DNA of 60,248 bases, the filler included, from Nitrospinae bacterium RIFCSPLOWO2_12_FULL_45_22 (GTDB lineage: Bacteria; 2-12-FULL-45-22), in the NCBI GenBank assembly GCA_001803565.1. It is 9 parts of 9 records of this genome, joined end to end, with 100 filler letters (N's around TTAATTAATTAA, not from the genome) between each part and the next. Parts side by side here need not be neighbours in the genome. Positions count along the whole stretch, not along the records: positions 47,152 to 53,446 come from MHDQ01000215.1; 8 more parts are not named here. The stretch is one strand, 5' to 3'. The notes under the pieces are model-generated. The model ran no database searches. It saw nothing but the letters and a program-made list of their open reading frames with translations, and was not told the origin of the DNA. The translations under genes and the position numbers were made by a program. Each line of letters starts with the position of its first letter. Within the stretch, counting starts at the first letter, position 1. Of the stretch, positions 1 through 60,248 are shown one piece after another.

Positions 1-30
1 CATAAAGTTCACTCGAAAATCCCCATTTTA

Positions 31-121
31 ACCGCGGAGAACACGGAGAACGCAGAGAATAATTATTATTAGAATCTTAAATTTATTTTTATTCTCTGTG
101 CCCTCTGCGGTCTCTGCGGTT
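31..121. repeat. Palindromic repeat built of 9-mer units
   Basis: accgcggagaacacggagaacgcagag ... ctctgtgccctctgcggtctctgcggt inverted arms; related arms at 18163-18280 and 36866-36893. Confidence 0.7.
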
Positions 122-179
122 AATTTTCATTCCCCTTTGTGAGCCCCGGCTCATAACGGTTCGTCCCGAAAATCCTCCA

Positions 180-2078
180 TCAACTGTGCATCAAATCCCT
201 TTTACAATACGGGCAGATAGTCCAGTCCGCCTGGACCAGTTTATTACAGGTGGGACAGCTTGTCTGTACCTCATATCTGCAGTATGGACATATGACAAAG
301 TCCAGATGAAGGGGTTTTTCGCATTGGGGACACAGGATCCTGATATCTTCCTCTAACTCAATAACCCTAAGTACCTCTTCAATCGTGGTAACTCCTGCCT
401 TCACCTTGTTTATACCGTCATCACCCATGCTCGAAATGTTCTGGTTCTGCGCAAAAACCCTGACCTCTGCCTCTGAACCTCCTGTTGCTATTATCTCTTT
501 AATTTTTGCCCTGAATGGAAGTACCTCAAATATGCCAAGACGTCCGTAGAATCCTGTATTCTTGCAATAACTGCACCCTGCTCCACGATAGAAGTTCAAA
601 GTATCTATAGATGCAAGGTTTATATTCAACTTCTTCAGGTTTTCTTCAGTCGGTGTGACACTTATCTTACATTTGGGACATATCTGACGGACGAGCCGCT
701 GGGCAATGATCCCTATCACGGTAGATGATACCATATACCTTGGTATTCCCATGTCAATGAGACGTGTAATAGTTGAGAATGCATCATTTGTGTGGAGAGT
801 ACTGATAACAAGGTGGCCGGTCATAGCCGCCCTGAATGCGATCTCTGCTGTCTCAAGGTCTCTTATCTCTCCTACAAGTATTACGTTCGGGTCCTGCCTG
901 AGTATAGAACGAAGGCAGTTGGCAAACGTCAACCCTATTTCAGGCTTCACCTGTATCTGGTTTATTCCTTCTAAATTATACTCAATAGGGTCTTCTACTG
1001 TCGTAATGTTTATGGTCTCTGACCGGAGCCTGTTAATAATGGCATATAGAGTCGTCGTCTTGCCGCTCCCTGTTGGTCCTGTAACAAGCACTATCCCCTT
1101 TCTCTTCTGAGAAAGATGTACAACATGCTGCAAGTCCTTCTTCATAAAACCAAGCACTTCAAGATCCACTGCAATATTGGACTGGTCCAGGATCCTGATA
1201 ACCACCTTTTCCCCAAGGTGTGTAGGAATAGTAGATATCCTGAGGTCTATGTCCTTGTTTTCAAGTTTTACCCTGATAGCCCCGTCCTGAGGCAGGCGGC
1301 GTTCTGCAATATCAAGCGCTGAGAGTATCTTTATCCTTGAAACAAGGGCACCCTGAACCCACTTGGGAAGCTTCATCTCTTCCCTGAGTATCCCATCCAC
1401 TCTTATCCTCACAGACAAATTATTTCTAAGAGGTTCTATATGTATGTCACTGGCACGCTCGCTAATGGCCTTCAGCAAAATCAGATTAACAAGCTTGACT
1501 ATAGGTGCCATCTGGCTCTTCTTTTCGAGATAGGCTACCGGCGCCGCATCGCTGGCAGAGATAGTAGGCATAATCTCCAGGTTTGCTTCTTTTATCATGT
1601 CCGTCGTCTCTGCAAGAATACCCTCTACAGAGGCATCAAGTTTATAATGCTGTTCAATGGCATCAATTATCTCTTTCCTCGTGGATATAAGCGGTTTTAC
1701 TTCAAGTCCACTATGAAAACCAATATCTTTTATAGATTCGTAGTCAAGAGGGTCTACCATGGCTACAGTCATGTATTTACGGTCAAAATAGATTGGGATG
1801 CAGATGTATTTCCTGGAGAGGGCCTCAGGAATCAAAGAGACTGCATCCGGTTCAATGGGCATGGAGTCAAGTGACACATATTGAATTCCGAGCTGGCTGG
1901 CAAGCACCTTCGCTATATCAAACTCAGTAGCTACCCTCATATTGATGAGGGTCTCTCCCATCTTCTTACCGCTCTTCTTCTGCTCTTCGAGAGCCTTCTT
2001 CAGATCGGTCTCGGTTATCAGACCTGCCTGATATAGCAGGTCTCCGAGTCTTTTTTTTGGTAGTGATGGTTGGTTCAT
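180..2078 (-). CDS. GspE/PilB-family secretion/pilus ATPase with N-terminal MshEN-like domain and C-terminal double zinc ribbon
   Basis: GPTGSGKTT Walker A, EDPIEY, LRQDPNVILVGEIRD, STLHTN; N-terminal RLGDLL..GLI; four CPxC motifs at the C-terminus. Confidence 0.9.
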   Translation of the reverse strand: MNQPSLPKKRLGDLLYQAGLITETDLKKALEEQKKSGKKMGETLINMRVATEFDIAKVLASQLGIQYVSLDSMPIEPDAVSLIPEALSRKYICIPIYFDRKYMTVAMVDPLDYESIKDIGFHSGLEVKPLISTRKEIIDAIEQHYKLDASVEGILAETTDMIKEANLEIMPTISASDAAPVAYLEKKSQMAPIVKLVNLILLKAISERASDIHIEPLRNNLSVRIRVDGILREEMKLPKWVQGALVSRIKILSALDIAERRLPQDGAIRVKLENKDIDLRISTIPTHLGEKVVIRILDQSNIAVDLEVLGFMKKDLQHVVHLSQKRKGIVLVTGPTGSGKTTTLYAIINRLRSETINITTVEDPIEYNLEGINQIQVKPEIGLTFANCLRSILRQDPNVILVGEIRDLETAEIAFRAAMTGHLVISTLHTNDAFSTITRLIDMGIPRYMVSSTVIGIIAQRLVRQICPKCKISVTPTEENLKKLNINLASIDTLNFYRGAGCSYCKNTGFYGRLGIFEVLPFRAKIKEIIATGGSEAEVRVFAQNQNISSMGDDGINKVKAGVTTIEEVLRVIELEEDIRILCPQCEKPLHLDFVICPYCRYEVQTSCPTCNKLVQADWTICPYCKRDLMHS

Positions 2079-3352
2079 CAGACTACACCTCGCCTTATCT
2101 TTTCAATATTGTCAAAAATCCTGACAACTCCGAACTCTCCATCATATCCTGCTTCAATATGTACTTCACCACTTCGTACACGCCTTATCGCTTCAGCCAC
2201 AAGAGGAGTATCGGCAGATTCAATTTCATGTATAGGAATGTCTGATAATATGGAGAGTTCACTTCCCAGTGAATTGATTAGTTTATTATAAATGTTTTCA
2301 ACAGTCTTACTGTTCACACCCACACCGGATACCTCTGAGATTATCTCATGCAGGGGTATAAGGCTTTTGTAAGGAACAGGATTGGGGTGTATATAATCTT
2401 CATTCCTGTCTGCAAGGGCAGCTACACGACTCAGGACTCCAACCGTCACCTTATCACCACACTTTGGACAGAGCCCATTGTTCTGCCTGGTCTCTGAAGG
2501 GGTCATCCTCTGTTTACAAGACCTGTGGCCATCATAGTGATACTTGCCCTCTTCAGGAAAAAACTCTATCGTGCCTATAAACTTAGTCGTATCTTTTTCT
2601 TTGATGGCGTCATATATTCCATTATAAGATAGTCCGGTATTAAATATATTTGCCTCCCGTGCAAGTTTCTTCGGGGAGTGGGCATCGGAATTTGAGATGA
2701 GTGTAATCCTGTCGAGAGAGGATAATCTCCTGTTCATTTGCGGATCGGATGACAGTCCGGTCTCAATCGCAAATACATTCGGTGTAAGATCTTCAAAACA
2801 CTCTTCCATTGTATCAAACCCTGAGTTTGAACCGAATACAGAGAAATGCGGCGTCCATGCATGGGCCGGGATAAACATGACATCAGGAGATACATCAAGT
2901 GCAATCTTTAACAATACCTTGCTGTCAAGCCCAAGTATCGGTCTCCCATCGGACTTGAGATTACCGATCTTTGACAACGCATCATTAATGCGCTGTACTG
3001 CTTCAAATGAAGGGGCAATGAGGAGATTATGCACCTTGCGGGTCTTTCCATTTTTGCTGTATATACAACTTATTTCAGCAGAGAGGATAAAGCGCACATC
3101 TCTGCGGCAGGACTGCGGGACTTTATTGTTTATCTCAGAAAGATATGCAGTCTTAAGTTTAAACAGGCCTGGCTCGGCCTCTTCCAGTTTATCTTTAAGA
3201 TTGGAAAACCACTTTGGGTGGGTAAAATCCCCTGTACCAATAACAGTGAGGCCCTTTAACTGAGCCCACTTGCACAGGCTTTCAATCTCCATGTCCTTAC
3301 TCGTTGCACGCGAGTATGGTGAGTGTATATGCAGGTCAGCAATAAAACGCAT
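2078..3352 (-). CDS. Endonuclease Q family (PHP domain) protein
   Basis: DLHIHSPYSRATS, GTGDFTHP, AHAWTP, SNSDAHS, GKYHYDGHRSC, GYDGEFG. Confidence 0.85.
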   Translation of the reverse strand: MRFIADLHIHSPYSRATSKDMEIESLCKWAQLKGLTVIGTGDFTHPKWFSNLKDKLEEAEPGLFKLKTAYLSEINNKVPQSCRRDVRFILSAEISCIYSKNGKTRKVHNLLIAPSFEAVQRINDALSKIGNLKSDGRPILGLDSKVLLKIALDVSPDVMFIPAHAWTPHFSVFGSNSGFDTMEECFEDLTPNVFAIETGLSSDPQMNRRLSSLDRITLISNSDAHSPKKLAREANIFNTGLSYNGIYDAIKEKDTTKFIGTIEFFPEEGKYHYDGHRSCKQRMTPSETRQNNGLCPKCGDKVTVGVLSRVAALADRNEDYIHPNPVPYKSLIPLHEIISEVSGVGVNSKTVENIYNKLINSLGSELSILSDIPIHEIESADTPLVAEAIRRVRSGEVHIEAGYDGEFGVVRIFDNIEKIRRGVV

Positions 3353-3406
3353 ATTCCCCTTGCACTCCTTTGTGAAGACATGTTAATATATCTGTNNNNN
3401 NTCAGC

Positions 3407-3481
3407 AGGCGCGTAGCTCAGTGGGAGAGCGCTTCCTTGACACGGAAGAGGTCGGGGGTTCAATCCCCCCCGTGCCTACCA
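3407..3481 (+). tRNA. tRNA-Val (GAC)
   Basis: Acceptor stem AGGCGCG/CGTGCCT, anticodon arm CTTCC-TTGACAC-GGAAG, GGTTCAA T-loop, encoded CCA. Confidence 0.97.
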
Positions 3482-3590
3482 TATTTCCTGATAAGTAGCA
3501 CGACACTCCATACATTATCANNNNNNNNNNNNNNNNNNNNNNNNNNNNNNNNNNNNNNNNNNNNNNNNNNNNNNNNNNNNNNNNNNNNNN

Positions 3591-4727
3591 AGCAGGATAC
3601 TCGCAGGACATCTCTGGATATTTTCTAATGAACTATCGGAGAGTCCCAAAAATTATGAACCTGGTTCGTTCGTTGAGGTATATGACAGACAGAATAATTT
3701 CCTGGGTATAGGCTACATAAACCCCAACTCACTTATATCCATCAGACTCCTGACACGAAAAAAGGAAAAGATAGATGCTGACTTCTTCAAAAAGCGCATA
3801 CTTGATGCTATTGATTACAGGAAAAGGGTTTGCGTAGACAATAATTCCTGCAGGATTATCTTCAGCGAAGGGGATTTTTTACCGGGACTGATAGTTGATA
3901 AATATGCTGACTGTATAGTCGTACAGTTTCTGACTCTCGGTATTGATAACATAGGGGTTATGATCTTAAATCTGATTGATGAGATTTTATCCCCATCGGT
4001 GATTGTACTCAGAAACGACAGCCAGAGCAGGACACTTGAAGGAATACCGCTTGAAAAGAAGATTGCAAAGGGGTCAGTTGACCCACTGCCTGTGATAAAT
4101 GAAGAAGAGATCACTATTGAAGTAGACCCGATGAGGGGTCAAAAAACAGGTTTCTTCCTTGACCAAAGGGAAAGCAGGATTGCGCTAAGCAGGTATATCA
4201 ATGGAGGAAAAGGGCTTGACCTGTTTTGCTATTCAGGTGCATGGGGATTGCAGTTGGCTAAGAAAGGGGCGTATGTAACATTTATAGATGAATCCGAAAC
4301 TGCCCTGTCAACAGCAGGAAAGAATGTGAAGTTGAATAATCTTGAGGCAAGGTGCGGATTCGTGAAAAAAGACGTGTTTAATTTTCTGAGTGAAGGTGTG
4401 GAAGCTGGAAACACCTGTGATTTCATAGTGCTTGATCCCCCTGCATTTGTTAAAAGCAGGACAAAGATTAAGGAAGCCATCAGGGGTTACAGGGAGATTA
4501 ACTCAATGGCAATGATGTTAATCAGAAAAGGAGGCATACTTGCAACATCTTCCTGCTCTCACCACATTGACCGCTCTATGTTTCTTGAGATACTGCGGGA
4601 TGCAGCAAAGGATGCAGGTAAAACTGCCAGACTGATAGAGTACCGCTACCAGTCCAAAGATCACCCCATCCTGTTATCAGTCCCTGAGACTGAGTATCTC
4701 AAATGTGCCTTTCTTGAGGTAATTTGA
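3591..4727 (+). CDS. RlmI-like SAM-dependent rRNA m5C methyltransferase (5' end lies in the N gap)
   Basis: Frame is open from 3591 (GHLWIFSNE, PUA-type start); GQKTGFFLDQR, LDLFCYSG, LDPPAF, SCSHH, DHP..ETEYLK. Confidence 0.85.
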   Translation, partial: SRILAGHLWIFSNELSESPKNYEPGSFVEVYDRQNNFLGIGYINPNSLISIRLLTRKKEKIDADFFKKRILDAIDYRKRVCVDNNSCRIIFSEGDFLPGLIVDKYADCIVVQFLTLGIDNIGVMILNLIDEILSPSVIVLRNDSQSRTLEGIPLEKKIAKGSVDPLPVINEEEITIEVDPMRGQKTGFFLDQRESRIALSRYINGGKGLDLFCYSGAWGLQLAKKGAYVTFIDESETALSTAGKNVKLNNLEARCGFVKKDVFNFLSEGVEAGNTCDFIVLDPPAFVKSRTKIKEAIRGYREINSMAMMLIRKGGILATSSCSHHIDRSMFLEILRDAAKDAGKTARLIEYRYQSKDHPILLSVPETEYLKCAFLEVI

Positions 4728-4763
4728 CTTTGCCGATATGTCTCATGTAAACTAACCATTAAT

Positions 4764-5306
4764 ATGAGCATAACTCAAAGAAATATCTTATTATTCAGCC
4801 TTATTTCAGTAACACTATTATTAGTCTCAATTGTGTTATACCCGCAGCTTGCCAATAGTGTTACCCCTTCAGAAATATGTCCAAAGCATGATTTCTCTAC
4901 TGGTGAATACACGGCATGTTACTATTGCCATAATGCGGAAAGCGAGGGTGAGGCCGGTTTTATTATTAATACAGACAGTACGTATTGCCTGAGTTGTCAC
5001 GACGGAACAACTGTGGACGCCTTCGCATATACCACCCTTGGAAGCGCTGCAGAGCGTATCTCCGGCAGTGTCGCTATAGGACATATGAAGGGAGTTGACC
5101 ACCCGTTTTCTGTAAGTTATACAGATGCAAAAAATGTGAGCACTACATTAAAACTACGTACAACCCCAACGGCAGGAACTGTTCCACTCTTCAACGATAG
5201 AGTGGAATGTGCAAGCTGTCACGACCCTCATAGCTGCATCAACCCCCTCTTCCTCCGAATATCAAACGACCGCAGTGCTTTGTGCCTGGCGTGTCATGAT
5301 ATGTAG
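4764..5306 (+). CDS. Exported tetraheme cytochrome c (doubled-CXXCH type)
   Basis: N-terminal hydrophobic segment; CYYCH, CLSCH, CASCH(DPH), CLACH. Confidence 0.85.
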   Translation: MSITQRNILLFSLISVTLLLVSIVLYPQLANSVTPSEICPKHDFSTGEYTACYYCHNAESEGEAGFIINTDSTYCLSCHDGTTVDAFAYTTLGSAAERISGSVAIGHMKGVDHPFSVSYTDAKNVSTTLKLRTTPTAGTVPLFNDRVECASCHDPHSCINPLFLRISNDRSALCLACHDM

Positions 5307-5453
5307 GCTAAGAAAATAGTCCCTGCTTAAAACAATTTTTTAAACCCAAGCCCTACATCTTCAAAATGTTTATCAGCGGTTAGAACCTGTGAAACACCCA
5401 GCTCCTTCATAACGACAAAAGAAGAAAAATCAAAGAATGAGATATATGGCTTA

Positions 5454-5553
5454 NNNNNNNNNNNNNNNNNNNNNNNNNNNNNNNNNNNNNNNNNNNNTTA
5501 ATTAATTAANNNNNNNNNNNNNNNNNNNNNNNNNNNNNNNNNNNNNNNNNNNN
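5454..5553. other. Artificial contig linker (also 12327-12426, 17960-18059, 27589-27688, 33554-33653, 41397-41496, 47052-47151, 53447-53546)
   Basis: Identical 100-nt N44-TTAATTAATTAA-N44 blocks carrying stop codons in all frames. Confidence 0.98.
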
Positions 5554-5608
5554 AAGGGAGACAAGGCCGGTTGAGGATATCTTCGATAAATATATTAGCC
5601 CGGCGAAG

Positions 5609-6616
5609 ATGCAAGCCGCCCAAAGCGGTATGCTCTATAAGGCCGATTTTGAACTGAATCTGACCTGCCCCTGTACCTGTAAGATCTGTTTCTCCGGCTC
5701 TTACAGAACCGGCCCGATGATGCCCCGGGAGAAGGTATTAGAAGCCATTGATGATATAGCCGGGCTGGGCTTCAAACAGATTATGTGGGAAGGGGGGGAA
5801 TCCCTCCTCCACCCCAATATATTTGAGTTTGTCGAGTATGCCTATGAAAAAGGGCTGAGGAGTGGGATAGTTTCAGGTGGGCTACCGATTACCAAAAAGG
5901 TAGCGGAGAGACTGGCTCGGGCCTATGAGAAGAGGTGGATGAACGAATTTATCATCCATATAGATACCATTGATCCGGAGAATTTCCTCAAGCTCCACGA
6001 TAATCCCCAGGAGCTTCCGGCCAGAATCCAGGGCTATAGAAATCTTATTGGGGCCGGCTTCCCGGCCAAGCGGATAATGCCCTGTATTACCCTGACCAGA
6101 CCCGCAGCGGAGAAGATAGAAGAGACTATTGATTGGTACATAGATGAAATGGGGGCCCGGTTTGTCGAGATCACCATGTTCAAGCCTATGGGTGCGGGCG
6201 GGCTAAATAAGTTACTGGAACCCCCCCTCTCCCTGATAAAGAAGACGCATGAATACCGGGCAAAGAAATTCGGCAGCCCCAACTGGGACCGGATAGGCTC
6301 CACAGAATGTAGTACGATCCAGTGCCGTACCGACTTCTATCTGACCGTAGAAGGGAATGTGATGCCTTGCTCCCAGATGCCCGACAGCTTTGCGGTAGGG
6401 AATATCTATCAGGAGCGGCTGATGGATATCTTCCTGAAATACAGAGATACCATTGCCCTGCGCGACATGAAGGTCAAAGGTCAGTGTGCCGCGTGTGAGA
6501 ATAATGATATCTGCTATGGTTGCCGTTCTTCAGCTTACTGGTACTTAGGGGATATCAAAGGCCCGGACCCAAAGTGCTGGCGTAATCCCGAGGCCAAAGA
6601 GCTTTATCTCTCTTAA
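5609..6616 (+). CDS. Radical SAM/SPASM domain protein (possibly 5' partial)
   Basis: CPCTCKIC (Cx3Cx2C), GGE; SPASM C..C..PC..CxxC..C..C..DPKC; frame stays open to the contig edge. Confidence 0.88.
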   Translation: MQAAQSGMLYKADFELNLTCPCTCKICFSGSYRTGPMMPREKVLEAIDDIAGLGFKQIMWEGGESLLHPNIFEFVEYAYEKGLRSGIVSGGLPITKKVAERLARAYEKRWMNEFIIHIDTIDPENFLKLHDNPQELPARIQGYRNLIGAGFPAKRIMPCITLTRPAAEKIEETIDWYIDEMGARFVEITMFKPMGAGGLNKLLEPPLSLIKKTHEYRAKKFGSPNWDRIGSTECSTIQCRTDFYLTVEGNVMPCSQMPDSFAVGNIYQERLMDIFLKYRDTIALRDMKVKGQCAACENNDICYGCRSSAYWYLGDIKGPDPKCWRNPEAKELYLS

Positions 6617-6989
6617 AGAGCAAAATGGGATACGTTCATAGGAAACCTGTTTACCGACTGAACGGCATCCGGCATGGAGGCAGCGTGAACTTGACTCAGG
6701 CTTTCGTGTGGAACATGGGAACCTGTCGTTCCGAAACCATAAGCCGTAGCACCTTTTGACGATCCAATACATTCAAACATGCTGCAAAGTTCCGTTTGAT
6801 AAGCACCGGTAATAGACCCGGTATCTTTTCTCCTGATTTATCATGAGAAACTTATCTCATCTCTTGTAATGTTCCATGAGTGGTCCTTCTGCAATAATTG
6901 CGTCAAAGTGCGTAATAATTGTAATCTGCTCTTGCAATTGGCATCTAGGGATAAAATGTTGGGGGAAATCCAGTGATTGATTGCCTTCC

Positions 6990-7018
6990 TTGACAATACC
7001 CCGTATAAGCTATATAAA
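6990..7018 (+). promoter_or_regulatory. Sigma70-type promoter of the arg genes
   Basis: TTGACA-17 nt-TATAAA about 80 nt upstream of argD. Confidence 0.6.
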
Positions 7019-7096
7019 TAAGTCTATTCTTAATGCGTTTGTCTGGCTTATCGTTTTATTGAGCCAACCTGTTTAACCCATTACTAGAGCAGGATC

Positions 7097-8296
7097 ATGC
7101 ACGAAGCAGGATTTATTGCTGACGGTATGAGATATCTGGCTAATAGTTATCGCCGGGCACCTATGCTCGTAGTCAGGGGCCAGGGATGCAAGGTATGGGA
7201 TATAGAAGGCAAAGAGTATCTGGATTTTGTTGCCGGGATAGCAGTCAATAATCTGGGCCACTGTCATCCCAGAGTAGTAGATGCCCTGCAACAACAAGCA
7301 GCCCGCCTTATCCATGTCTCTAATCTCTATTATATTCAGCCCCAGATCGAACTCGCTCAACTACTGGTCAATAATTCCTTTGCTGACAAGGCCTTCTTCT
7401 GTAACAGTGGTGCAGAGGCAATAGAGGCAGCGATAAAGCTGGTCCGGCGGTATTCGTCTGCACACTTTGGTCCGGAGCGTTTCGAGATCATTTGTATGGA
7501 TCATTCTTTTCATGGCCGTACTATGGGTGCTCTTAGTGCAACTGGTCAAGCAAAGTATCATGAAGGCTACCAACCTATGCTCCCTGGCTTCTCCTTTGTT
7601 CCTTATAACGACTTAGATGCCATCAGGCGGGCTATTACGGATAAGACCTGTGCTATTCTGGTGGAGCCCATCCAGGGTGAGGGTGGGGTGAATATCCCGT
7701 ATGATTCTTACCTACCCGGCCTGAGAGATCTCTGCCAGGAATATAAGCTACTCCTTATTTATGATGAGATCCAAACCGGGATGGGGCGTACCGGTAAATT
7801 CTTTGCTTATGAACATTATGATGCGCCACCGGATATTATGGCTTTGGCTAAAGGCATAGCGGGTGGGGTGCCCATGGGGGCTATGTTGGCTACCGAGGAG
7901 GTAATGAATACTTTTATCCCCGGTAGTCATGCCTCGACTTTTGGTGGTAACCCTTTGGCCTGTGCGGCTGGTGTAGCGGCAGTAAAGACCTTGCTGCAAG
8001 AAGGTATCGTGGATCATTGTCAGAAGATAGGAGACTATTTTAAGAATCGTTTGATCGGGTTAGCCCAAAAATTCCCCTTTATAAATAATGTCCGGGGCAA
8101 AGGGCTTATGTTAGGGATGGAACTGACCTTTCCGGGGGCCGAAATAGTGGATCGCTGTCGGGAAGAGGGATTCTTGATCAACTGTACTATGGACAAGGTA
8201 TTGCGTTTCTTACCGCCCCTAATAATATCCGAGGAAGAGATTGATAGACTGCTGGAGGCCCTGGAAGCCATTTTCGATAAGTGTCATCCGGAATAA
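7097..8296 (+). CDS. argD: Acetylornithine aminotransferase
   Basis: FCNSGAEA, FHGRT, EPIQGEGG, DEIQTG, LAKGIAGG, STFGGNP; arg operon context. Confidence 0.93.
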   Translation: MHEAGFIADGMRYLANSYRRAPMLVVRGQGCKVWDIEGKEYLDFVAGIAVNNLGHCHPRVVDALQQQAARLIHVSNLYYIQPQIELAQLLVNNSFADKAFFCNSGAEAIEAAIKLVRRYSSAHFGPERFEIICMDHSFHGRTMGALSATGQAKYHEGYQPMLPGFSFVPYNDLDAIRRAITDKTCAILVEPIQGEGGVNIPYDSYLPGLRDLCQEYKLLLIYDEIQTGMGRTGKFFAYEHYDAPPDIMALAKGIAGGVPMGAMLATEEVMNTFIPGSHASTFGGNPLACAAGVAAVKTLLQEGIVDHCQKIGDYFKNRLIGLAQKFPFINNVRGKGLMLGMELTFPGAEIVDRCREEGFLINCTMDKVLRFLPPLIISEEEIDRLLEALEAIFDKCHPE

Positions 8297-8469
8297 ATCC
8301 AAGAATTGACTAATTAGTTCCCACTGAAAAATGGGGTGTCGAGCAAGCTCGACCACCCTGCCTGTGCTACAGCAGACAGGTACAGGCATCATGAAAACAG
8401 TATTGCTATAGCAATATGTAGTGGCAGAGCTTGCTCTGCGGGATATGTCACAGAATAAAATCTACGATT

Positions 8470-9384
8470 ATGAAAAGGGATTTGGTTAGTATCTTTGAAT
8501 TAGAGGAAAGAGATATCCAAAGGATATTAGAGCGAGCAGCCTATTTTAAAAAGAGCAATCCTCAAGGATATTATCCCCTGAAGGGTAAGAGCCTGGGCTT
8601 GATCTTTTATAAACCCTCTACCCGCACCCGGGTATCTTTTGAAGTAGCTATCTATCAACTAGGTGGTTATCCTATCTTCTTAAAGGCTCAGGACCTGCAA
8701 ATAGGCCGTGGTGAGGCTATTAAAGATATGGGCCGGGTACTTTCGCGCTATCTTAATGGTATAATCATCCGCACCTTTGACCAATCAGATATAGAAGAAT
8801 TAGCTGCTTATGCTACTATCCCGGTTATTAATGCCTTGTCCGCCCTTTATCACCCCTGTCAGATTCTGGCAGATATCTTTACTATTCAGGAAAAATTTAG
8901 TTCCTATAAAGGTATTAAAGTAGTCTATATAGGTGATGGGAACAATGTAGCTAACTCCTGGCTGGCTGCTGCTGCTAAGCTGGGTATTACCCTTAGCATT
9001 GCCTCACCATCGGGCTATGAACCCACGGGAGAGATCATAGCCAGGACCAAACAAATAGCCCAAAAAGGGGCTAACCAGCTAGAGATCATCCATGATCCTT
9101 ACCGGGCTGTGCAAGGGGCAGATATTATCTATACCGATGTCTGGACTAGCATGGGTAGGGAAGAGGAAGAGGCAGAGAGGCTTAAAGCCTTTGCCGGTTA
9201 CCAGGTAAATAAGGAATTGGTAGCAGCAACCCAGAAGGAAACATTCATTATGCACTGCCTGCCAGCCCACAGGGGGCAAGAGATTACCAGTGATGTCTTA
9301 GACGGAGAAAATTCTCTGGTTTACGAACAGGCCGAGAATAGACTCCATATACATAAGGCTATCCTTGATTTATGGATAACTTAA
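8470..9384 (+). CDS. argF: Ornithine carbamoyltransferase
   Basis: STRTR, HPCQ, DVWTSMG, HCLP, QAENRLH; start moved to the ATG at 8470. Confidence 0.95.
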   Translation: MKRDLVSIFELEERDIQRILERAAYFKKSNPQGYYPLKGKSLGLIFYKPSTRTRVSFEVAIYQLGGYPIFLKAQDLQIGRGEAIKDMGRVLSRYLNGIIIRTFDQSDIEELAAYATIPVINALSALYHPCQILADIFTIQEKFSSYKGIKVVYIGDGNNVANSWLAAAAKLGITLSIASPSGYEPTGEIIARTKQIAQKGANQLEIIHDPYRAVQGADIIYTDVWTSMGREEEEAERLKAFAGYQVNKELVAATQKETFIMHCLPAHRGQEITSDVLDGENSLVYEQAENRLHIHKAILDLWIT

Positions 9385-9488
9385 AAAGAAGCTAAAAGGG
9401 TAAAGCGCAAAGGGTAAAGCGAAGGAATAATTCCTTAATTTTGCGTTTTTCGCTTTACGCTTTACCTTTTCGTAAGGGGGGAAAGATT

Positions 9489-10691
9489 GTGGCGGATAGG
9501 ATCAGAAAAGTGGTATTGGCTTATTCAGGCGGTTTAGATACCTCGATTATTCTTTACTGGTTGAGGGAGCGTTATAGTTGTCAGGTTATTGCCTTCCTGG
9601 CCGATTTAGGTCAGGCCGAAGACCTGGAGGAGATTCGCCAGAGGGCAAAAGCCACGGGTGCCGATGAGATAATAATAGAAGACTTGAAAGAGGTCTTTGC
9701 CCGGGATTATATCTTTCCTATGCTCCGGGCCAATGCCATCTATGAGGGGGGCTATCTTCTCGGTACTTCTATAGCCCGACCTTTAATAGCCAAAAAGCAG
9801 GTAGAAATAGCCCGGGCTTCAGGGGCCGATGCAGTGGCGCATGGTGCTACCGGTAAGGGGAATGACCAGGTTCGGTTTGAGCTGACTTATATGGCCTTAT
9901 GCCCTGATTTAAAGATAATTGCCCCCTGGAGGGAATGGGAGCTTAATTCCCGTAAAGCCCTGGTAGAGTATGCCCAGAAGCATAATATCCCTGTTCCGGT
10001 AACTAAAGAAAAACCATACAGTTGTGACCGGAATCTCCTGCATACCAGCTATGAAGGTGGCATATTAGAAGACCCCTGGCGCGAACCCGATGAAGAGATG
10101 TTCCTCTTGACCCGATCACCGGAAAAGTCCCCGGACCAGAAACTATATTTAGAGGTCCAGTACGAAAAAGGGGACCCAGTAGCATTAAATGGTCAGAGGA
10201 AAAGCCCCGCTGCCCTTATCCAGGAACTTAATAAGATAGGAGGAGAGCATGGTATTGGCCGGGTGGATATGGTCGAGAATCGCTATGTTGGCATCAAATC
10301 CCGTGGGGTATATGAGACCCCCGGTGGTACTATCCTCCATATTGCCCACCGGGCAGTGGAATCTATTACTATGGATCGGGAAGTAATGCACCTGAGAGAT
10401 TCTCTAATGCCCCAATATGCCCAGATGATCTACTACGGCTATTGGTTTTCGCCGGAGCGGGAGATGCTGCAAAAGGCTATAGACGAAGCCCAGAAGGATG
10501 TTACGGGCATAGCCCGCTTAAAATTGTATCGAGGCAACTGTACCGTCGTTGGCCGGAAGGCGGAAAAATCTCTCTATAGCGATTCCTATGCCACTTTTGA
10601 AGCTGATCAGGTTTATGATCAGAAACAAGCCCAGGGTTTTATTCAGATAAATGCCCTGCGACTGAAGATGCGCCAATTACTTAATCAATAA
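9489..10691 (+). CDS. argG: Argininosuccinate synthase
   Basis: [38 protein letters not shown] start after a purine-rich RBS. Confidence 0.97.
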
Positions 10692-10709
10692 GATGAGCAG
10701 CCATTAAGC

Positions 10710-11075
10710 ATGCGGCACAGATCATCTCCTTCTGCGAAGATAAGATATCTTGATAAAGACGAGATCTGGAAGTCCTTACGAAAATCTATTAAGGAACTTC
10801 GAGAACGCTATCCTGAAATTGAGCAAGTGATACTCTTTGGCTCTTTTGCTAGAGGCGAAGCAGTCCCTGGGAGTGACATAGATTTACTTATTATCTTAAA
10901 AGACTCAAAACTAACTTTCCTTGAGAGGATCGTTCGCTATATTCCATCAAAGTGTGGTATTGGAGTTGAGGTGTTTCCGTATACCAAAGAGGAGCTAGAG
11001 TCTCTGGTAACTGAAGGTAATCACTTTCTTAAAAGAGCATTAGAAGAAGGTGTAGAGATCGCCGCTGAGTCTTGA
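10710..11075 (+). CDS. Minimal nucleotidyltransferase (MNT), orphan
   Basis: LFGSFARG..SDIDLL motif. Confidence 0.85.
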   Translation: MRHRSSPSAKIRYLDKDEIWKSLRKSIKELRERYPEIEQVILFGSFARGEAVPGSDIDLLIILKDSKLTFLERIVRYIPSKCGIGVEVFPYTKEELESLVTEGNHFLKRALEEGVEIAAES

Positions 11076-11202
11076 ATCCCTAAAAGAGAATCCTCCCTCT
11101 TTTCAAGTCAATATAATTTGGAAAATCAGGCTGGTTTAATTCGCAAGTCTACACGTGTATACTACTTAAGACTTCACCGAGACACGGCGTAAGGAGCCAG
11201 AC

Positions 11203-11655
11203 TTAGGGCTTACTGACTTCCTCATCCTGGCTGCATTTTATAAACTTACCAACCTCTTCGAGAAAGCGATTTATATCATCCAGGTCGTGCTGCAATATCT
11301 GGTATATCTCTTCATCGGTAATTTCATGGTAAAAGTGGACAATCCTGTTACGGTAACCAGCCATCTCTATCAGTTTATCCATAAGTGGTTTCGATATAAT
11401 CCCACTCTTACCGAGCCCCTGGGCGATGTCTTTATATTCGTGGGTTAATCTAACCTTACCAGTCCTTGCCAGGATGTGTCGACCAATATCAAAGATTGCC
11501 TCAAGACAGTGTCGAAGAAAGGTCTCAGCCGCAGCAGGGTATTTATAGTCTTTAAGAAAATCTGGCTGAGGTATATTGCTTATATCTTGTAGACGGGAGA
11601 GGGCAGTTCTTATGACCCCTATCCTTCCCGTCAGCATCGGCATATTAAACTTCAT
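11203..11655 (-). CDS. HEPN/DUF86 RNase toxin (HepT-like)
   Basis: RNRIVHFY Rx4H motif; ATGA overlap with the upstream MNT. Confidence 0.85.
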   Translation of the reverse strand: MKFNMPMLTGRIGVIRTALSRLQDISNIPQPDFLKDYKYPAAAETFLRHCLEAIFDIGRHILARTGKVRLTHEYKDIAQGLGKSGIISKPLMDKLIEMAGYRNRIVHFYHEITDEEIYQILQHDLDDINRFLEEVGKFIKCSQDEEVSKP

Positions 11656-12086
11656 CCACTTATAGCCTCCAGGACCTCTTTTGCATATTGGTCGTAGTCT
11701 GGCTTCCAATCCTGATAGAATTTGATAACCCTTTCTTCATAATCGAGTCTCTTATCCTCGTCATGGCTATAAATTAATATCCCATTTATTGCCTCGAACT
11801 GGATGATGATCCCCGTTTCTTGAAGCAGGATAAGGTCTAAGGTGAAGGGTAAAAATATATCAGATAGTGTAGAATGAAGTCTGCTATAGATCTTTATCCT
11901 CTCGTTTGGGTCTAATGGTCTTTCAAGAAACACCACTCCTATATCAATATCGGCAAGGGGGTCGATCTTCCCGTGTTTCTTACCGTCAAGGATGGCAGCA
12001 CCATCCCTGGCCATGGAACCAAAAATATAAGCTGTCAAGATAGCATAATCCTTACAGATCTTACGAAACCTTTCTCTCGCGTTCAT
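11652..12086 (-). CDS. MNT antitoxin (MntA-like)
   Basis: YIFGSMAR ... ADIDIGV, LDLILL; coupled to the HEPN gene. Confidence 0.8.
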   Translation of the reverse strand: MNARERFRKICKDYAILTAYIFGSMARDGAAILDGKKHGKIDPLADIDIGVVFLERPLDPNERIKIYSRLHSTLSDIFLPFTLDLILLQETGIIIQFEAINGILIYSHDEDKRLDYEERVIKFYQDWKPDYDQYAKEVLEAISG

Positions 12087-12251
12087 TATATTTTCCCCTC
12101 TCATCTTTTCGCGTCAAAAGATCCAGCATCTTTAGCCTTATTATAATAGTTGCGAGAGAGTCACTCAAGCTATATCTATTCCTCGGCTCATCACTGGGTA
12201 AACCCTGGGGTAAGAAAAAGTTCGCTTTGGCCTAAACTGTCATCCCAAAAT

Positions 12252-12326
12252 GATAATGTCCTATTTAGCCAAGATAGGAATGTCCTATTTTGATATAGAA
12301 TGCCCTTTCATGAAAGGAGGGCATTA
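12252..12326 (+). mobile_element. Probable IS left end at contig break
   Basis: Repeated aatgtcctattt, then a hairpin containing AAGGAGG, ending at the contig end. Confidence 0.4.
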
Positions 12327-12518
12327 NNNNNNNNNNNNNNNNNNNNNNNNNNNNNNNNNNNNNNNNNNNNTTAATTAATTAANNNNNNNNNNNNNNNNNN
12401 NNNNNNNNNNNNNNNNNNNNNNNNNNGATGATTTTCTGGGTAATTTTTATTAGACATGTAGCCTCCTCAATACTAATGATTTTATATCAAATTTTTACGT
12501 GAGTAAAGCAGATAGGCA

Positions 12519-12595
12519 GTTACCTTAATTTTAGACTTTGCATTTTAAGTTTTGAGCTTCTTGGTGACTTAGTGCCTTGGGGGCTGAACGGTTAC
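12519..12595. repeat. MITE-like end (ctgaacggttac) abutting a truncated HEPN gene
   Basis: Similar to the reverse complement of 39450-39510; same terminus as 32199. Confidence 0.65.
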
Positions 12596-12813
12596 TAAAA
12601 AAGGTAATGGAGTCTTTATCAGACCTGGTAAAAATCCCGGAAGATATCCTGGAAAAGGCCGGTACTCTTGACAGGTATTATATTCCAACTCGTTACCCCA
12701 ATGGATTTGAAAGGGGTGCACCAAGGGATTACTTTTTTCAAAAAGATGCTGAGGATGCTATCCAATATGCCGAAGAGATCATTAAATTCTCCAAGAAGTG
12801 GATATCTACATAA
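12596..12813 (+). pseudogene. C-terminal half of a HEPN domain protein
   Basis: LDRYYIPTRYPN ... DAEDAIQYAEEII; N-terminal half replaced by a repeat. Confidence 0.75.
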
Positions 12814-13144
12814 AAAGGAAGAACTCCTGGCGTACCTCAGAGAGGGCGTCAGTAAACTTTTGAAAACCTTTATCGAGGTAGAGGAGGTATGGTTGTTTGG
12901 GTCTTTCTCTCGCCAGGATTGGGGTATCAAAAGTGATGCAGATATTCTTATTACTTTGAGTGAGAGTCCGTGGGAAAGGTTCTTTGATCGTATTCCTAAG
13001 TATATGGATATCTTCCTTAAAGTGCCTTTGTCAGTGGATATCTTCCCTTATACAAGGAATGAGATAGCACGAATGATAGAAGCAGGCAATCTATTTATTT
13101 TGAGAATTCTCAAGGAAAGAATCCCCCTAGTCGTTAGGGAGTAA
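12767..13144 (+). CDS. Minimal nucleotidyltransferase
   Basis: LFGSFSR..SDADIL, VDIFPYT; overlaps the HEPN 3' end. Confidence 0.8.
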   Translation: MPKRSLNSPRSGYLHKKEELLAYLREGVSKLLKTFIEVEEVWLFGSFSRQDWGIKSDADILITLSESPWERFFDRIPKYMDIFLKVPLSVDIFPYTRNEIARMIEAGNLFILRILKERIPLVVRE

Positions 13145-13206
13145 CCCTGACGGTTTTCCTATTAGTTACAAGGGAATTAGGGTTCCACATGATTAATAGC
13201 ATAGCT

Positions 13207-13331
13207 TTACACTTCTAGTCGCATGAGGTCATGAGCTAGCAGTATCTCGCCAGAAAAGGCCCGGCGGCATTGGCCCAAAATATCATACTGATCACACAGG
13301 GGATATAGGTGAGTCAAGACTAGCTTTTGGC
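13207..13331 (-). pseudogene. Diverged duplicate of the 3' end of the MBL-fold gene (14177-14300)
   Basis: About 110-125 nt align directly, including the stop codon. Confidence 0.85.
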
Positions 13332-13360
13332 AGTGATTCTAGAATCCATCGAACCTGATT

Positions 13361-13909
13361 TCAAAACTCTGCTTTTAGTGATTCTGGTAATAAGTCTTTC
13401 ANNNNNNNTGATTCTGGTAATAAGTCTTTCAAATGAGGATATTCTTCAATAATACGAAAGATATCAGCTAAATCTTTCTGACGTTTGCTCTTGCGTCTTT
13501 GCTCATCACAATATGCCCATGTTTTGCCCTGCAGTACATCCTCTACCGCTGCAACTTTCATCTCATAGCCCATGACCTCTTTTATGGAAGAGCGAACTAT
13601 AAAAGTCTGATAACGGGGATCGGTTTGTAATTGGATTCGTAAATCAGATTTTGTACTGCTGAGATTCACACTATGAGGGAGCTTTACTATATTAAAGATC
13701 TTTTCGGCTGCCTTTAGCAAATTCTCTGTTGCCTCTGCGACAATGACTAAATCTAAATCCAAACTAACTACAGGCTCGACATAGGCATTGACAGCGAGTC
13801 CTCCAATCACACAATAATCAATTTTCATCTCATTTAGCAAATCAAGCATCTGCTGTAAAATGTCCTCTCGCCCATTACTCACAGCATGCATGAACTCTTT
13901 TTTGGTCAC
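13361..13909 (-). CDS. Nucleotidyltransferase (AbiEii-like fold)
   Basis: IGGLAVNAY..SLDLDL, KRQKDLAD; 3' end distorted by an N gap. Confidence 0.7.
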   Translation of the reverse strand: MTKKEFMHAVSNGREDILQQMLDLLNEMKIDYCVIGGLAVNAYVEPVVSLDLDLVIVAEATENLLKAAEKIFNIVKLPHSVNLSSTKSDLRIQLQTDPRYQTFIVRSSIKEVMGYEMKVAAVEDVLQGKTWAYCDEQRRKSKRQKDLADIFRIIEEYPHLKDLLPESXXXKDLLPESLKAEF

Positions 13910-14176
13910 AATAATTCTCCTTTTTCGCTGCACACAACCAACAGAACTCAGCGGCTGCTATCGGTTGCCCTTTAATTCTTTAAAAATGACTTTGTTAATG
14001 TATGGTCTTACGTCAAATATGCCTTGTTTTCCATTTGATAGCTGTTACCTATGGATGTCAAAAATTTATACTCATTTTTGCAGCTTGTCAAAGTTATTCC
14101 TAGGGAAAACCTCTCCCTGTGGGGTTTTTGAATCAATATTGAACCTAGGGATAACCGCTATATTAACGATTGATTT

Positions 14177-14932
14177 TTACACTGCTAGGCGCATGAGGTC
14201 ATGGGCTAATAGTATGTCGCCAGAAAAGGCCTTGCGGCATTGGCCCAGGATGTCATACTGATCACACAGGGGATATAGGTGTGTCAGGAGCAGCCGCTGA
14301 CATTTCGCTTCTTGGGCAATCTTACCGGCTAGCCCTGGGGTTAAATGGCTCACTACCCTCTTCTCGTCCGGGAAAGAACACTCCAGGATCAAAAGGTTTG
14401 CCCCCTGGGCCAGCTCGACTATCCCTGGGCAATAGTCGGTATCGCCAGAATAGACCACGGTTTTCCCTGCACGATCCTCAAACCGATACCCTACCGTCGG
14501 AGTGCTATGGGTCATGGGTTTAGCCAGGCAGCGCCACCCCTCCGCTTCTATCGGCTCACAGGAGACCTCCTGGGTTATTATGCGATAGAAATCACTAACA
14601 GTCCACTTGCTATAGATAGACATCAGGGCCTGATAGAAATCTTTGAAGCCCGGTGGGCCAAAGATCCTCAAGTCCTTTCTGCGCAGGCGGTCCAATGAGT
14701 ATTTTATGGCAAAGAGTAGCGGTATCAATTCCGCTGTGTGGTCGCAATGTAGATGAGTATAGAGGATATAGTCGAGCCCCATATAGTCTATCCCGGCCTT
14801 TAATAGTTGGTAGATAGTTCCAGTACCACCATCCAGTAAGATGTTGTCCGGGCCAATCTTTATCGCCATGCCCGGTGAGATCCTTTTCAGCGTTGGTATA
14901 CAGGTACCCGAGCCCAGTATAATCACTTCCAT
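14177..14932 (-). CDS. MBL-fold hydrolase, RNase Z/BN-like
   Basis: ILGSGT, THLHCDH, YSGDT, ILECSF, LTHLYP. Confidence 0.85.
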   Translation of the reverse strand: MEVIILGSGTCIPTLKRISPGMAIKIGPDNILLDGGTGTIYQLLKAGIDYMGLDYILYTHLHCDHTAELIPLLFAIKYSLDRLRRKDLRIFGPPGFKDFYQALMSIYSKWTVSDFYRIITQEVSCEPIEAEGWRCLAKPMTHSTPTVGYRFEDRAGKTVVYSGDTDYCPGIVELAQGANLLILECSFPDEKRVVSHLTPGLAGKIAQEAKCQRLLLTHLYPLCDQYDILGQCRKAFSGDILLAHDLMRLAV

Positions 14933-15299
14933 AGCTAAACCCTCTTGAATTAAACAAATATTGGCTTTTTTATACCATCTATATACAATTATAGTTAGAA
15001 AAAGGCAACGGGAAAGATACCTCCCTGGAGCTTTAGCTCACAAAGATGGATGAAAATGCAATTTGTGGTCGAGCTTGTTGACTATTCTCAACTTAGTTAG
15101 CACTTCTTGGCGGCTAGATGGTTGCAAATTCTAACAGGGATAGACAGGATGGGGAGGATGTCCTATGAGTATTTATCTTGACTATCCTGTTTATCCCTGT
15201 TAAGGGGTAAAAGTACTATTTTCAAAATAAAGAAATTATTTATTGGGTTGAGTATAATGGAAATTTGGCAGTAGGCATATAGAGAGGAGGAGGTAAAAG

Positions 15300-16685
15300 A
15301 TGTTTATTAGACAGTTTTTTGTGAAGGGATTGGCCCATGCTTCTTACCTGGTTGGTTGCGTATCCAGTGGGGTTTGTGTTGTGATTGATCCTAAGCGGGA
15401 TGTAGCGGATTATCTCGAGGTGACTCAGGAAGAAGGTATGAAATTGACCCATATCTTCGAGACCCATTTGCATGCCGACTTTGTCTCCGGCCACCTGGAA
15501 CTGGCCAATAAAACCGGGGCCAGGGTCTATGTCCCGGCAGCCGCTCAGGTAGGGTATGAGCATGTACCCATCAGAGAGGGAGACGAGATCAGCCTGGGTA
15601 CGCTTAGGGTCAGGATTATAGGGACTCCGGGCCATACACCCGAAAGTGTTTGTCTGGCAGTCTCGGACACTACTAGATCAGTTGATCCCTGGGTGATCTT
15701 TACCGGGGACACTTTGTTTGTCGGTGATGTAGGGAGGCCAGACCTGTTTGGCCCGGAAAGGGCCCGGGAGTTGGCGGCCAGTCTCTATCAGAGCTTGCAT
15801 AATAAATTGCTGAAGCTGCCCGATTCAGTGGAGGTCTATCCGGCTCATGGTGCTGGGTCTCTCTGTGGTCGTAGCATCGGGAGCAAACAAAGTTCTACTA
15901 TCGGTTTTGAGCGGTTATTTAATTATGCCTTGCAGCCCCGTTCCCAAGACGATTTTATTGAATTGCTGATCCACAATATGCCCTCGGCCCCGGCATATTT
16001 CAAATTTGATACCGAGCTCAACCGGAAGGGCCCTAAACTATTAATGACCTTAGCTGAGCCAAAGAGCATCTCCCCTCGGGAGACCCAGGAGATGGTGAAA
16101 AAGGACAATATCATATTGATAGATACCCGTGCCGGTGCTATCTTTGGCGAGGCCCATATCCCTGGGTCTTTAAATATTGGGCTGAGCCCGCAGTTCCCTA
16201 CCTGGGTCGGGACCGTGATTGATCCAGAAAAACCCCTCTTATTCTTATTGAGCAAAGACGAGAACCTGAAAGAAGTCAGGTTACATCTAGCCCGGATAGG
16301 TTTTGATAACCTGTTAGGATTTGTCGCTGGCGGGATAACAGCCTGGCAAGATGCCGGCTTACCAGTCTCGTCCCTTCCCCAGATCAATGTCTCTGAATTG
16401 AAGGAACTGCTAAAGACCAGGAAAGATATGCTGGTATTAGACGTCAGGTCTGATGCCGAATGGCGGGCCGGACATATAAAAGATGCCGCTCATATACCAC
16501 TGAAAGAGGTAGAAGAACGTTACCCGGAAATGGCGAGGGATAGGGCTACTGCGGTTATCTGTGGTAGTGGCTATCGCTCCAGTATTGCAGCTAGTATCCT
16601 GGAGAAATCCGGCCTTAAAAAGCTCTGTAACGTAACCGGTGGGATGGGGGCCTGGAAGACGGCTGGTTATGAGACGGTTGCTTGA
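15300..16685 (+). CDS. MBL-fold persulfide dioxygenase-like protein with two rhodanese domains
   Basis: ETHLHADFVSG, TPGHTPE, GDVGRPDL, PAHGAGSLCG; C-terminal CGSGYRS. Confidence 0.88.
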   Translation: MFIRQFFVKGLAHASYLVGCVSSGVCVVIDPKRDVADYLEVTQEEGMKLTHIFETHLHADFVSGHLELANKTGARVYVPAAAQVGYEHVPIREGDEISLGTLRVRIIGTPGHTPESVCLAVSDTTRSVDPWVIFTGDTLFVGDVGRPDLFGPERARELAASLYQSLHNKLLKLPDSVEVYPAHGAGSLCGRSIGSKQSSTIGFERLFNYALQPRSQDDFIELLIHNMPSAPAYFKFDTELNRKGPKLLMTLAEPKSISPRETQEMVKKDNIILIDTRAGAIFGEAHIPGSLNIGLSPQFPTWVGTVIDPEKPLLFLLSKDENLKEVRLHLARIGFDNLLGFVAGGITAWQDAGLPVSSLPQINVSELKELLKTRKDMLVLDVRSDAEWRAGHIKDAAHIPLKEVEERYPEMARDRATAVICGSGYRSSIAASILEKSGLKKLCNVTGGMGAWKTAGYETVA

Positions 16686-16691
16686 CACTTT

Positions 16692-16770
16692 GAGATTGCT
16701 TCGCTTCTCTCGCAATGACCAGACCAGCCTATTAATGTCATTGCGAGGAGCGGTAGCGACAAATCAATCT
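16692..16770. repeat. Palindromic intergenic repeat
   Basis: agattgcttcgct..ctcgcaatgac / gtcattgcgag..agcgac..caatct. Confidence 0.7.
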
Positions 16771-16790
16771 AGATTTTGGTCTAAGTTGTA

Positions 16791-17959
16791 ATGGTAACCG
16801 ATAAGTTTTCTGCACCAGATATAGTCCTTGGACTTAAGGCTAACTGGAAGCAATTTTCCCTCCTGGTAGTAGTAAATGGCTTCGTAGGGGCCATGGTGGG
16901 GTTAGAGAGAACCATCCTCCCCCTTATTGCTTCCAATGAGTTCGGTATCACCTCTAAAAGTGTTGTCTTATCCTTCCTCATAAGCTTTGGCCTGGTAAAG
17001 GCCCTGAGCAACTTCTTCGCCGGTGGTCTTGCCGATACCCTGGGACGAAAAAAGCTGCTGGTAGTAGGGTGGTACCTCGGGGTCCCGGTCCCTTTTCTGA
17101 TTATATGGGCTCCAGATTGGGGTTGGGTTGTCTTTGCCAATATCCTTTTAGGAATGAATCAAGGGTTTTGTTGGTCTATGACCGTCATCCAGAAGATTGA
17201 CTTAGTAGGACCAGCAAGGCGGGGCCTGGCTATGGGCATTAACGAATTTGCTGGTTATGTAGCGGTCAGTCTCTCTGCCCTGGCCACCGGTTATATCGCC
17301 GCCTCTTATAGCTTGAGGCCATACCCCTTTTACCTGGGTATAGCCTTTGTCTTGTTGGGTTTATTCTTATCAATCTTCTTTGTGAAAGAGACCAGGGCAT
17401 ATGCTATGGCAGAAGCTAGCACCTGGGATACCAACGTGCAGGAGCCCCTATCCGGAGACAGACCAAAGAACAAGCAAAGACCTTCCCTGGCTGAGATACT
17501 ATTAATTACCAGTTGGAAGGATAAAGCCCTGTTTAGTTGCAGTCAAGCAGGCATGGTGAATAACCTGAATGATGGCATGGCCTGGGGGTTGTTTCCGTTG
17601 TTTTTCGCCGCTGCTGGGTTAGATATATATTCTATTGGGATTATTGCGGCAGTTTATCCCGGTGTTTGGGGCAGCCTACAGCTTGTAACCGGGATGCTCA
17701 GCGACCGCTGGGGACGGAAGAAGATGATCTTCACTGGCATGTGGGTTCAGGCCCTGGGCATATGGTTAACTGCTGCCACCCATAGCTTTCCGTATTGGGT
17801 GAGCGGCTCAGCTATCCTGGGCTTGGGTACCGCCCTGGTCTATCCGACTTTACTGGCAGCGATAAGTGATGTAGCGAACCCTTCCTGGAGGGCATCAGCC
17901 GTAGGGGTTTATCGGCTATGGAGAGATGGGGGATATGCATTAGGGGCCCTCATGGCTGG
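16791..17959 (+). CDS. MFS transporter (3' partial)
   Basis: Many TM helices; GLADTLGRK and GMLSDRWGRK MFS motifs. Confidence 0.9.
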
Positions 17960-18296
17960 NNNNNNNNNNNNNNNNNNNNNNNNNNNNNNNNNNNNNNNNN
18001 NNNTTAATTAATTAANNNNNNNNNNNNNNNNNNNNNNNNNNNNNNNNNNNNNNNNNNNNTTCCGGGTCAAGCCCGGAATGACAGGCAATGTTGGTATGCG
18101 CAAATAATTATGTCGCTCTGTATAAATTGATTCGAAAAAGTGATAAAAAAATATGAAAACGTTCACCGCAGAGGCACAGAGGCGCGGAGACCGTGGGGCA
18201 TGTCCGTAACTCGTGTCCGTCCATCAATGGACCCAGAAGACGGACACAGATCATGAAATTGCTCCGCGTCTCTGCGGTAAATAGCCCAGTGAACAT

Positions 18297-20516
18297 TTAC
18301 TGTATCCTCTTTGCGCCATAGATTTTCTGGTAAAAGATTTGATTCCGGAGAATATTTTTTATATAATCGCGCGTCTCGTTATAAGGGATATTTTCAATGA
18401 ATTCTTCCGGATCGTTAACCGCATAGCTTTTCAGCCATTCTTTGACCTTTTCTGGCCCCGCATTATAACCTGCTAGAGCCAGGATTAGATTCCGATCAAA
18501 TCTCTTCTGCAAGTAATTAAAATACCATATCCCTAGCGATATGTTAGAGTCAGGATCGAAAAGGTAGTGTTGTTTAAAACCATCTTTACTCAATGATTGG
18601 GAAATGAACTCTCCGGTAGAAGGCAAGATCTGCATCAGCCCACAAGCGCCAGCAGAAGAGATTGCCCCGGATTGGAAGGCGCTCTCCTGCCGGATAATAG
18701 CCATGATCAAGTAAGGGTCCTGGCGGTACTGCCTGGCCTGGGAATTTACCTGCTCCCAATATGGTAAGGGATAAAATAGCTGCCATAACTCTGCCGGGAA
18801 CTGGTTCCTGTCCTTTACTGGCTTAGTAAGCAGAATCCGGCTCAAAATCTTTATTGCGTCATGATAAAATCCAGTTTGGCAAGAAAATTTAGCCAGGGGA
18901 TATAGACAGTTAGTATCCGGGGAGACGAGTTTCATTAAATATTTTAATTCCTGCTGACCCTCTACATAAAAGGCCAGCACAGCTAATTCTCTAATCCTTT
19001 CCAGATAGTAGTTCTGTTCGGCGCTCCATGACATATCCTTAGGGGGCGGGGGTCGGGGAATCAGTGACACTTCTGACCCCTGATCTCTGACCCCTGACCC
19101 CTGACCCTTTGGTTCCTGACTTTTCCGCCATCGTTCTTCTCCTTTAATGCCGTAATAGCTATAAGGGTAGTTCCGGGCTAATTCTTCATAATATTCTTGA
19201 GCCTTTTCTTCCTGGCCGGCCTTTTCCAGTGCCCTGGCATACCAGTAAAGGGCTTTGTCTCTCAGTTTGTCAGCCTTAGAAAGGAGGGTTAAATCCTTAA
19301 ACACCTGAGCAGCTCTAGCATATTCGCCTGTTGCATACTCTGTCCAACCCCATCGCCAATAAACCTCCGGGAGCAATTCTCCTTTCGGAAACTGCCTTGC
19401 CATGTCCTGATATACCCTGCGGGCCTGGGGCCATCTCCCTTCCTCTTCCTTCATTAACCCCAAGACCAACATCCCTTTCTCGGTCCACGCATCAGCAGGA
19501 AAAGTCTTTATCAGTCTCTTTATCGCTCCTTCACCTCTATAATAGTCTTTTGTCGTCCAATATAACCTTGCGAGGTAATATAGCCCTTCCGGTAAATAAT
19601 GGCTGCCAGGATATTTAGCTATAAATTGTTCAAGTAAAGATTTAGCTTCAGTCCTTTCTCTGAGCATGCTTTGACAGAAGGCCTTTTTTAATACAGCATT
19701 CTCACGAAATTCTTGAGAAGGTTGTACAGATATAATATTCTCATAATCCTTTAAGGCCAAGGCATAACGCCCCAGTTCCCTCAATTTTTCTGCCCTTTTT
19801 AGATAGAGCACCAGCGAGCTTTTGGCCAGGTTCAATACTTTATGTTTATCTAAAATATTCATCTCTCGCCAACTGGCATCTGCAAGGGTCTGTTCTGGAT
19901 AATCAAAGTAGAGCCTACTGTATAGCTCCCAGGCCGGGGATGACTGACCGGTTTTTGCCAGAGACTCTGCCCAGCCAAATATTGCTTCGGCCTCTTTTTT
20001 CCTATTAGCCAGCCCCTCCCCTTCTATAACTCCCTGGTATTTAGCGATGGCCTGAGCATAATCTCCCATCTCCTTCAAGGCATGAGCTTCCAGGAGTTGG
20101 GCATCATAGACTAAGAGGCTCTTAGGATACTTCTCGCCAAATGATTTTATTAACTCATAGGCTCTATGGGGCTTACCCTGTGCCAGCCATATTTTGCCCA
20201 GTTCTAGCTCAATATAATCCCGCAACTTGTCATAGTCTTTCCTGGCCCGGATAAAATAGTCTTCCGCCTCCGGGAGCTTACCAAGCTGTTTATAGGTATA
20301 AGCTAGAAGGAACAGGGCTCTTTTCTGCCAAATAGGTTCTGGATTGGAATCTAACAGTTTCTTAAGGTTGGGTATGGTGTTTTGGTAATCCTGGGCTTGT
20401 GTCTGTGCTAAGATAACCTTCCAATCCTTTGGTGGATCAGGGTCTGCCATTACTGGCCAGACAAAAATAACCAGGCAAACAAAAAGGATTATTATTAAAT
20501 TTTTTCCTCTACCCAT
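18297..20516 (-). CDS. slt: Soluble lytic transglycosylase with TPR-like superhelix
   Basis: IRQESAF, GLMQI, AGYNAG, ETRDY; signal peptide. Confidence 0.88.
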   Translation of the reverse strand: MGRGKNLIIILFVCLVIFVWPVMADPDPPKDWKVILAQTQAQDYQNTIPNLKKLLDSNPEPIWQKRALFLLAYTYKQLGKLPEAEDYFIRARKDYDKLRDYIELELGKIWLAQGKPHRAYELIKSFGEKYPKSLLVYDAQLLEAHALKEMGDYAQAIAKYQGVIEGEGLANRKKEAEAIFGWAESLAKTGQSSPAWELYSRLYFDYPEQTLADASWREMNILDKHKVLNLAKSSLVLYLKRAEKLRELGRYALALKDYENIISVQPSQEFRENAVLKKAFCQSMLRERTEAKSLLEQFIAKYPGSHYLPEGLYYLARLYWTTKDYYRGEGAIKRLIKTFPADAWTEKGMLVLGLMKEEEGRWPQARRVYQDMARQFPKGELLPEVYWRWGWTEYATGEYARAAQVFKDLTLLSKADKLRDKALYWYARALEKAGQEEKAQEYYEELARNYPYSYYGIKGEERWRKSQEPKGQGSGVRDQGSEVSLIPRPPPPKDMSWSAEQNYYLERIRELAVLAFYVEGQQELKYLMKLVSPDTNCLYPLAKFSCQTGFYHDAIKILSRILLTKPVKDRNQFPAELWQLFYPLPYWEQVNSQARQYRQDPYLIMAIIRQESAFQSGAISSAGACGLMQILPSTGEFISQSLSKDGFKQHYLFDPDSNISLGIWYFNYLQKRFDRNLILALAGYNAGPEKVKEWLKSYAVNDPEEFIENIPYNETRDYIKNILRNQIFYQKIYGAKRIQ

Positions 20517-21705
20517 CTACCCTCCATCTACCCTCCCGATCCCCTGGCACTATCTTCCCTAATATCACCTTTTTGCTAGCACCGGTCACATTACCGAGAT
20601 TGGCCGGCACACCCGATGCCGCCTCATTAGCGAGAATAGCAAAGGCAATAGCTTCTAATGCCTTTGCTGGGATGCCATACTCATCTGTAGACACTAAAGG
20701 AATGGGGTAAATTCGTTCCCGGAGCTTGTTTACCAGGAAAGGATTCTGAGCACCACCACCACAAACAATAAACTCCTCGACGGAAAAATGGGGGAGGATA
20801 AAATCCTTAAAGCCCTGATAAATGGAATCTACGGTAAAATTAGCTACCGTAGCTATCAGGTCATTCCCTTTCACCCTGATTTGTTTTGCCCACCCCATTA
20901 TCTCTTCTAAATAGAAAGGACCAAAATCCTCCCGGCCAGTAGATTTGGGTGGGTTTTTTTTGAGGTAAGGATGGGAGAGGAGTTGTTGGCTCAAGGGCTC
21001 ACTAATTATCCCTTGAAAAGCCCCTTCTCCATCTATATCAAAAGTCTTTTCTCCCTGGGTTAAATGGCTAATAACCGCATCCAGGAGCATATTGCCTGGT
21101 CCGGTATCGAAGGCAATAACCTTGTCGGGATTGCTACCAGAAGGCAACAGAGTAATGTTAGCGATACCCCCGATATTCAGCACTACTCGCGTCTTATGGG
21201 GATGTTTAAATAGTAGGTAATGGATATATGGAGTCAGAGGGGCACCCATACCACCGGCCGCAATATCTCGGGTACGAAAATCTGCTACGGTGGTTACCCC
21301 GGTCCTTTCGGCAATCACTGCGGGTTCTCCTATTTGTAAGGTGGAGCGGACTTCAAAACCATGATCTAACCGGGATTGAGGTAAGTGATGAATGGTCTGA
21401 CCATGCGAGCCTATTAGGTCTATCTCCTCGATCCGGGTGTTGCTCTTACGGCAGAGCTCGTGCACTGCCTGGGCGAACAGCTCACCCAGAAGGAAATTCA
21501 GATGGCAAATTAAATCCACTGTGCCGTTAAGAGATGAGGAGGCCCGGAGTATATCTTCTTTTACCTTAGGTGGGTAAGGTGTTGTCTGGAAGGCTAACAG
21601 GTTGATGCGGGTATCCAGGCCATAGTGGTTAATCTCTACCAGGGCAGCATCTATCCCATCTGCCGACGTACCAGACATCAATCCTATTACTTTCCTCTGG
21701 CTCAT
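20509..21705 (-). CDS. anmK: Anhydro-N-acetylmuramic acid kinase
   Basis: GLMSGTSADGID, GSHGQT, NIGGIAN, FDTGPGN, KSTGRE. Confidence 0.95.
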   Translation of the reverse strand: MSQRKVIGLMSGTSADGIDAALVEINHYGLDTRINLLAFQTTPYPPKVKEDILRASSSLNGTVDLICHLNFLLGELFAQAVHELCRKSNTRIEEIDLIGSHGQTIHHLPQSRLDHGFEVRSTLQIGEPAVIAERTGVTTVADFRTRDIAAGGMGAPLTPYIHYLLFKHPHKTRVVLNIGGIANITLLPSGSNPDKVIAFDTGPGNMLLDAVISHLTQGEKTFDIDGEGAFQGIISEPLSQQLLSHPYLKKNPPKSTGREDFGPFYLEEIMGWAKQIRVKGNDLIATVANFTVDSIYQGFKDFILPHFSVEEFIVCGGGAQNPFLVNKLRERIYPIPLVSTDEYGIPAKALEAIAFAILANEAASGVPANLGNVTGASKKVILGKIVPGDREGRWRVDG

Positions 21706-21772
21706 AGCAGGCGCTATAATACCAGCCCACCCAACAAAAGTAAAGGATAACAGGCATCGTTCAAATTTTCTC

Positions 21773-22852
21773 TCAAGCTAGTGCTGGTTCATACCAGCAT
21801 AGGGGGTCTTCGGCCATAGGGTCGCCAGTCAGGGCATGGGTCCGCCGCCTGTCTCCTCCACAGACATATCTATATTCGCAACGGCCACACTTGCCTTTTA
21901 ATCTCGCCCGGTCTCTCAAAGTAATAAGAATCTCGGCACTACCCCAAATATCTTGCAGCTCCTGGCTCCTCAAATCACCTGCTTCGATCTCTATAGTGGG
22001 CACGACTTTACCATCAACTGTTAGGTTAAAGCCATATATCCCAAAAGGGTCCCCGACATTAAAATCCTTCTTATCAGGGGCCGCATATCTTTTTTTGGCC
22101 TTTTGATTTTCTGCTACAATATAGTAACCATCAAACTTTATCTGTTGCCTGCCAAAAAGCCCCTGCTGTTCCAGTAGATAGCGCTGCATATCTCTTCGTT
22201 GTTCGTTGGTCAACTGCAAATCCACTCTGCCTTGTGCCCGGCCAAAAGGGATAAATTCATTTATTACGATATTTACCTCCAGATCCAGGGCCAACCGGAT
22301 TATTAGGGGTAGTTCCTTATAATTTCCTTGAGAGATAGTGGTCTGGATATCTATTACCGGGATACCGGCTTTTTTGCAATTCCCTATAGCTCGGATTCCT
22401 TTATCATAACTGCCTTCACCTCTAAGGGGGTCATTGGTTGCTGCGCTGGGACCATCCAGACTAATATCTACTACAGAAAGCCCGGCATACTTTAGCCCAC
22501 AGGCATACTCTTCATCAATTAGGATACCATTAGTAACCATCCCTACCCCCAGAATAGGGGAGGTATAGGCAATGATTTCGAGCAGGTCTTTCCGTAGGGT
22601 TGGTTCGCCACCACCCAGAGAGAGATAGGTGGTGCCGGCCCTTTTGAGGTTCCGAACGAGGGCGTAAATCTCTTCGGTAGTCAATTCATCTTCCGCTGGT
22701 TCAGTAGAATCGGCCCCGCAGTATTTGCAGCGTAAATTGCAGCCCGCAGTAATCTGGAAGATGGCGAAGGATGGTTTGAGGCATTCTAGTTCTCGCTGGA
22801 ACTTAGCCCGAGTAACCTGCAAAAAATCCTGGGTCGAAAACCCCTCTTTCAT
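21773..22852 (-). CDS. Radical SAM protein with atypical SPASM domain
   Basis: CNLRCKYC, GGEP, TNG, SLDG; CGRC..C..DPLC. Confidence 0.88.
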   Translation of the reverse strand: MKEGFSTQDFLQVTRAKFQRELECLKPSFAIFQITAGCNLRCKYCGADSTEPAEDELTTEEIYALVRNLKRAGTTYLSLGGGEPTLRKDLLEIIAYTSPILGVGMVTNGILIDEEYACGLKYAGLSVVDISLDGPSAATNDPLRGEGSYDKGIRAIGNCKKAGIPVIDIQTTISQGNYKELPLIIRLALDLEVNIVINEFIPFGRAQGRVDLQLTNEQRRDMQRYLLEQQGLFGRQQIKFDGYYIVAENQKAKKRYAAPDKKDFNVGDPFGIYGFNLTVDGKVVPTIEIEAGDLRSQELQDIWGSAEILITLRDRARLKGKCGRCEYRYVCGGDRRRTHALTGDPMAEDPLCWYEPALA

Positions 22853-22866
22853 GGCAATCTTTTATT

Positions 22867-23084
22867 GTAATAATTCAGCCACCAAGGCACAAAGTCACTA
22901 AGGAATGGCAAAGGACCTGGATAGAGGCGAGCAAGCCTTCGGCCTAGAGGGCCTCAGCCCGAAGGCTCGATCACTACAAATTATTTTTTGGTTGTAATGG
23001 CAGAGCTTGCTCTGCATCATACATTTGACCCTTGGTGTCTTGGTGCCTTAGTGGCTAATAAAACTTCCCTGGGTGAACGATTAC
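22867..23084. repeat. MITE-like composite palindrome
   Basis: Ends GTAATAATTCAG / GTGAACGATTAC; inner agccaccaaggcac / gtgccttagtggct arms. Confidence 0.65.
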
Positions 23085-23113
23085 TTGGCGTCGATGCAAC
23101 GTTTGGGCACAGA

Positions 23114-23380
23114 TTACCCCTCGTCACGGATGCGGCGTAAGTCTGCGGCAGAGTCAAACTCTCCTTCCCATAGTTCAGCCACCTTATCACACTCGGCTAA
23201 CCAAGCATCTACCTTCGCCAACCGTGACTTCGCCCCTTCCTTATTGTTTTCTTGTGTTGTAGCAACAAGAGCCAGATTAATCAACTGCTCGGAGATATGT
23301 GCCACTAGTTTGAGTTGTTCGTGCGGTGGCAGTTGAGCCACCTGTTGTTCCAGTTGCTCTAAAGTCATCTTGTTGCTCAT
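23114..23380 (-). CDS. Small hypothetical protein (antitoxin-like), cassette gene
   Basis: RBS and ATG; follows the attC at 23420-23491. Confidence 0.6.
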   Translation of the reverse strand: MSNKMTLEQLEQQVAQLPPHEQLKLVAHISEQLINLALVATTQENNKEGAKSRLAKVDAWLAECDKVAELWEGEFDSAADLRRIRDEG

Positions 23381-23419
23381 CTTTGTTCTCCTCTATTTCT
23401 TTCTTAGGCTTGGCATTGC

Positions 23420-23491
23420 GCCTAACGGGCTGGCTAAACGAAGTTGCGAAGCATTTCCTATAATTTTTTATCTTTTAGCCTGTTGTTAGCT
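23420..23491 (-). other. attC site
   Basis: AGCTAAC..aggctaaa..tttagcc..GTTAGGC; the TAA is the stop of the upstream gene. Confidence 0.8.
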
Positions 23492-24043
23492 GAAGTCAGA
23501 TATATATTTCTTCTGTCCATAGCGTTCTAACATATCTTGCAAAATCTTATCATCTATTACGGCTTTTACATAATTGTATAATCTTTTGTATTCAGATTTT
23601 AGCTCAGGGCAACTTTCCCAGACTTCATGATTGTTGATAATCGTTTGTATTTTACCATTTAAAATATCTACACCTGCCCAATCTTTAAGAATTTTAGGGC
23701 TGAGTAGCACCCAGGCAAAAAATCCTTCCCAGTATTTCCTATCCGGATCCGAAAGGGCATCCCATGTTTTATCAATATAATCATGATCAATCCATACCAT
23801 TTGCTCCTCAGCTTTGTCTGCCCCTTCTTCATTTCCTAATATTCGAATAGATTCTTTTATCCAAGAAGGAAAAGGCTCGCAGAAATTCCAAGCTCTCCCA
23901 TAGGCTTGGTACCAATCATGGTTTACAATCCTATGATTTGAACCCAAGAGTTCATGGGGTTTATCCTTTTCTTTATGAAGATCGAAATAAGGTCTTCCAT
24001 AAGCGATTAAATCTATTACTGCATGTACCCATGCACTTGGCAT
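23486..24043 (-). CDS. Hypothetical His/Asp-rich cassette protein
   Basis: AT-rich ORF bounded by complementary gttagctgaa / ttcagctaac. Confidence 0.75.
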   Translation of the reverse strand: MPSAWVHAVIDLIAYGRPYFDLHKEKDKPHELLGSNHRIVNHDWYQAYGRAWNFCEPFPSWIKESIRILGNEEGADKAEEQMVWIDHDYIDKTWDALSDPDRKYWEGFFAWVLLSPKILKDWAGVDILNGKIQTIINNHEVWESCPELKSEYKRLYNYVKAVIDDKILQDMLERYGQKKYISDFS

Positions 24044-24081
24044 TTTACAAATCCCCTTTTTCTTCCGTTAATCTGATTTTC

Positions 24082-24148
24082 AGCTAACGGTTTTGGCACA
24101 AAAGAAGCCTGAAGGGTTTGGATGGTAATCTTTTGCACCATGTTATCT
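24082..24148 (-). other. attC site
   Basis: AGATAAC atggtgcaaaaga ... tcttttgtgcca aaacc GTTAGCT. Confidence 0.75.
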
Positions 24149-24167
24149 GCCTGTTGCGGGCAGGGAT

Positions 24168-24380
24168 TTATAAAAGTTTTTTGAATTCTTCAATAGTTAG
24201 TCCAGCATCTTTTACCATACCGGCCATTGTGAAAGCATCCACGGGATTAACCCTGGGGATGGTAATAATCCTTTCGCCGTTTGTCATTGTGATATGTTTA
24301 CCTTTTCTTGCTATTCGGAAACCTGCTTTTTGAAATGCCCTCACTGCTCGCTGGTGGTTTATCCCTGATAATTTAGGCAT
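24168..24380 (-). CDS. hicA: HicA family toxin
   Basis: AFQKAGF..RKGKH..ITIP; 70 aa; overlaps hicB. Confidence 0.85.
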   Translation of the reverse strand: MPKLSGINHQRAVRAFQKAGFRIARKGKHITMTNGERIITIPRVNPVDAFTMAGMVKDAGLTIEEFKKLL

Positions 24381-24573
24381 AAGATACTTCTACATAACGA
24401 TACTCTTTGTCTTTGGTTAGCTCCTCAACGGTTTCTAAATATGATTGTATGGCATCTTTAATGTTTTCCAATGCTTCTTCTTCTGTTTTTCCTTGAGACC
24501 AGCAACCAGGCAGGCCAGGAACCCAGACAGAATAACCTTCTTCTGTTTTTTTGAGATTTACTTTATATTTCAT
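24373..24573 (-). CDS. hicB: HicB family antitoxin
   Basis: VPGLPGCWSQGKTEEEALENIKDAI. Confidence 0.9.
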   Translation of the reverse strand: MKYKVNLKKTEEGYSVWVPGLPGCWSQGKTEEEALENIKDAIQSYLETVEELTKDKEYRYVEVSYA

Positions 24574-24833
24574 AGGCACCTCCTTAGTCTTTTTAATCTT
24601 TTAACCTATTTTACCCCAAAATGCTGATTTTGTTTACCAATAAATAGAAGGGCAAAGCCTTTGGGATAATTAATCTCAAACTCTCTGTTATCTGCCTGAA
24701 TTCTGTCCTTTTTCCCTATATGCCATAAGCCACGTTGATAAATGAACTGAGAATTTGTAATAATGCAAGACCTGACCCCATTTTGTACTCACCCACTGGG
24801 TAACAATATCGAATTTCATGGGCTTTCACCCAA

Positions 24834-24880
24834 TCCCAACGACCTGGATTTTGCTTGGCACGAGCAGCGACTGGTTAGGC
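24834..24880 (-). other. Short or degenerate attC site
   Basis: GCCTAAC (overlapping stop) ... GTTGGGA; inner arms pair poorly. Confidence 0.5.
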
Positions 24881-25141
24881 TATTGGCTGCATTCCTAATA
24901 AGTGGCGTACTTCAATGCCATCGTCTAAATCTTCCCAATAGATGGCAAAACCTCCTGGTTCAAGAGACCATTTGGCTCGTTGCTCTGGAGTGGCTTTTGC
25001 CAACCAATCTAACCACTCAACTTGGTCTATTGCTACACTGATTTCTCTGCCATCACTAAGGAAAATACAGAGTGTGTTGCCAACAAAATGGAGATTGGTT
25101 GCTCCAACCTCTTCTATCATTTTACGTGGTAAAGTAGCCAT
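24875..25141 (-). CDS. DUF2442 family protein
   Basis: LSDGREI..L..ATPEQR..IYWEDLDDGI. Confidence 0.8.
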   Translation of the reverse strand: MATLPRKMIEEVGATNLHFVGNTLCIFLSDGREISVAIDQVEWLDWLAKATPEQRAKWSLEPGGFAIYWEDLDDGIEVRHLLGMQPIA

Positions 25142-25355
25142 TCCACACCTCCAATAATCTATCCTGATTCTGCCGTGTTAACTTCAAAATACGGTTCAGT
25201 TCGGCTGGATTATAGCCATGATTGTATTCTACCACCACAGGCTGAAGCCAAATTTTAGCTTCATTTTCACCATATAAAACATGAACATGTGGCGGTTCGT
25301 TTATATCAGAAGAATAGAACCGAAATTTATAACCGTCAATTACACTTGTTGGCAT
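25122..25355 (-). CDS. DUF4160 family protein
   Basis: GYKFRFYSSD..EPPHVHV..EAKIWL. Confidence 0.85.
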   Translation of the reverse strand: MPTSVIDGYKFRFYSSDINEPPHVHVLYGENEAKIWLQPVVVEYNHGYNPAELNRILKLTRQNQDRLLEVWNGYFTT

Positions 25356-25491
25356 GTAAACACCTTTCAATTTTGGCTGAACCCTTTTGTTTATATTGTG
25401 TCAGGACTTTCGCCGTTTGCCTACCGGGTTTATGGGCCGTACCCTCACGTCAAAGCTCACCTGCCGCTATGGAGCACCAGCGGAGTAGCGG

Positions 25492-25592
25492 TCAGAATGA
25501 GGCTAACCGGAATTCTGGTTCCTTTGATCCGTGGTTTACCTCGGAGCACATCCCGGCGTGCTCACAATATAATCTCTCCAATTTGCTTGCAT
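25492..25592 (-). pseudogene. Truncated, frameshifted DUF433 antitoxin fragment
   Basis: MQANWRDYIVSTP / DVLRGKPRIKGTRIPVSLIL after a GGAGG RBS; runs into an attC half at 25445-25495. Confidence 0.7.
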
Positions 25593-25611
25593 ATTACCCT
25601 CCTGCGATGGC

Positions 25612-25696
25612 GCTTAACGTTCCCAGCATAAAAGAAGCTCGGCGAGGCAAAAATTTGGGTGAGCCCGAAGGGCAAACCTTTTATGCTGTGTTATAC
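25612..25696 (-). other. attC site
   Basis: GTATAAC acagcataaaag ... cttttatgctg ggaac GTTAAGC. Confidence 0.75.
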
Positions 25697-25793
25697 GCCG
25701 TGCCGTGCCCCTTTTTTGGGCTGTAGCCAAAGTGAAACTCAGGCCTGACACCATTTACTCACTCTTCTCCAGCCCCATACCAATCCCTTCTCT

Positions 25794-27588
25794 TCAGGCA
25801 TGGGTTTGATGTAATCTCTGCAATGAGCTGCGAACCACGGACAACGAGTATTCGTCACCGTATTTCTTAAAGAGCCCTTCTGCCTGCAAGTACAGCCTTT
25901 CTGCTTCATCAAATTGCCGTCTCTCCTGGGCGATCGTTCCCAACTGGTGTAAAGTGCTTGCCTGGCCGTATTCGTTTTTCAACTTCTCCTCTATTGCCAA
26001 ACTCTTGCAATACCATTGCTCTGCTTCATCAAATTGCCGTCTCTCCTCGGCGATCATTCCCAACTGGTGTAAAGTGCTTGCCTGGCCGTATTCGTCTTTC
26101 AACTTCTCCTCTATTGCCAGACTCTTGCGATACCATTTCTCTGCTTCATCAAATTGCCGTCTCTCCCCGGCGATCATTCCCAGATTGTGCCACAATGAGG
26201 CACACAGATCTTCTGCCCCGGCAAGAGGCACCCCTTGACCGTCTGTTGCCTTCCTTTCAATCTCCAGATTCAGCAGCTCAGATTCCGACCACCGACTTTG
26301 CCTGACTAACATCTCTGCCATCCCCAGTGATATGCGGTTGAGCGCATCCCACATCCGGCGCCGCAAGCCAAGACGGATTGCATACCGAAGATTCTGTTCT
26401 TCCAGCCGCACAACTGGCATCGCTGCTTCTGCATTTGTCCTAAGTTGTTGTTGCAGTAACTGACTTAAATCGCCACACACATCCACAAATTTCTGCTCCA
26501 GCCATTCCATATCTTCAGCGTATGTTGTCTGCAATATCTCGTGAAAGAACCACGGAAGCGCCGGATGGATTTTATACAGACCAGGGCCTAGCTTGTGCAA
26601 CAAGCCAATCTCTGCAGATTGGTCAAGCATTCGCCCCCAGGCATTTGAATCTAATCCCTCCAGTAATTCAGGAGCTGAATCATCATCGCAGATATAAGCC
26701 AGCACATCTGCATTTACAAATCCCTGAAACATTCCCAGCACACCCAGACGACCACGCAGTGATTCATCCAGGCTGTCCAGACGATATTCAAGCGAGGCGG
26801 TGAGTGAGTGTTCTCTGCCTTGCTCCCTGTCATCCCTGGGGAGCTTAGCTGCTCCTGTCTGTAAGGCAGATAACAGGTCATCAGGCTCAATTCGTGCCAG
26901 CTCCGGCAGGATCGCCTGTATGGCCAATGGATTCCCCTGAAGATAATTTAGTAGTTTGTCATATGGTTTGAGCCTCTGGCGGTCTATACCTGCTCGATAG
27001 AGAACTTTTCCTGCCAGCTCCGTTGCATCCCTTTGATTCAGTCCGCGCAATGTTATAAGTTGATAGCATCTACCAAGCCATCCTTCCTCTCTCCTGCTGG
27101 TGAGGATAACCTTTGTTGCTCCACCGCTCAAGGCTCGCAAGAAATCCTTAAGCTCCTGCTGTTCCTCTTTCTTCCACACCGATGGTGTTCCTTTCGGAAA
27201 TCCTGCTACTGGCTCGAAATTGTCCCAGATCATCAGACATGGTATCTTCCGCAGGATATCCTTTGTCAGTTGACGGCGTTGGATTGGATCCAAAAGATGC
27301 CATTCAGTGCCAGTTTGAGCTTTGATCACCTCTCTAAATACATCACCGATTTGGTTACAAACATGGTCCAGAGTGATGTAAGATTCAAAGGAGAAGAAGA
27401 ATATCGGACCGTCCAGAGCACCTGTCTCCGCCCACCACCTGGCAAATCCCACAGCAGTTGTTGTCTTACCAACCCCGGCCATTGCCTGTAGAAGGACTAT
27501 TGTCTCCCGCTCAAATGCCTTTTCCAATCCCCAGATATCCGCGTCCCTGCCAATAAAGCCGTAATCCGGCTGCTCTGGCAGGTCAATC
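25794..27588 (-). CDS. STAND/NB-ARC-like P-loop NTPase with C-terminal TPRs (5' partial)
   Basis: FIGRD, AGVGKTT, IWDNFE, TSRR, GNPLA; 120-nt near-identical TPR repeats at 25901-26180. Confidence 0.8.
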
Positions 27589-27688
27589 NNNNNNNNNNNN
27601 NNNNNNNNNNNNNNNNNNNNNNNNNNNNNNNNTTAATTAATTAANNNNNNNNNNNNNNNNNNNNNNNNNNNNNNNNNNNNNNNNNNNN

Positions 27689-27846
27689 AATTCATCAAAA
27701 TTTATTGTTGCTTCATCCCTCCGTTCAGCAATTATAGCAAGGTCATGAATATCTTCCAAAAGTTCCTCATATTCCTCTATTGGAAGAACAATGGCAGTCT
27801 TTTGACCACTTTCATCTATCAAATATTGTGCTTGAATTTTTCCCAT
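27689..27846 (-). CDS. Small antitoxin-like protein (3' partial)
   Basis: QYLIDESGQKTAIVLPIEEYEELLEDIHDL. Confidence 0.6.
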
Positions 27847-28067
27847 CCTGCCCTCCTATTTGATTGGCTTTAATCAAATTATACCAGATTGCAGCCCATC
27901 CGAGTACCTAGCCTTTTGAGTATGAACCTCAAACTCGATCATATGCCGTTGCGGGCTTATAAAATTCACAATTCAAGACTTTACCCTCTGCCTTATTAAG
28001 TACAATCGGGGCTGTTGGTACTGTAAGCAACTCATAAGGAGGCTTGTCCTGAGCACAGCGAAGGAGC

Positions 28068-29111
28068 TTATCCAAGAAGCGGTAGGTGAGTCTCGATGGC
28101 TGTAGGTAATAGGAAGAGGTTTCTATAAGACCTCTGGTATCTGAATTTTTCTGCCATGGTATTCTCACCGTTTACTAGATAGCCTAGATCACCAATCATG
28201 CACTTGACCGAACCGCCGCCTTTTTTCCAGAATTCAGACACATCTACCAGCACCGGTATCACACCCCGCTCTTTAATCCGTGATAGCAAGCCCGGGCTTA
28301 CCCCCTCTGGCATTATCAGGTACCGCTGATCGCCATATGCTACCTGAAAGGAATTGGCCGCATATAACCAGGCATCCTCTGGTTCTAGCTCCACGAGCTT
28401 ATCCCCCATTATCTCTCTAAGAATCGCTTGAGAGTTTGGCTCTAAGGCAGGTAGATAAGCCAGCAGCAATTCTCTATTAGGTCCGAAGGAGCAGAGTAGG
28501 GTATCACCATGATAAAAGGCTTCATTAATTAGGCGTAATGGTATTATCTTATCCCGCTCAGCTATGAGGCTCAGCTCAGCCAGAACTTCCTTATCAGACC
28601 TAAAGCCATAAACCCTTCGATAAGGTGGGATAGCCCACTGGAAGATAAACCTCTGCGCTTCGATCACTCCATAGGTAAAGATATATCTATCTCCGACAGG
28701 AAAAAAATCGGCCTCTCCTTCAAACCGATAGGAGAGTTCCTGGGTCTTAAAACCAAGCTGCTTGATAAAATCCTTATAATAGGGCTTTTCACCGGCTCTG
28801 GTTGAGATAAGGTTGGAGAGATAGAAGGTCTTTTCTCTTATAGGTATTTCCTCCTGGATGCGGGTAAGAAACCCAGCATTAGCAGGATAAACCAGCCCCG
28901 GCTGTTCCTTTACTGGAGGTAAGACGAAGACCTCTACGCCTAAGCCTATCAGGCTCCTGGCCAGTTGGTGCCACTGAGTAATAGCCTTTTTACGGGAGAC
29001 CCTCTTGCGTCTACCCCAAAAAGTCCTGGTATGGGGGTTAGCTCCACCTTTTATGCTAAAGAACGACGGATCGCCCATAAGCACTGCATGTCTTGCCTCT
29101 TGTCCCCCCAT
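28068..29111 (-). CDS. Amidinotransferase/pentein superfamily hydrolase
   Basis: VYPANAG, FEGEAD, FYHGDT, GGGSVKCM. Confidence 0.85.
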   Translation of the reverse strand: MGGQEARHAVLMGDPSFFSIKGGANPHTRTFWGRRKRVSRKKAITQWHQLARSLIGLGVEVFVLPPVKEQPGLVYPANAGFLTRIQEEIPIREKTFYLSNLISTRAGEKPYYKDFIKQLGFKTQELSYRFEGEADFFPVGDRYIFTYGVIEAQRFIFQWAIPPYRRVYGFRSDKEVLAELSLIAERDKIIPLRLINEAFYHGDTLLCSFGPNRELLLAYLPALEPNSQAILREIMGDKLVELEPEDAWLYAANSFQVAYGDQRYLIMPEGVSPGLLSRIKERGVIPVLVDVSEFWKKGGGSVKCMIGDLGYLVNGENTMAEKFRYQRSYRNLFLLPTAIETHLPLLG

Positions 29112-29273
29112 CTTTTTCGGTATCCTGCAAAAAATATAGTGGACAAATCCCCCCAATCCCCCTTTGCTAAAGATGAAACGTCATTAGTCACTAGTTTAAA
29201 GCCTTATAGTCCGGATTGGCCAATGACCAATGACTGATGACGTTATTTATGGGGACTAAGGGGGATTAATTTT

Positions 29274-30776
29274 CTACTTAGCTGGCCAATTAATACCGGG
29301 CAGGGTCTTGTCTGGAACAAAATCGCCCTCTTCTTCTAACGAGGCTACCGGGTAGGTGCAATAGTATGGGGCAAACAAGGCCGTAGGGAAATGGTTACCA
29401 CTCTTGCCTATGCCACCAAAAGGCAATCTGGACGAGGCGCCAGTAGTAGCCCGGTTCCAATTGATAATCCCTGCCTTACAGGATTGCAGTAATTCGTTAT
29501 AATAACCCCTATCCCTCGAGAAGATAGATACTACGAGCCCGTAAGGTGACTGGTTAGTAATATCTATGGCCTCCATCGGGTCAGAAACAATATATAGATC
29601 TATATCCGGAGCGAATATCTCCTCCTGCTGATATTTACTGCCAGGATCAGGGGCCTTTACCAGGTGGATAGAGGGACTAACATAATAACCGGCCCGCTCA
29701 CGGGCGAGGGCGTGACCTTCTAATATTGTCTCGCACCCTTCGCTAGTTGCCAGCCCTTGGTAATGCCAGAAACGCTCCTGGGCCGTTTCACTTATCAATG
29801 GCCCCATAAAAACCCCTTTATCAAAGGCAAAACCTATCCGGAGTTGTTGGGTCAGGGTAACGAACTTCTCTATGAAGGGTTCGGCTATTCCTTTTAACAG
29901 AATAACCCGGCTGGTCGAGGTACAGCGCTGACCGGTAGTCAAGAAGGCCCCCACCAGGGTCTCGTACAAGGCCCTCTCTAAATTAGCATCCTCAGCTACT
30001 ATAACGGCATTTTTGCCCCCCATCTCTAATACTATTATCTTCCAATAATCTTCTATGGTAGCCTTTTTTATCGCCAGCCCGGTCTCATAAGAACCGGTAA
30101 AAAGAATACCATCCACGCCGGAATGGCTGCATAATTGTGCGCCAACTCCTTTGCCTCCTTGCACCAGGTTAAAGACCCCAGGCGGGAAGCCAGCATTATC
30201 TATGAGGGAGGTAATGAATTGACCGGTAGCTGGTGTATACTCAGAGGGTTTAAAGATCACGGTATTACCGGTCAAAAGGGCCGGGACAAAATGGCCATTG
30301 GGCAAATGACCCGGGAAATTAAAAGGCCCAATCACTGCCAAAACCCCCCGGGGATGATAATAACAATGACCATTTATCTCTGGTACCCTAAAAGGTTTGA
30401 CCCGCTTGAGGCCTTCCTGGATAGTTATATCAATCTTATTTATCATCAGACTGACTTCATTCTGGGCCTCCCATAATGGCTTACCCACTTCCCGGGCAAT
30501 GAGTTCTGCCAGCCTGTCTGCCCCTTCTTCCAGCCCCTTTTTGAAACGGAGGATATGTCTTTTTCGGACAGCTAAAGGCATCCTGCTCCATCTAGTAAAC
30601 GCTTCTCTGGCCCCATGAACCACCTCATCAACCTGAGAAAGAGAGACCGGGAATCGCCCGATGATATCCTGCAGATCGCCTGGGTTATAACTAATTATCT
30701 CGTCATCAAAGTAGGATGGGAGTACAAAACGACCGGCCAAATAATTGCCTAAGGGAGCAATCCTCTCAAACACCAT
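29274..30776 (-). CDS. astD: Succinylglutamate-semialdehyde dehydrogenase-like ALDH
   Basis: GPFNFPGHLPNGH, EMGGKN, GQRCT, TGASSRLPFGGIGKSGNH. Confidence 0.8.
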   Translation of the reverse strand: MVFERIAPLGNYLAGRFVLPSYFDDEIISYNPGDLQDIIGRFPVSLSQVDEVVHGAREAFTRWSRMPLAVRKRHILRFKKGLEEGADRLAELIAREVGKPLWEAQNEVSLMINKIDITIQEGLKRVKPFRVPEINGHCYYHPRGVLAVIGPFNFPGHLPNGHFVPALLTGNTVIFKPSEYTPATGQFITSLIDNAGFPPGVFNLVQGGKGVGAQLCSHSGVDGILFTGSYETGLAIKKATIEDYWKIIVLEMGGKNAVIVAEDANLERALYETLVGAFLTTGQRCTSTSRVILLKGIAEPFIEKFVTLTQQLRIGFAFDKGVFMGPLISETAQERFWHYQGLATSEGCETILEGHALARERAGYYVSPSIHLVKAPDPGSKYQQEEIFAPDIDLYIVSDPMEAIDITNQSPYGLVVSIFSRDRGYYNELLQSCKAGIINWNRATTGASSRLPFGGIGKSGNHFPTALFAPYYCTYPVASLEEEGDFVPDKTLPGINWPAK

Positions 30777-30872
30777 TTCACCCCCTAAGGCCTTTGATAA
30801 AGCCCCGATCTAGAGAGCAGGAAAGACAAAGACCAGATATTATCGAGTCCGGATCCATAATAATATTAGGGG

Positions 30873-31646
30873 TTATATTTCATCAGGATTGAATTCCAAC
30901 CTCAAATTCTCCAAAAAGATTGCCATTTTATCTACACCAATCAGGTTACGCATATGGAGAAGAAATCCTACTCGGTTGAGCACCAGCTTTGTTCGGAGGG
31001 AAGCCATGGCTGCCAAACTTTCATCTATAGCTGGTAGATTTCTTGGGTCTTTGCGGATCGTTAACATTAAATCGAGTCCATGTCCGGCCATTTCTGCCCG
31101 AAGCGGTATCACCCCTTGCAAGAATCTGATAAAATCATCTCCCAATTGGGATTGTATCTCTGAGGGAAGCCCCAACGCTTGTCCTATTTTGACTATGCGG
31201 AGCAGAATATTGCCGTCCTTACTCATTTCTAAGGCCATATCTAAGGCATTACCTCGGAAAATATCGAGTTGCGTTGGGGTAAGAATGGTTGGCAAAAATG
31301 CCAGAAAGTGGATTTGATTAGCAATCAATTCGTTGAGTAGGCCCGCTAATGCTTGGGCTTTGGCATTAATTACACCACTGTCGGACGGGTCCTTAAGCAG
31401 CTCGGCTTTGACCTCTTCTCTCTTCGACTTCAGGCTGGAGCATAATTGGCTTTGGAATTGAATAGGAGAGGCATAAACATAGTCACTGATAGCCCTATAT
31501 TGATCACTACTCAAGTTTACACCTTCCATGAGGCTCCAAAAGCGTTCGGCAGCTTTATCACATGCCTGGGCTATTGGGACACCCCATACAAAAATACTAA
31601 TACAGAGCAATACTAAACCGATACGAGGAGGGAAAACTTTTTTCAT
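30873..31646 (-). CDS. Exported helical protein with two Spy/CpxP-like repeats
   Basis: Signal peptide; LSSDQ..ILTPTQ pattern; two similar halves. Confidence 0.5.
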   Translation of the reverse strand: MKKVFPPRIGLVLLCISIFVWGVPIAQACDKAAERFWSLMEGVNLSSDQYRAISDYVYASPIQFQSQLCSSLKSKREEVKAELLKDPSDSGVINAKAQALAGLLNELIANQIHFLAFLPTILTPTQLDIFRGNALDMALEMSKDGNILLRIVKIGQALGLPSEIQSQLGDDFIRFLQGVIPLRAEMAGHGLDLMLTIRKDPRNLPAIDESLAAMASLRTKLVLNRVGFLLHMRNLIGVDKMAIFLENLRLEFNPDEI

Positions 31647-32041
31647 AACAAATCTCCTTTCTTAGGTCTCAAGCAGTATCTACGACTGCTTGGGGAAAAG
31701 GGTTTAGCCTGGGTATTAAAGTTTAGCCACAAAAAGGCACAAAAAGCACCAGATAATTTTAGGAATCATGAGACAGGAGTCAGAAGGAAGAGGTTTTTTT
31801 ATCATATTCTGAATTCTGTATCCTGCTTTCTGAATTCCTCTGAGTAGTCACGACTTTAGTTGGCTAAACAATTTTCAAATATTTTTTATCAAATTCTAGA
31901 AACCAAGTCAATAAAAATCTCGGGGGCAAAATGGTGATAATATTTTGATGGAGTCATATGCCTCCAGTATCCCTGCCAGGGCATGGGTATCTAGATTTGT
32001 GTTATATTGGCATATAGACCCCATTGCAAGATGGATTGCTC

Positions 32042-32069
32042 TTGACCCGGGAGGTATATATGCTACAAT
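32042..32069 (+). promoter_or_regulatory. Promoter of tRNA-Val
   Basis: TTGACC-16 nt-TACAAT with TGn extension. Confidence 0.55.
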
Positions 32070-32114
32070 TTGGAACAATATAAAAGATATAGGGCAAGCT
32101 CGATATAAGGCTCT

Positions 32115-32189
32115 GGGCGATTAGCTCAGCGGGAGAGCGCTGCCTTCACACGGCAGAGGTCCTGGGTTCGAAACCCAGATCGCCCACCA
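32115..32189 (+). tRNA. tRNA-Val (CAC)
   Basis: GGGCGAT/ATCGCCC acceptor stem, CTGCC-TTCACAC-GGCAG, GGTTCGA, CCA. Confidence 0.97.
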
Positions 32190-32313
32190 TAAAAAATTGT
32201 AACCGTTCAGCCACCAGGGCACAGGTCGTGAAGAGTCAGAAGTGAGCAGCAAGGAGTTAAAAGCTCTTGGCTCACTCTTTACTCCTTAGTGCTCATGGTT
32301 TAGTAGTCTTTGT

Positions 32314-33156
32314 ATGGAGAATAAGGCTTTAACTAACAAAGTAAAGAGCCTGGCAAAAGAATTAGGTATTGACTTAATAGGTGTAGCATCATCAGAAAGG
32401 TTTAAGGAAGCACCCGCATCAGCCCAGCCAGAGGCTATCCTACCTAGCACTCACTCCGTTTTATCTATGGCTATAAGGATGAATCAAACCATACAGAATA
32501 TTCACCTGACGCATAGTACTAATGACCCGTTTTCCCGCTTCGGACACAGCTTATTAGCTTATAAGATAGATTATATAGCAAATGAAGTAGCTAATTTTTT
32601 AGAAGATAATGGTTATGAAGCCTGTCCTGTGCCGGCCGATTCTGATCTCTGGTCTGCGTTTAATCAGCCCCTGCTCTCTCATAGACATGCTGCGGTAGCA
32701 GCCGGCTTAGGGTACATAGGCTGGTCTAATAATCTGATCACACCGGAATTTGGCGCCGGGGTAAAATTAGCCACTATACTAACTTCGGCAGTGTTAGTAT
32801 CTGACCCCCTCCTCTCAGGGAATAATTGCCCTAGATGCTTAGCGTGTGTGAATATTTGCCCGGTTGAAGCAATCCACCCTACAGAAAGCGAGGCTTTTAT
32901 CCTGGATGGCTGGGTCTTTGAACATAGCAGATATTCTAAGACCAAGTGCCTCTGGAGTTGTCTGGGTCTGATTCAGGGTTTAGAAGGACGTCAGAAGAAT
33001 TATGCCCGGCCCGCTAAACTAACACCCCTACCTGAAGGCGATGAGATCCCGCCAAAACTTTGGAAGATTATCAGCAACAATGGTAATTATTCCTCTGCAC
33101 CCGTCCTTTGCGGGTTTTGTCTGACGGTCTGCCACCCAGAAAAACTTTCAAGATAA
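32314..33156 (+). CDS. QueG/reductive dehalogenase-like 2x[4Fe-4S] protein
   Basis: SHRHAAVAAGLG.IG..LITPEFG, CPRCLACVNICP, C..C, CGFCLTVC. Confidence 0.75.
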   Translation: MENKALTNKVKSLAKELGIDLIGVASSERFKEAPASAQPEAILPSTHSVLSMAIRMNQTIQNIHLTHSTNDPFSRFGHSLLAYKIDYIANEVANFLEDNGYEACPVPADSDLWSAFNQPLLSHRHAAVAAGLGYIGWSNNLITPEFGAGVKLATILTSAVLVSDPLLSGNNCPRCLACVNICPVEAIHPTESEAFILDGWVFEHSRYSKTKCLWSCLGLIQGLEGRQKNYARPAKLTPLPEGDEIPPKLWKIISNNGNYSSAPVLCGFCLTVCHPEKLSR

Positions 33157-33367
33157 AACTCAAGGTACGTGCGCTGTTCTCTCTAGGAACTTTGTGCCAA
33201 GAGATTAAAGGCATTTCGCAACTGTTTAGCCAAATAAAGTGTCCCAAATATGGTTCATCAGGAATCTAAAACTAAAGACTTAACCACGAACCTGCCTGTG
33301 CCGCCAGCACGGCAGACAGGTAACACGAAGTATTGTTACGACTTTTTAAGTAGCGGGATCGGTAGCC

Positions 33368-33553
33368 ATGAATAGAGATCAAGACCTTATTGATTTCACC
33401 CAGCAGATATCTTTGGGCTGGATTAACCAATATGCCGGAGAAATTGACTGCACCAGAGAATACCAGCATCTCCTCTCACTCTTTCCTCCTTTGTCGGAAT
33501 TATTCAAGCAAGGCAAGCAAGAGGACCCAGCGGAATTTGGACGCACAGTAGAC
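33368..33553 (+). CDS. Hypothetical protein (3' partial)
   Basis: ORF running into the contig end; no motif recognised. Confidence 0.35.
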
Positions 33554-33653
33554 NNNNNNNNNNNNNNNNNNNNNNNNNNNNNNNNNNNNNNNNNNNNTTA
33601 ATTAATTAANNNNNNNNNNNNNNNNNNNNNNNNNNNNNNNNNNNNNNNNNNNN

Positions 33654-33898
33654 TCTATCCGGGTGATGGGCATCTGACGTAACTTGAGGGGACCACCAAT
33701 AGTCATACCCGTAATACCCGAGCCAATAGTGCCTACCCAGGCAGCCTCAACATCCTTGGTCTCTATCTTAGCATCGGCAAATGCCTCATAAGCGGCATCG
33801 ATAACCATATAATCTACACTTTGATCCCAATTCTCACCAAATCTGGTACAGCCCATGCCTATTATTGCAACTTTATCTTTTATGGCATCTACTCTCAT
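33654..33898 (-). CDS. SCP2-type thiolase N-terminus (3' partial)
   Basis: IKDKVAIIGMGCTRFGE. Confidence 0.8.
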
Positions 33899-33917
33899 GG
33901 CCTTTCTCCCCTCCCTC

Positions 33918-35333
33918 TTATCTTACTGGACGGCATTTCCAGAAATAGCTATTAAATCCTTCAGCCTCCTGCATCTTCCTGAAAGTTAGCTCCATAGGCA
34001 TATCAACCTCAATCTTATCCGGGTCACGATCCGTCATCTGCCCATAGAACCTGACACCAGCATCCAGGTCAACAATACTGGTTATGACGGGTGGATCAAT
34101 ACTCTGGGCAAGGTGATCCTTGCAGAAGGTGTAGAGTTTCCCTTTCATCTCGGCCAGTCTGACCTCTTCATACTGGTCTTTAGCCCGGCAATAAGCACAG
34201 ACCCGCTGGGGTGGAAAGAATAACCGGCTGCAACTCTTGCATTTGCTGGCATGAAGACCAAGGACCATCTTGCGATCCCGGTGGAGAACCGCGGCGGACG
34301 AGACCATGGGAGGCCGGCGCCGGCCTATCTCGACCTCCATAAGCCTTCGCAGCCTGATATATTTTTCATAATTGCTGATTAGCCTCTTAGAATTCAAGTA
34401 GCCTTTTACTCCACGGCACTCTTTATTTTCTGGTATTTTATCTTTTACTTGCAGGGAGAATACATCACAGCCATCACCATAATTTATTAGCAGCAGCCTA
34501 TCCCCGGTCTTAGCATCTTCTAAAGCCCCTACCAATATCAGCAGGGCAAAGGCACTGCCTGTATTGCCTACCGAGTCGAACATAGGGTCCTGTATCTGGG
34601 TTTTAGGGTCGAGCTTCAGGCCCCGGGCCATTTCCTGATGCCGGCGGCCATCAGAGGCATAGAGGACGACCTTAGTATAATCCTGGGTATTAGCGTTGAA
34701 TTGCTTTAAGGCAGCACGGACGGCCTCCTGAACATTGGTGGTATAGCCCTGGGTCATGACAAACCGGTCTTCCCAGGATTTGACAAAGTTTTGCCCATCG
34801 GCCCGCCATATGTCTATTATTTCATCGGTGTGGGTATAACTGCCTTCTATGATCGTGCTACCAGCATCGCTAATGATCAGGGCCACAGCACCATCGCCAA
34901 ATACCTGCTCGAATTCTGACCCTGGCGCACCCAGCCGACAATCAGCCGCTACTACCATAACCTTCCGGGCAGAACCGGCTTTTACGGCATCTACTGCAGC
35001 CCGGATCGCATTGGTCCCTGCCCTTAAAGAATTAGCAAAGTCAGTGGTAAATATATTGCGCCGCAAGTCCAAAGCGGCTGCTACAATGGCTGCCGATTGT
35101 TTCTCCTTATATGGTGCCGTAGTACTGGCAAAGTAAAGCGCATCTATACTGTCTCGCTCTATCCCTTTGAGGCAGTCCTGCCCCGCCTCCACGGCCATAG
35201 TTATACTATCTTCATCAAAATTAGCTACCGCTTTTTCTCCCCTGAGGGGACCAGCCTCCCAGGCCCGACCGATCTCTTCCCGCTTCAACCGGTGAAAAGG
35301 TATATAGGCACCGTACGATTTTATGCTGACCAT
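33918..35333 (-). CDS. HMG-CoA synthase-like domain fused to DUF35 (Zn ribbon + OB fold)
   Basis: YGAYIP, DEDSITMAVEA, GDGAVA, GNTG; CKSC..FPP..CAYC; YFWKCRP. Confidence 0.85.
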   Translation of the reverse strand: MVSIKSYGAYIPFHRLKREEIGRAWEAGPLRGEKAVANFDEDSITMAVEAGQDCLKGIERDSIDALYFASTTAPYKEKQSAAIVAAALDLRRNIFTTDFANSLRAGTNAIRAAVDAVKAGSARKVMVVAADCRLGAPGSEFEQVFGDGAVALIISDAGSTIIEGSYTHTDEIIDIWRADGQNFVKSWEDRFVMTQGYTTNVQEAVRAALKQFNANTQDYTKVVLYASDGRRHQEMARGLKLDPKTQIQDPMFDSVGNTGSAFALLILVGALEDAKTGDRLLLINYGDGCDVFSLQVKDKIPENKECRGVKGYLNSKRLISNYEKYIRLRRLMEVEIGRRRPPMVSSAAVLHRDRKMVLGLHASKCKSCSRLFFPPQRVCAYCRAKDQYEEVRLAEMKGKLYTFCKDHLAQSIDPPVITSIVDLDAGVRFYGQMTDRDPDKIEVDMPMELTFRKMQEAEGFNSYFWKCRPVR

Positions 35334-35500
35334 AACTTCACCCCCTCCTAAAAAAGTGTTCAGTTGTCAGCGCTCAGCTTTCAGATAAAAACCAGGTGTC
35401 AGGGATCGGGGATTAAGGATCAGTTTATAGAGAGCAGAAAGCTAACCCCTGACTCCTGAACCCTATTGCTGATGGCTGATTGCTGACGGCTGATTGCTTT

Positions 35501-36376
35501 TTATTCCTGATAATGGGTTTTTCTGGTTACAATAGCGCCCTTTATCCCCTTTTCCCTCCTCTCTTTAAATAGATTAAATTCACCCGGCTCGTAACGAATA
35601 TTAGTCTGGAGGCTATGCATAATAGCATTGGCGATCATACCACTGCCCGCTCCCATAGCCTCTGCTACGGCATAGAACTGGGTTTTGCCCATCACAATAC
35701 CGTCGAAGGGCGCCCGGGTAATGGCCTCAGCCAGCTTATCTACTGTCTCTTCCAGCTTCTCTATAGGTACTACCTTATTTACCAGCCCGACACGCCAGGC
35801 CTCCTGGGCATCAATAGGTATGCCCGTAAGCATCATCTCTTTGGCCTTTTTCAGGCCGACCAACTGAGTGACCAGCCACACATCCGTAGTGGGGCCGATA
35901 TAACGCCAGCCAGGATGGGTAAACAGGGTATTTTCAGCAGCGATAGTTATGTCGCAAGCATTAGATATGTTCAACCCACCACCATAACAATACCCATGAA
36001 CCTCGGCAATGGTAGCCTTCAGGCAATTAAATATGGTACGGAACAGCCCATTGCTGGACATGAGCCAGATGTCTTTAGACAATCTAGCCCTTTGTGATAC
36101 ACGGCGTTCTTTCCCAGTGGTATCCATACCATACATAACCCCCAGTTCCGCTACATCATGTCCCGAGCAAAAAGAGCGGCCTGCCCCTCTAAAAATCAGT
36201 ACCTTAATATCCTCATCTTCATTGGCCGAATGAACTATCTCGTTTATCCTCTGATAATGGCCTATGCCAAGGGCATTTAGCTTTTCGGGCCTATTCAAAG
36301 TGATAACAGCGATCTTCTTATCTGGTTTTTTCTCATAAAGAATATCCTCATCCTTTATTGGTATCTTAGTTGCCAT
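35501..36376 (-). CDS. Enoyl-CoA hydratase/isomerase family protein
   Basis: LNRPEKLNA, FCSGHD, VHGYCYGGG, GLVNKVVP. Confidence 0.9.
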   Translation of the reverse strand: MATKIPIKDEDILYEKKPDKKIAVITLNRPEKLNALGIGHYQRINEIVHSANEDEDIKVLIFRGAGRSFCSGHDVAELGVMYGMDTTGKERRVSQRARLSKDIWLMSSNGLFRTIFNCLKATIAEVHGYCYGGGLNISNACDITIAAENTLFTHPGWRYIGPTTDVWLVTQLVGLKKAKEMMLTGIPIDAQEAWRVGLVNKVVPIEKLEETVDKLAEAITRAPFDGIVMGKTQFYAVAEAMGAGSGMIANAIMHSLQTNIRYEPGEFNLFKERREKGIKGAIVTRKTHYQE

Positions 36377-36578
36377 GGCATACCCCCCCTTTTCTTTATA
36401 TATAGTTAATTGAGTTGATCCAGGCCAGATACGATCGGGGTCATTCTACTCATTCCTGGCCAATAAGTCAAACAATAATTGTTTACTAAGGTTGCTAGAG
36501 AAATAAAGCATAAAATTTTTGGGAATGTCCAATCAATGTTTGCTTTGAAAATCTATGGAACAATCGGTTAAAATATTA

Positions 36579-36958
36579 GGCATCCTTCAAAAGTAGCAGG
36601 GCCACGTCGAAGTCATCTTAGAAGTCGATTGGGTAACTCAAGGCTTTAGCCTTGACAGATCAACCCTGAAGGGTTGAGTTACAGGGGCTGCTCAGGATCA
36701 CTTTGACGTTACCGTGTCAAAAGTAGTTAACAGTTTGACAAAAGGAATATATTTTTTTAACCCTTCACCACAAACGCAAAAAGCCGTAAGGCGTTAGTAG
36801 TAAGGCGTAAAGCGATAACTCCTCACCCCCTTACACCTCACTTCTCACTCCTTACGATGTACGTATCTCTGTGATCTCTGTGTGCTCTGTGGTAAATTAG
36901 CAAAATAATTTTACTGACGAAAAGTGTTGACTACTTTTTGGGCGAAATGAAGGATGCG
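36579..36958. mobile_element. Non-autonomous MITE with GGCATCCTTCA termini and nested palindromes
   Basis: GGCATCCTTCA ... TGAAGGATGCG, flanked by duplicated AAATATTA. Confidence 0.7.
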
Positions 36959-37101
36959 AAATATTAGATTGTATTTTGGACGCAGATTTGCACAGATTCC
37001 CGCAGATAACTAGAATCCAGAAGAGAAGTTGGTTGTTCCGCATTATTAAAATGAAAATCTCTATGCGATTAAATTAAGATATTCGAAGGAGGGAAGGGAT
37101 T

Positions 37102-37431
37102 ATGCCTATTTATGAATATCGTTGCAGCCAGTGCCAAAGGGTCAACAGCTTCCTTATCTTGAAGGAAACTCCTCTTGACTCACTCCAGTGCAAGGGGTGT
37201 GGTAGTCAGGATCTCTCCAGAGTTCTATCAAAGTTTGCTTATCATAAATCTGAGGCCAGCCGTATTGATGAATACGATCCCAATAAACGGCATGGATCAG
37301 AATTCTATAAAGACACACGGAACATAGGTTTGCATGCCCAGAACCGGATGAAAGAGTTGGGGGTAGACTTGGGGTCACAATTTGATGCGGTAGTAGATAA
37401 GGCCCGCTCCGGGGAATTGATTGATATATAG
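37102..37431 (+). CDS. FmdB-family zinc ribbon protein
   Basis: MPIYEYRCSQC ... CKGCGS. Confidence 0.85.
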   Translation: MPIYEYRCSQCQRVNSFLILKETPLDSLQCKGCGSQDLSRVLSKFAYHKSEASRIDEYDPNKRHGSEFYKDTRNIGLHAQNRMKELGVDLGSQFDAVVDKARSGELIDI

Positions 37432-37439
37432 CCCGAAAC

Positions 37440-37577
37440 CATCTCCGGGCTTTGGCGGGAGAAATAAAGGACTATATCCAAAGCGATAAAGAGGTCTTTG
37501 TCTATTTCAATAATGACCAGGGTGGCTTTGCGGTACAGAACGCCCTGGAGTTAAAGGAACTTCTAGCGGATGCCTAA
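37440..37577 (+). pseudogene. C-terminal remnant of a DUF72 protein
   Basis: EVFVYFNNDQGGFAVQNALEL with no start codon. Confidence 0.65.
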
Positions 37578-37639
37578 AGGCTACTTGCAGGGCAAGGCCC
37601 TGCAGCTCTGGCAGCACAAGGTGCTGCAGCTACACTACG

Positions 37640-38746
37640 ATGCCTAAATGCCGAGCTTGCCATAGAGATTCTTTATTGATCTCCAAAAAGATAGGTTTTT
37701 GTATAGACTGTATCCGGGGGAATTTTACTGAAGTCTGGCCCACCATACAAGCCGTCCATTGCCAGAGCCGCTTGGACTCTGGCCTACCACCCACTATTCC
37801 CAAGAGCCCCGCAGGGCTTAAATGTCACCTTTGTGTCAACCAGTGCCAGATAGCTGAAGGAGAGCGCGGCTATTGCGGGTTAAGGATTAATCGGGATGGA
37901 AAGCTGGTGGGTGGCGGCCCTGATGATGGCAATGTATCCTGGTACTATGATCCATTGCCCACCAATTGTGTAGCTGATTGGGTATGTGCTGGTGGGACTG
38001 GAGCAGGCTATCCCAAATATGCCTATAATTCAGGACCAGAACAGGGATACAAGAATCTGGCTGTCTTCTACCAGGCCTGCTCTTTTAACTGCCTCTTCTG
38101 CCAGAACTGGCAATATCGCCGCCTAAGTCATAGCCCAAGGAGGGTCCCGGCTGAGGCATTAGCAGACGCCGTGGATGAGAAGACGGCTTGTGTCTGTTAT
38201 TTTGGTGGTGACCCTACCCCGCAACTGGCCCATTCCCTGGCGACTTCCCAACAAGCCCTGGCCATAACTAGAAACCGCATCCTCCGTATATGTTGGGAGA
38301 CCAATGGCAGCATGAACCCTTCTTCTCTGGAGGCGATGGCAGACTTAGCCCTCCGTTCTGGTGGTTGTATTAAGTTTGATCTGAAGGCCTGGCATGAGGA
38401 AGTTAATCTGGCCCTGTGTGGTGTAACTAACAAAAGGACTTTAGAAAACTTCCGCTACTTAGCAGAGAGGGGCTTAGAAAGGACTCAGCCCCCTTTTCTG
38501 ATTGCCTCTACCCTCTTGGTTCCGGGATATATTGATGTCCAGGAAGTAGAAGGTCTATCCCGCTTTATCGCTTCATTAAACCCGGATATACCCTATGCCT
38601 TATTGGCCTACCACCCACTATTCTATCTCGATGATCTGCCCACTACTTCCAGGAGTCATGCCCTGGAATGCCAGGCAGCAGCCGAACGGGCAGGGTTAAA
38701 GAGGGTCAGGATAGGAAACATCCACCTCCTGCGAGATAATTATTAA
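37640..38746 (+). CDS. Radical SAM protein, PFL-activating/AmmeMemoRadiSam-like
   Basis: CHLCVNQC..GYCG, CSFNCLFCQNW, WETNG, KFDLK. Confidence 0.85.
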   Translation: MPKCRACHRDSLLISKKIGFCIDCIRGNFTEVWPTIQAVHCQSRLDSGLPPTIPKSPAGLKCHLCVNQCQIAEGERGYCGLRINRDGKLVGGGPDDGNVSWYYDPLPTNCVADWVCAGGTGAGYPKYAYNSGPEQGYKNLAVFYQACSFNCLFCQNWQYRRLSHSPRRVPAEALADAVDEKTACVCYFGGDPTPQLAHSLATSQQALAITRNRILRICWETNGSMNPSSLEAMADLALRSGGCIKFDLKAWHEEVNLALCGVTNKRTLENFRYLAERGLERTQPPFLIASTLLVPGYIDVQEVEGLSRFIASLNPDIPYALLAYHPLFYLDDLPTTSRSHALECQAAAERAGLKRVRIGNIHLLRDNY

Positions 38747-38830
38747 TCCTGACCCGGCTCACAGATACCGACACCCATCAACCGCTGAGCACGCAGAGAA
38801 CGTTGGATTCAGGTTTATGAAATGAAGTAC

Positions 38831-39376
38831 TCAGGGTTCTCTGACAGGAGAAAATGTGGGGGGAAGACATGAGGAGGGGTTAGGGGTAGGACAGAAAGTA
38901 ATTATTTCAGCTTTCTTCGGGAGTCTTAGTCTGGTATTTCTTTGTAATTCTTCTAAGATCAGGTGCTGGGTAGTATATTCCTGCTCCAGCAAGATTACCT
39001 GCTTACCCAGCCTATTTTCATTATTAATCAGGATGGGGGCCTGAAGATTAGCTGTTATCATGCCCGGGTCAGGGGGGATAGTGACTATGGTATGGACTGT
39101 CACGCTAGCTGGGTCATTAATTTCCAGGCCGGCTACTTCTTCCCGCGAGATCTTGACCCTATAATCAGGCCTAAAAATTAGAGGGTTTATGATGACAAAG
39201 GCCAGATAAGGGTCTTCTAAGCACTGAAACCACTGGAAAGGCATAGCTTCATCATATTTCAGTATGACATATTTGCGTAAGGTAGGAAACCCTATCAGCC
39301 CCTGGGTTAAGCTAATAATATCAGCTTCTTCTACCTCAATCTCCTCAAACTGCCGCGCTACAACTGGTAGTCTCAA
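38831..39376 (-). CDS. fliW: Flagellar assembly factor FliW
   Basis: GLIGFP, LAFVIINP, TANLQAPILIN, GKQVIL; next to csrA. Confidence 0.9.
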   Translation of the reverse strand: MRLPVVARQFEEIEVEEADIISLTQGLIGFPTLRKYVILKYDEAMPFQWFQCLEDPYLAFVIINPLIFRPDYRVKISREEVAGLEINDPASVTVHTIVTIPPDPGMITANLQAPILINNENRLGKQVILLEQEYTTQHLILEELQRNTRLRLPKKAEIITFCPTPNPSSCLPPTFSPVREP

Positions 39377-39449
39377 ATCTCTTCTCTCCTTTGTCTTACT
39401 TAACTTGACATTGTCACATTAAAATTGAACCCCTCCCTTGTTATCCTGA

Positions 39450-39577
39450 ATAACCGTTCGGCCACTAAGAAGCTCAAAGCGTAAAGTGCAAGGTGTAAAA
39501 TTAAGGTAATTATTCCTCAGCTTTGCACTTTTAGCTTTGCGTTTTACATTTCCTTGCGGTCCTTGGGCATTAGTGGC
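39450..39577. repeat. MITE-like 7-mer palindrome
   Basis: taaccgttcggccactaa ... ttagtggc; related to 9395-9472 and 12519-12595. Confidence 0.65.
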
Positions 39578-39593
39578 AGATAAGAGGCCTGCG

Positions 39594-39833
39594 TTATAAT
39601 CTACTAAACTTTTTTAGCCATATGGTCTTAATGGTCTGGATGTTAGAAGAGCTTTTGGCAGCCAGTTTATTCTCCATTAAAATCCTGGCATAAACTTCTT
39701 CTCGATGAACCATTGTTTCTGATGGTGCCTCTATACCTACACGTACCTGCCCTCTTTTCACCTCTATAACTGTTACTTTTATCTGAGGGCCTATCTGAAT
39801 ACTCTCCCCTGACTTCCTTGTCAAGACCAGCAT
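39594..39833 (-). CDS. csrA: Carbon storage regulator
   Basis: MLVLTRKSGESIQIG..VGIEAP..VHREEVY. Confidence 0.95.
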   Translation of the reverse strand: MLVLTRKSGESIQIGPQIKVTVIEVKRGQVRVGIEAPSETMVHREEVYARILMENKLAAKSSSNIQTIKTIWLKKFSRL

Positions 39834-39981
39834 CTAGGTTGCCCTCCCTGGCAATATAAGCAATCAGCAAGACTTATCGTAAGCTGTTAGGGGTAAGGCG
39901 TAAGGAGAAATTTTTCTCACCCCTTACGCCTTACGATTATTTCAACTGCAAGCTGACGGCTGATAACTGAATGCTTACTTA

Positions 39982-40866
39982 TTAGCGGAGGAAGTCTACT
40001 AAAGACTGCAGGATGACCCTTTTAGCTGCGGCCAAAGAGGCTTCATAGGCCAGTTGTTTGGCATTTAGCTCGGTTATAGCCTTAGCCATATCCATATCCT
40101 CAGTCCCTGATAGGAGCAGGGTAAACTCTGTTTCAAAATCTAGGGTCCTCTCCCGGGTGGTTTCTAATTGGTTGATTTTTGCACCGGCATAGGATATCTC
40201 ACGTATGACCTGCTCCAGGGCACTATTCAACTCCCCTAACTGTGCGGCAATACCGGTGGAATTGTCATTTTCCAGGGCAGTCTTTAAATCACTCAAGATG
40301 GTAAAGATATCCTTTCCTCCTCCACTACCTTTAAATACCCTGTTACCGGAGATATTAACGACTACGGATACATCGGGGCTTATCTCTACCTTTATCTCGC
40401 CATCATCGCCAGAGTAAGCACCTGAGCTGTCAAATGGAGCAGTATTAGTCTTATAGCCACCAAATATATAGCGGTTATCCAGTTTGGTATTAGCCAGTTG
40501 AGCAACCTGATCAAATATTACCTGTATTTCTTGGGCGGCAACATCCCGGCTAAAGTCATCAGCGGTACTGGAAGCCTGTGCTATAGCAATTTCGTTGGCC
40601 CTTACCACCAGGTTCTTCAGGTTGGTTAAGGCAGTGCTGGTAATATTAAGCCAGTTTTTCCCTTGATCAATATTCCTCTTATACTGACCCAGGGATTCTA
40701 GGGTTCTTTTATAACTCAGTACCTGTGTGATACCAACAGGATCATCTGATGGCCGGTTGATCCGTTTGCCAGAGGCAATAGACTCTTGAATCTTCGCTAT
40801 TTGGGTCTGGTTCTTAGTGAAGCCTTGAATAAAGTTGTTAATTAGTATTCGGGAAGTTATGCGCAC
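39982..40866 (-). CDS. flgL: Flagellar hook-associated protein 3
   Basis: SGKRINRPSDDP, YIFGG, AYEASL..SLVDFL. Confidence 0.93.
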   Translation of the reverse strand: MRITSRILINNFIQGFTKNQTQIAKIQESIASGKRINRPSDDPVGITQVLSYKRTLESLGQYKRNIDQGKNWLNITSTALTNLKNLVVRANEIAIAQASSTADDFSRDVAAQEIQVIFDQVAQLANTKLDNRYIFGGYKTNTAPFDSSGAYSGDDGEIKVEISPDVSVVVNISGNRVFKGSGGGKDIFTILSDLKTALENDNSTGIAAQLGELNSALEQVIREISYAGAKINQLETTRERTLDFETEFTLLLSGTEDMDMAKAITELNAKQLAYEASLAAAKRVILQSLVDFLR

Positions 40867-40949
40867 GGCTTTACTCCCTTTTTTAGGTTATTGTAGGCCC
40901 AGATTTATCCGTACCTCCCAATAGCACGAATAAAATTGTGCCTACATTT

Positions 40950-41396
40950 TTATACCATTTCTAACAAGGTTTGGAATAATTCATCGGCCATGGTAACCAG
41001 CTTGGCTGCAGCATCATAGGCCTGCTGGAAAAGTATAAGATTAGCCATCTCTTCATCCAGCGATACCCCCGAGATAGATTCCCGGTAATTACTCAGTTGA
41101 TTAACAATGGTCTCTTGATGCTCCAGGTTGCTGGTAGCTTCCTGGGTCTTACTGCCAACATATCCCACCAGGTTAGTATAAAATTCCGCAAAGGTAACGG
41201 TATCGGTGGACATAGTCAACTTACTTTGCAGGGCCGCTATACTCAAAGCAATGCTGTTATTACCCACACCATAATTACCAGTGCTAGGGTCTACCACCCC
41301 GGTAGCGATGTTATTGGTATCTCCCTCTATAACAGAATTTAAACTTATATCTAAGGCATTTTCACCGGTAAAAAAAGTATTTAACCCCAGCGCCAT
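40950..41396 (-). CDS. flgK: Flagellar hook-associated protein 1 (5' partial)
   Basis: SISGVSLDEEMANLILFQQAYDAAAK. Confidence 0.92.
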   Translation of the reverse strand: MALGLNTFFTGENALDISLNSVIEGDTNNIATGVVDPSTGNYGVGNNSIALSIAALQSKLTMSTDTVTFAEFYTNLVGYVGSKTQEATSNLEHQETIVNQLSNYRESISGVSLDEEMANLILFQQAYDAAAKLVTMADELFQTLLEMV

Positions 41397-41715
41397 NNNN
41401 NNNNNNNNNNNNNNNNNNNNNNNNNNNNNNNNNNNNNNNNTTAATTAATTAANNNNNNNNNNNNNNNNNNNNNNNNNNNNNNNNNNNNNNNNNNNNATAA
41501 ATTGGCCGGGGTAAAGAATGCTTTATCACTTTTGCCCAAGTGCCGAAATTCTATGCTGAAATAGTAATGTTACCGAAACCCAGACCTAGCAAGGGTTTAG
41601 GCAATCACAAATATTGTGCCAAAGAAGGTCAAAATTATCTTTCAAATCTCTGTATAATAGTAGTTTGGGTTAATTTTTGTGTTTCGTATTATGACCCCAA
41701 GGGCAGGAAGGGATT

Positions 41716-44700
41716 ATGGCACCGATCTCAGGGAATATTATTCAGGTAAAGGGGGCCCGGCAGAACAATTTAAAGAATATCTCCTTTGATCTTCCCCTGA
41801 ACGAAATCACCGTCATAACCGGTGTGAGTGGCTCTGGCAAGTCGAGCCTGGCCTTTGATACCCTTTATGCTGAGGGGCAGAGGCGGTATGTAGAGAGTTT
41901 TTCCGCTTATGCCCGGCAATTTCTGGAGCGTATGAGCCGGCCCCTGGTAGATGAAATTCATGGTATCCCACCCGCTATTGCCATTGACCAGACTAATCCT
42001 ATCAAGAATGCCCGCTCCACAGTAGGCACCATAACAGAAATAAGCGATTATCTCAAGCTCCTCTATGCCAAGCTAGGGCGGCTGTTCTGCCGGGGCTGTG
42101 GACAGGAGGTTTATAAAGACACCCCGGAAACCATATGGGATAAGCTATCTGACTCCCTCACAGGCCAGCAGATTATTATCACTTTTCCCGCACCCCAGGA
42201 GAAGGAATTATTGCCTTCCTGGAGGAGGTTAGGTTTTACCCGGGCCCTTTGCCGAGGCATCACAATTGAGTTAGAGAGCGGGTCAGAAGACCCGCTCCTA
42301 CCCCCGGGTAGTGTTGGGTTTTCTGACCCAGCAAAAAAGGGAGATCCATATATGTTTGATTTAACGGAGGACAACTTACAGGTACTAAAGACTCAGGGCC
42401 AGGCCGATATTGATATTGTAGTGGACAAGGTTATCTTTACCAGACAGGAGCGGGGCCGGCTAATAGATTCCTTAGAGCAGGCCCTTAAGTTTGGCCAGGG
42501 GCACTTAACCATCCACGGACCAAACTCGGCCCTGCTTAAATTCAGCAGCATCTATCACTGCCCTAGGTGCGACATTAGATATAAGGAACCAGAGCCCAAC
42601 CTCTTCTCTTTTAACAGTCCGTTAGGGGCATGTAGCCACTGTAGGGGATTTGGCCGCACCATTGACTTTGACTTGAACCTGGTCATTCCCGACCCCTCTA
42701 AGCCCCTAAAAGATAAGCCTATTAAGCCCTGGAATACCCCGGCCTATATCATGGCCTATGATGACCTGAAGAAGTTCTGCCACCGGCACAAGATATTCTG
42801 GCATACCCCCTTCAAGGACTTGCCCGGGGAACAGAAACAGCTCATTATTAATGGGACTACCGATTTTTATGGTATTAAAGGCTTCTTCGATTGGCTAGAG
42901 TCCCGAACTTATAAGACCCATGTCCGGGTATTCCTATCCAAATATCGCGGCTACTTCAAATGCCCCAACTGTCAGGGAACCCGCTTCAAGCCAGAGGCCC
43001 TCTTATTCTGGATCAATGGTAAGAATATTGCCCAGATTAATGCCCTAAATATCTCTGATGCCCTGGAATTCTTTAACCATCTTCCCCTTAGCCCATGGGA
43101 ATATCAGGTTGCCCGCCTTATCCTGGAGGAGATCAGGGGACGATTAACCTACTTAAAGGAAGTGGGTCTCGATTATCTTACCCTGGATCGTCAGTCCCGG
43201 ACGTTATCAGGCGGTGAGGTAGAGCGGGTAAACTTAACCACCGCCCTGGGTTCTTCTCTGGTCAATACGCTATATATCCTGGATGAGCCCAGCATAGGAC
43301 TCCATCCCCGCGACAGCCACCGATTAATAAAGATATTACACCGCCTGAAGAGGAACAAAAACACTATTGTAGTAGTAGAGCATGACCCAGAGATAATTGC
43401 ACAGGGCGATAATATCCTGGACTTAGGCCCGGGCCCTGGTGAGCAGGGGGGTCAGCTTATATTTTTCGGTAAATATAAAGAGTTACTAAAAGAAAAAAGG
43501 TCTTTAACCGGGCAATACCTGGCCCACAGGCAGACTATTCCTTACCCTGAGACTCGTCGGCAGCCCGGTAAGGCCGGCTGGTTAACCATCCTGGGGGCGC
43601 AAGAGAATAATCTAAAGAATATTGATATACGTATCCCTTTAGGCCTGACGGTCTGTATTACCGGGGTATCGGGCTCGGGCAAGAGCACCCTGGTGGAACA
43701 GATCCTCTACTTTGGCTATAAGAAACTCAGGGGAGAGGGGATAGGTATACCGGGTTCCTGTAAGGCTATTGAGGGTTGGGAGCAGATTAAAGATATTATC
43801 CTGGTAGATCAGGCCCCTATTGGCCGTACCCCCCGCTCTAATCCAGTAACTTATGTTAAGGCCTATGACCATATCCGGCAACTCCTGGCCCAGATGCTAG
43901 CGTCCCAGGAGCGGGGTTATACGGCCAGTACCTTCTCCTTCAATGTTGGCAATGGCCGCTGCCCGCAGTGTCGCGGTGAGGGTTATGAGAAGGTAGAGAT
44001 GCAATTCCTGTCTGATATATACATTACCTGCCCGGAATGCCAGGGGACGCGATATAAAAAAGAGGTCCTGGAGGTCTATTATCGCGGGAAAAATATCTGG
44101 GATATCCTGAACCTTACGATAAACGAAGCCATGGATTTCTTTGCCGACTCGCCCCAGATAGTCCAACCCCTGGCGGTCTTACAGGATGTGGGCCTGGGCT
44201 ACTTAAAGCTGGGACAGCCTATCAATACCCTTTCGGGCGGAGAATCTCAGCGCCTGAAGCTCGCCTACTACTCAGGGCGCCCGGCTGATGGCCATCATCT
44301 ATACATTTTTGATGAGCCTACTACCGGCTTGCATCTCCACGATATCAAGGTACTACTCCGGGCCTTCCAACGCCTAGTGGATCGAGGGGCTTCCCTGGTA
44401 ATTATTGAACATAACATGGAGGTGGTAAAGTGCGCTGATTACGTCATTGATCTAGGGCCTGAAGGGGGTGAGCAAGGCGGTTATGTGGTAGTAGCCGGCA
44501 CGCCCGAGGAGATAGCCCAGTGCCCCCATTCATATACCGGTAAGTTTTTGCAGAAATATCTTAAGAAGATGCCTTATGCTTATCCTTCCAGTGAATCTCC
44601 TATCTTTTCAAAAGAAGCATCCATGCCTGGGCAAGGCACGAGGGACTATGAAAATGTCATTATAAAAGGCGCCCGCGAGCATAATCTTAAAAGTATTGAC

Positions 44701-47051
44701 CTCAGCCTCCCCCGGGATAAACTGCTGGTAATTACTGGCCTTAGTGGGTCGGGCAAGTCCACACTGGCATTTGATATCTTGTTTTCCGAAGGGCAGCGCC
44801 GCTTCATTGAGAGCCTGTCGCCTTATGCCCGGCAATACCTGAAGCCGCTTAGCCGTCCCAATGTGGACTCTATCACTGGCATACCTCCCACAGTAGCTAT
44901 TGAACAGCGCAATACACAGGCAGGGAAAAAGTCCACGGTAGCTACTTTAACGGAAATCTATCACTATCTGCGCCTCCTCTATAGCAAGATCGGGCAGCAG
45001 TATTGCTATAAGTGTGGTCTACCGGTTTCTTCCCAAACCCAGGAAGAGATCTTTGAGTCTATTAAGAAAACCTATGCTGGCAGAGAGATTGTCATATTGA
45101 TCCCGGTGGTCCGGGCTAAGAAAGGGTATCATAAAGAGATACTGGAAAGGGCCCGGAAAGAGGGCTACCAAAAGGCCCGGATTGATAAAAAGGTAATGGA
45201 GCTAAAAGAAATACCCTCCCTGAAGCGCTACGTGGAGCACGATATAGATTTGGTGGCGGGTGAGCTGAAAATAGGTAGGGGGAAGGAGGAGAAACTGCAT
45301 AAGGTCATCATGTCGGCCTTGAGGGCTTCCACTGCTGGCATATATATCGTATCAGAAGGGATGCCAGAACAACTCTTCAGCCTCAAAGGGGTATGTTCCC
45401 GGTGTGGGCTGAGCCAGGAAGAGCTAGACCCCCGCCTCTTCTCCTTCAACATCCGCCATGGCGCCTGCCCCCAATGCAATGGCCTGGGGTTTGTGGAAGA
45501 CTTTGATCCGGGGCTTATCATACCAGACAAGAACCGCTCAATAAAAGATGGGGCTATCCTCCCATACCAGGGTGGGCCTTTCGATAGCCGCTTCCGGAAC
45601 AAGCTCTGGCGAGATATTCAGGATAAGCTCCGGATTCGGATAGATATACCTATAAAGAAAATTAGCCCTGAGAAGCAAAAAGCCCTGTCCTGTGGCACCG
45701 CTGGTTTTGAGGGGATTATACCGCAGATGAGACGGCTCATGCGGGATAGTTACCATAACAGCCTGATAGGGCGCCTGGGGCAATTCTTGCGGGAAATAGA
45801 ATGCCCGAAGTGCCAGGGACAGCGACTTAAACCCCAGGCCCTGGCGGTCAAGATTGCTGGTAAGTCCATCGCTGAGCTTACTGCCCTGACACCCAAAAAA
45901 GCCCTGGATTTCCTCTCCTCTCTATCTTTATCTAAGCGGGATAGCGCAGTGGCAGAAAATATCCTGCATGAGCTAAAGGTCAAGCTCAGGTTCTTAGAGG
46001 AGGTAGGGCTCTCTTACCTGACCCTGGAGCGTCGTGGTGATACGCTCTCCGCGGGCGAAGCCCAGCGGGTTAAGCTGGCAGCCCAGTTGGGCTCGAATTT
46101 ACGTGGCGTATGCTATATCCTCGATGAGCCTACTATCGGCCTCCATCCCCGGGATAATCAGAGGCTGTTGGCTATCTTAAAAGAATTGAGAGATAAGGGT
46201 AATAGTATTGTAGTAGTAGAGCACGACAAAGATACCATCCTGAATGCCGACCTGATTGTGGATATGGGCCCGGGTGGTGGCAGGAATGGTGGTGAGATTA
46301 TTATTGTAGGCAGTGTTGAAGAATTGAAAAGGAACGAGGGGTCCCTCACCGGTACCTGGCTCAATGGCCCTAAGCTTGTCCTGAACAACAGCGAAGGACC
46401 TTCCCTGGCACAAAAAGAGCAAGCCAGACAAACAAATTTTCTCCGGATAATAGGGGCGCAGGAGAATAACTTAAAAGATATTGATATCAGCATCCCTTTG
46501 GGGCGCTTTACCTGTGTGACCGGGGTCTCCGGTTCGGGTAAGAGTACCCTGGTTCAGGAGATAATTTATAAATCCCTGAAGAGGCATTTATCGGGGTATT
46601 ATGGCCGGGTAGGAGCCCATAAGGCCCTCGTGGGATTTGAGCAGTTGGAGCGGGTATTAGAGGTTGACCAGACACCTATCGGCAAAACCCCCCGTTCTAT
46701 CCCGGCATCGTATGTAGGTTTCTATGATGAAATCCGGCGCTTATTTTCTCAAATACCCGAAGCCCGTGCCCGGGGCTACCGCCCGGGGCGTTTCTCTTTC
46801 AATGTTAAAGGGGGACGGTGTGAGGCCTGCGCAGGCCAGGGTAAGATAAAGCTAGAGATGAGTTTCCTGCCCGAGGTCTATGTCCTTTGCGAGCAATGTC
46901 AGGGCAAGCGATTCAATAAAGAGACCCTGGAAATAACCTATAAAGAAAAGAATATAGCCGATGTGCTGGATATGACAGTAGAAGAGGCGGTAGAGTTTTT
47001 CCGACCCATACCCAAGATCTATCGTCCCTTATATATCCTCGAGGAACTGGG
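41716..47051 (+). CDS. uvrA: Double-length excinuclease ABC subunit A (3' partial)
   Basis: Two tandem UvrA units; four GxSGSGKS Walker A motifs; LFSFN..GAC and FSFN..GRC each present twice. Confidence 0.95.
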
Positions 47052-47213
47052 NNNNNNNNNNNNNNNNNNNNNNNNNNNNNNNNNNNNNNNNNNNNTTAAT
47101 TAATTAANNNNNNNNNNNNNNNNNNNNNNNNNNNNNNNNNNNNNNNNNNNNAATTGTATTTATAGATTCTGTTTTTTTGTATTGAGAAATTACCTCTTAG
47201 GAATATTGTTTTT

Positions 47214-47927
47214 TCACTTGACGATAACCTCAATAGGTGACCCCATTAGTTTCTTAGTAACAGTTCCCCCTCCCCTAACCCCTCCCACCAGGGGCGGGGA
47301 ATACTCATTGTCCCCTTGTATTCCTCCCCCTGTCCCCCTCACTGAGGGGGAGAAAGGGGGAGGAGGGAGGTTTAGGTGGGGGTGAACAGTTACGGTTTTT
47401 ATTTGTGCGATAAGGTTTTTTATGATCGTTTTGCAAGTCTCAATCCCCTCACCAGTAACTGTAGAGACAGGTACAATGGGTGCATCTTCCAGTAATGTAC
47501 CTTTCAAAATATTTTTTATATCTTCCTGCACTATGGCCAGCCATTCATCAGTTACAAGGTCTTTTTTCGTTAAGGCAACAATGCCGTGCCGGATTCCCAG
47601 GAGGTTAATGATTTCCAGATGTTCGATGGTCTGCGGCATAATGCCATCGTCAGCCGCAATAACGAACAATACGAGGTTTATGCTGGTTGCGCCTGCCAGC
47701 ATATTTTTAACGAAACGTTCGTGTCCCGGCACATCTACAATGCTGACCCTCTGACCTGAATCGAGGTCGAGATAGGCATAGCCTAAATCTATGGTCATCC
47801 CCCGCTGTTTCTCTTCAGGCAGCCTGTCGGTATCAATCCCGGTCAATGCCTTTACGAGGGATGTCTTTCCGTGATCAATATGACCTGCCGTCCCAATAAT
47901 GATATGTTCAACGTGATGAGTATTCAT
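47214..47927 (-). pseudogene. selB: SelB G domain, truncated after a repeat insertion
   Basis: [41 protein letters not shown]; stops before domain II. Confidence 0.75.
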
Positions 47928-48161
47928 GATTCGTGGAGACGCTGATTGTTTCATAAGTTTATCGTGTCAAGATTCATACTCGTTCCCAAACTCTCAGACT
48001 GNNNNNNNNNTCTCAGACTGAGGAATTCTTACTTTCCCCTCTTAAAAGGCTTGTCCCGTACTCCGATACGGGAAGGGACTAAGGGGGGTGTCCTTTACCC
48101 TCCCCTCTAAAAAGAGGGGTCGGGGGGTGTGTTCCTAGTATTCCCCTCTAAAAAGAGGGGA

Positions 48162-48545
48162 TTAAGGGGTGTGTTTCTTCCGTTCTTCACAATCTTCAAT
48201 AAAGCATCGAATTACTTGTAAAACCCCATCCGTATTTTTCATTGCATCTTCGTCGCAGAATCTCAGTACCGTTATCCCCAATTCCTTTAATCTCTCTTGT
48301 TTTAAGACGTCTTTCTTTACAATTTCTTCAAATGTATGAGTATAACCATCCAACTCAATAGCGAGTTTTAATTTGTTACAGAAAAAATCTAATATAAAAT
48401 TACCAATTGGTTTTTGCCGATGAAAATCATACCCCATCATTTTCTTACTCTTCAAGTATTGCCAGAGTTTAATTTCTGATTTCGTACTCTTATTTCTCAA
48501 TTTCCGTGCAAGTTCTTTGAGTTTTGGATGGTAATTTATCTTCAC
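48162..48545 (-). CDS. DUF559/Vsr-like endonuclease
   Basis: ARKLR..E..LW, FHRQKPIG, IELDG..H, G.TVLRF; flanked by cccctc..gagggg hairpins. Confidence 0.88.
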   Translation of the reverse strand: MKINYHPKLKELARKLRNKSTKSEIKLWQYLKSKKMMGYDFHRQKPIGNFILDFFCNKLKLAIELDGYTHTFEEIVKKDVLKQERLKELGITVLRFCDEDAMKNTDGVLQVIRCFIEDCEERKKHTP

Positions 48546-48563
48546 GGAAAACACACCCCTTGG

Positions 48564-48658
48564 AGGCTGTCTAAAAAGTCCATAAACCATACAAAAAGTA
48601 GGGGCTGAAAATCTTCAGCCCTTACATATGGTACGTTCAAAATACTTTTTGGACAGCC
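48564..48658. repeat. Small element with terminal inverted repeats and an internal GTAG-type REP hairpin
   Basis: ggctgtctaaaaagt / actttttggacagcc; gtaggggctgaaaatcttcagccc. Confidence 0.65.
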
Positions 48659-48782
48659 CCATAAAACACACCCCTTTGTCCCCTCTTTTTAGAGGGGAAA
48701 GCACGATGCTCCGTTAATTCGAGGGTTCAGGCTTCGTCGTGAGCAAAGCCGAACTGTTTCAACGTGAACCCGCTGGGGAGGC

Positions 48783-48873
48783 CACTAACGTTAAGGGTAA
48801 CCAGCGGCGACATCCAAGCTCGCCCGTCAGGCCACCCGCGCTTCTCGCCGTCTGGTTGACCCGCTTGTTAACT
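48783..48873 (-). other. attC site
   Basis: AGTTAAC aagcgggtcaaccagacggcga ... tcgccgctggttaccc ttaac GTTAGTG. Confidence 0.85.
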
Positions 48874-49994
48874 GCATATTTTTGTTACACATTCAACTGC
48901 TTGGCCAGGATCAGACAATACCTTACATTTGTACTTTTTATCAAACCCAATATTATTCCTTGAAACTAAGTCTCTCAGACTATGCTCAGTAAAAAAATAA
49001 TCAAAGTATGGTAATGCGGCTTGCGCATGGCGAAAATCTGACATGTCATTGGTTTTAACCTTCCTGTTAACATCTTGTCTAACTGAAGCATGCAGCCCTG
49101 CAGCAATAACTAATGTTGGGAAATAATTTCCAAGTTTGTTCTTTCTGAAAACATGATAAATAATATTTGCTATTTGTTTTCCTGAATTAGTAGCCTCCAC
49201 CTCCTCTGTTGCTGGCTTGTAACCCTTTCCCTTTTCAAATAAATAAATCAAAGCGTCTTCAAACAGATGTGAGAAGAGATCTATTACTCCAGCAATCTCT
49301 GAGAGGAAAAGTTGCTTGAATGAATTGTTTTCATTGGCGTACTTAATTTTATTTTCATTTAGTTTATCTGAAATATCGTTATATTTAGGCATGGCTAAAA
49401 TGTTTTCCATACCTATTACTCTTATCATGTCGGTTAAAGAAAGGGACCACATTTGGTCAAAAAATGCTTTCTGGATTACTAACGCCTCTTCTGGTGAGAA
49501 CGGAGTTGATGTAGGGTGCGATGCCCCATATATATATGACACTTTTGACCAAACAAAAATATCAGGATGGCATACAGAGTTCTTGCCCTTAGTTGAACTG
49601 TGAATGAAATAAAGAATTTCGAATTTTATTCTTTCTTCAGTAGATAATAACGCAACCCCCCTTGATAAATCGTCTATAAGGCTGGCCGAAGCGCTGAGAG
49701 TTGAAGGGTCTGACTGTAGCAAACTTCATAAAAATTTTCGTCACTGATTGGGCAAATTAACTTACCAGCTTCCACTCCATTGTGTAACAGCTCCAAGAGT
49801 TTCACGAAATTCTTATTTTCTTGTCTTCCCAAAATGACATTTCTTAATTCCAGCCAATAATTTGTGTCCAGGTAAATTTTCTTGCAATTTTTAATTTCTT
49901 CTCCAAGTTGTAGCCTTAACCCCTTTGTATATTCCTCAAGCGATATGTTTGGTTCTTGACGATGTTTTTCAAAAGTATTGACGAATTTCATCAT
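48868..49994 (-). pseudogene. PIN-like hypothetical cassette gene split by a 1-nt frameshift near 49722
   Basis: IYLDTNYW in the first part joins LQSDP.. in the second; C-terminal NDMSDFRH..PYFDYFFTE; cassette bounded by gttaactgc / gcagttaac. Confidence 0.65.
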
Positions 49995-50006
49995 TTTCGA
50001 AGCAGT

Positions 50007-50135
50007 TAACAAATTATTATACAGACCTGTATATCCTGCTAAAAGCGAGATATACGAGAAAAGGCACGTTGTGTACCGGAATTAAATCATGCAATATGGT
50101 GACTGTTTCCACACTGCTTTTGCCGGTTCAATCCC
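50007..50135 (-). repeat. attI/promoter-like direct repeat, copy A
   Basis: Colinear with copy B at an offset of 710; ends TATAATaatttGTT on the minus strand. Confidence 0.9.
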
Positions 50136-50293
50136 CGCACAGGAATTCAAACTGGCGGGTGAATCCAACTCCTGGGTTCAAGTTGCAAACTTGAACCCAC
50201 TTGGGGAGTCTTGCTCTAAATATTTAGTCCCTAATTCAGTCGAACGAAATGGCTGTAAGTGCCCATCTTTATTTAATACACGATAAAGAGGCA

Positions 50294-50695
50294 TTATTTA
50301 CTCGCCTTTCTTATGACTTCCTTTTCGATTTTGGGCGGAAGCTGCCAAAACCCAAGAGCACCGTTACAATAAATTGGCTCAATAGAGCGGGGATTTTTTA
50401 AAACAAAGCCATATGCACCGCCGAACCACTTCGATTTGGAATTTGTTACACAATCTACTATATCTACAAATCCGATAACTGCACCACGGGTTATGACTTT
50501 CAAATCAGGAATTTTCTTTCTATGATAATGTAGGAATAACTTTGCAGCTTCCTCATATTCTTTTATAGTCATTCCTTTTGCCGCATGAATAGCAACATTT
50601 CCTCGAAATAGGGTTGGCCAGTTTCTATTCTCTATATCTTTTCCAGCGAAAATAATTGCCCAAGCCCAAGGTTGCCTTACTGTTATAGCCTTCAT
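50294..50695 (-). CDS. ASCH domain protein
   Basis: MKAITVRQPWAWAI..GKDIENRNW..IHAAK..GALGFW. Confidence 0.9.
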   Translation of the reverse strand: MKAITVRQPWAWAIIFAGKDIENRNWPTLFRGNVAIHAAKGMTIKEYEEAAKLFLHYHRKKIPDLKVITRGAVIGFVDIVDCVTNSKSKWFGGAYGFVLKNPRSIEPIYCNGALGFWQLPPKIEKEVIRKASK

Positions 50696-50716
50696 ATTTA
50701 TGCCCTCATTTGCCAC

Positions 50717-50845
50717 TAACAAGTTATTATACAGTCCTGTATATTCTGCTAAAAACGAGATATGCGAGAAAAGGCACGTTGTGTGCCGGAATTAAATTAT
50801 ACAAAATGGTGGCTGTTTCCACGCTGCTTTTGCCGATTCAATCCC
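50717..50845 (-). repeat. attI/promoter-like direct repeat, copy B
   Basis: Ends TATAATaacttGTTAGTGGC in front of the ASCH gene. Confidence 0.9.
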
Positions 50846-50871
50846 ACAGCGGGTTTGCAACCTGAACCCGC

Positions 50872-51240
50872 TTAGGAGAGGTACTCGCACTTCGGACATT
50901 CATGCGTTGCGTTCTGGATACTCACGAAGTCTCGTGGAACCGGTCTCATGTAGAACGGCTTCGCCTTGGTCGAACAGTTCGGGCAGGTGGGAATATCACT
51001 CGGCCTCGCCGATGAAGCAGATGAGAGTTCGGCCACCTGTGCTTCCAGTACCTGATTGCGCTCTCTAAGGGAGAGACGCTCCTCACTCAGCTTGATATTC
51101 GTTTCGTGAAGTTCCGCGTGTTCCGCTTGGATGTTAACGATTAGTGATTGAATGGTATTCAACTCTGCCGCCACCTTGCGATCCTGAATCCGGCTCACAA
51201 GCTGCGTGAGCAGGTCAACTACGTCTTTGATTGCACCCAT
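50872..51240 (-). CDS. Hypothetical coiled-coil protein with C-terminal zinc ribbon
   Basis: Strong RBS; CPNC ... CPKC. Confidence 0.75.
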   Translation of the reverse strand: MGAIKDVVDLLTQLVSRIQDRKVAAELNTIQSLIVNIQAEHAELHETNIKLSEERLSLRERNQVLEAQVAELSSASSARPSDIPTCPNCSTKAKPFYMRPVPRDFVSIQNATHECPKCEYLS

Positions 51241-51253
51241 ATTCTCCTCCTCC

Positions 51254-51328
51254 TAACAAGTTATTATACAGACCTGTATATCCTGCTAAAGCGAGATATA
51301 CGAGAAAAGGCACGTTGTGTGCCGGAAT
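51254..51328 (-). repeat. attI/promoter-like direct repeat, copy C (shorter)
   Basis: Matches the GTT-proximal ~75 nt of copies A and B; ends TATAATaacttGTTAGGAG. Confidence 0.9.
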
Positions 51329-51362
51329 CAAGTTGCATACGCGAATCCGCTTAAAAGATATT

Positions 51363-53446
51363 TTATGGTGAACCTTCCGCAACGATTTTGATTTCATCCT
51401 CTGTCAATCCGTACAGTTCGTACACCAACTGATCAATCTGGCGGTCGGTGGCGTCAATCTGACGCTGGATGACGGTCTTGTCATGATCTGTCTTTGCCGA
51501 TGCTGATCGCTTATGCAGTTCAAGCATCTGTCTAACAAAAGCAACCACACTGTCATGGTAAGACTTGTCCGATGGGTTGGAGGAATCAATTGTGCGAATG
51601 GGAATTTGTGAAAAATACATTGGTTTGTATTCAAAATAACCACCCTGTTTAGTAGAGGAAATCGAATGCATAAAGAAATCAGCCACTCTTGAATTCAATG
51701 TTCCAAGCAGGTATAAATCGCCTGTGACTATTATAGACGTTTTATCATTTGAGTAAAAACCAGTATCATCCAATGTATATGACGCATTTTGAACAATACA
51801 CGGAACAATTATCTTTGGTTTTTCAAACTTAGCGTAGTAGTCAACTGCATCTTGAATTTCATACCATTTATAAGTTCCTGGTTTTCTTCCTTTCCAATTA
51901 CTGCCTTTCCAGCCCTTCGGTTTTGGCATAAGTCGTTCTTTATACTGACTTAAATATTTTTCTATGGCAGGATATTTTTGGATTTCGATCCCGCGTCTGG
52001 TAAAAATCAAGAATTGATTGCCCGTTGGCGGTTGATAGCGTTTAATATCCCGTCCGAGCAGGAATGGCTTTATAATCTCTTTGCTTTTAGTGTCTTCAGA
52101 AAAAAGCTTATTTCTTGTTTCTTCATCTATCACAAATGCCTCATTGAGGCCTGTCTTAATACCATAGTAGATTTTACCCTTTACGTATTCTTTTAAAGGA
52201 ACTCCGGTCTTTTTCAGCTTATTAAGCAGCGCAGAGCTTCGTTCATCTGTGAGCGACCAACCCGTATCATCAAGGGTGGATAGTTTTACAGAATGGCGGT
52301 TTTCTTTTACATAGCCTTCCAGACTTTCAAATTCAAGTGTTTTTACCTGGGTTGAGATAAAGGCGGATGGAGGTTTATCTTTCCCAATAACGAGGATGCA
52401 GGGATACGTTGTAGCTTGCTGGAATACAGGCAAATCTCCAAAATCTACAATTTGCGCAATACATTGTCGCTTTAACCACTTTCTGAGTGGTTCACCATAA
52501 TTAGCCCGCATCCACTTGTTTGCAACTATGTAACCGAAAATCCCTTTATCCCTGAGCAACGAAACACCTTTCTCAATAAAGTACGCATAGAGGTCGGACA
52601 TTCCATGATATACCGTGTATTTATGTTGGAAATATTCTTTCAGGTCGCCTAAGCCTTCTTGCCTTACATACGGCGGATTCCCGATTACCGCATCAAACCC
52701 GCCATTTTTCATGATTTCCGGAAATTCCTTTTCCCAATCGAATGGATTGACCTTGCGACGTTCCTCGTCTGACAAAACACCATTACCCGCTAAATGGGTT
52801 ACAACCCCCTCACCCCCTTTTCTAAGGGGGATATCTGGATTCCCCCTTAACAAAGGGGGATTTAGGGGGTTGTTATAAAAATCCGTGCCGATGAGTGAAT
52901 TACCGCACTTGATGTTATTGCCGAGGTCTGGCAGGGCGCGCTCGTGGAACATTTTGAGTTGCTTTACAATGGTCTGTTCAGATTCCCCTTCCAGCACTTT
53001 GAGGAGAAGCGAAAGCTTCGTTACTTCCACGGCCTGTGGGTCAATGTCCACACCGTAGATATTATTGAGGAGGATACGTCTGCGTTCAGCGGTAGTCAAT
53101 TGCCAATTTCGGATTTGGGAATTCGGATCCCCGATCTGAGTCGAGGACAAGTTTCGGACTTCGTCGTGAGCGCTCAGTCGAACGATTTCGGATTTTCCGG
53201 ATTGGTACAGCGCAGGTGTGCGGCCGGTTGCCCATTTTTCAGGGTCATTGGCTACGTACCAGTCACGATGCCAGTCGAGCAGGTATTGATATGCGCCCAG
53301 GAGGAATGAGCCAGAACCACAGGCGGGGTCGAGGATTTTTAGTTTCGATACATATTTTGGATTTAGGGGATTAACAACCCCCATTTCCCCCTTTGTTAAG
53401 GGGGACTTCACAACCCCCTTACCCCCTTTGCTAAGGGGGATTTTCC
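51363..53446 (-). CDS. Type IIG restriction-modification enzyme (Eco57I/TaqI-C-like), 5' partial
   Basis: ILDPACGSGSFL, IYGVDID, GNPPY, IDQLVYELYGLT. Confidence 0.9.
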
Positions 53447-53826
53447 NNNNNNNNNNNNNNNNNNNNNNNNNNNNNNNNNNNNNNNNNNNNTTAATTAATT
53501 AANNNNNNNNNNNNNNNNNNNNNNNNNNNNNNNNNNNNNNNNNNNNTGACCGAAGACCGTCCCCTTTATTCAGATATTGACAGGATATATCAATTGATCA
53601 GAAATAACTATCAATTGATTGAAAGCGCCCTATCCTAAGTTTTCAAGGGACACTCCCCATCTGTACAAGAACTTATTTCTGGTTTATCTTTTTCGTAGAT
53701 TCCTTACTCCTATAACCCTGCTATTGATGCTATTCAATGATTGGTATGCCTGAAAGTACTCTATGATTTGTGTGCTCGAAGGCCCCCTTCGCTCGGGGTT
53801 AACGGTGAGCCTACGCTACGACGCTA

Positions 53827-53884
53827 CGCTAACGACCTAAATCAGCGGTGGCTATTAGCCATCCGCTGGATTTTCTTGTTAGCC
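53827..53884 (-). other. attC site
   Basis: GGCTAAC (stop) aagaaaatccagcggatggc..gccaccgctgattt aggtc GTTAGCG. Confidence 0.85.
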
Positions 53885-54139
53885 CATCTCTTTAATCATT
53901 CTTTCATATTCATCATGAGTGCCAATCCATACCCAAATGAAGTCATTACCATCTTCAACTGCGAGTGCTCTGTGATTCATTCCAGCTCGCACTGACCAAA
54001 ACTTACCGACTTTTTTAAAATGAAGGGATGGATGTGAAGGATTAATTTTAAGTAGCTCGAAGTTCTTTTTCGATATCTTTTGGACAGGTTCTGGTAGGTT
54101 CTCAAAGCATTTCCAGAAACGGGCTGTTGTCCGATGCAT
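53879..54139 (-). CDS. RelE/ParE-like toxin
   Basis: RFWKCFENLP..HPSLHFKKV..WSVR..WIGTHDEY. Confidence 0.8.
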   Translation of the reverse strand: MHRTTARFWKCFENLPEPVQKISKKNFELLKINPSHPSLHFKKVGKFWSVRAGMNHRALAVEDGNDFIWVWIGTHDEYERMIKEMG

Positions 54140-54340
54140 TTAAAGTTCCTTGAGCTTTCCCTTCGCTTTTTCATCAAGGGCTTCCCTGATCAGAAAATCC
54201 AGTTTTCCTGCCTCTGAATCGGCTTCAATCTGCCTATCCCATTTTTCCCAATCCTTTTCAGAAAACCACTTTCTAAGGCGAATATATTCCTCTTCTGAGA
54301 GGGATTCAATTGCGGACTCGATTTCCTCTGCTTTTGACAT
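54140..54340 (-). CDS. Cognate antitoxin
   Basis: WDRQIEADSEAGKLD; abuts the toxin. Confidence 0.75.
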   Translation of the reverse strand: MSKAEEIESAIESLSEEEYIRLRKWFSEKDWEKWDRQIEADSEAGKLDFLIREALDEKAKGKLKEL

Positions 54341-54358
54341 ATCTAATCTACCCCCTTT

Positions 54359-54753
54359 CTATAAAGCCTTTAAATTCAGTCCAATATCGTAAGCTTGTTT
54401 TAGATATTCTGGTTGTTTTAATACCGATCCTTTCTCCATTATATCACTAAAGGAAAACATATTTAATATTTTAACACCAAGACAACCCAGAAGGCGATTA
54501 TAAAATTCCACTAATATTTTAGATTCATCATCCACTTTTTTTTGATTCATAGGCGTTATAATAATAGCCTTCTTCCCTGCGGTCAATTCCCTGTTCTGTA
54601 AATGATAGTAAAAGAAAAGTCTGTCAAGAAATGTTTTCATCAATCCCGTAACCCCGCACCAGTAAAGAGGAGAAGCAAGTATCATTAATTCTACAGCGTT
54701 GATTTGATTACGGACTTCAGTCATAGCATCTTGAAAATTACATTCGGATTTTC
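54359..54753 (-). pseudogene. Flavodoxin/iron-sulfur flavoprotein family fragment, 5' end cut by an IS
   Basis: LASPLYW..TGLMKTFLDR; lacks its N-terminus. Confidence 0.7.
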
Positions 54754-55029
54754 GGCATCCTTCATTTTTGACCAAAAGTAGTTAACAGTTTTAAAGAGCA
54801 AAGTATTTTTTATGATATTTGGGTGAAAAAATCAATAGTTCAAAGAACTTTTAAGAGGGTTGATCTACTAAGAGATCAACCCAATGTTGCTTCAATTTTT
54901 TACCAGTAAATATCTCAATGGGGGCCTTACCCTTTCTTTTGCCATCAACGAATCTTCTATGATTATGATAGAACATGATCAGGTTTAGGGCTTCCTGGGT
55001 TATATTGCCTTTGCAGGAGTTGAGGTAAC
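54754..55029 (-). mobile_element. IS remnant: transposase-like C-terminus plus terminal repeat
   Basis: RYLN..LIMFYHNHRRF..GKRKGKAPIEIFTG; terminus ggcatccttcatttttgaccaaaagtagttaac shared with the MITEs. Confidence 0.65.
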
Positions 55030-55080
55030 GCCCCGCTTCATCCGCCGCGGTACGCGGTCGGCTGGAAGCGGTTGTTAGGC
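55023..55080 (-). other. attC site
   Basis: GCCTAAC aaccgcttccagccgaccgcg..cgcggcggatgaagcgg ggc GTTACCT. Confidence 0.85.
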
Positions 55081-55098
55081 GGATATACATTACTTAAT

Positions 55099-55485
55099 TT
55101 ACCACAGCCGATCAACAGGATAGGCATCAAAGGAAGGATCTGCACTCAGAACAGGAAGCCGCTCAAACATGGACTGCCCGACCAGCAGCCGATCAAATGG
55201 ATCACGATGGTGAAAAGGCAGCGTGGACACAACAGTAATATGGCCCATCTTGATGTCCAGCAATCCAATGCCGTTAATGCTAAGCTGCTGCGGAATAAGC
55301 ACATCGAAAGGTTGAGCCAAGCTGAGTTTGCCGAGGCTGAGCTTAATGGCCATCTCCCAAAGGCTGGCTATGCTGAATAGCTTCTCGTTACTCCTATCTT
55401 CGATCAGCGCCCGCGCCTTCTCACTAAGTTTCGGGCTGCCCATGATAAACCAAAGGAAGCTATATGTGTCCAGCAAAAGCTTCAT
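55099..55485 (-). CDS. vapC: VapC PIN-domain toxin
   Basis: LLDT..LW, SLWEMAIK, HRDPFDRLL. Confidence 0.9.
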   Translation of the reverse strand: MKLLLDTYSFLWFIMGSPKLSEKARALIEDRSNEKLFSIASLWEMAIKLSLGKLSLAQPFDVLIPQQLSINGIGLLDIKMGHITVVSTLPFHHRDPFDRLLVGQSMFERLPVLSADPSFDAYPVDRLW

Positions 55486-55709
55486 TTCATGTACTCGTTG
55501 AAATCCTCGAGCGGATCATCGAAGTCATCGGACATAGTGACTAACCCTCTCGCGCTCCCAAACTGGGGGCGCGGCTTGGTCTGCGAAAGCGGCGACAATT
55601 TAACGACGGGTCGATCGTCTTTCGTAATGACGACTTCTACCCCACTCATCGCCTCCTCAATCAAATCAGGCAGATGCATCTTTGCCTCATCGATATTTAC
55701 TTGATGCAT
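55482..55709 (-). CDS. Phd/YefM-type antitoxin
   Basis: EAKMHLPDLI..VVIT..FGSARG..SDDFDDPL. Confidence 0.85.
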   Translation of the reverse strand: MHQVNIDEAKMHLPDLIEEAMSGVEVVITKDDRPVVKLSPLSQTKPRPQFGSARGLVTMSDDFDDPLEDFNEYMK

Positions 55710-55796
55710 GATTTACAACCCCCTTTCTCCTACCTCAAGGATGCTACTTCACAAGTATAACACACCAAAAGGAAAGGCACTTCAGCGAATAGTTAG

Positions 55797-55857
55797 GCTA
55801 AACCACCTCACGCATCAGCGGCGAGCGAAGCGATTCCGCTGGATGCGGTTGTTAGGC
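55797..55857 (-). other. attC site
   Basis: GCCTAAC aaccgcatccagcgg..ccgctgatgcg..GTTTAGC. Confidence 0.75.
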
Positions 55858-56160
55858 TCACTCATCATCTTGTTCAGGTCTGCCCAGCACATCCATGGCT
55901 CCATGGATGACAGCCAGAACGTCAATCTGGTCTGCCTTTATGTGGTAGATGATACGGAAGGAACCTTCGATCACTTCGCGAATCTGGTCAACATCATATT
56001 CGGGGACTCTACGGCCTGAGAAAGGGAATTCGGCAATTTGTTGAGATCTTCGGGTAAGCCGATCCACCATGCGCCTGGCATATTCGGGCGAATCCTGAGC
56101 AATCTAAGCATAGATGGCGCCAAGATGCCCTTCCGCTGTATCGGTCCAGTGGACTTTCAT
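55858..56160 (-). pseudogene. ParE/RelE toxin with an internal amber stop
   Basis: MKVHWTDTAEGHLGAIYA*IAQDSP..FPFSGRRVPE..RIIY..VIHG; TAG at 56104-56106. Confidence 0.85.
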
Positions 56161-56345
56161 TCCGGTAAACCGTACTTCGCCCGAACCTCTTTCACGTCTT
56201 TGGTCCGACCTGCTTTGCTGTCGGCCAATCCGCGCTCAACCGCCTCCCGGACGTAAATCTCCCGCATGAGATCATCCCATGTGGCGTTTGGTGGCATCCG
56301 ATCGATGATCCTGTGGGCTTCTTCCTTTTCCATGATTATTGACAT
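56157..56345 (-). CDS. Antitoxin of the ParE-like gene
   Basis: TWDDLM.EIYVREAVERGLAD; ATGA overlap with the toxin. Confidence 0.75.
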   Translation of the reverse strand: MSIIMEKEEAHRIIDRMPPNATWDDLMREIYVREAVERGLADSKAGRTKDVKEVRAKYGLPE

Positions 56346-56651
56346 AGCATTCTCTCCTTCTTTCTTGTCATAGAATAGCACCAAACTGAGCTGACTTCAA
56401 TTTATCCCAAGCCAGTGGGTAAGAGGGAGGCCGTAGCCACCCCTCCCCGGAGTATCATTGCCTGGCTCCTTCAACACAGTCCCTCTTCCCCTATATTTGC
56501 TGAGCGTTGGGCTACCCTAGCTGCATAGCACTCTGAACGAGAGTTCGAGCAATGACTTCTGTACAGAGACGAATCCGCACAGGTAGGCTTCGGAGTTATT
56601 TCATCACCTCCTCACCGTTTAAAAAACTAAGCGAGAATACCCTGCGTCTCA

Positions 56652-56710
56652 CGGGAACGATTGAGTTCAGCCGCCGCTGTAAAGCGGTCGGCTGGAATGA
56701 ATTGTTAGGC
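56652..56710 (-). other. attC site
   Basis: GCCTAAC aattcattccagccgaccgct..agcggcggctgaa ctcaatc GTTCCCG. Confidence 0.8.
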
Positions 56711-56756
56711 TAATTAGCTATATATATCCTTATATTTCTTACTCTGTCTGTGGGAG

Positions 56757-57095
56757 TTACGTCTTTGGAGAGAATGTATATAATGTCTGCCATAGATTTG
56801 TCAGCATGCTTCTATCATAATCTGTAAGTCGTCCTAAACGACGGGAAATATCATGCTTCTCCAAGCAGGCAATTTTCGCCAGCCGTACCCACGACTCTTT
56901 CAATAGGCCACTCATCGACCAGTCTCTCAACCTGCAGTCACCTTGTCCAGATCGTTCTATTGTGGTTATGGGAGCCAGAACGACATCTGCATCACCGATG
57001 TCTAAAACTACGAGAGCAGGGCGTCTCTTCCTCTGGCTAGTGCCGGATTGTGGGAAATCTACCAAAACAATGTCTCCAAACTCATAGTTCATCAT
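56757..57095 (-). CDS. PemK/MazF family toxin
   Basis: GDIVLVDFP..KRRPALVV..APITT..SGLLKES. Confidence 0.88.
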   Translation of the reverse strand: MMNYEFGDIVLVDFPQSGTSQRKRRPALVVLDIGDADVVLAPITTIERSGQGDCRLRDWSMSGLLKESWVRLAKIACLEKHDISRRLGRLTDYDRSMLTNLWQTLYTFSPKT

Positions 57096-57276
57096 AGATA
57101 GCATCCTGATCATCGTATGCTTCTAAGAAGTGCTTCTTTGCCGCTTCCCGCCAAATGTGATCTTCTTCTCTCTTATCTGAGATGGAGATCTGAATATATG
57201 CTCCCGGTTGAACAGAAATCGGTTGACTCAACTCTAAATGCGTTGGGTCCAAAATCTTTGCATTGATAATCTTCAT
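57082..57276 (-). CDS. Cognate antitoxin
   Basis: 64 aa, acidic tail AYDDQDAIYDEL, overlaps the toxin start. Confidence 0.7.
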   Translation of the reverse strand: MKIINAKILDPTHLELSQPISVQPGAYIQISISDKREEDHIWREAAKKHFLEAYDDQDAIYDEL

Positions 57277-57597
57277 TGATTACTCCTCCTTTAAAATTCA
57301 AGATCCGATCCCACATATATTCTTTTAAATCTAGCTTTTTTGTTCTCCTTTGTCTAGAAATATGTATATGTAAAGGAATGTTTCAATACTCAAACTGTAC
57401 GAATTGCCGTTGGCCACATGAACATCCAACTGTAATATACTGATCTTTAGAACTACCATGTGCAGATTTCTCACTAGCGTATACCCGTTTAAGTGGTTTT
57501 TCGGCTTGTGTCTGTTATTATTGGAAAAATAACGGAGAGAGCCAGGTTAATCAGAGTTAATCAGGGATATTCCCCATAGGTAGCTCCCCATGTGTAC

Positions 57598-58569
57598 TTA
57601 CCAGCGCCAGAGGGCTACACAGAAAACGATACTTAAAGCCAATAATAGATTAGAGTAGGCCAGGACTAAGAAAAGTTTCTGATAAGGAAAATTACCCGGC
57701 CCGGGAGCCGCTCCCGTTATGCTAGTAAGTACACCTATTATGGGGAATTTCTCTAAGGGTTTTTCTCCATGAGGCGATTGAACTAGTGCCTCACCCAGTT
57801 CTTTACCGGCTTCATGCCGCTGCATATGGGCTCCAGTTTTCCAGAGACGGCTCTGGGACAGGTCATAAACCCTGCCCCACACCGCCACATATATTCCCTT
57901 GCCCTCCTTACCAGCAAAAGTTTCCAACTCTTCCAGGGTAAAGATTTTCTGGACTGGCTGCAGCGGTTGGCCTCCTTTATACCTTTTGAGCCTCGGATTG
58001 ATAACGAAGGTTACCAGGCTAGCTGAGCATAGCATAAGAAGAAAAAGGCTACTCTTAACTAACAATATCTCCCCAAAGGTAGTAGAAGTTAATTCCGCTA
58101 AAGAATTTAATTTGGCTATGGATAGATAGATACCTGTGCTAACCAGGATAATAATACAGGCCCAACTGTAGACTATCTCTTTGGTAGGTATACCACCCTC
58201 TACCGTACGGGGTGAGAGTATCAGGTGGATAAAAAGGATTGCTCCTAGCCAGGCTACAGCGGCGGCCAGGTGGAGCCACCCCACTGTCAGTTGGAGGCAA
58301 CGTTGCCATATATAAGCCCGGGCAGTAGGGATAGGCCAGCGGTGTCCACGAGTGCGAAATGCCTCACCGGTGCTATTTAATATGCCACCACCGCCTGGGT
58401 CTATATGACAGCCCTCACAGGGTTGGTTGGTCTGAATGGCATATTCAGGATGGCTGGCTGTTTCGACTGGTAGGAATAAAAAAATAGAGGACAGGGTTAT
58501 TCCAAATATAACCCAGGAACTTCTACGAAAGATTAAACCAACTCCCTCAATCAATTGTCCTGTACGCAT
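57598..58569 (-). CDS. CxxCH + CopD-like membrane domain + cytochrome b5-like fusion protein
   Basis: CEGCH; WLHL..AWLG helices; FTLEEL..G..YVAV.GRVYDLS..H..H.AG..PHG. Confidence 0.75.
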   Translation of the reverse strand: MRTGQLIEGVGLIFRRSSWVIFGITLSSIFLFLPVETASHPEYAIQTNQPCEGCHIDPGGGGILNSTGEAFRTRGHRWPIPTARAYIWQRCLQLTVGWLHLAAAVAWLGAILFIHLILSPRTVEGGIPTKEIVYSWACIIILVSTGIYLSIAKLNSLAELTSTTFGEILLVKSSLFLLMLCSASLVTFVINPRLKRYKGGQPLQPVQKIFTLEELETFAGKEGKGIYVAVWGRVYDLSQSRLWKTGAHMQRHEAGKELGEALVQSPHGEKPLEKFPIIGVLTSITGAAPGPGNFPYQKLFLVLAYSNLLLALSIVFCVALWRW

Positions 58570-58606
58570 TCATGCAAATCCAAGCATGAACCTCTCGATA
58601 ATTATT

Positions 58607-58810
58607 GGCATCCTTCATTTTTCCAATTAACATTTTAACCCATAAGAGTGTAAGCAAGAGGGGATAAGGAGATAGGAGAGATAATGGAGATAAAGAAAAT
58701 AGCCTGATATTTCCCTATTCTCATAATCTCCAAATCCCCTTTTCTTACACAGGTTAACTACTATGTTCTTCCAAACCGTTAACTACTTTTGGTGAAATAT
58801 GAAGGATGCC
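58607..58810. mobile_element. MITE with GGCATCCTTCAT termini
   Basis: Perfect 12-nt terminal inverted repeat; the right end matches 54754-54791. Confidence 0.7.
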
Positions 58811-58815
58811 ATTCT

Positions 58816-59937
58816 TTATACTAATTCCAATTGGAGCATCTCTAGAAAGGCCTCGATGCGGGTACGGAACTGCCCGGCCGGGATAGTAATGTCGAATTCA
58901 AGGAAGAGGCTCGGTATGCCTAACTTCTCTTTCAATTCTCGCATTATGACCGGGTTATCAAACTCATGGGGGTCACAAAACTTCTGCTGGATAACAATAG
59001 CTCCTTGTACCTGGTAATCCTGTGCTAACTGCATTATATGAGGGAGCCTCAGCCGCGCTGGCCAGTCTTTCTGCGGACAAGGGGGACGTTCCAGGTAGCG
59101 GGCAGCAATAGCCCCCAGGCGATCTTCTCCGTTAACCACCTCATTCCAAAAATAGCGGCTGCCGGTACAATGCTCATCTATCACTACCGTCGAACCAAGC
59201 TCTTCAGCCAGTCTTATCATCTCGGTATCATCATCTTCACTGCCTATCAGCATCAGCCGGATACCCGGGTCGCGGCTATTATCCCTTTCAGGCAACTCCT
59301 GTAAGGTCTCTGCCAGCCACTGGTTATGCTCGGTCTTATCGGCAAAATGGCTCGAAAGGACCATCTCCATCGCTTCTACCCCGGAAACAGGAGGTGCTTC
59401 CGCCTTGCGCAACTCATAAATCTGCCGCATGAGCCTTCTGTTAGTATTGAGCATGTCAATCCCCCGGTCTAAATCTCCTTGAGAGATAGTCTTACCAGTC
59501 CACTCTTCCAGAGACTTCATAAAGGCCGCGAACTCCCCTTTAAGAAAGGGTTTAGCACTGGGTGATTGTACTGTAGCAGGCATAGCTATAAAATAGCTGT
59601 AGGATAGCGGGATATGCATTTCCCAGCTTGCAAAAGTCTGCCGGATATGCATACAACTATGCCCTATGGTTATGCCATCTAAATAGTCATAACGGCTCAG
59701 GAGGCCCTGGGCTAAACAGTCCCTACAAAAGGGGCAGAACATTGGGTAGATGTGGGGATCGGTTACATCCTGGGGCTCATGGCTGCCGAGGACCCTTACC
59801 GGGAGGATTCCAGCGGCATAAACAATCTCTTCCGGGATATAGGTGCAGAAATAACCTAATATCTTTCCCCCAGTACGCTCTTTCCATGCCCGGGCATATT
59901 GATGTCGGCTCTGTACTACTTCATGAAACTTTTCCAT
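58816..59937 (-). CDS. bzdN: Benzoyl-CoA reductase bzd-type subunit N (2-hydroxyacyl-CoA dehydratase family)
   Basis: RHQYARAWKERTGG, CTYIPEE, GSHEPQDVTDPHI..FCPFCRDCLAQG, QKFCDPH, TRIEAFLE. Confidence 0.8.
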   Translation of the reverse strand: MEKFHEVVQSRHQYARAWKERTGGKILGYFCTYIPEEIVYAAGILPVRVLGSHEPQDVTDPHIYPMFCPFCRDCLAQGLLSRYDYLDGITIGHSCMHIRQTFASWEMHIPLSYSYFIAMPATVQSPSAKPFLKGEFAAFMKSLEEWTGKTISQGDLDRGIDMLNTNRRLMRQIYELRKAEAPPVSGVEAMEMVLSSHFADKTEHNQWLAETLQELPERDNSRDPGIRLMLIGSEDDDTEMIRLAEELGSTVVIDEHCTGSRYFWNEVVNGEDRLGAIAARYLERPPCPQKDWPARLRLPHIMQLAQDYQVQGAIVIQQKFCDPHEFDNPVIMRELKEKLGIPSLFLEFDITIPAGQFRTRIEAFLEMLQLELV

Positions 59938-59983
59938 AGCTTACCTCCTATTATAATTGTTCTGAACTATGATCGAATAGATA

Positions 59984-60248
59984 TTATCTACCTCGGAATA
60001 CCGGCTTTCGTTTCTCCAGAAAGGCGCTTACCCCTTCTTTCTGGTCTTCGGTAGCCATAAGGTAGAGCATAACGTCCAGGGAATGTTTATACTCCTCGCC
60101 ACCCAAAAAGCGATTTACTGAGGCCTTGTAGACCCGCAGGGCAAGGGGGGCAACGTTCATCAACTTTCCGGCCAATTCCATACAGTTGTCCATCAGTTGT
60201 TCATGAGGCACAACTTTATTAATCAGTCCAATCCGTAAAGCCTCCTGG
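59984..60248 (-). CDS. Crotonase-family protein C-terminus (5' end outside window)
   Basis: GLINKVVP..PLAL..K..TEDQKEGVSAFLEKRKP.F. Confidence 0.85.
   Translation of the reverse strand, partial: QEALRIGLINKVVPHEQLMDNCMELAGKLMNVAPLALRVYKASVNRFLGGEEYKHSLDVMLYLMATEDQKEGVSAFLEKRKPVFRGR

Follow-up and report, generated by a model that had tools for sequence, protein, structure and literature searches.

The window analysed here spans 60,248 nucleotides of Nitrospinae bacterium RIFCSPLOWO2_12_FULL_45_22, in which nine MAG contigs are concatenated with N linkers, and the repeat region is confined to one of them, the 6.3-kb contig C215. Read along its minus strand, C215 carries a type IIG restriction-modification (RM) gene, three cassettes (named genes C, B, and A), each preceded by one copy of a repeated module, and the 5' part of selB. 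The RM gene is the conserved left flank of the array, and selB is the right-hand chromosomal flank of the island. No Pfam family was found for gene C (at 1e-3) or gene B, and gene A matched neither a Pfam nor a PADLOC family.

Table 1 Features of contig C215, in window coordinates and in minus-strand order.
Feature	Position	Strand	Description
Type IIG RM gene	51363..53411	(-)	Eco57I, N6_Mtase, and TaqI_C domains; 5' end cut by the contig end
Copy 3, left flank	51329..51362	(-)	Half REP-like hairpin (AAGCGGATTCGCGTATGCAACTTGA) fused to the core, just past the RM stop codon
Copy 3, core only	51257..51328	(-)	Crossover 51257/51256; -10-like TATAAT 51268-51263; terminator-like hairpin 51323-51309; directly after the RM gene
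Gene C cassette	50872..51240	(-)	122 aa; coiled coil and Cys-rich C-terminus; begins TTAGGAG directly behind copy 3
Left of copy 2	50849..50878	(-)	REP-like hairpin GCGGGTT...AACCCGC (50849-50871), with CTCCTAA (50878-50872) ahead of it
Copy 2, core and 55-nt upstream D block	50720..50848	(-)	Crossover 50720/50719; TATAAT 50731-50726; hairpin 50787-50773
Gene B cassette	50294..50695	(-)	About 133 aa from ATG 50695; begins TTAGTGG directly behind copy 2
Copy 1, upstream part	50141..50208	(-)	Linker, then perfect 12-bp hairpin TGGGTTCAAGTT/AACTTGAACCCA (50173-50199) within CTCC...GGAG
Copy 1, core and D block	50010..50140	(-)	Crossover 50010/50009; TATAAT 50021-50016; hairpin 50077-50063
Gene A cassette	48868..49994	(-)	Two overlapping ORFs (49674-49994, 48868-49722); begins TTAACTGC directly behind copy 1
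Gene A canonical attC	48783..48873	(-)	R'' = CAGTTAAC, complementary to the cassette start; R' = G|TTAGTG; one long imperfect hairpin
selB, 5' part	47214..47954	(-)	GTP_EFTU; first ~187 residues near-identical to those of SelB in related MAG G002

The three copies of the repeat (50010-50208, 50720-50871, and 51257-51352, all on the minus strand) are mutually 91-97% alike, and no further copy occurs in the 3.67-Mb assembly. The repeat search returned a 148-nt repeat present twice at 86% (50007-50154 and 50717-50864), together with 37-nt and 47-nt sub-blocks present three times at 91-97%. Three-way alignment delimited a near-invariant 75-nt block terminating in AA(C/T)TTGTTA, beyond which the sequences are unrelated. 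Every copy on C215 ends in ...TGTATAATAA(C/T)TTG|TTA and is followed by a different gene, whose start codon lies 15 nt (gene A, ATG 49994), 24 nt (gene B, ATG 50695), or 16 nt (gene C, ATG 51240) past G|TT. An earlier sequence-only reading of this DNA had described three direct-repeat copies that diverge at the GTT, with a gene 15-25 nt beyond it, and the search, the alignment, and the measured distances bear this out; its word "tandem" does not apply, as the copies are interspersed with genes. That reading had also named assembly duplication as a possible refutation. The copies differ by substitutions and indels, and contigs from two independent DNA runs bridge gene A to copy 1, copy 1 through gene B to copy 2, and copy 2 through gene C to copy 3, confirming that the C215 repeat is real and no assembly artefact. 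One DNA run contains an alternative form in which the RM gene, the module, and gene A follow one another directly (joint 50132-51349). Contigs from two wastewater RNA-library runs cover gene C (50881-51317, with 8 differences) and copy 2, and may reflect DNA carry-over. The RNA-library contigs over gene C reach 51317 and 51309, upstream of the predicted start; such contigs break at repeats and neither show starts nor prove transcription.

The cassette marks reported earlier for two of the genes were found on gene A (GTTAACTGC...GCAGTTAAC, together with a foldable canonical attC) and on gene C (GTTAGGAG...CTCCTAA, the last motif at 50872-50878). CTCCTAA complements the 7 nt that open the gene C cassette, and the gene C stop codon lies within it. 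Gene B carries no such mark and no inverse core matching its cassette start. Potential attC sites were searched by a constrained AAC...GTT hairpin scan, a heuristic that is specific (0 in 10 shuffles) and insensitive, missing attCs readable by eye in L019, L026, L028, L049, L053, and L063. The sole attC it identified on C215 is that of gene A (48783-48873). An attC covariance model was dropped, as 13 attCs with variable loops could not be aligned (MAFFT) and RNAalifold returned no pairs. The DNA-fold z-scores of the repeat were -0.65/+0.10 and -0.84/-0.54, versus -2.41 for the attC. The whole interval at copies 2 and 3 reached -1.3 to -1.8 with a branched fold, and its minimum-energy folds contain no R''-R' or L''-L' pairing. 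In an attC, RYYYAAC and GTTRRRY pair at the base of a single hairpin with L''/L'; the module has the R' box and no such hairpin. The earlier statement that the repeat is neither an attC nor a long hairpin is thus supported by z-scores near zero and by the scan.

A genome survey centred on the order of the related MAG G002 detected the element in 17 of 92 genomes, and the repeat family amounts to 57 distinct copies in related metagenomes and MAGs. Similarity among the 52 complete copies ends at G|TT; 46 different sequences lie behind it, and 49 of the 52 begin with TT, in agreement with the claim that variable, often attC-terminated cassettes follow the GTT. In the 47 standard-length copies, nearly all positions through ...AACTTGTT are at least 90% conserved, and identity drops to 28-64% from four bases past the G of G|TT. 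The uniformly high conservation across 75 nt in close copies may reflect merely recent spread. Diverged copies retain only the last 30-45 nt, with TATAAT exact in 15 of 24 and A2 and T6 kept in most variants. A 7-mer complementary to the cassette start was found downstream in 20 of 53 copies, compared with 312 of 2700 mismatched pairings (11.6%). In about 15 of those 20, this 7-mer stands at the head of a canonical attC (read by eye), and 13 such attCs were extracted; cassettes bounded by G|TT, with an inverse core complementary to the cassette start, are present in gene A and among the related followers. Canonical attCs of 51-92 nt share arrays with the module.

The surroundings of the family combine a recurrent anchor with diverse contents. 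For seventeen copies, the sequence directly ahead is a type IIG RM gene's 3' end; 15 different first cassettes are found behind these copies. In G002, the order is selA, a nucleotidyltransferase/HEPN pair (toxin-antitoxin-like by our reading), ORF6N, RM, module, cassette, module, DUF4238 cassette, attC, and selB, so that the array fills the selA-selB interval; C215 ends with the same selB. Copies also occur at unrelated loci, ahead of trmO and between rnr and metK. Three copies precede a trmO-TPR gene pair that is unlike a cassette, and four genomes examined for an "empty site" upstream of trmO all lack that gene. RM 3' fragments are duplicated inside arrays, which speaks for homologous recombination as well. 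The left junctions fall into at least five classes. The half-REP-hairpin class of copy 3 recurs in 10 related copies, and in many copies a REP-like hairpin is all that separates the module from a stop codon. Some left sides are themselves cassette junctions: behind a canonical attC stands G|TTAGCTGTGG... or G|TTAAGTGG..., continuing into the module (L057, L042), or else G|TTGCAAACCCGCTGTGGG (L059). At L059, a canonical attC is joined to a GTT located in a hairpin loop. The left REP-like hairpins also stand by themselves, or in inverted pairs joined by variable linkers, at numerous further sites in G002 and G003, and the TGGGTTCAAGTT/AACTTGAACCCA type of copy 1 occurs likewise elsewhere in related genomes. 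No match to the module was found in 72,556 plasmid records, nor any Rfam match at 50000-51400 with E up to 1; over 47000-56000, only chance matches outside the repeat appeared. The follower genes are often Abi, HEPN, HNH, SieB, or Mrr-like; about 10 of 43 have domains that we read as typical of anti-phage defence, and 29 of 43 have no Pfam family.

No integrase gene adjoins the module. A tblastn search of the flanks found no intI within 2.5 kb of any of the 57 copies, and no IntI above the cut-off is encoded anywhere in G002, which includes a related contig of 42.9 kb; in two large or closed assemblies, intI lies 65-110 kb from the module. These results agree with the claim that no copy sits beside intI. 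The broader wording "no integrase" is overstated: C215, which carries no IntI, is only 6.3 kb long, and two intact integron integrases (hits of 467 and 439 bits, above the TIGR02249 cut-off) are encoded elsewhere in the genome, on C243 and C304, with canonical arrays alongside. Since the window is made of nine joined contigs, the absence of intI from it means little. IntI above the cut-off was found in 8 of 17 genomes with the element versus 34 of 75 without it, showing no association, and the seven genomes with the most similar copies have no IntI, these being MAGs of unknown or low completeness. Comparison with the intI-proximal regions of eight integrase loci gave no homology to the module, the only match being an 18-nt hairpin in L149.

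The end of the module has a layout resembling an attI site. In attI1, the L-to-R spacing is 5 nt, and the accessory integrase-binding repeats are DR1 and DR2. The last 19 nt of the module show an arrangement of L-box-like heptamer, 5 nt, and R box comparable to that of attI1 and two attI sites validated here: GTATAAT-AACTT-GTTAG in the module, ATATAAT-TAAAG-GTTAGTG in the validated attI beside the C243 IntI, and ATAAAAA-TGAAT-GTTAGGC in G025. The likeness in the L box is A/T-rich and of low information. The attI1 L box, given as CCCTAAA in PMC12901181, stands upstream of an R box GTTRRRY. GTATATC, GATATAC, and GTATAAT recur within the core of the module, and, as noted above, the position beside intI that defines an attI is lacking. 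A conserved TG-TATAAT is located 5 nt ahead of the crossover. The sigma-70 scan flagged copy 1 alone (TTAGCA-18-AATAAT, 9/12 matches) and found no good -35 at 16-18 nt from TATAAT; its seven sites in the region are no more than in shuffles (5.3 +/- 2.0).

Collectively, the directly supported features are a repeat family with an exact right boundary, cassette followers, no attC fold, no adjoining integrase, and a constant RM flank with variable first cassettes. As the module ends exactly at an integron-type crossover and carries promoter-like sequence, it probably serves as a short dock that also switches on captured genes. We tentatively favour, at somewhat less than even confidence, a hairpin-less attI-like site fused to an outward promoter and served by IntI in trans. 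The repeat would be a conserved gene-less unit separating cassettes in an integron-type array; this array lacks its own integrase and has a type IIG RM gene as its upstream anchor. Its working part would be the 3' end, GGATATACAGGTCTG-TATAAT-AACTT-G|TTA, which may act as a double-stranded attI-type site with the L-box-like GTATAAT, 5 nt, and an R box containing the G|TT crossover. A predicted TG-extended -10 promoter directed outward overlaps this recombination site, and a 7-2-7 palindrome occupies the place expected of an operator, TATACAGGTCTGTATA being the putative regulator-bound sequence. We infer that an integron integrase from elsewhere in the genome recombines double-stranded DNA here and joins cassettes to G|TT, and that the promoter is active. 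The promoter would then have the ribosome site and start codon of a captured cassette 0-53 nt downstream, giving each captured gene its own transcription start. "Gene plus module" units may resemble in behaviour the DeltaattI-type cassettes known from class 1 and class 2 integrons, and mobility of this kind would explain why the module recurs within one array. The sequence-only reading had likewise proposed an attI-plus-promoter module with capture in trans. The G|TT junction, the variable cassettes, the absence of an adjoining intI, and the attI-like layout speak for that proposal, and the lack of homology to intI-proximal regions and of any IntI association speaks against it.

Other explanations account for parts of the same evidence. 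The module may be a mobile gene-less promoter cassette that IntI moves whole, standing merely upstream of whichever cassette was then first and offering no target to incoming ones; we regard this main rival as doubtful. It fits a module located between cassettes, bounded on the right by G|TT and at some loci (L057, L042, L059) by a cassette junction on the left as well, present in several copies per array and at unrelated loci (trmO; rnr-metK), and sense-strand promoter activity in cassettes that lack a gene is established (PMC11014356). However, the module has no foldable 3' attC, which the usual excision and insertion need, a left G|TT occurs at some loci only, and the left boundary is variable, with its five or more junction classes. 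Furthermore, the constant RM flank with 15 first cassettes behaves like a fixed platform. A dispersed promoter-operator repeat (a terminator in one subfamily) on which IntI never acts, spread with REP/BIME-like palindromes or by homologous recombination among defence islands, would explain the independently dispersed left hairpins of G002 and G003, the duplicated RM 3' fragments, the lack of IntI association, and the copies ahead of ordinary-looking genes such as trmO; the Abi, HEPN, HNH, SieB, and Mrr-like followers would also require tight separate control. We nevertheless judge it unlikely, as it leaves unexplained the exact G|TT boundary, the TT start of 49 of 52 followers, and the attC inverse cores of about 15 followers that are complementary to the bases abutting the module, and homologous exchange reshuffles flanks but cannot make 46 new junctions.

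It is very improbable that the interval from the inverse-core-like box to G|TT makes up a single long attC specific to the lineage, comparable to the 120-nt repeats in Vibrio cholerae. The interval does occupy the attC position at the 3' end of the upstream cassette, the CTCCTAA of gene C that matches its own start lies directly ahead of it, and at L052 GTGCTAAC, which matches the cassette start, sits 8 nt ahead of the first hairpin. Yet the R''-R'/L''-L' pairing is missing from its branched minimum-energy fold (z -1.3 to -1.8), the constrained scan finds nothing in it, its left part is dispensable, gene B has no matching inverse core, and canonical 51-92-nt attCs are present in the same arrays. 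An assembly duplication, or an insertion-sequence or MITE terminus, carries hardly any weight as an explanation. A dispersed repeat with one sharp end could suggest either, but the three copies differ by substitutions and indels and their junctions recur in independent assemblies. The opposite end of the repeat is variable, neither an inverted terminal repeat nor a target duplication can be seen, and the flank, plasmid, and Rfam searches returned, respectively, no integrase within 2.5 kb of the 57 copies, no match among 72,556 records, and no family. A group II intron remnant and an IS1111-attC-type insertion were rejected, given the absence of an Rfam intron match, the absence of an integrase within 2.5 kb of any copy, and the unfixed left end. 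The left hairpins as miniature attCs were dropped as a main reading, given their independent dispersal.

According to integron theory, capture and expression are tied to one attI/Pc beside intI, and distal cassettes are mostly silent. A junction module that is both recombination point and promoter would allow arrays to be built and expressed far from the integrase, with the cassettes mutually insulated. A fuller version is possible, though rather unlikely: ~30-75-nt attI-like sites with an operator-controlled promoter would serve as portable integrase-less landing pads, planted downstream of RM genes and re-copied in arrays, from which a remote IntI could build defence islands, each gene with its own switch. 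That version would amount to a distributed integron, its platform divided between an integrase locus and many remote att/promoter modules. The defence-like followers (about 10 of 43) and the arrays on RM genes suggest that the module may be a general means of assembling defence islands in Brocadiales-related groundwater bacteria. Tools that rely only on intI and attC would miss module arrays, and the module would provide a sequence with which new single-gene defence candidates could be mined, with 29 of 43 followers lacking a Pfam family.

Among known systems, the attI and Pc platform shares with the module the G|TT crossover in an R box, an A/T-rich heptamer that resembles an L box and lies 5 nt upstream, a promoter (predicted in the module) leading into the first cassette, and a constant left flank with a variable first cassette. 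The module differs in standing away from intI in all 57 copies, in being multi-copy within an array, in having an RM gene as conserved neighbour, and in showing no detectable homology to real attI regions. A CALIN is defined by two or more attC sites without an integrase nearby. Like CALIN and SALIN, C215 has attC-bearing cassettes distant from any integrase, but it holds one canonical attC by the insensitive heuristic, and its other junctions are the module, which is invisible to attC-based tools. REP/BIME elements are a class of palindromic repeats. The GGGTTCA..GTTGCAAAC..TGAACCC hairpins left of the module resemble them, being found alone or as inverted pairs at gene ends in related genomes, and this likeness is limited to the dispensable left part and does not extend to the conserved core.

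The designation "new system" in the sequence-only reading is overstated, as gene-less promoter cassettes, DeltaattI-type cassettes, and attG sites have already been published. In a preprint (bioRxiv 10.1101/2022.09.11.507474), attG sites are double-stranded non-att targets with GWT at the cleavage point, where an inserted cassette is expressed if a promoter is near, as would hold for the module; in contrast, they are scattered over genomes and low in information. Their hotspots are defined by a right-hand motif, which is replaced on insertion and is thus absent from the comparison with the module. DeltaattI-type cassettes of class 1 and class 2 integrons (PMC12901181) are excised and inserted by IntI1, and they likewise have a downstream non-hairpin site, derived from attI, instead of attC and lie inside arrays. 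In clinical mobile integrons these DeltaattI sites can be recognised as parts of attI1 or attI2, whereas the module is promoter-bearing (by prediction), highly repeated, and located in an integrase-less chromosomal array. The gene-less promoter cassettes of Vibrionaceae superintegrons (PMC11014356) are likewise units between cassettes, and such a unit would drive the downstream cassette independently of Pc. They are ordinary attC-ended cassettes of diverse sequence, whereas the module is one conserved family without an attC fold and has its putative promoter on the recombination junction itself.

All three copies of the junction repeat, or module, lie on contig C215, where every gene is on the minus strand. 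Read in that direction, the contig opens with a type IIG restriction-modification (RM) gene, after which copy 3 precedes gene C, copy 2 precedes gene B and copy 1 precedes gene A (two ORFs plus an attC). A hairpin repeat comes next, then a DUF559 gene, and last the 5′ part of selB. The first ~187 residues of the encoded SelB are near-identical to those of SelB in the related MAG G002; the two therefore share the selB flank at least. The sequence-only reading had described three repeats with no integrase. The repeats are borne out, and this part of the window indeed holds no integrase; however, the 60,248-base window joins nine contigs (C208-C216), not one molecule, separated by N runs with TTAATTAATTAA linkers, and the genome (321 contigs, 3.67 Mb, an estimated 85% complete) has integrons elsewhere. 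The absence of an integrase from the window therefore says little.

On the minus strand the copies share an almost invariant 75 nt ending GGATATACAGG(T/A)CTGTATAATAA(C/T)TTG|TTA, beyond which they are unrelated, and three unrelated genes have their start codons 15, 24 and 16 nt further on. Another 55 nt upstream is common to copies 1 and 2, copy 3 being shortened. The source assembly, when searched, yielded only these three copies. An assembly duplication was ruled out, because two independent DNA runs gave contigs that span the gene/repeat junctions. One run also contains a joint variant in which the RM gene is followed by the module and then directly by gene A, and further contig joints fall at crossover points. 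The cassette marks hold for two genes: gene A opens with G|TTAACTGC and closes with GCAGTTAAC, which heads a canonical attC, and gene C starts G|TTAGGAG with CTCCTAA at its stop codon, while gene B has no mark of this kind. In line with the earlier observation that it is not a long hairpin, the repeat itself does not fold (fold z-scores -0.65/+0.10 and -0.84/-0.54 vs -2.41 for the gene A attC).

Positions of features in the window and of the spans across which no feature is to be read
Feature	Contig	Position	Strand	Remark
Spans not to be read across		3396-3590, 5454-5553, 12327-12426, 17960-18059, 27589-27688, 33554-33653, 41397-41496, 47052-47151, 53447-53546
Contig with the module	C215	47152-53446		6,295 nt
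Type IIG RM gene	C215		minus	Eco57I/N6_Mtase/TaqI_C; truncated by contig end
Copy 3	C215	51257-51352	minus
Copy 2	C215	50720-50871	minus
Copy 1	C215	50010-50208	minus
Contig joints	C215	51253-51255, 50002		crossover points
Gene A region	C215	48868-49994	minus	overlapping ORFs 49674-49994 and 48868-49722
One-base length difference	C215	49720		inside gene A, one contig of run X4
Gene A attC	C215	48783-48873	minus	91 nt; one long imperfect hairpin
Second gene-less unit	C215	48740-48782
G/C-run palindromes	C215	52797-52877, 53375-53443, 48083-48178, 48664-48706, 47265-47400
Open frame, 1,795 aa	C214	41716-47103		runs off contig end
Second cassette-array fragment	C216	53547-60248
Canonical attCs (heuristic)	C216	53827-53884, 55023-55080, 55797-55857
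Example of small gene pair	C216	55099-55485, 55482-55709	minus

Several side observations concern this DNA. The one-base length difference means that the window copy of gene A may carry a frameshift or an assembly error. A family of G/C-run palindromes (CCCCCTTnnnnAAGGGGG, CCCCTCTAAAAAGAGGGG) lies on either side of the DUF559 gene, in frame within the RM reading frame, and in selB, which is interrupted after residue ~187; since read depth at these palindromes is very high in all four runs, the family is a small, widespread repeat tolerant of coding regions. By eye, the long frame of C214 resembles a UvrA-type ABC ATPase that has additional repeated units. The attCs of C216 lie between small genes that resemble toxin-antitoxin pairs by eye, and the module is absent from this contig. 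A second conserved gene-less unit, G|TTATGCC-TCCCCC-GCGGGTTCRCGTTRCAAACC...GAACCCGCG, forms a hairpin with GTTRCAA in its loop and often directly follows a canonical attC (on C215 and at related loci L048, L049, L053, L062 and L111); at L059 a canonical attC is joined exactly at the loop GTT.

Outside this genome, an exact 27-mer of the core matched three MAG contigs (a Planctomycetota bacterium, Candidatus Wunengus of the Brocadiaceae, and a 1.8-kb contig binned as Micrarchaeota) and an exact 20-mer matched 70 metagenome stretches, together giving 57 distinct copies. In the archaeal bin a near-identical module precedes an AbiU2 gene; because the contig is so short, mis-binning is more likely than transfer. 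In 47 standard-length copies, conservation is 90% or more at almost all positions up to AACTTGTT and then falls to 28-64%. The 52 complete copies are followed by 46 different sequences, starting with TT in 49 (43 TTA, 6 TTG). For 20 of 53 copies, the 7 nt that come straight after the G are found again downstream as their reverse complement, vs 11.6% of mismatched pairings; ~15 of these recurrences head a canonical attC by our reading, and 13 were extracted. The refuting outcome named with the sequence-only reading, copies elsewhere that neither diverge at the GTT nor lead into attC-ended genes, is therefore not what is observed.

The left boundary of the module varies. The longest form (~260 nt) starts with two REP-like hairpins (GGGTTCAAGTTTGCAACTTGAACCC and its inverted variant) with a linker between them. 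Pairing is kept among different hairpin variants (for example, GGGGCAGG...CCTGCCCC vs GGGTTCAGG...CCTGAACCC). Since they also occur singly, or in pairs around different linkers, at many sites in G002 and in another related genome, G003, these hairpins are a separate dispersed repeat outside the working core. Seventeen copies sit directly after the 3′ end of a type IIG RM gene, with 15 different first cassettes beyond; the bodies of these RM genes are 37-100% identical, the last ~55 codons are conserved, and a few are 3′ fragments only. In G002 the order is selA, a nucleotidyltransferase/HEPN pair (toxin-antitoxin-like by our reading), ORF6N, RM, module, cassette, module, DUF4238 cassette, canonical attC, RM 3′ fragment and selB, with nothing attC-like upstream of the RM gene. 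Diverged copies from more distant genomes come after a type I hsdS gene or are located downstream of a type IIG gene with a few genes in between. Fragments of ~170-200 nt from RM 3′ ends are duplicated within or at the far end of arrays (L111, on contig C115 of G002, between DUF4238 and selB; L028 and L049, inside arrays). A hairpin repeat stands before each fragment, and at L028 and L049 another module comes after it, which suggests that the island has undergone homologous recombination or nested insertions.

A Pfam family was assigned to 14 of 43 different first genes (DUF4238, AbiU2, AbiV, AbiTii, SieB, two HNH, Mrr_cat, DUF6602, DUF5677, NUDIX, aspartyl protease, DUF2321 and TrmO); about ten carry, by our reading, domains typical of anti-phage defence genes. 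PADLOC models matched 8 of 44 scanned proteins. G002 also has copies in front of an Abi_alpha region and in front of a HigB/HigA pair located between rnr and metK.

Along the gene strand from its 5′ side, the core comprises a G+C hairpin of 5 bp with a T-run, a possible second hairpin (GTATATCC...GGATATAC), the palindrome TATACAG-GT-CTGTATA, and TG-TATAAT followed by AACTT and G|TT. The first hairpin is terminator-like by scan in all three copies, the region holding 4 such sites vs 2.4 +/- 1.5 in shuffles. More diverged copies keep only the last 30-45 nt (TATAAT exact in 15 of 24), and the hairpin further upstream decays without compensatory change. Because the -35 is poor and a sigma-70 scan flags only copy 1, in another register, the promoter is a putative one, predicted from an extended -10 that is conserved. 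In its last 19 nt the module is laid out as heptamer, 5 nt, GTTRRRY, as are the two attI junctions that could be validated, ATATAAT-TAAAG-GTTAGTG and ATAAAAA-TGAAT-GTTAGGC; since no homology to 8 intI-proximal regions was found, this resemblance is one of layout only.

The source genome has two IntI matches above the TIGR02249 cut-off, on contigs C243 (467 bits) and C304 (439 bits), plus many fragments. At E up to 0.001 there are 34 matches to TIGR02249; besides the two intact genes, many are partial or split (contigs C115, C136, C317, C7, C17, C287 and C248), and the genome contains several decayed integron platforms. Our attC heuristic, a constrained-fold hairpin scan, placed 7 attCs next to the integrase of C304; by the same scan C243 has 2 and the adjacent window contig C216 has 3. 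Beside the C243 IntI the first cassette begins ...ATATAATTAAAG|GTTAGTG and its attC begins CACTAAC, which validates this attI junction. No module copy was found beside intI: tblastn with the C243 IntI gave no match in the 2.5-kb flanks of the 57 copies. The MAG with the best-assembled array, G002 (42.9-kb contig), has no IntI match above cut-off, and two large or closed assemblies have 65-110 kb between the copies and the closest IntI match, with the copies in the wrong orientation for one array.

Integron-type integrase action at the module end would be required, because 46 different junctions lying exactly at G|TT with bona fide cassettes need explaining. As this end has no attC fold, the simplest reading is a double-stranded target like attI or attG. 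A constant RM flank with changing first cassettes would be the behaviour of a platform site, and recurrence within arrays would match ΔattI-type units (a gene, then an attI-like site), which IntI1 is described as excising and inserting (PMC12901181). With the -10 box on the L-box position, any landing cassette would gain a start site a few nt ahead of its first base. We tentatively favour, at somewhat less than even confidence, an attI-like double-stranded site that carries a putative outward promoter and that IntI would act on.

The main rival reading, in which the module moves as a gene-less promoter cassette in its own right, seems rather unlikely to us; such cassettes are described in Vibrio (PMC11014356), and the module end lacks their attC type of fold. 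Module and IntI presence are not associated in the order of G002, where 17 of 92 genomes have the module (IntI above cut-off in 8 of 17 vs 34 of 75 without it, by our own cross-tabulation of MAGs whose completeness is not known). A regulatory repeat unrelated to IntI is nonetheless improbable for a module with so many junctions at G|TT. With the fold scores, the long-attC reading is very improbable; an IS end or artefact, for junctions seen in independent runs, is scarcely credible.

The attI-like reading invites comparison with attI1, in which the L box and R box are 5 nt apart. The module, with its heptamer, 5 nt and GTTRRRY, is alike in layout only; in attI1 the L box, CCCTAAA, is described upstream of the R box (PMC12901181). 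Gene-less promoter cassettes, attI-derived sites in arrays, integrase-less attC clusters and non-att genomic insertion are each already known alone, the last as integrase-mediated insertion with expression from nearby promoters (bioRxiv 10.1101/2022.09.11.507474). The literature searched contained no report of their combination. The combination consists of one conserved, multi-copy, hairpin-less junction module with a putative promoter on the crossover, anchored at RM genes and feeding a defence-like array without its own integrase.
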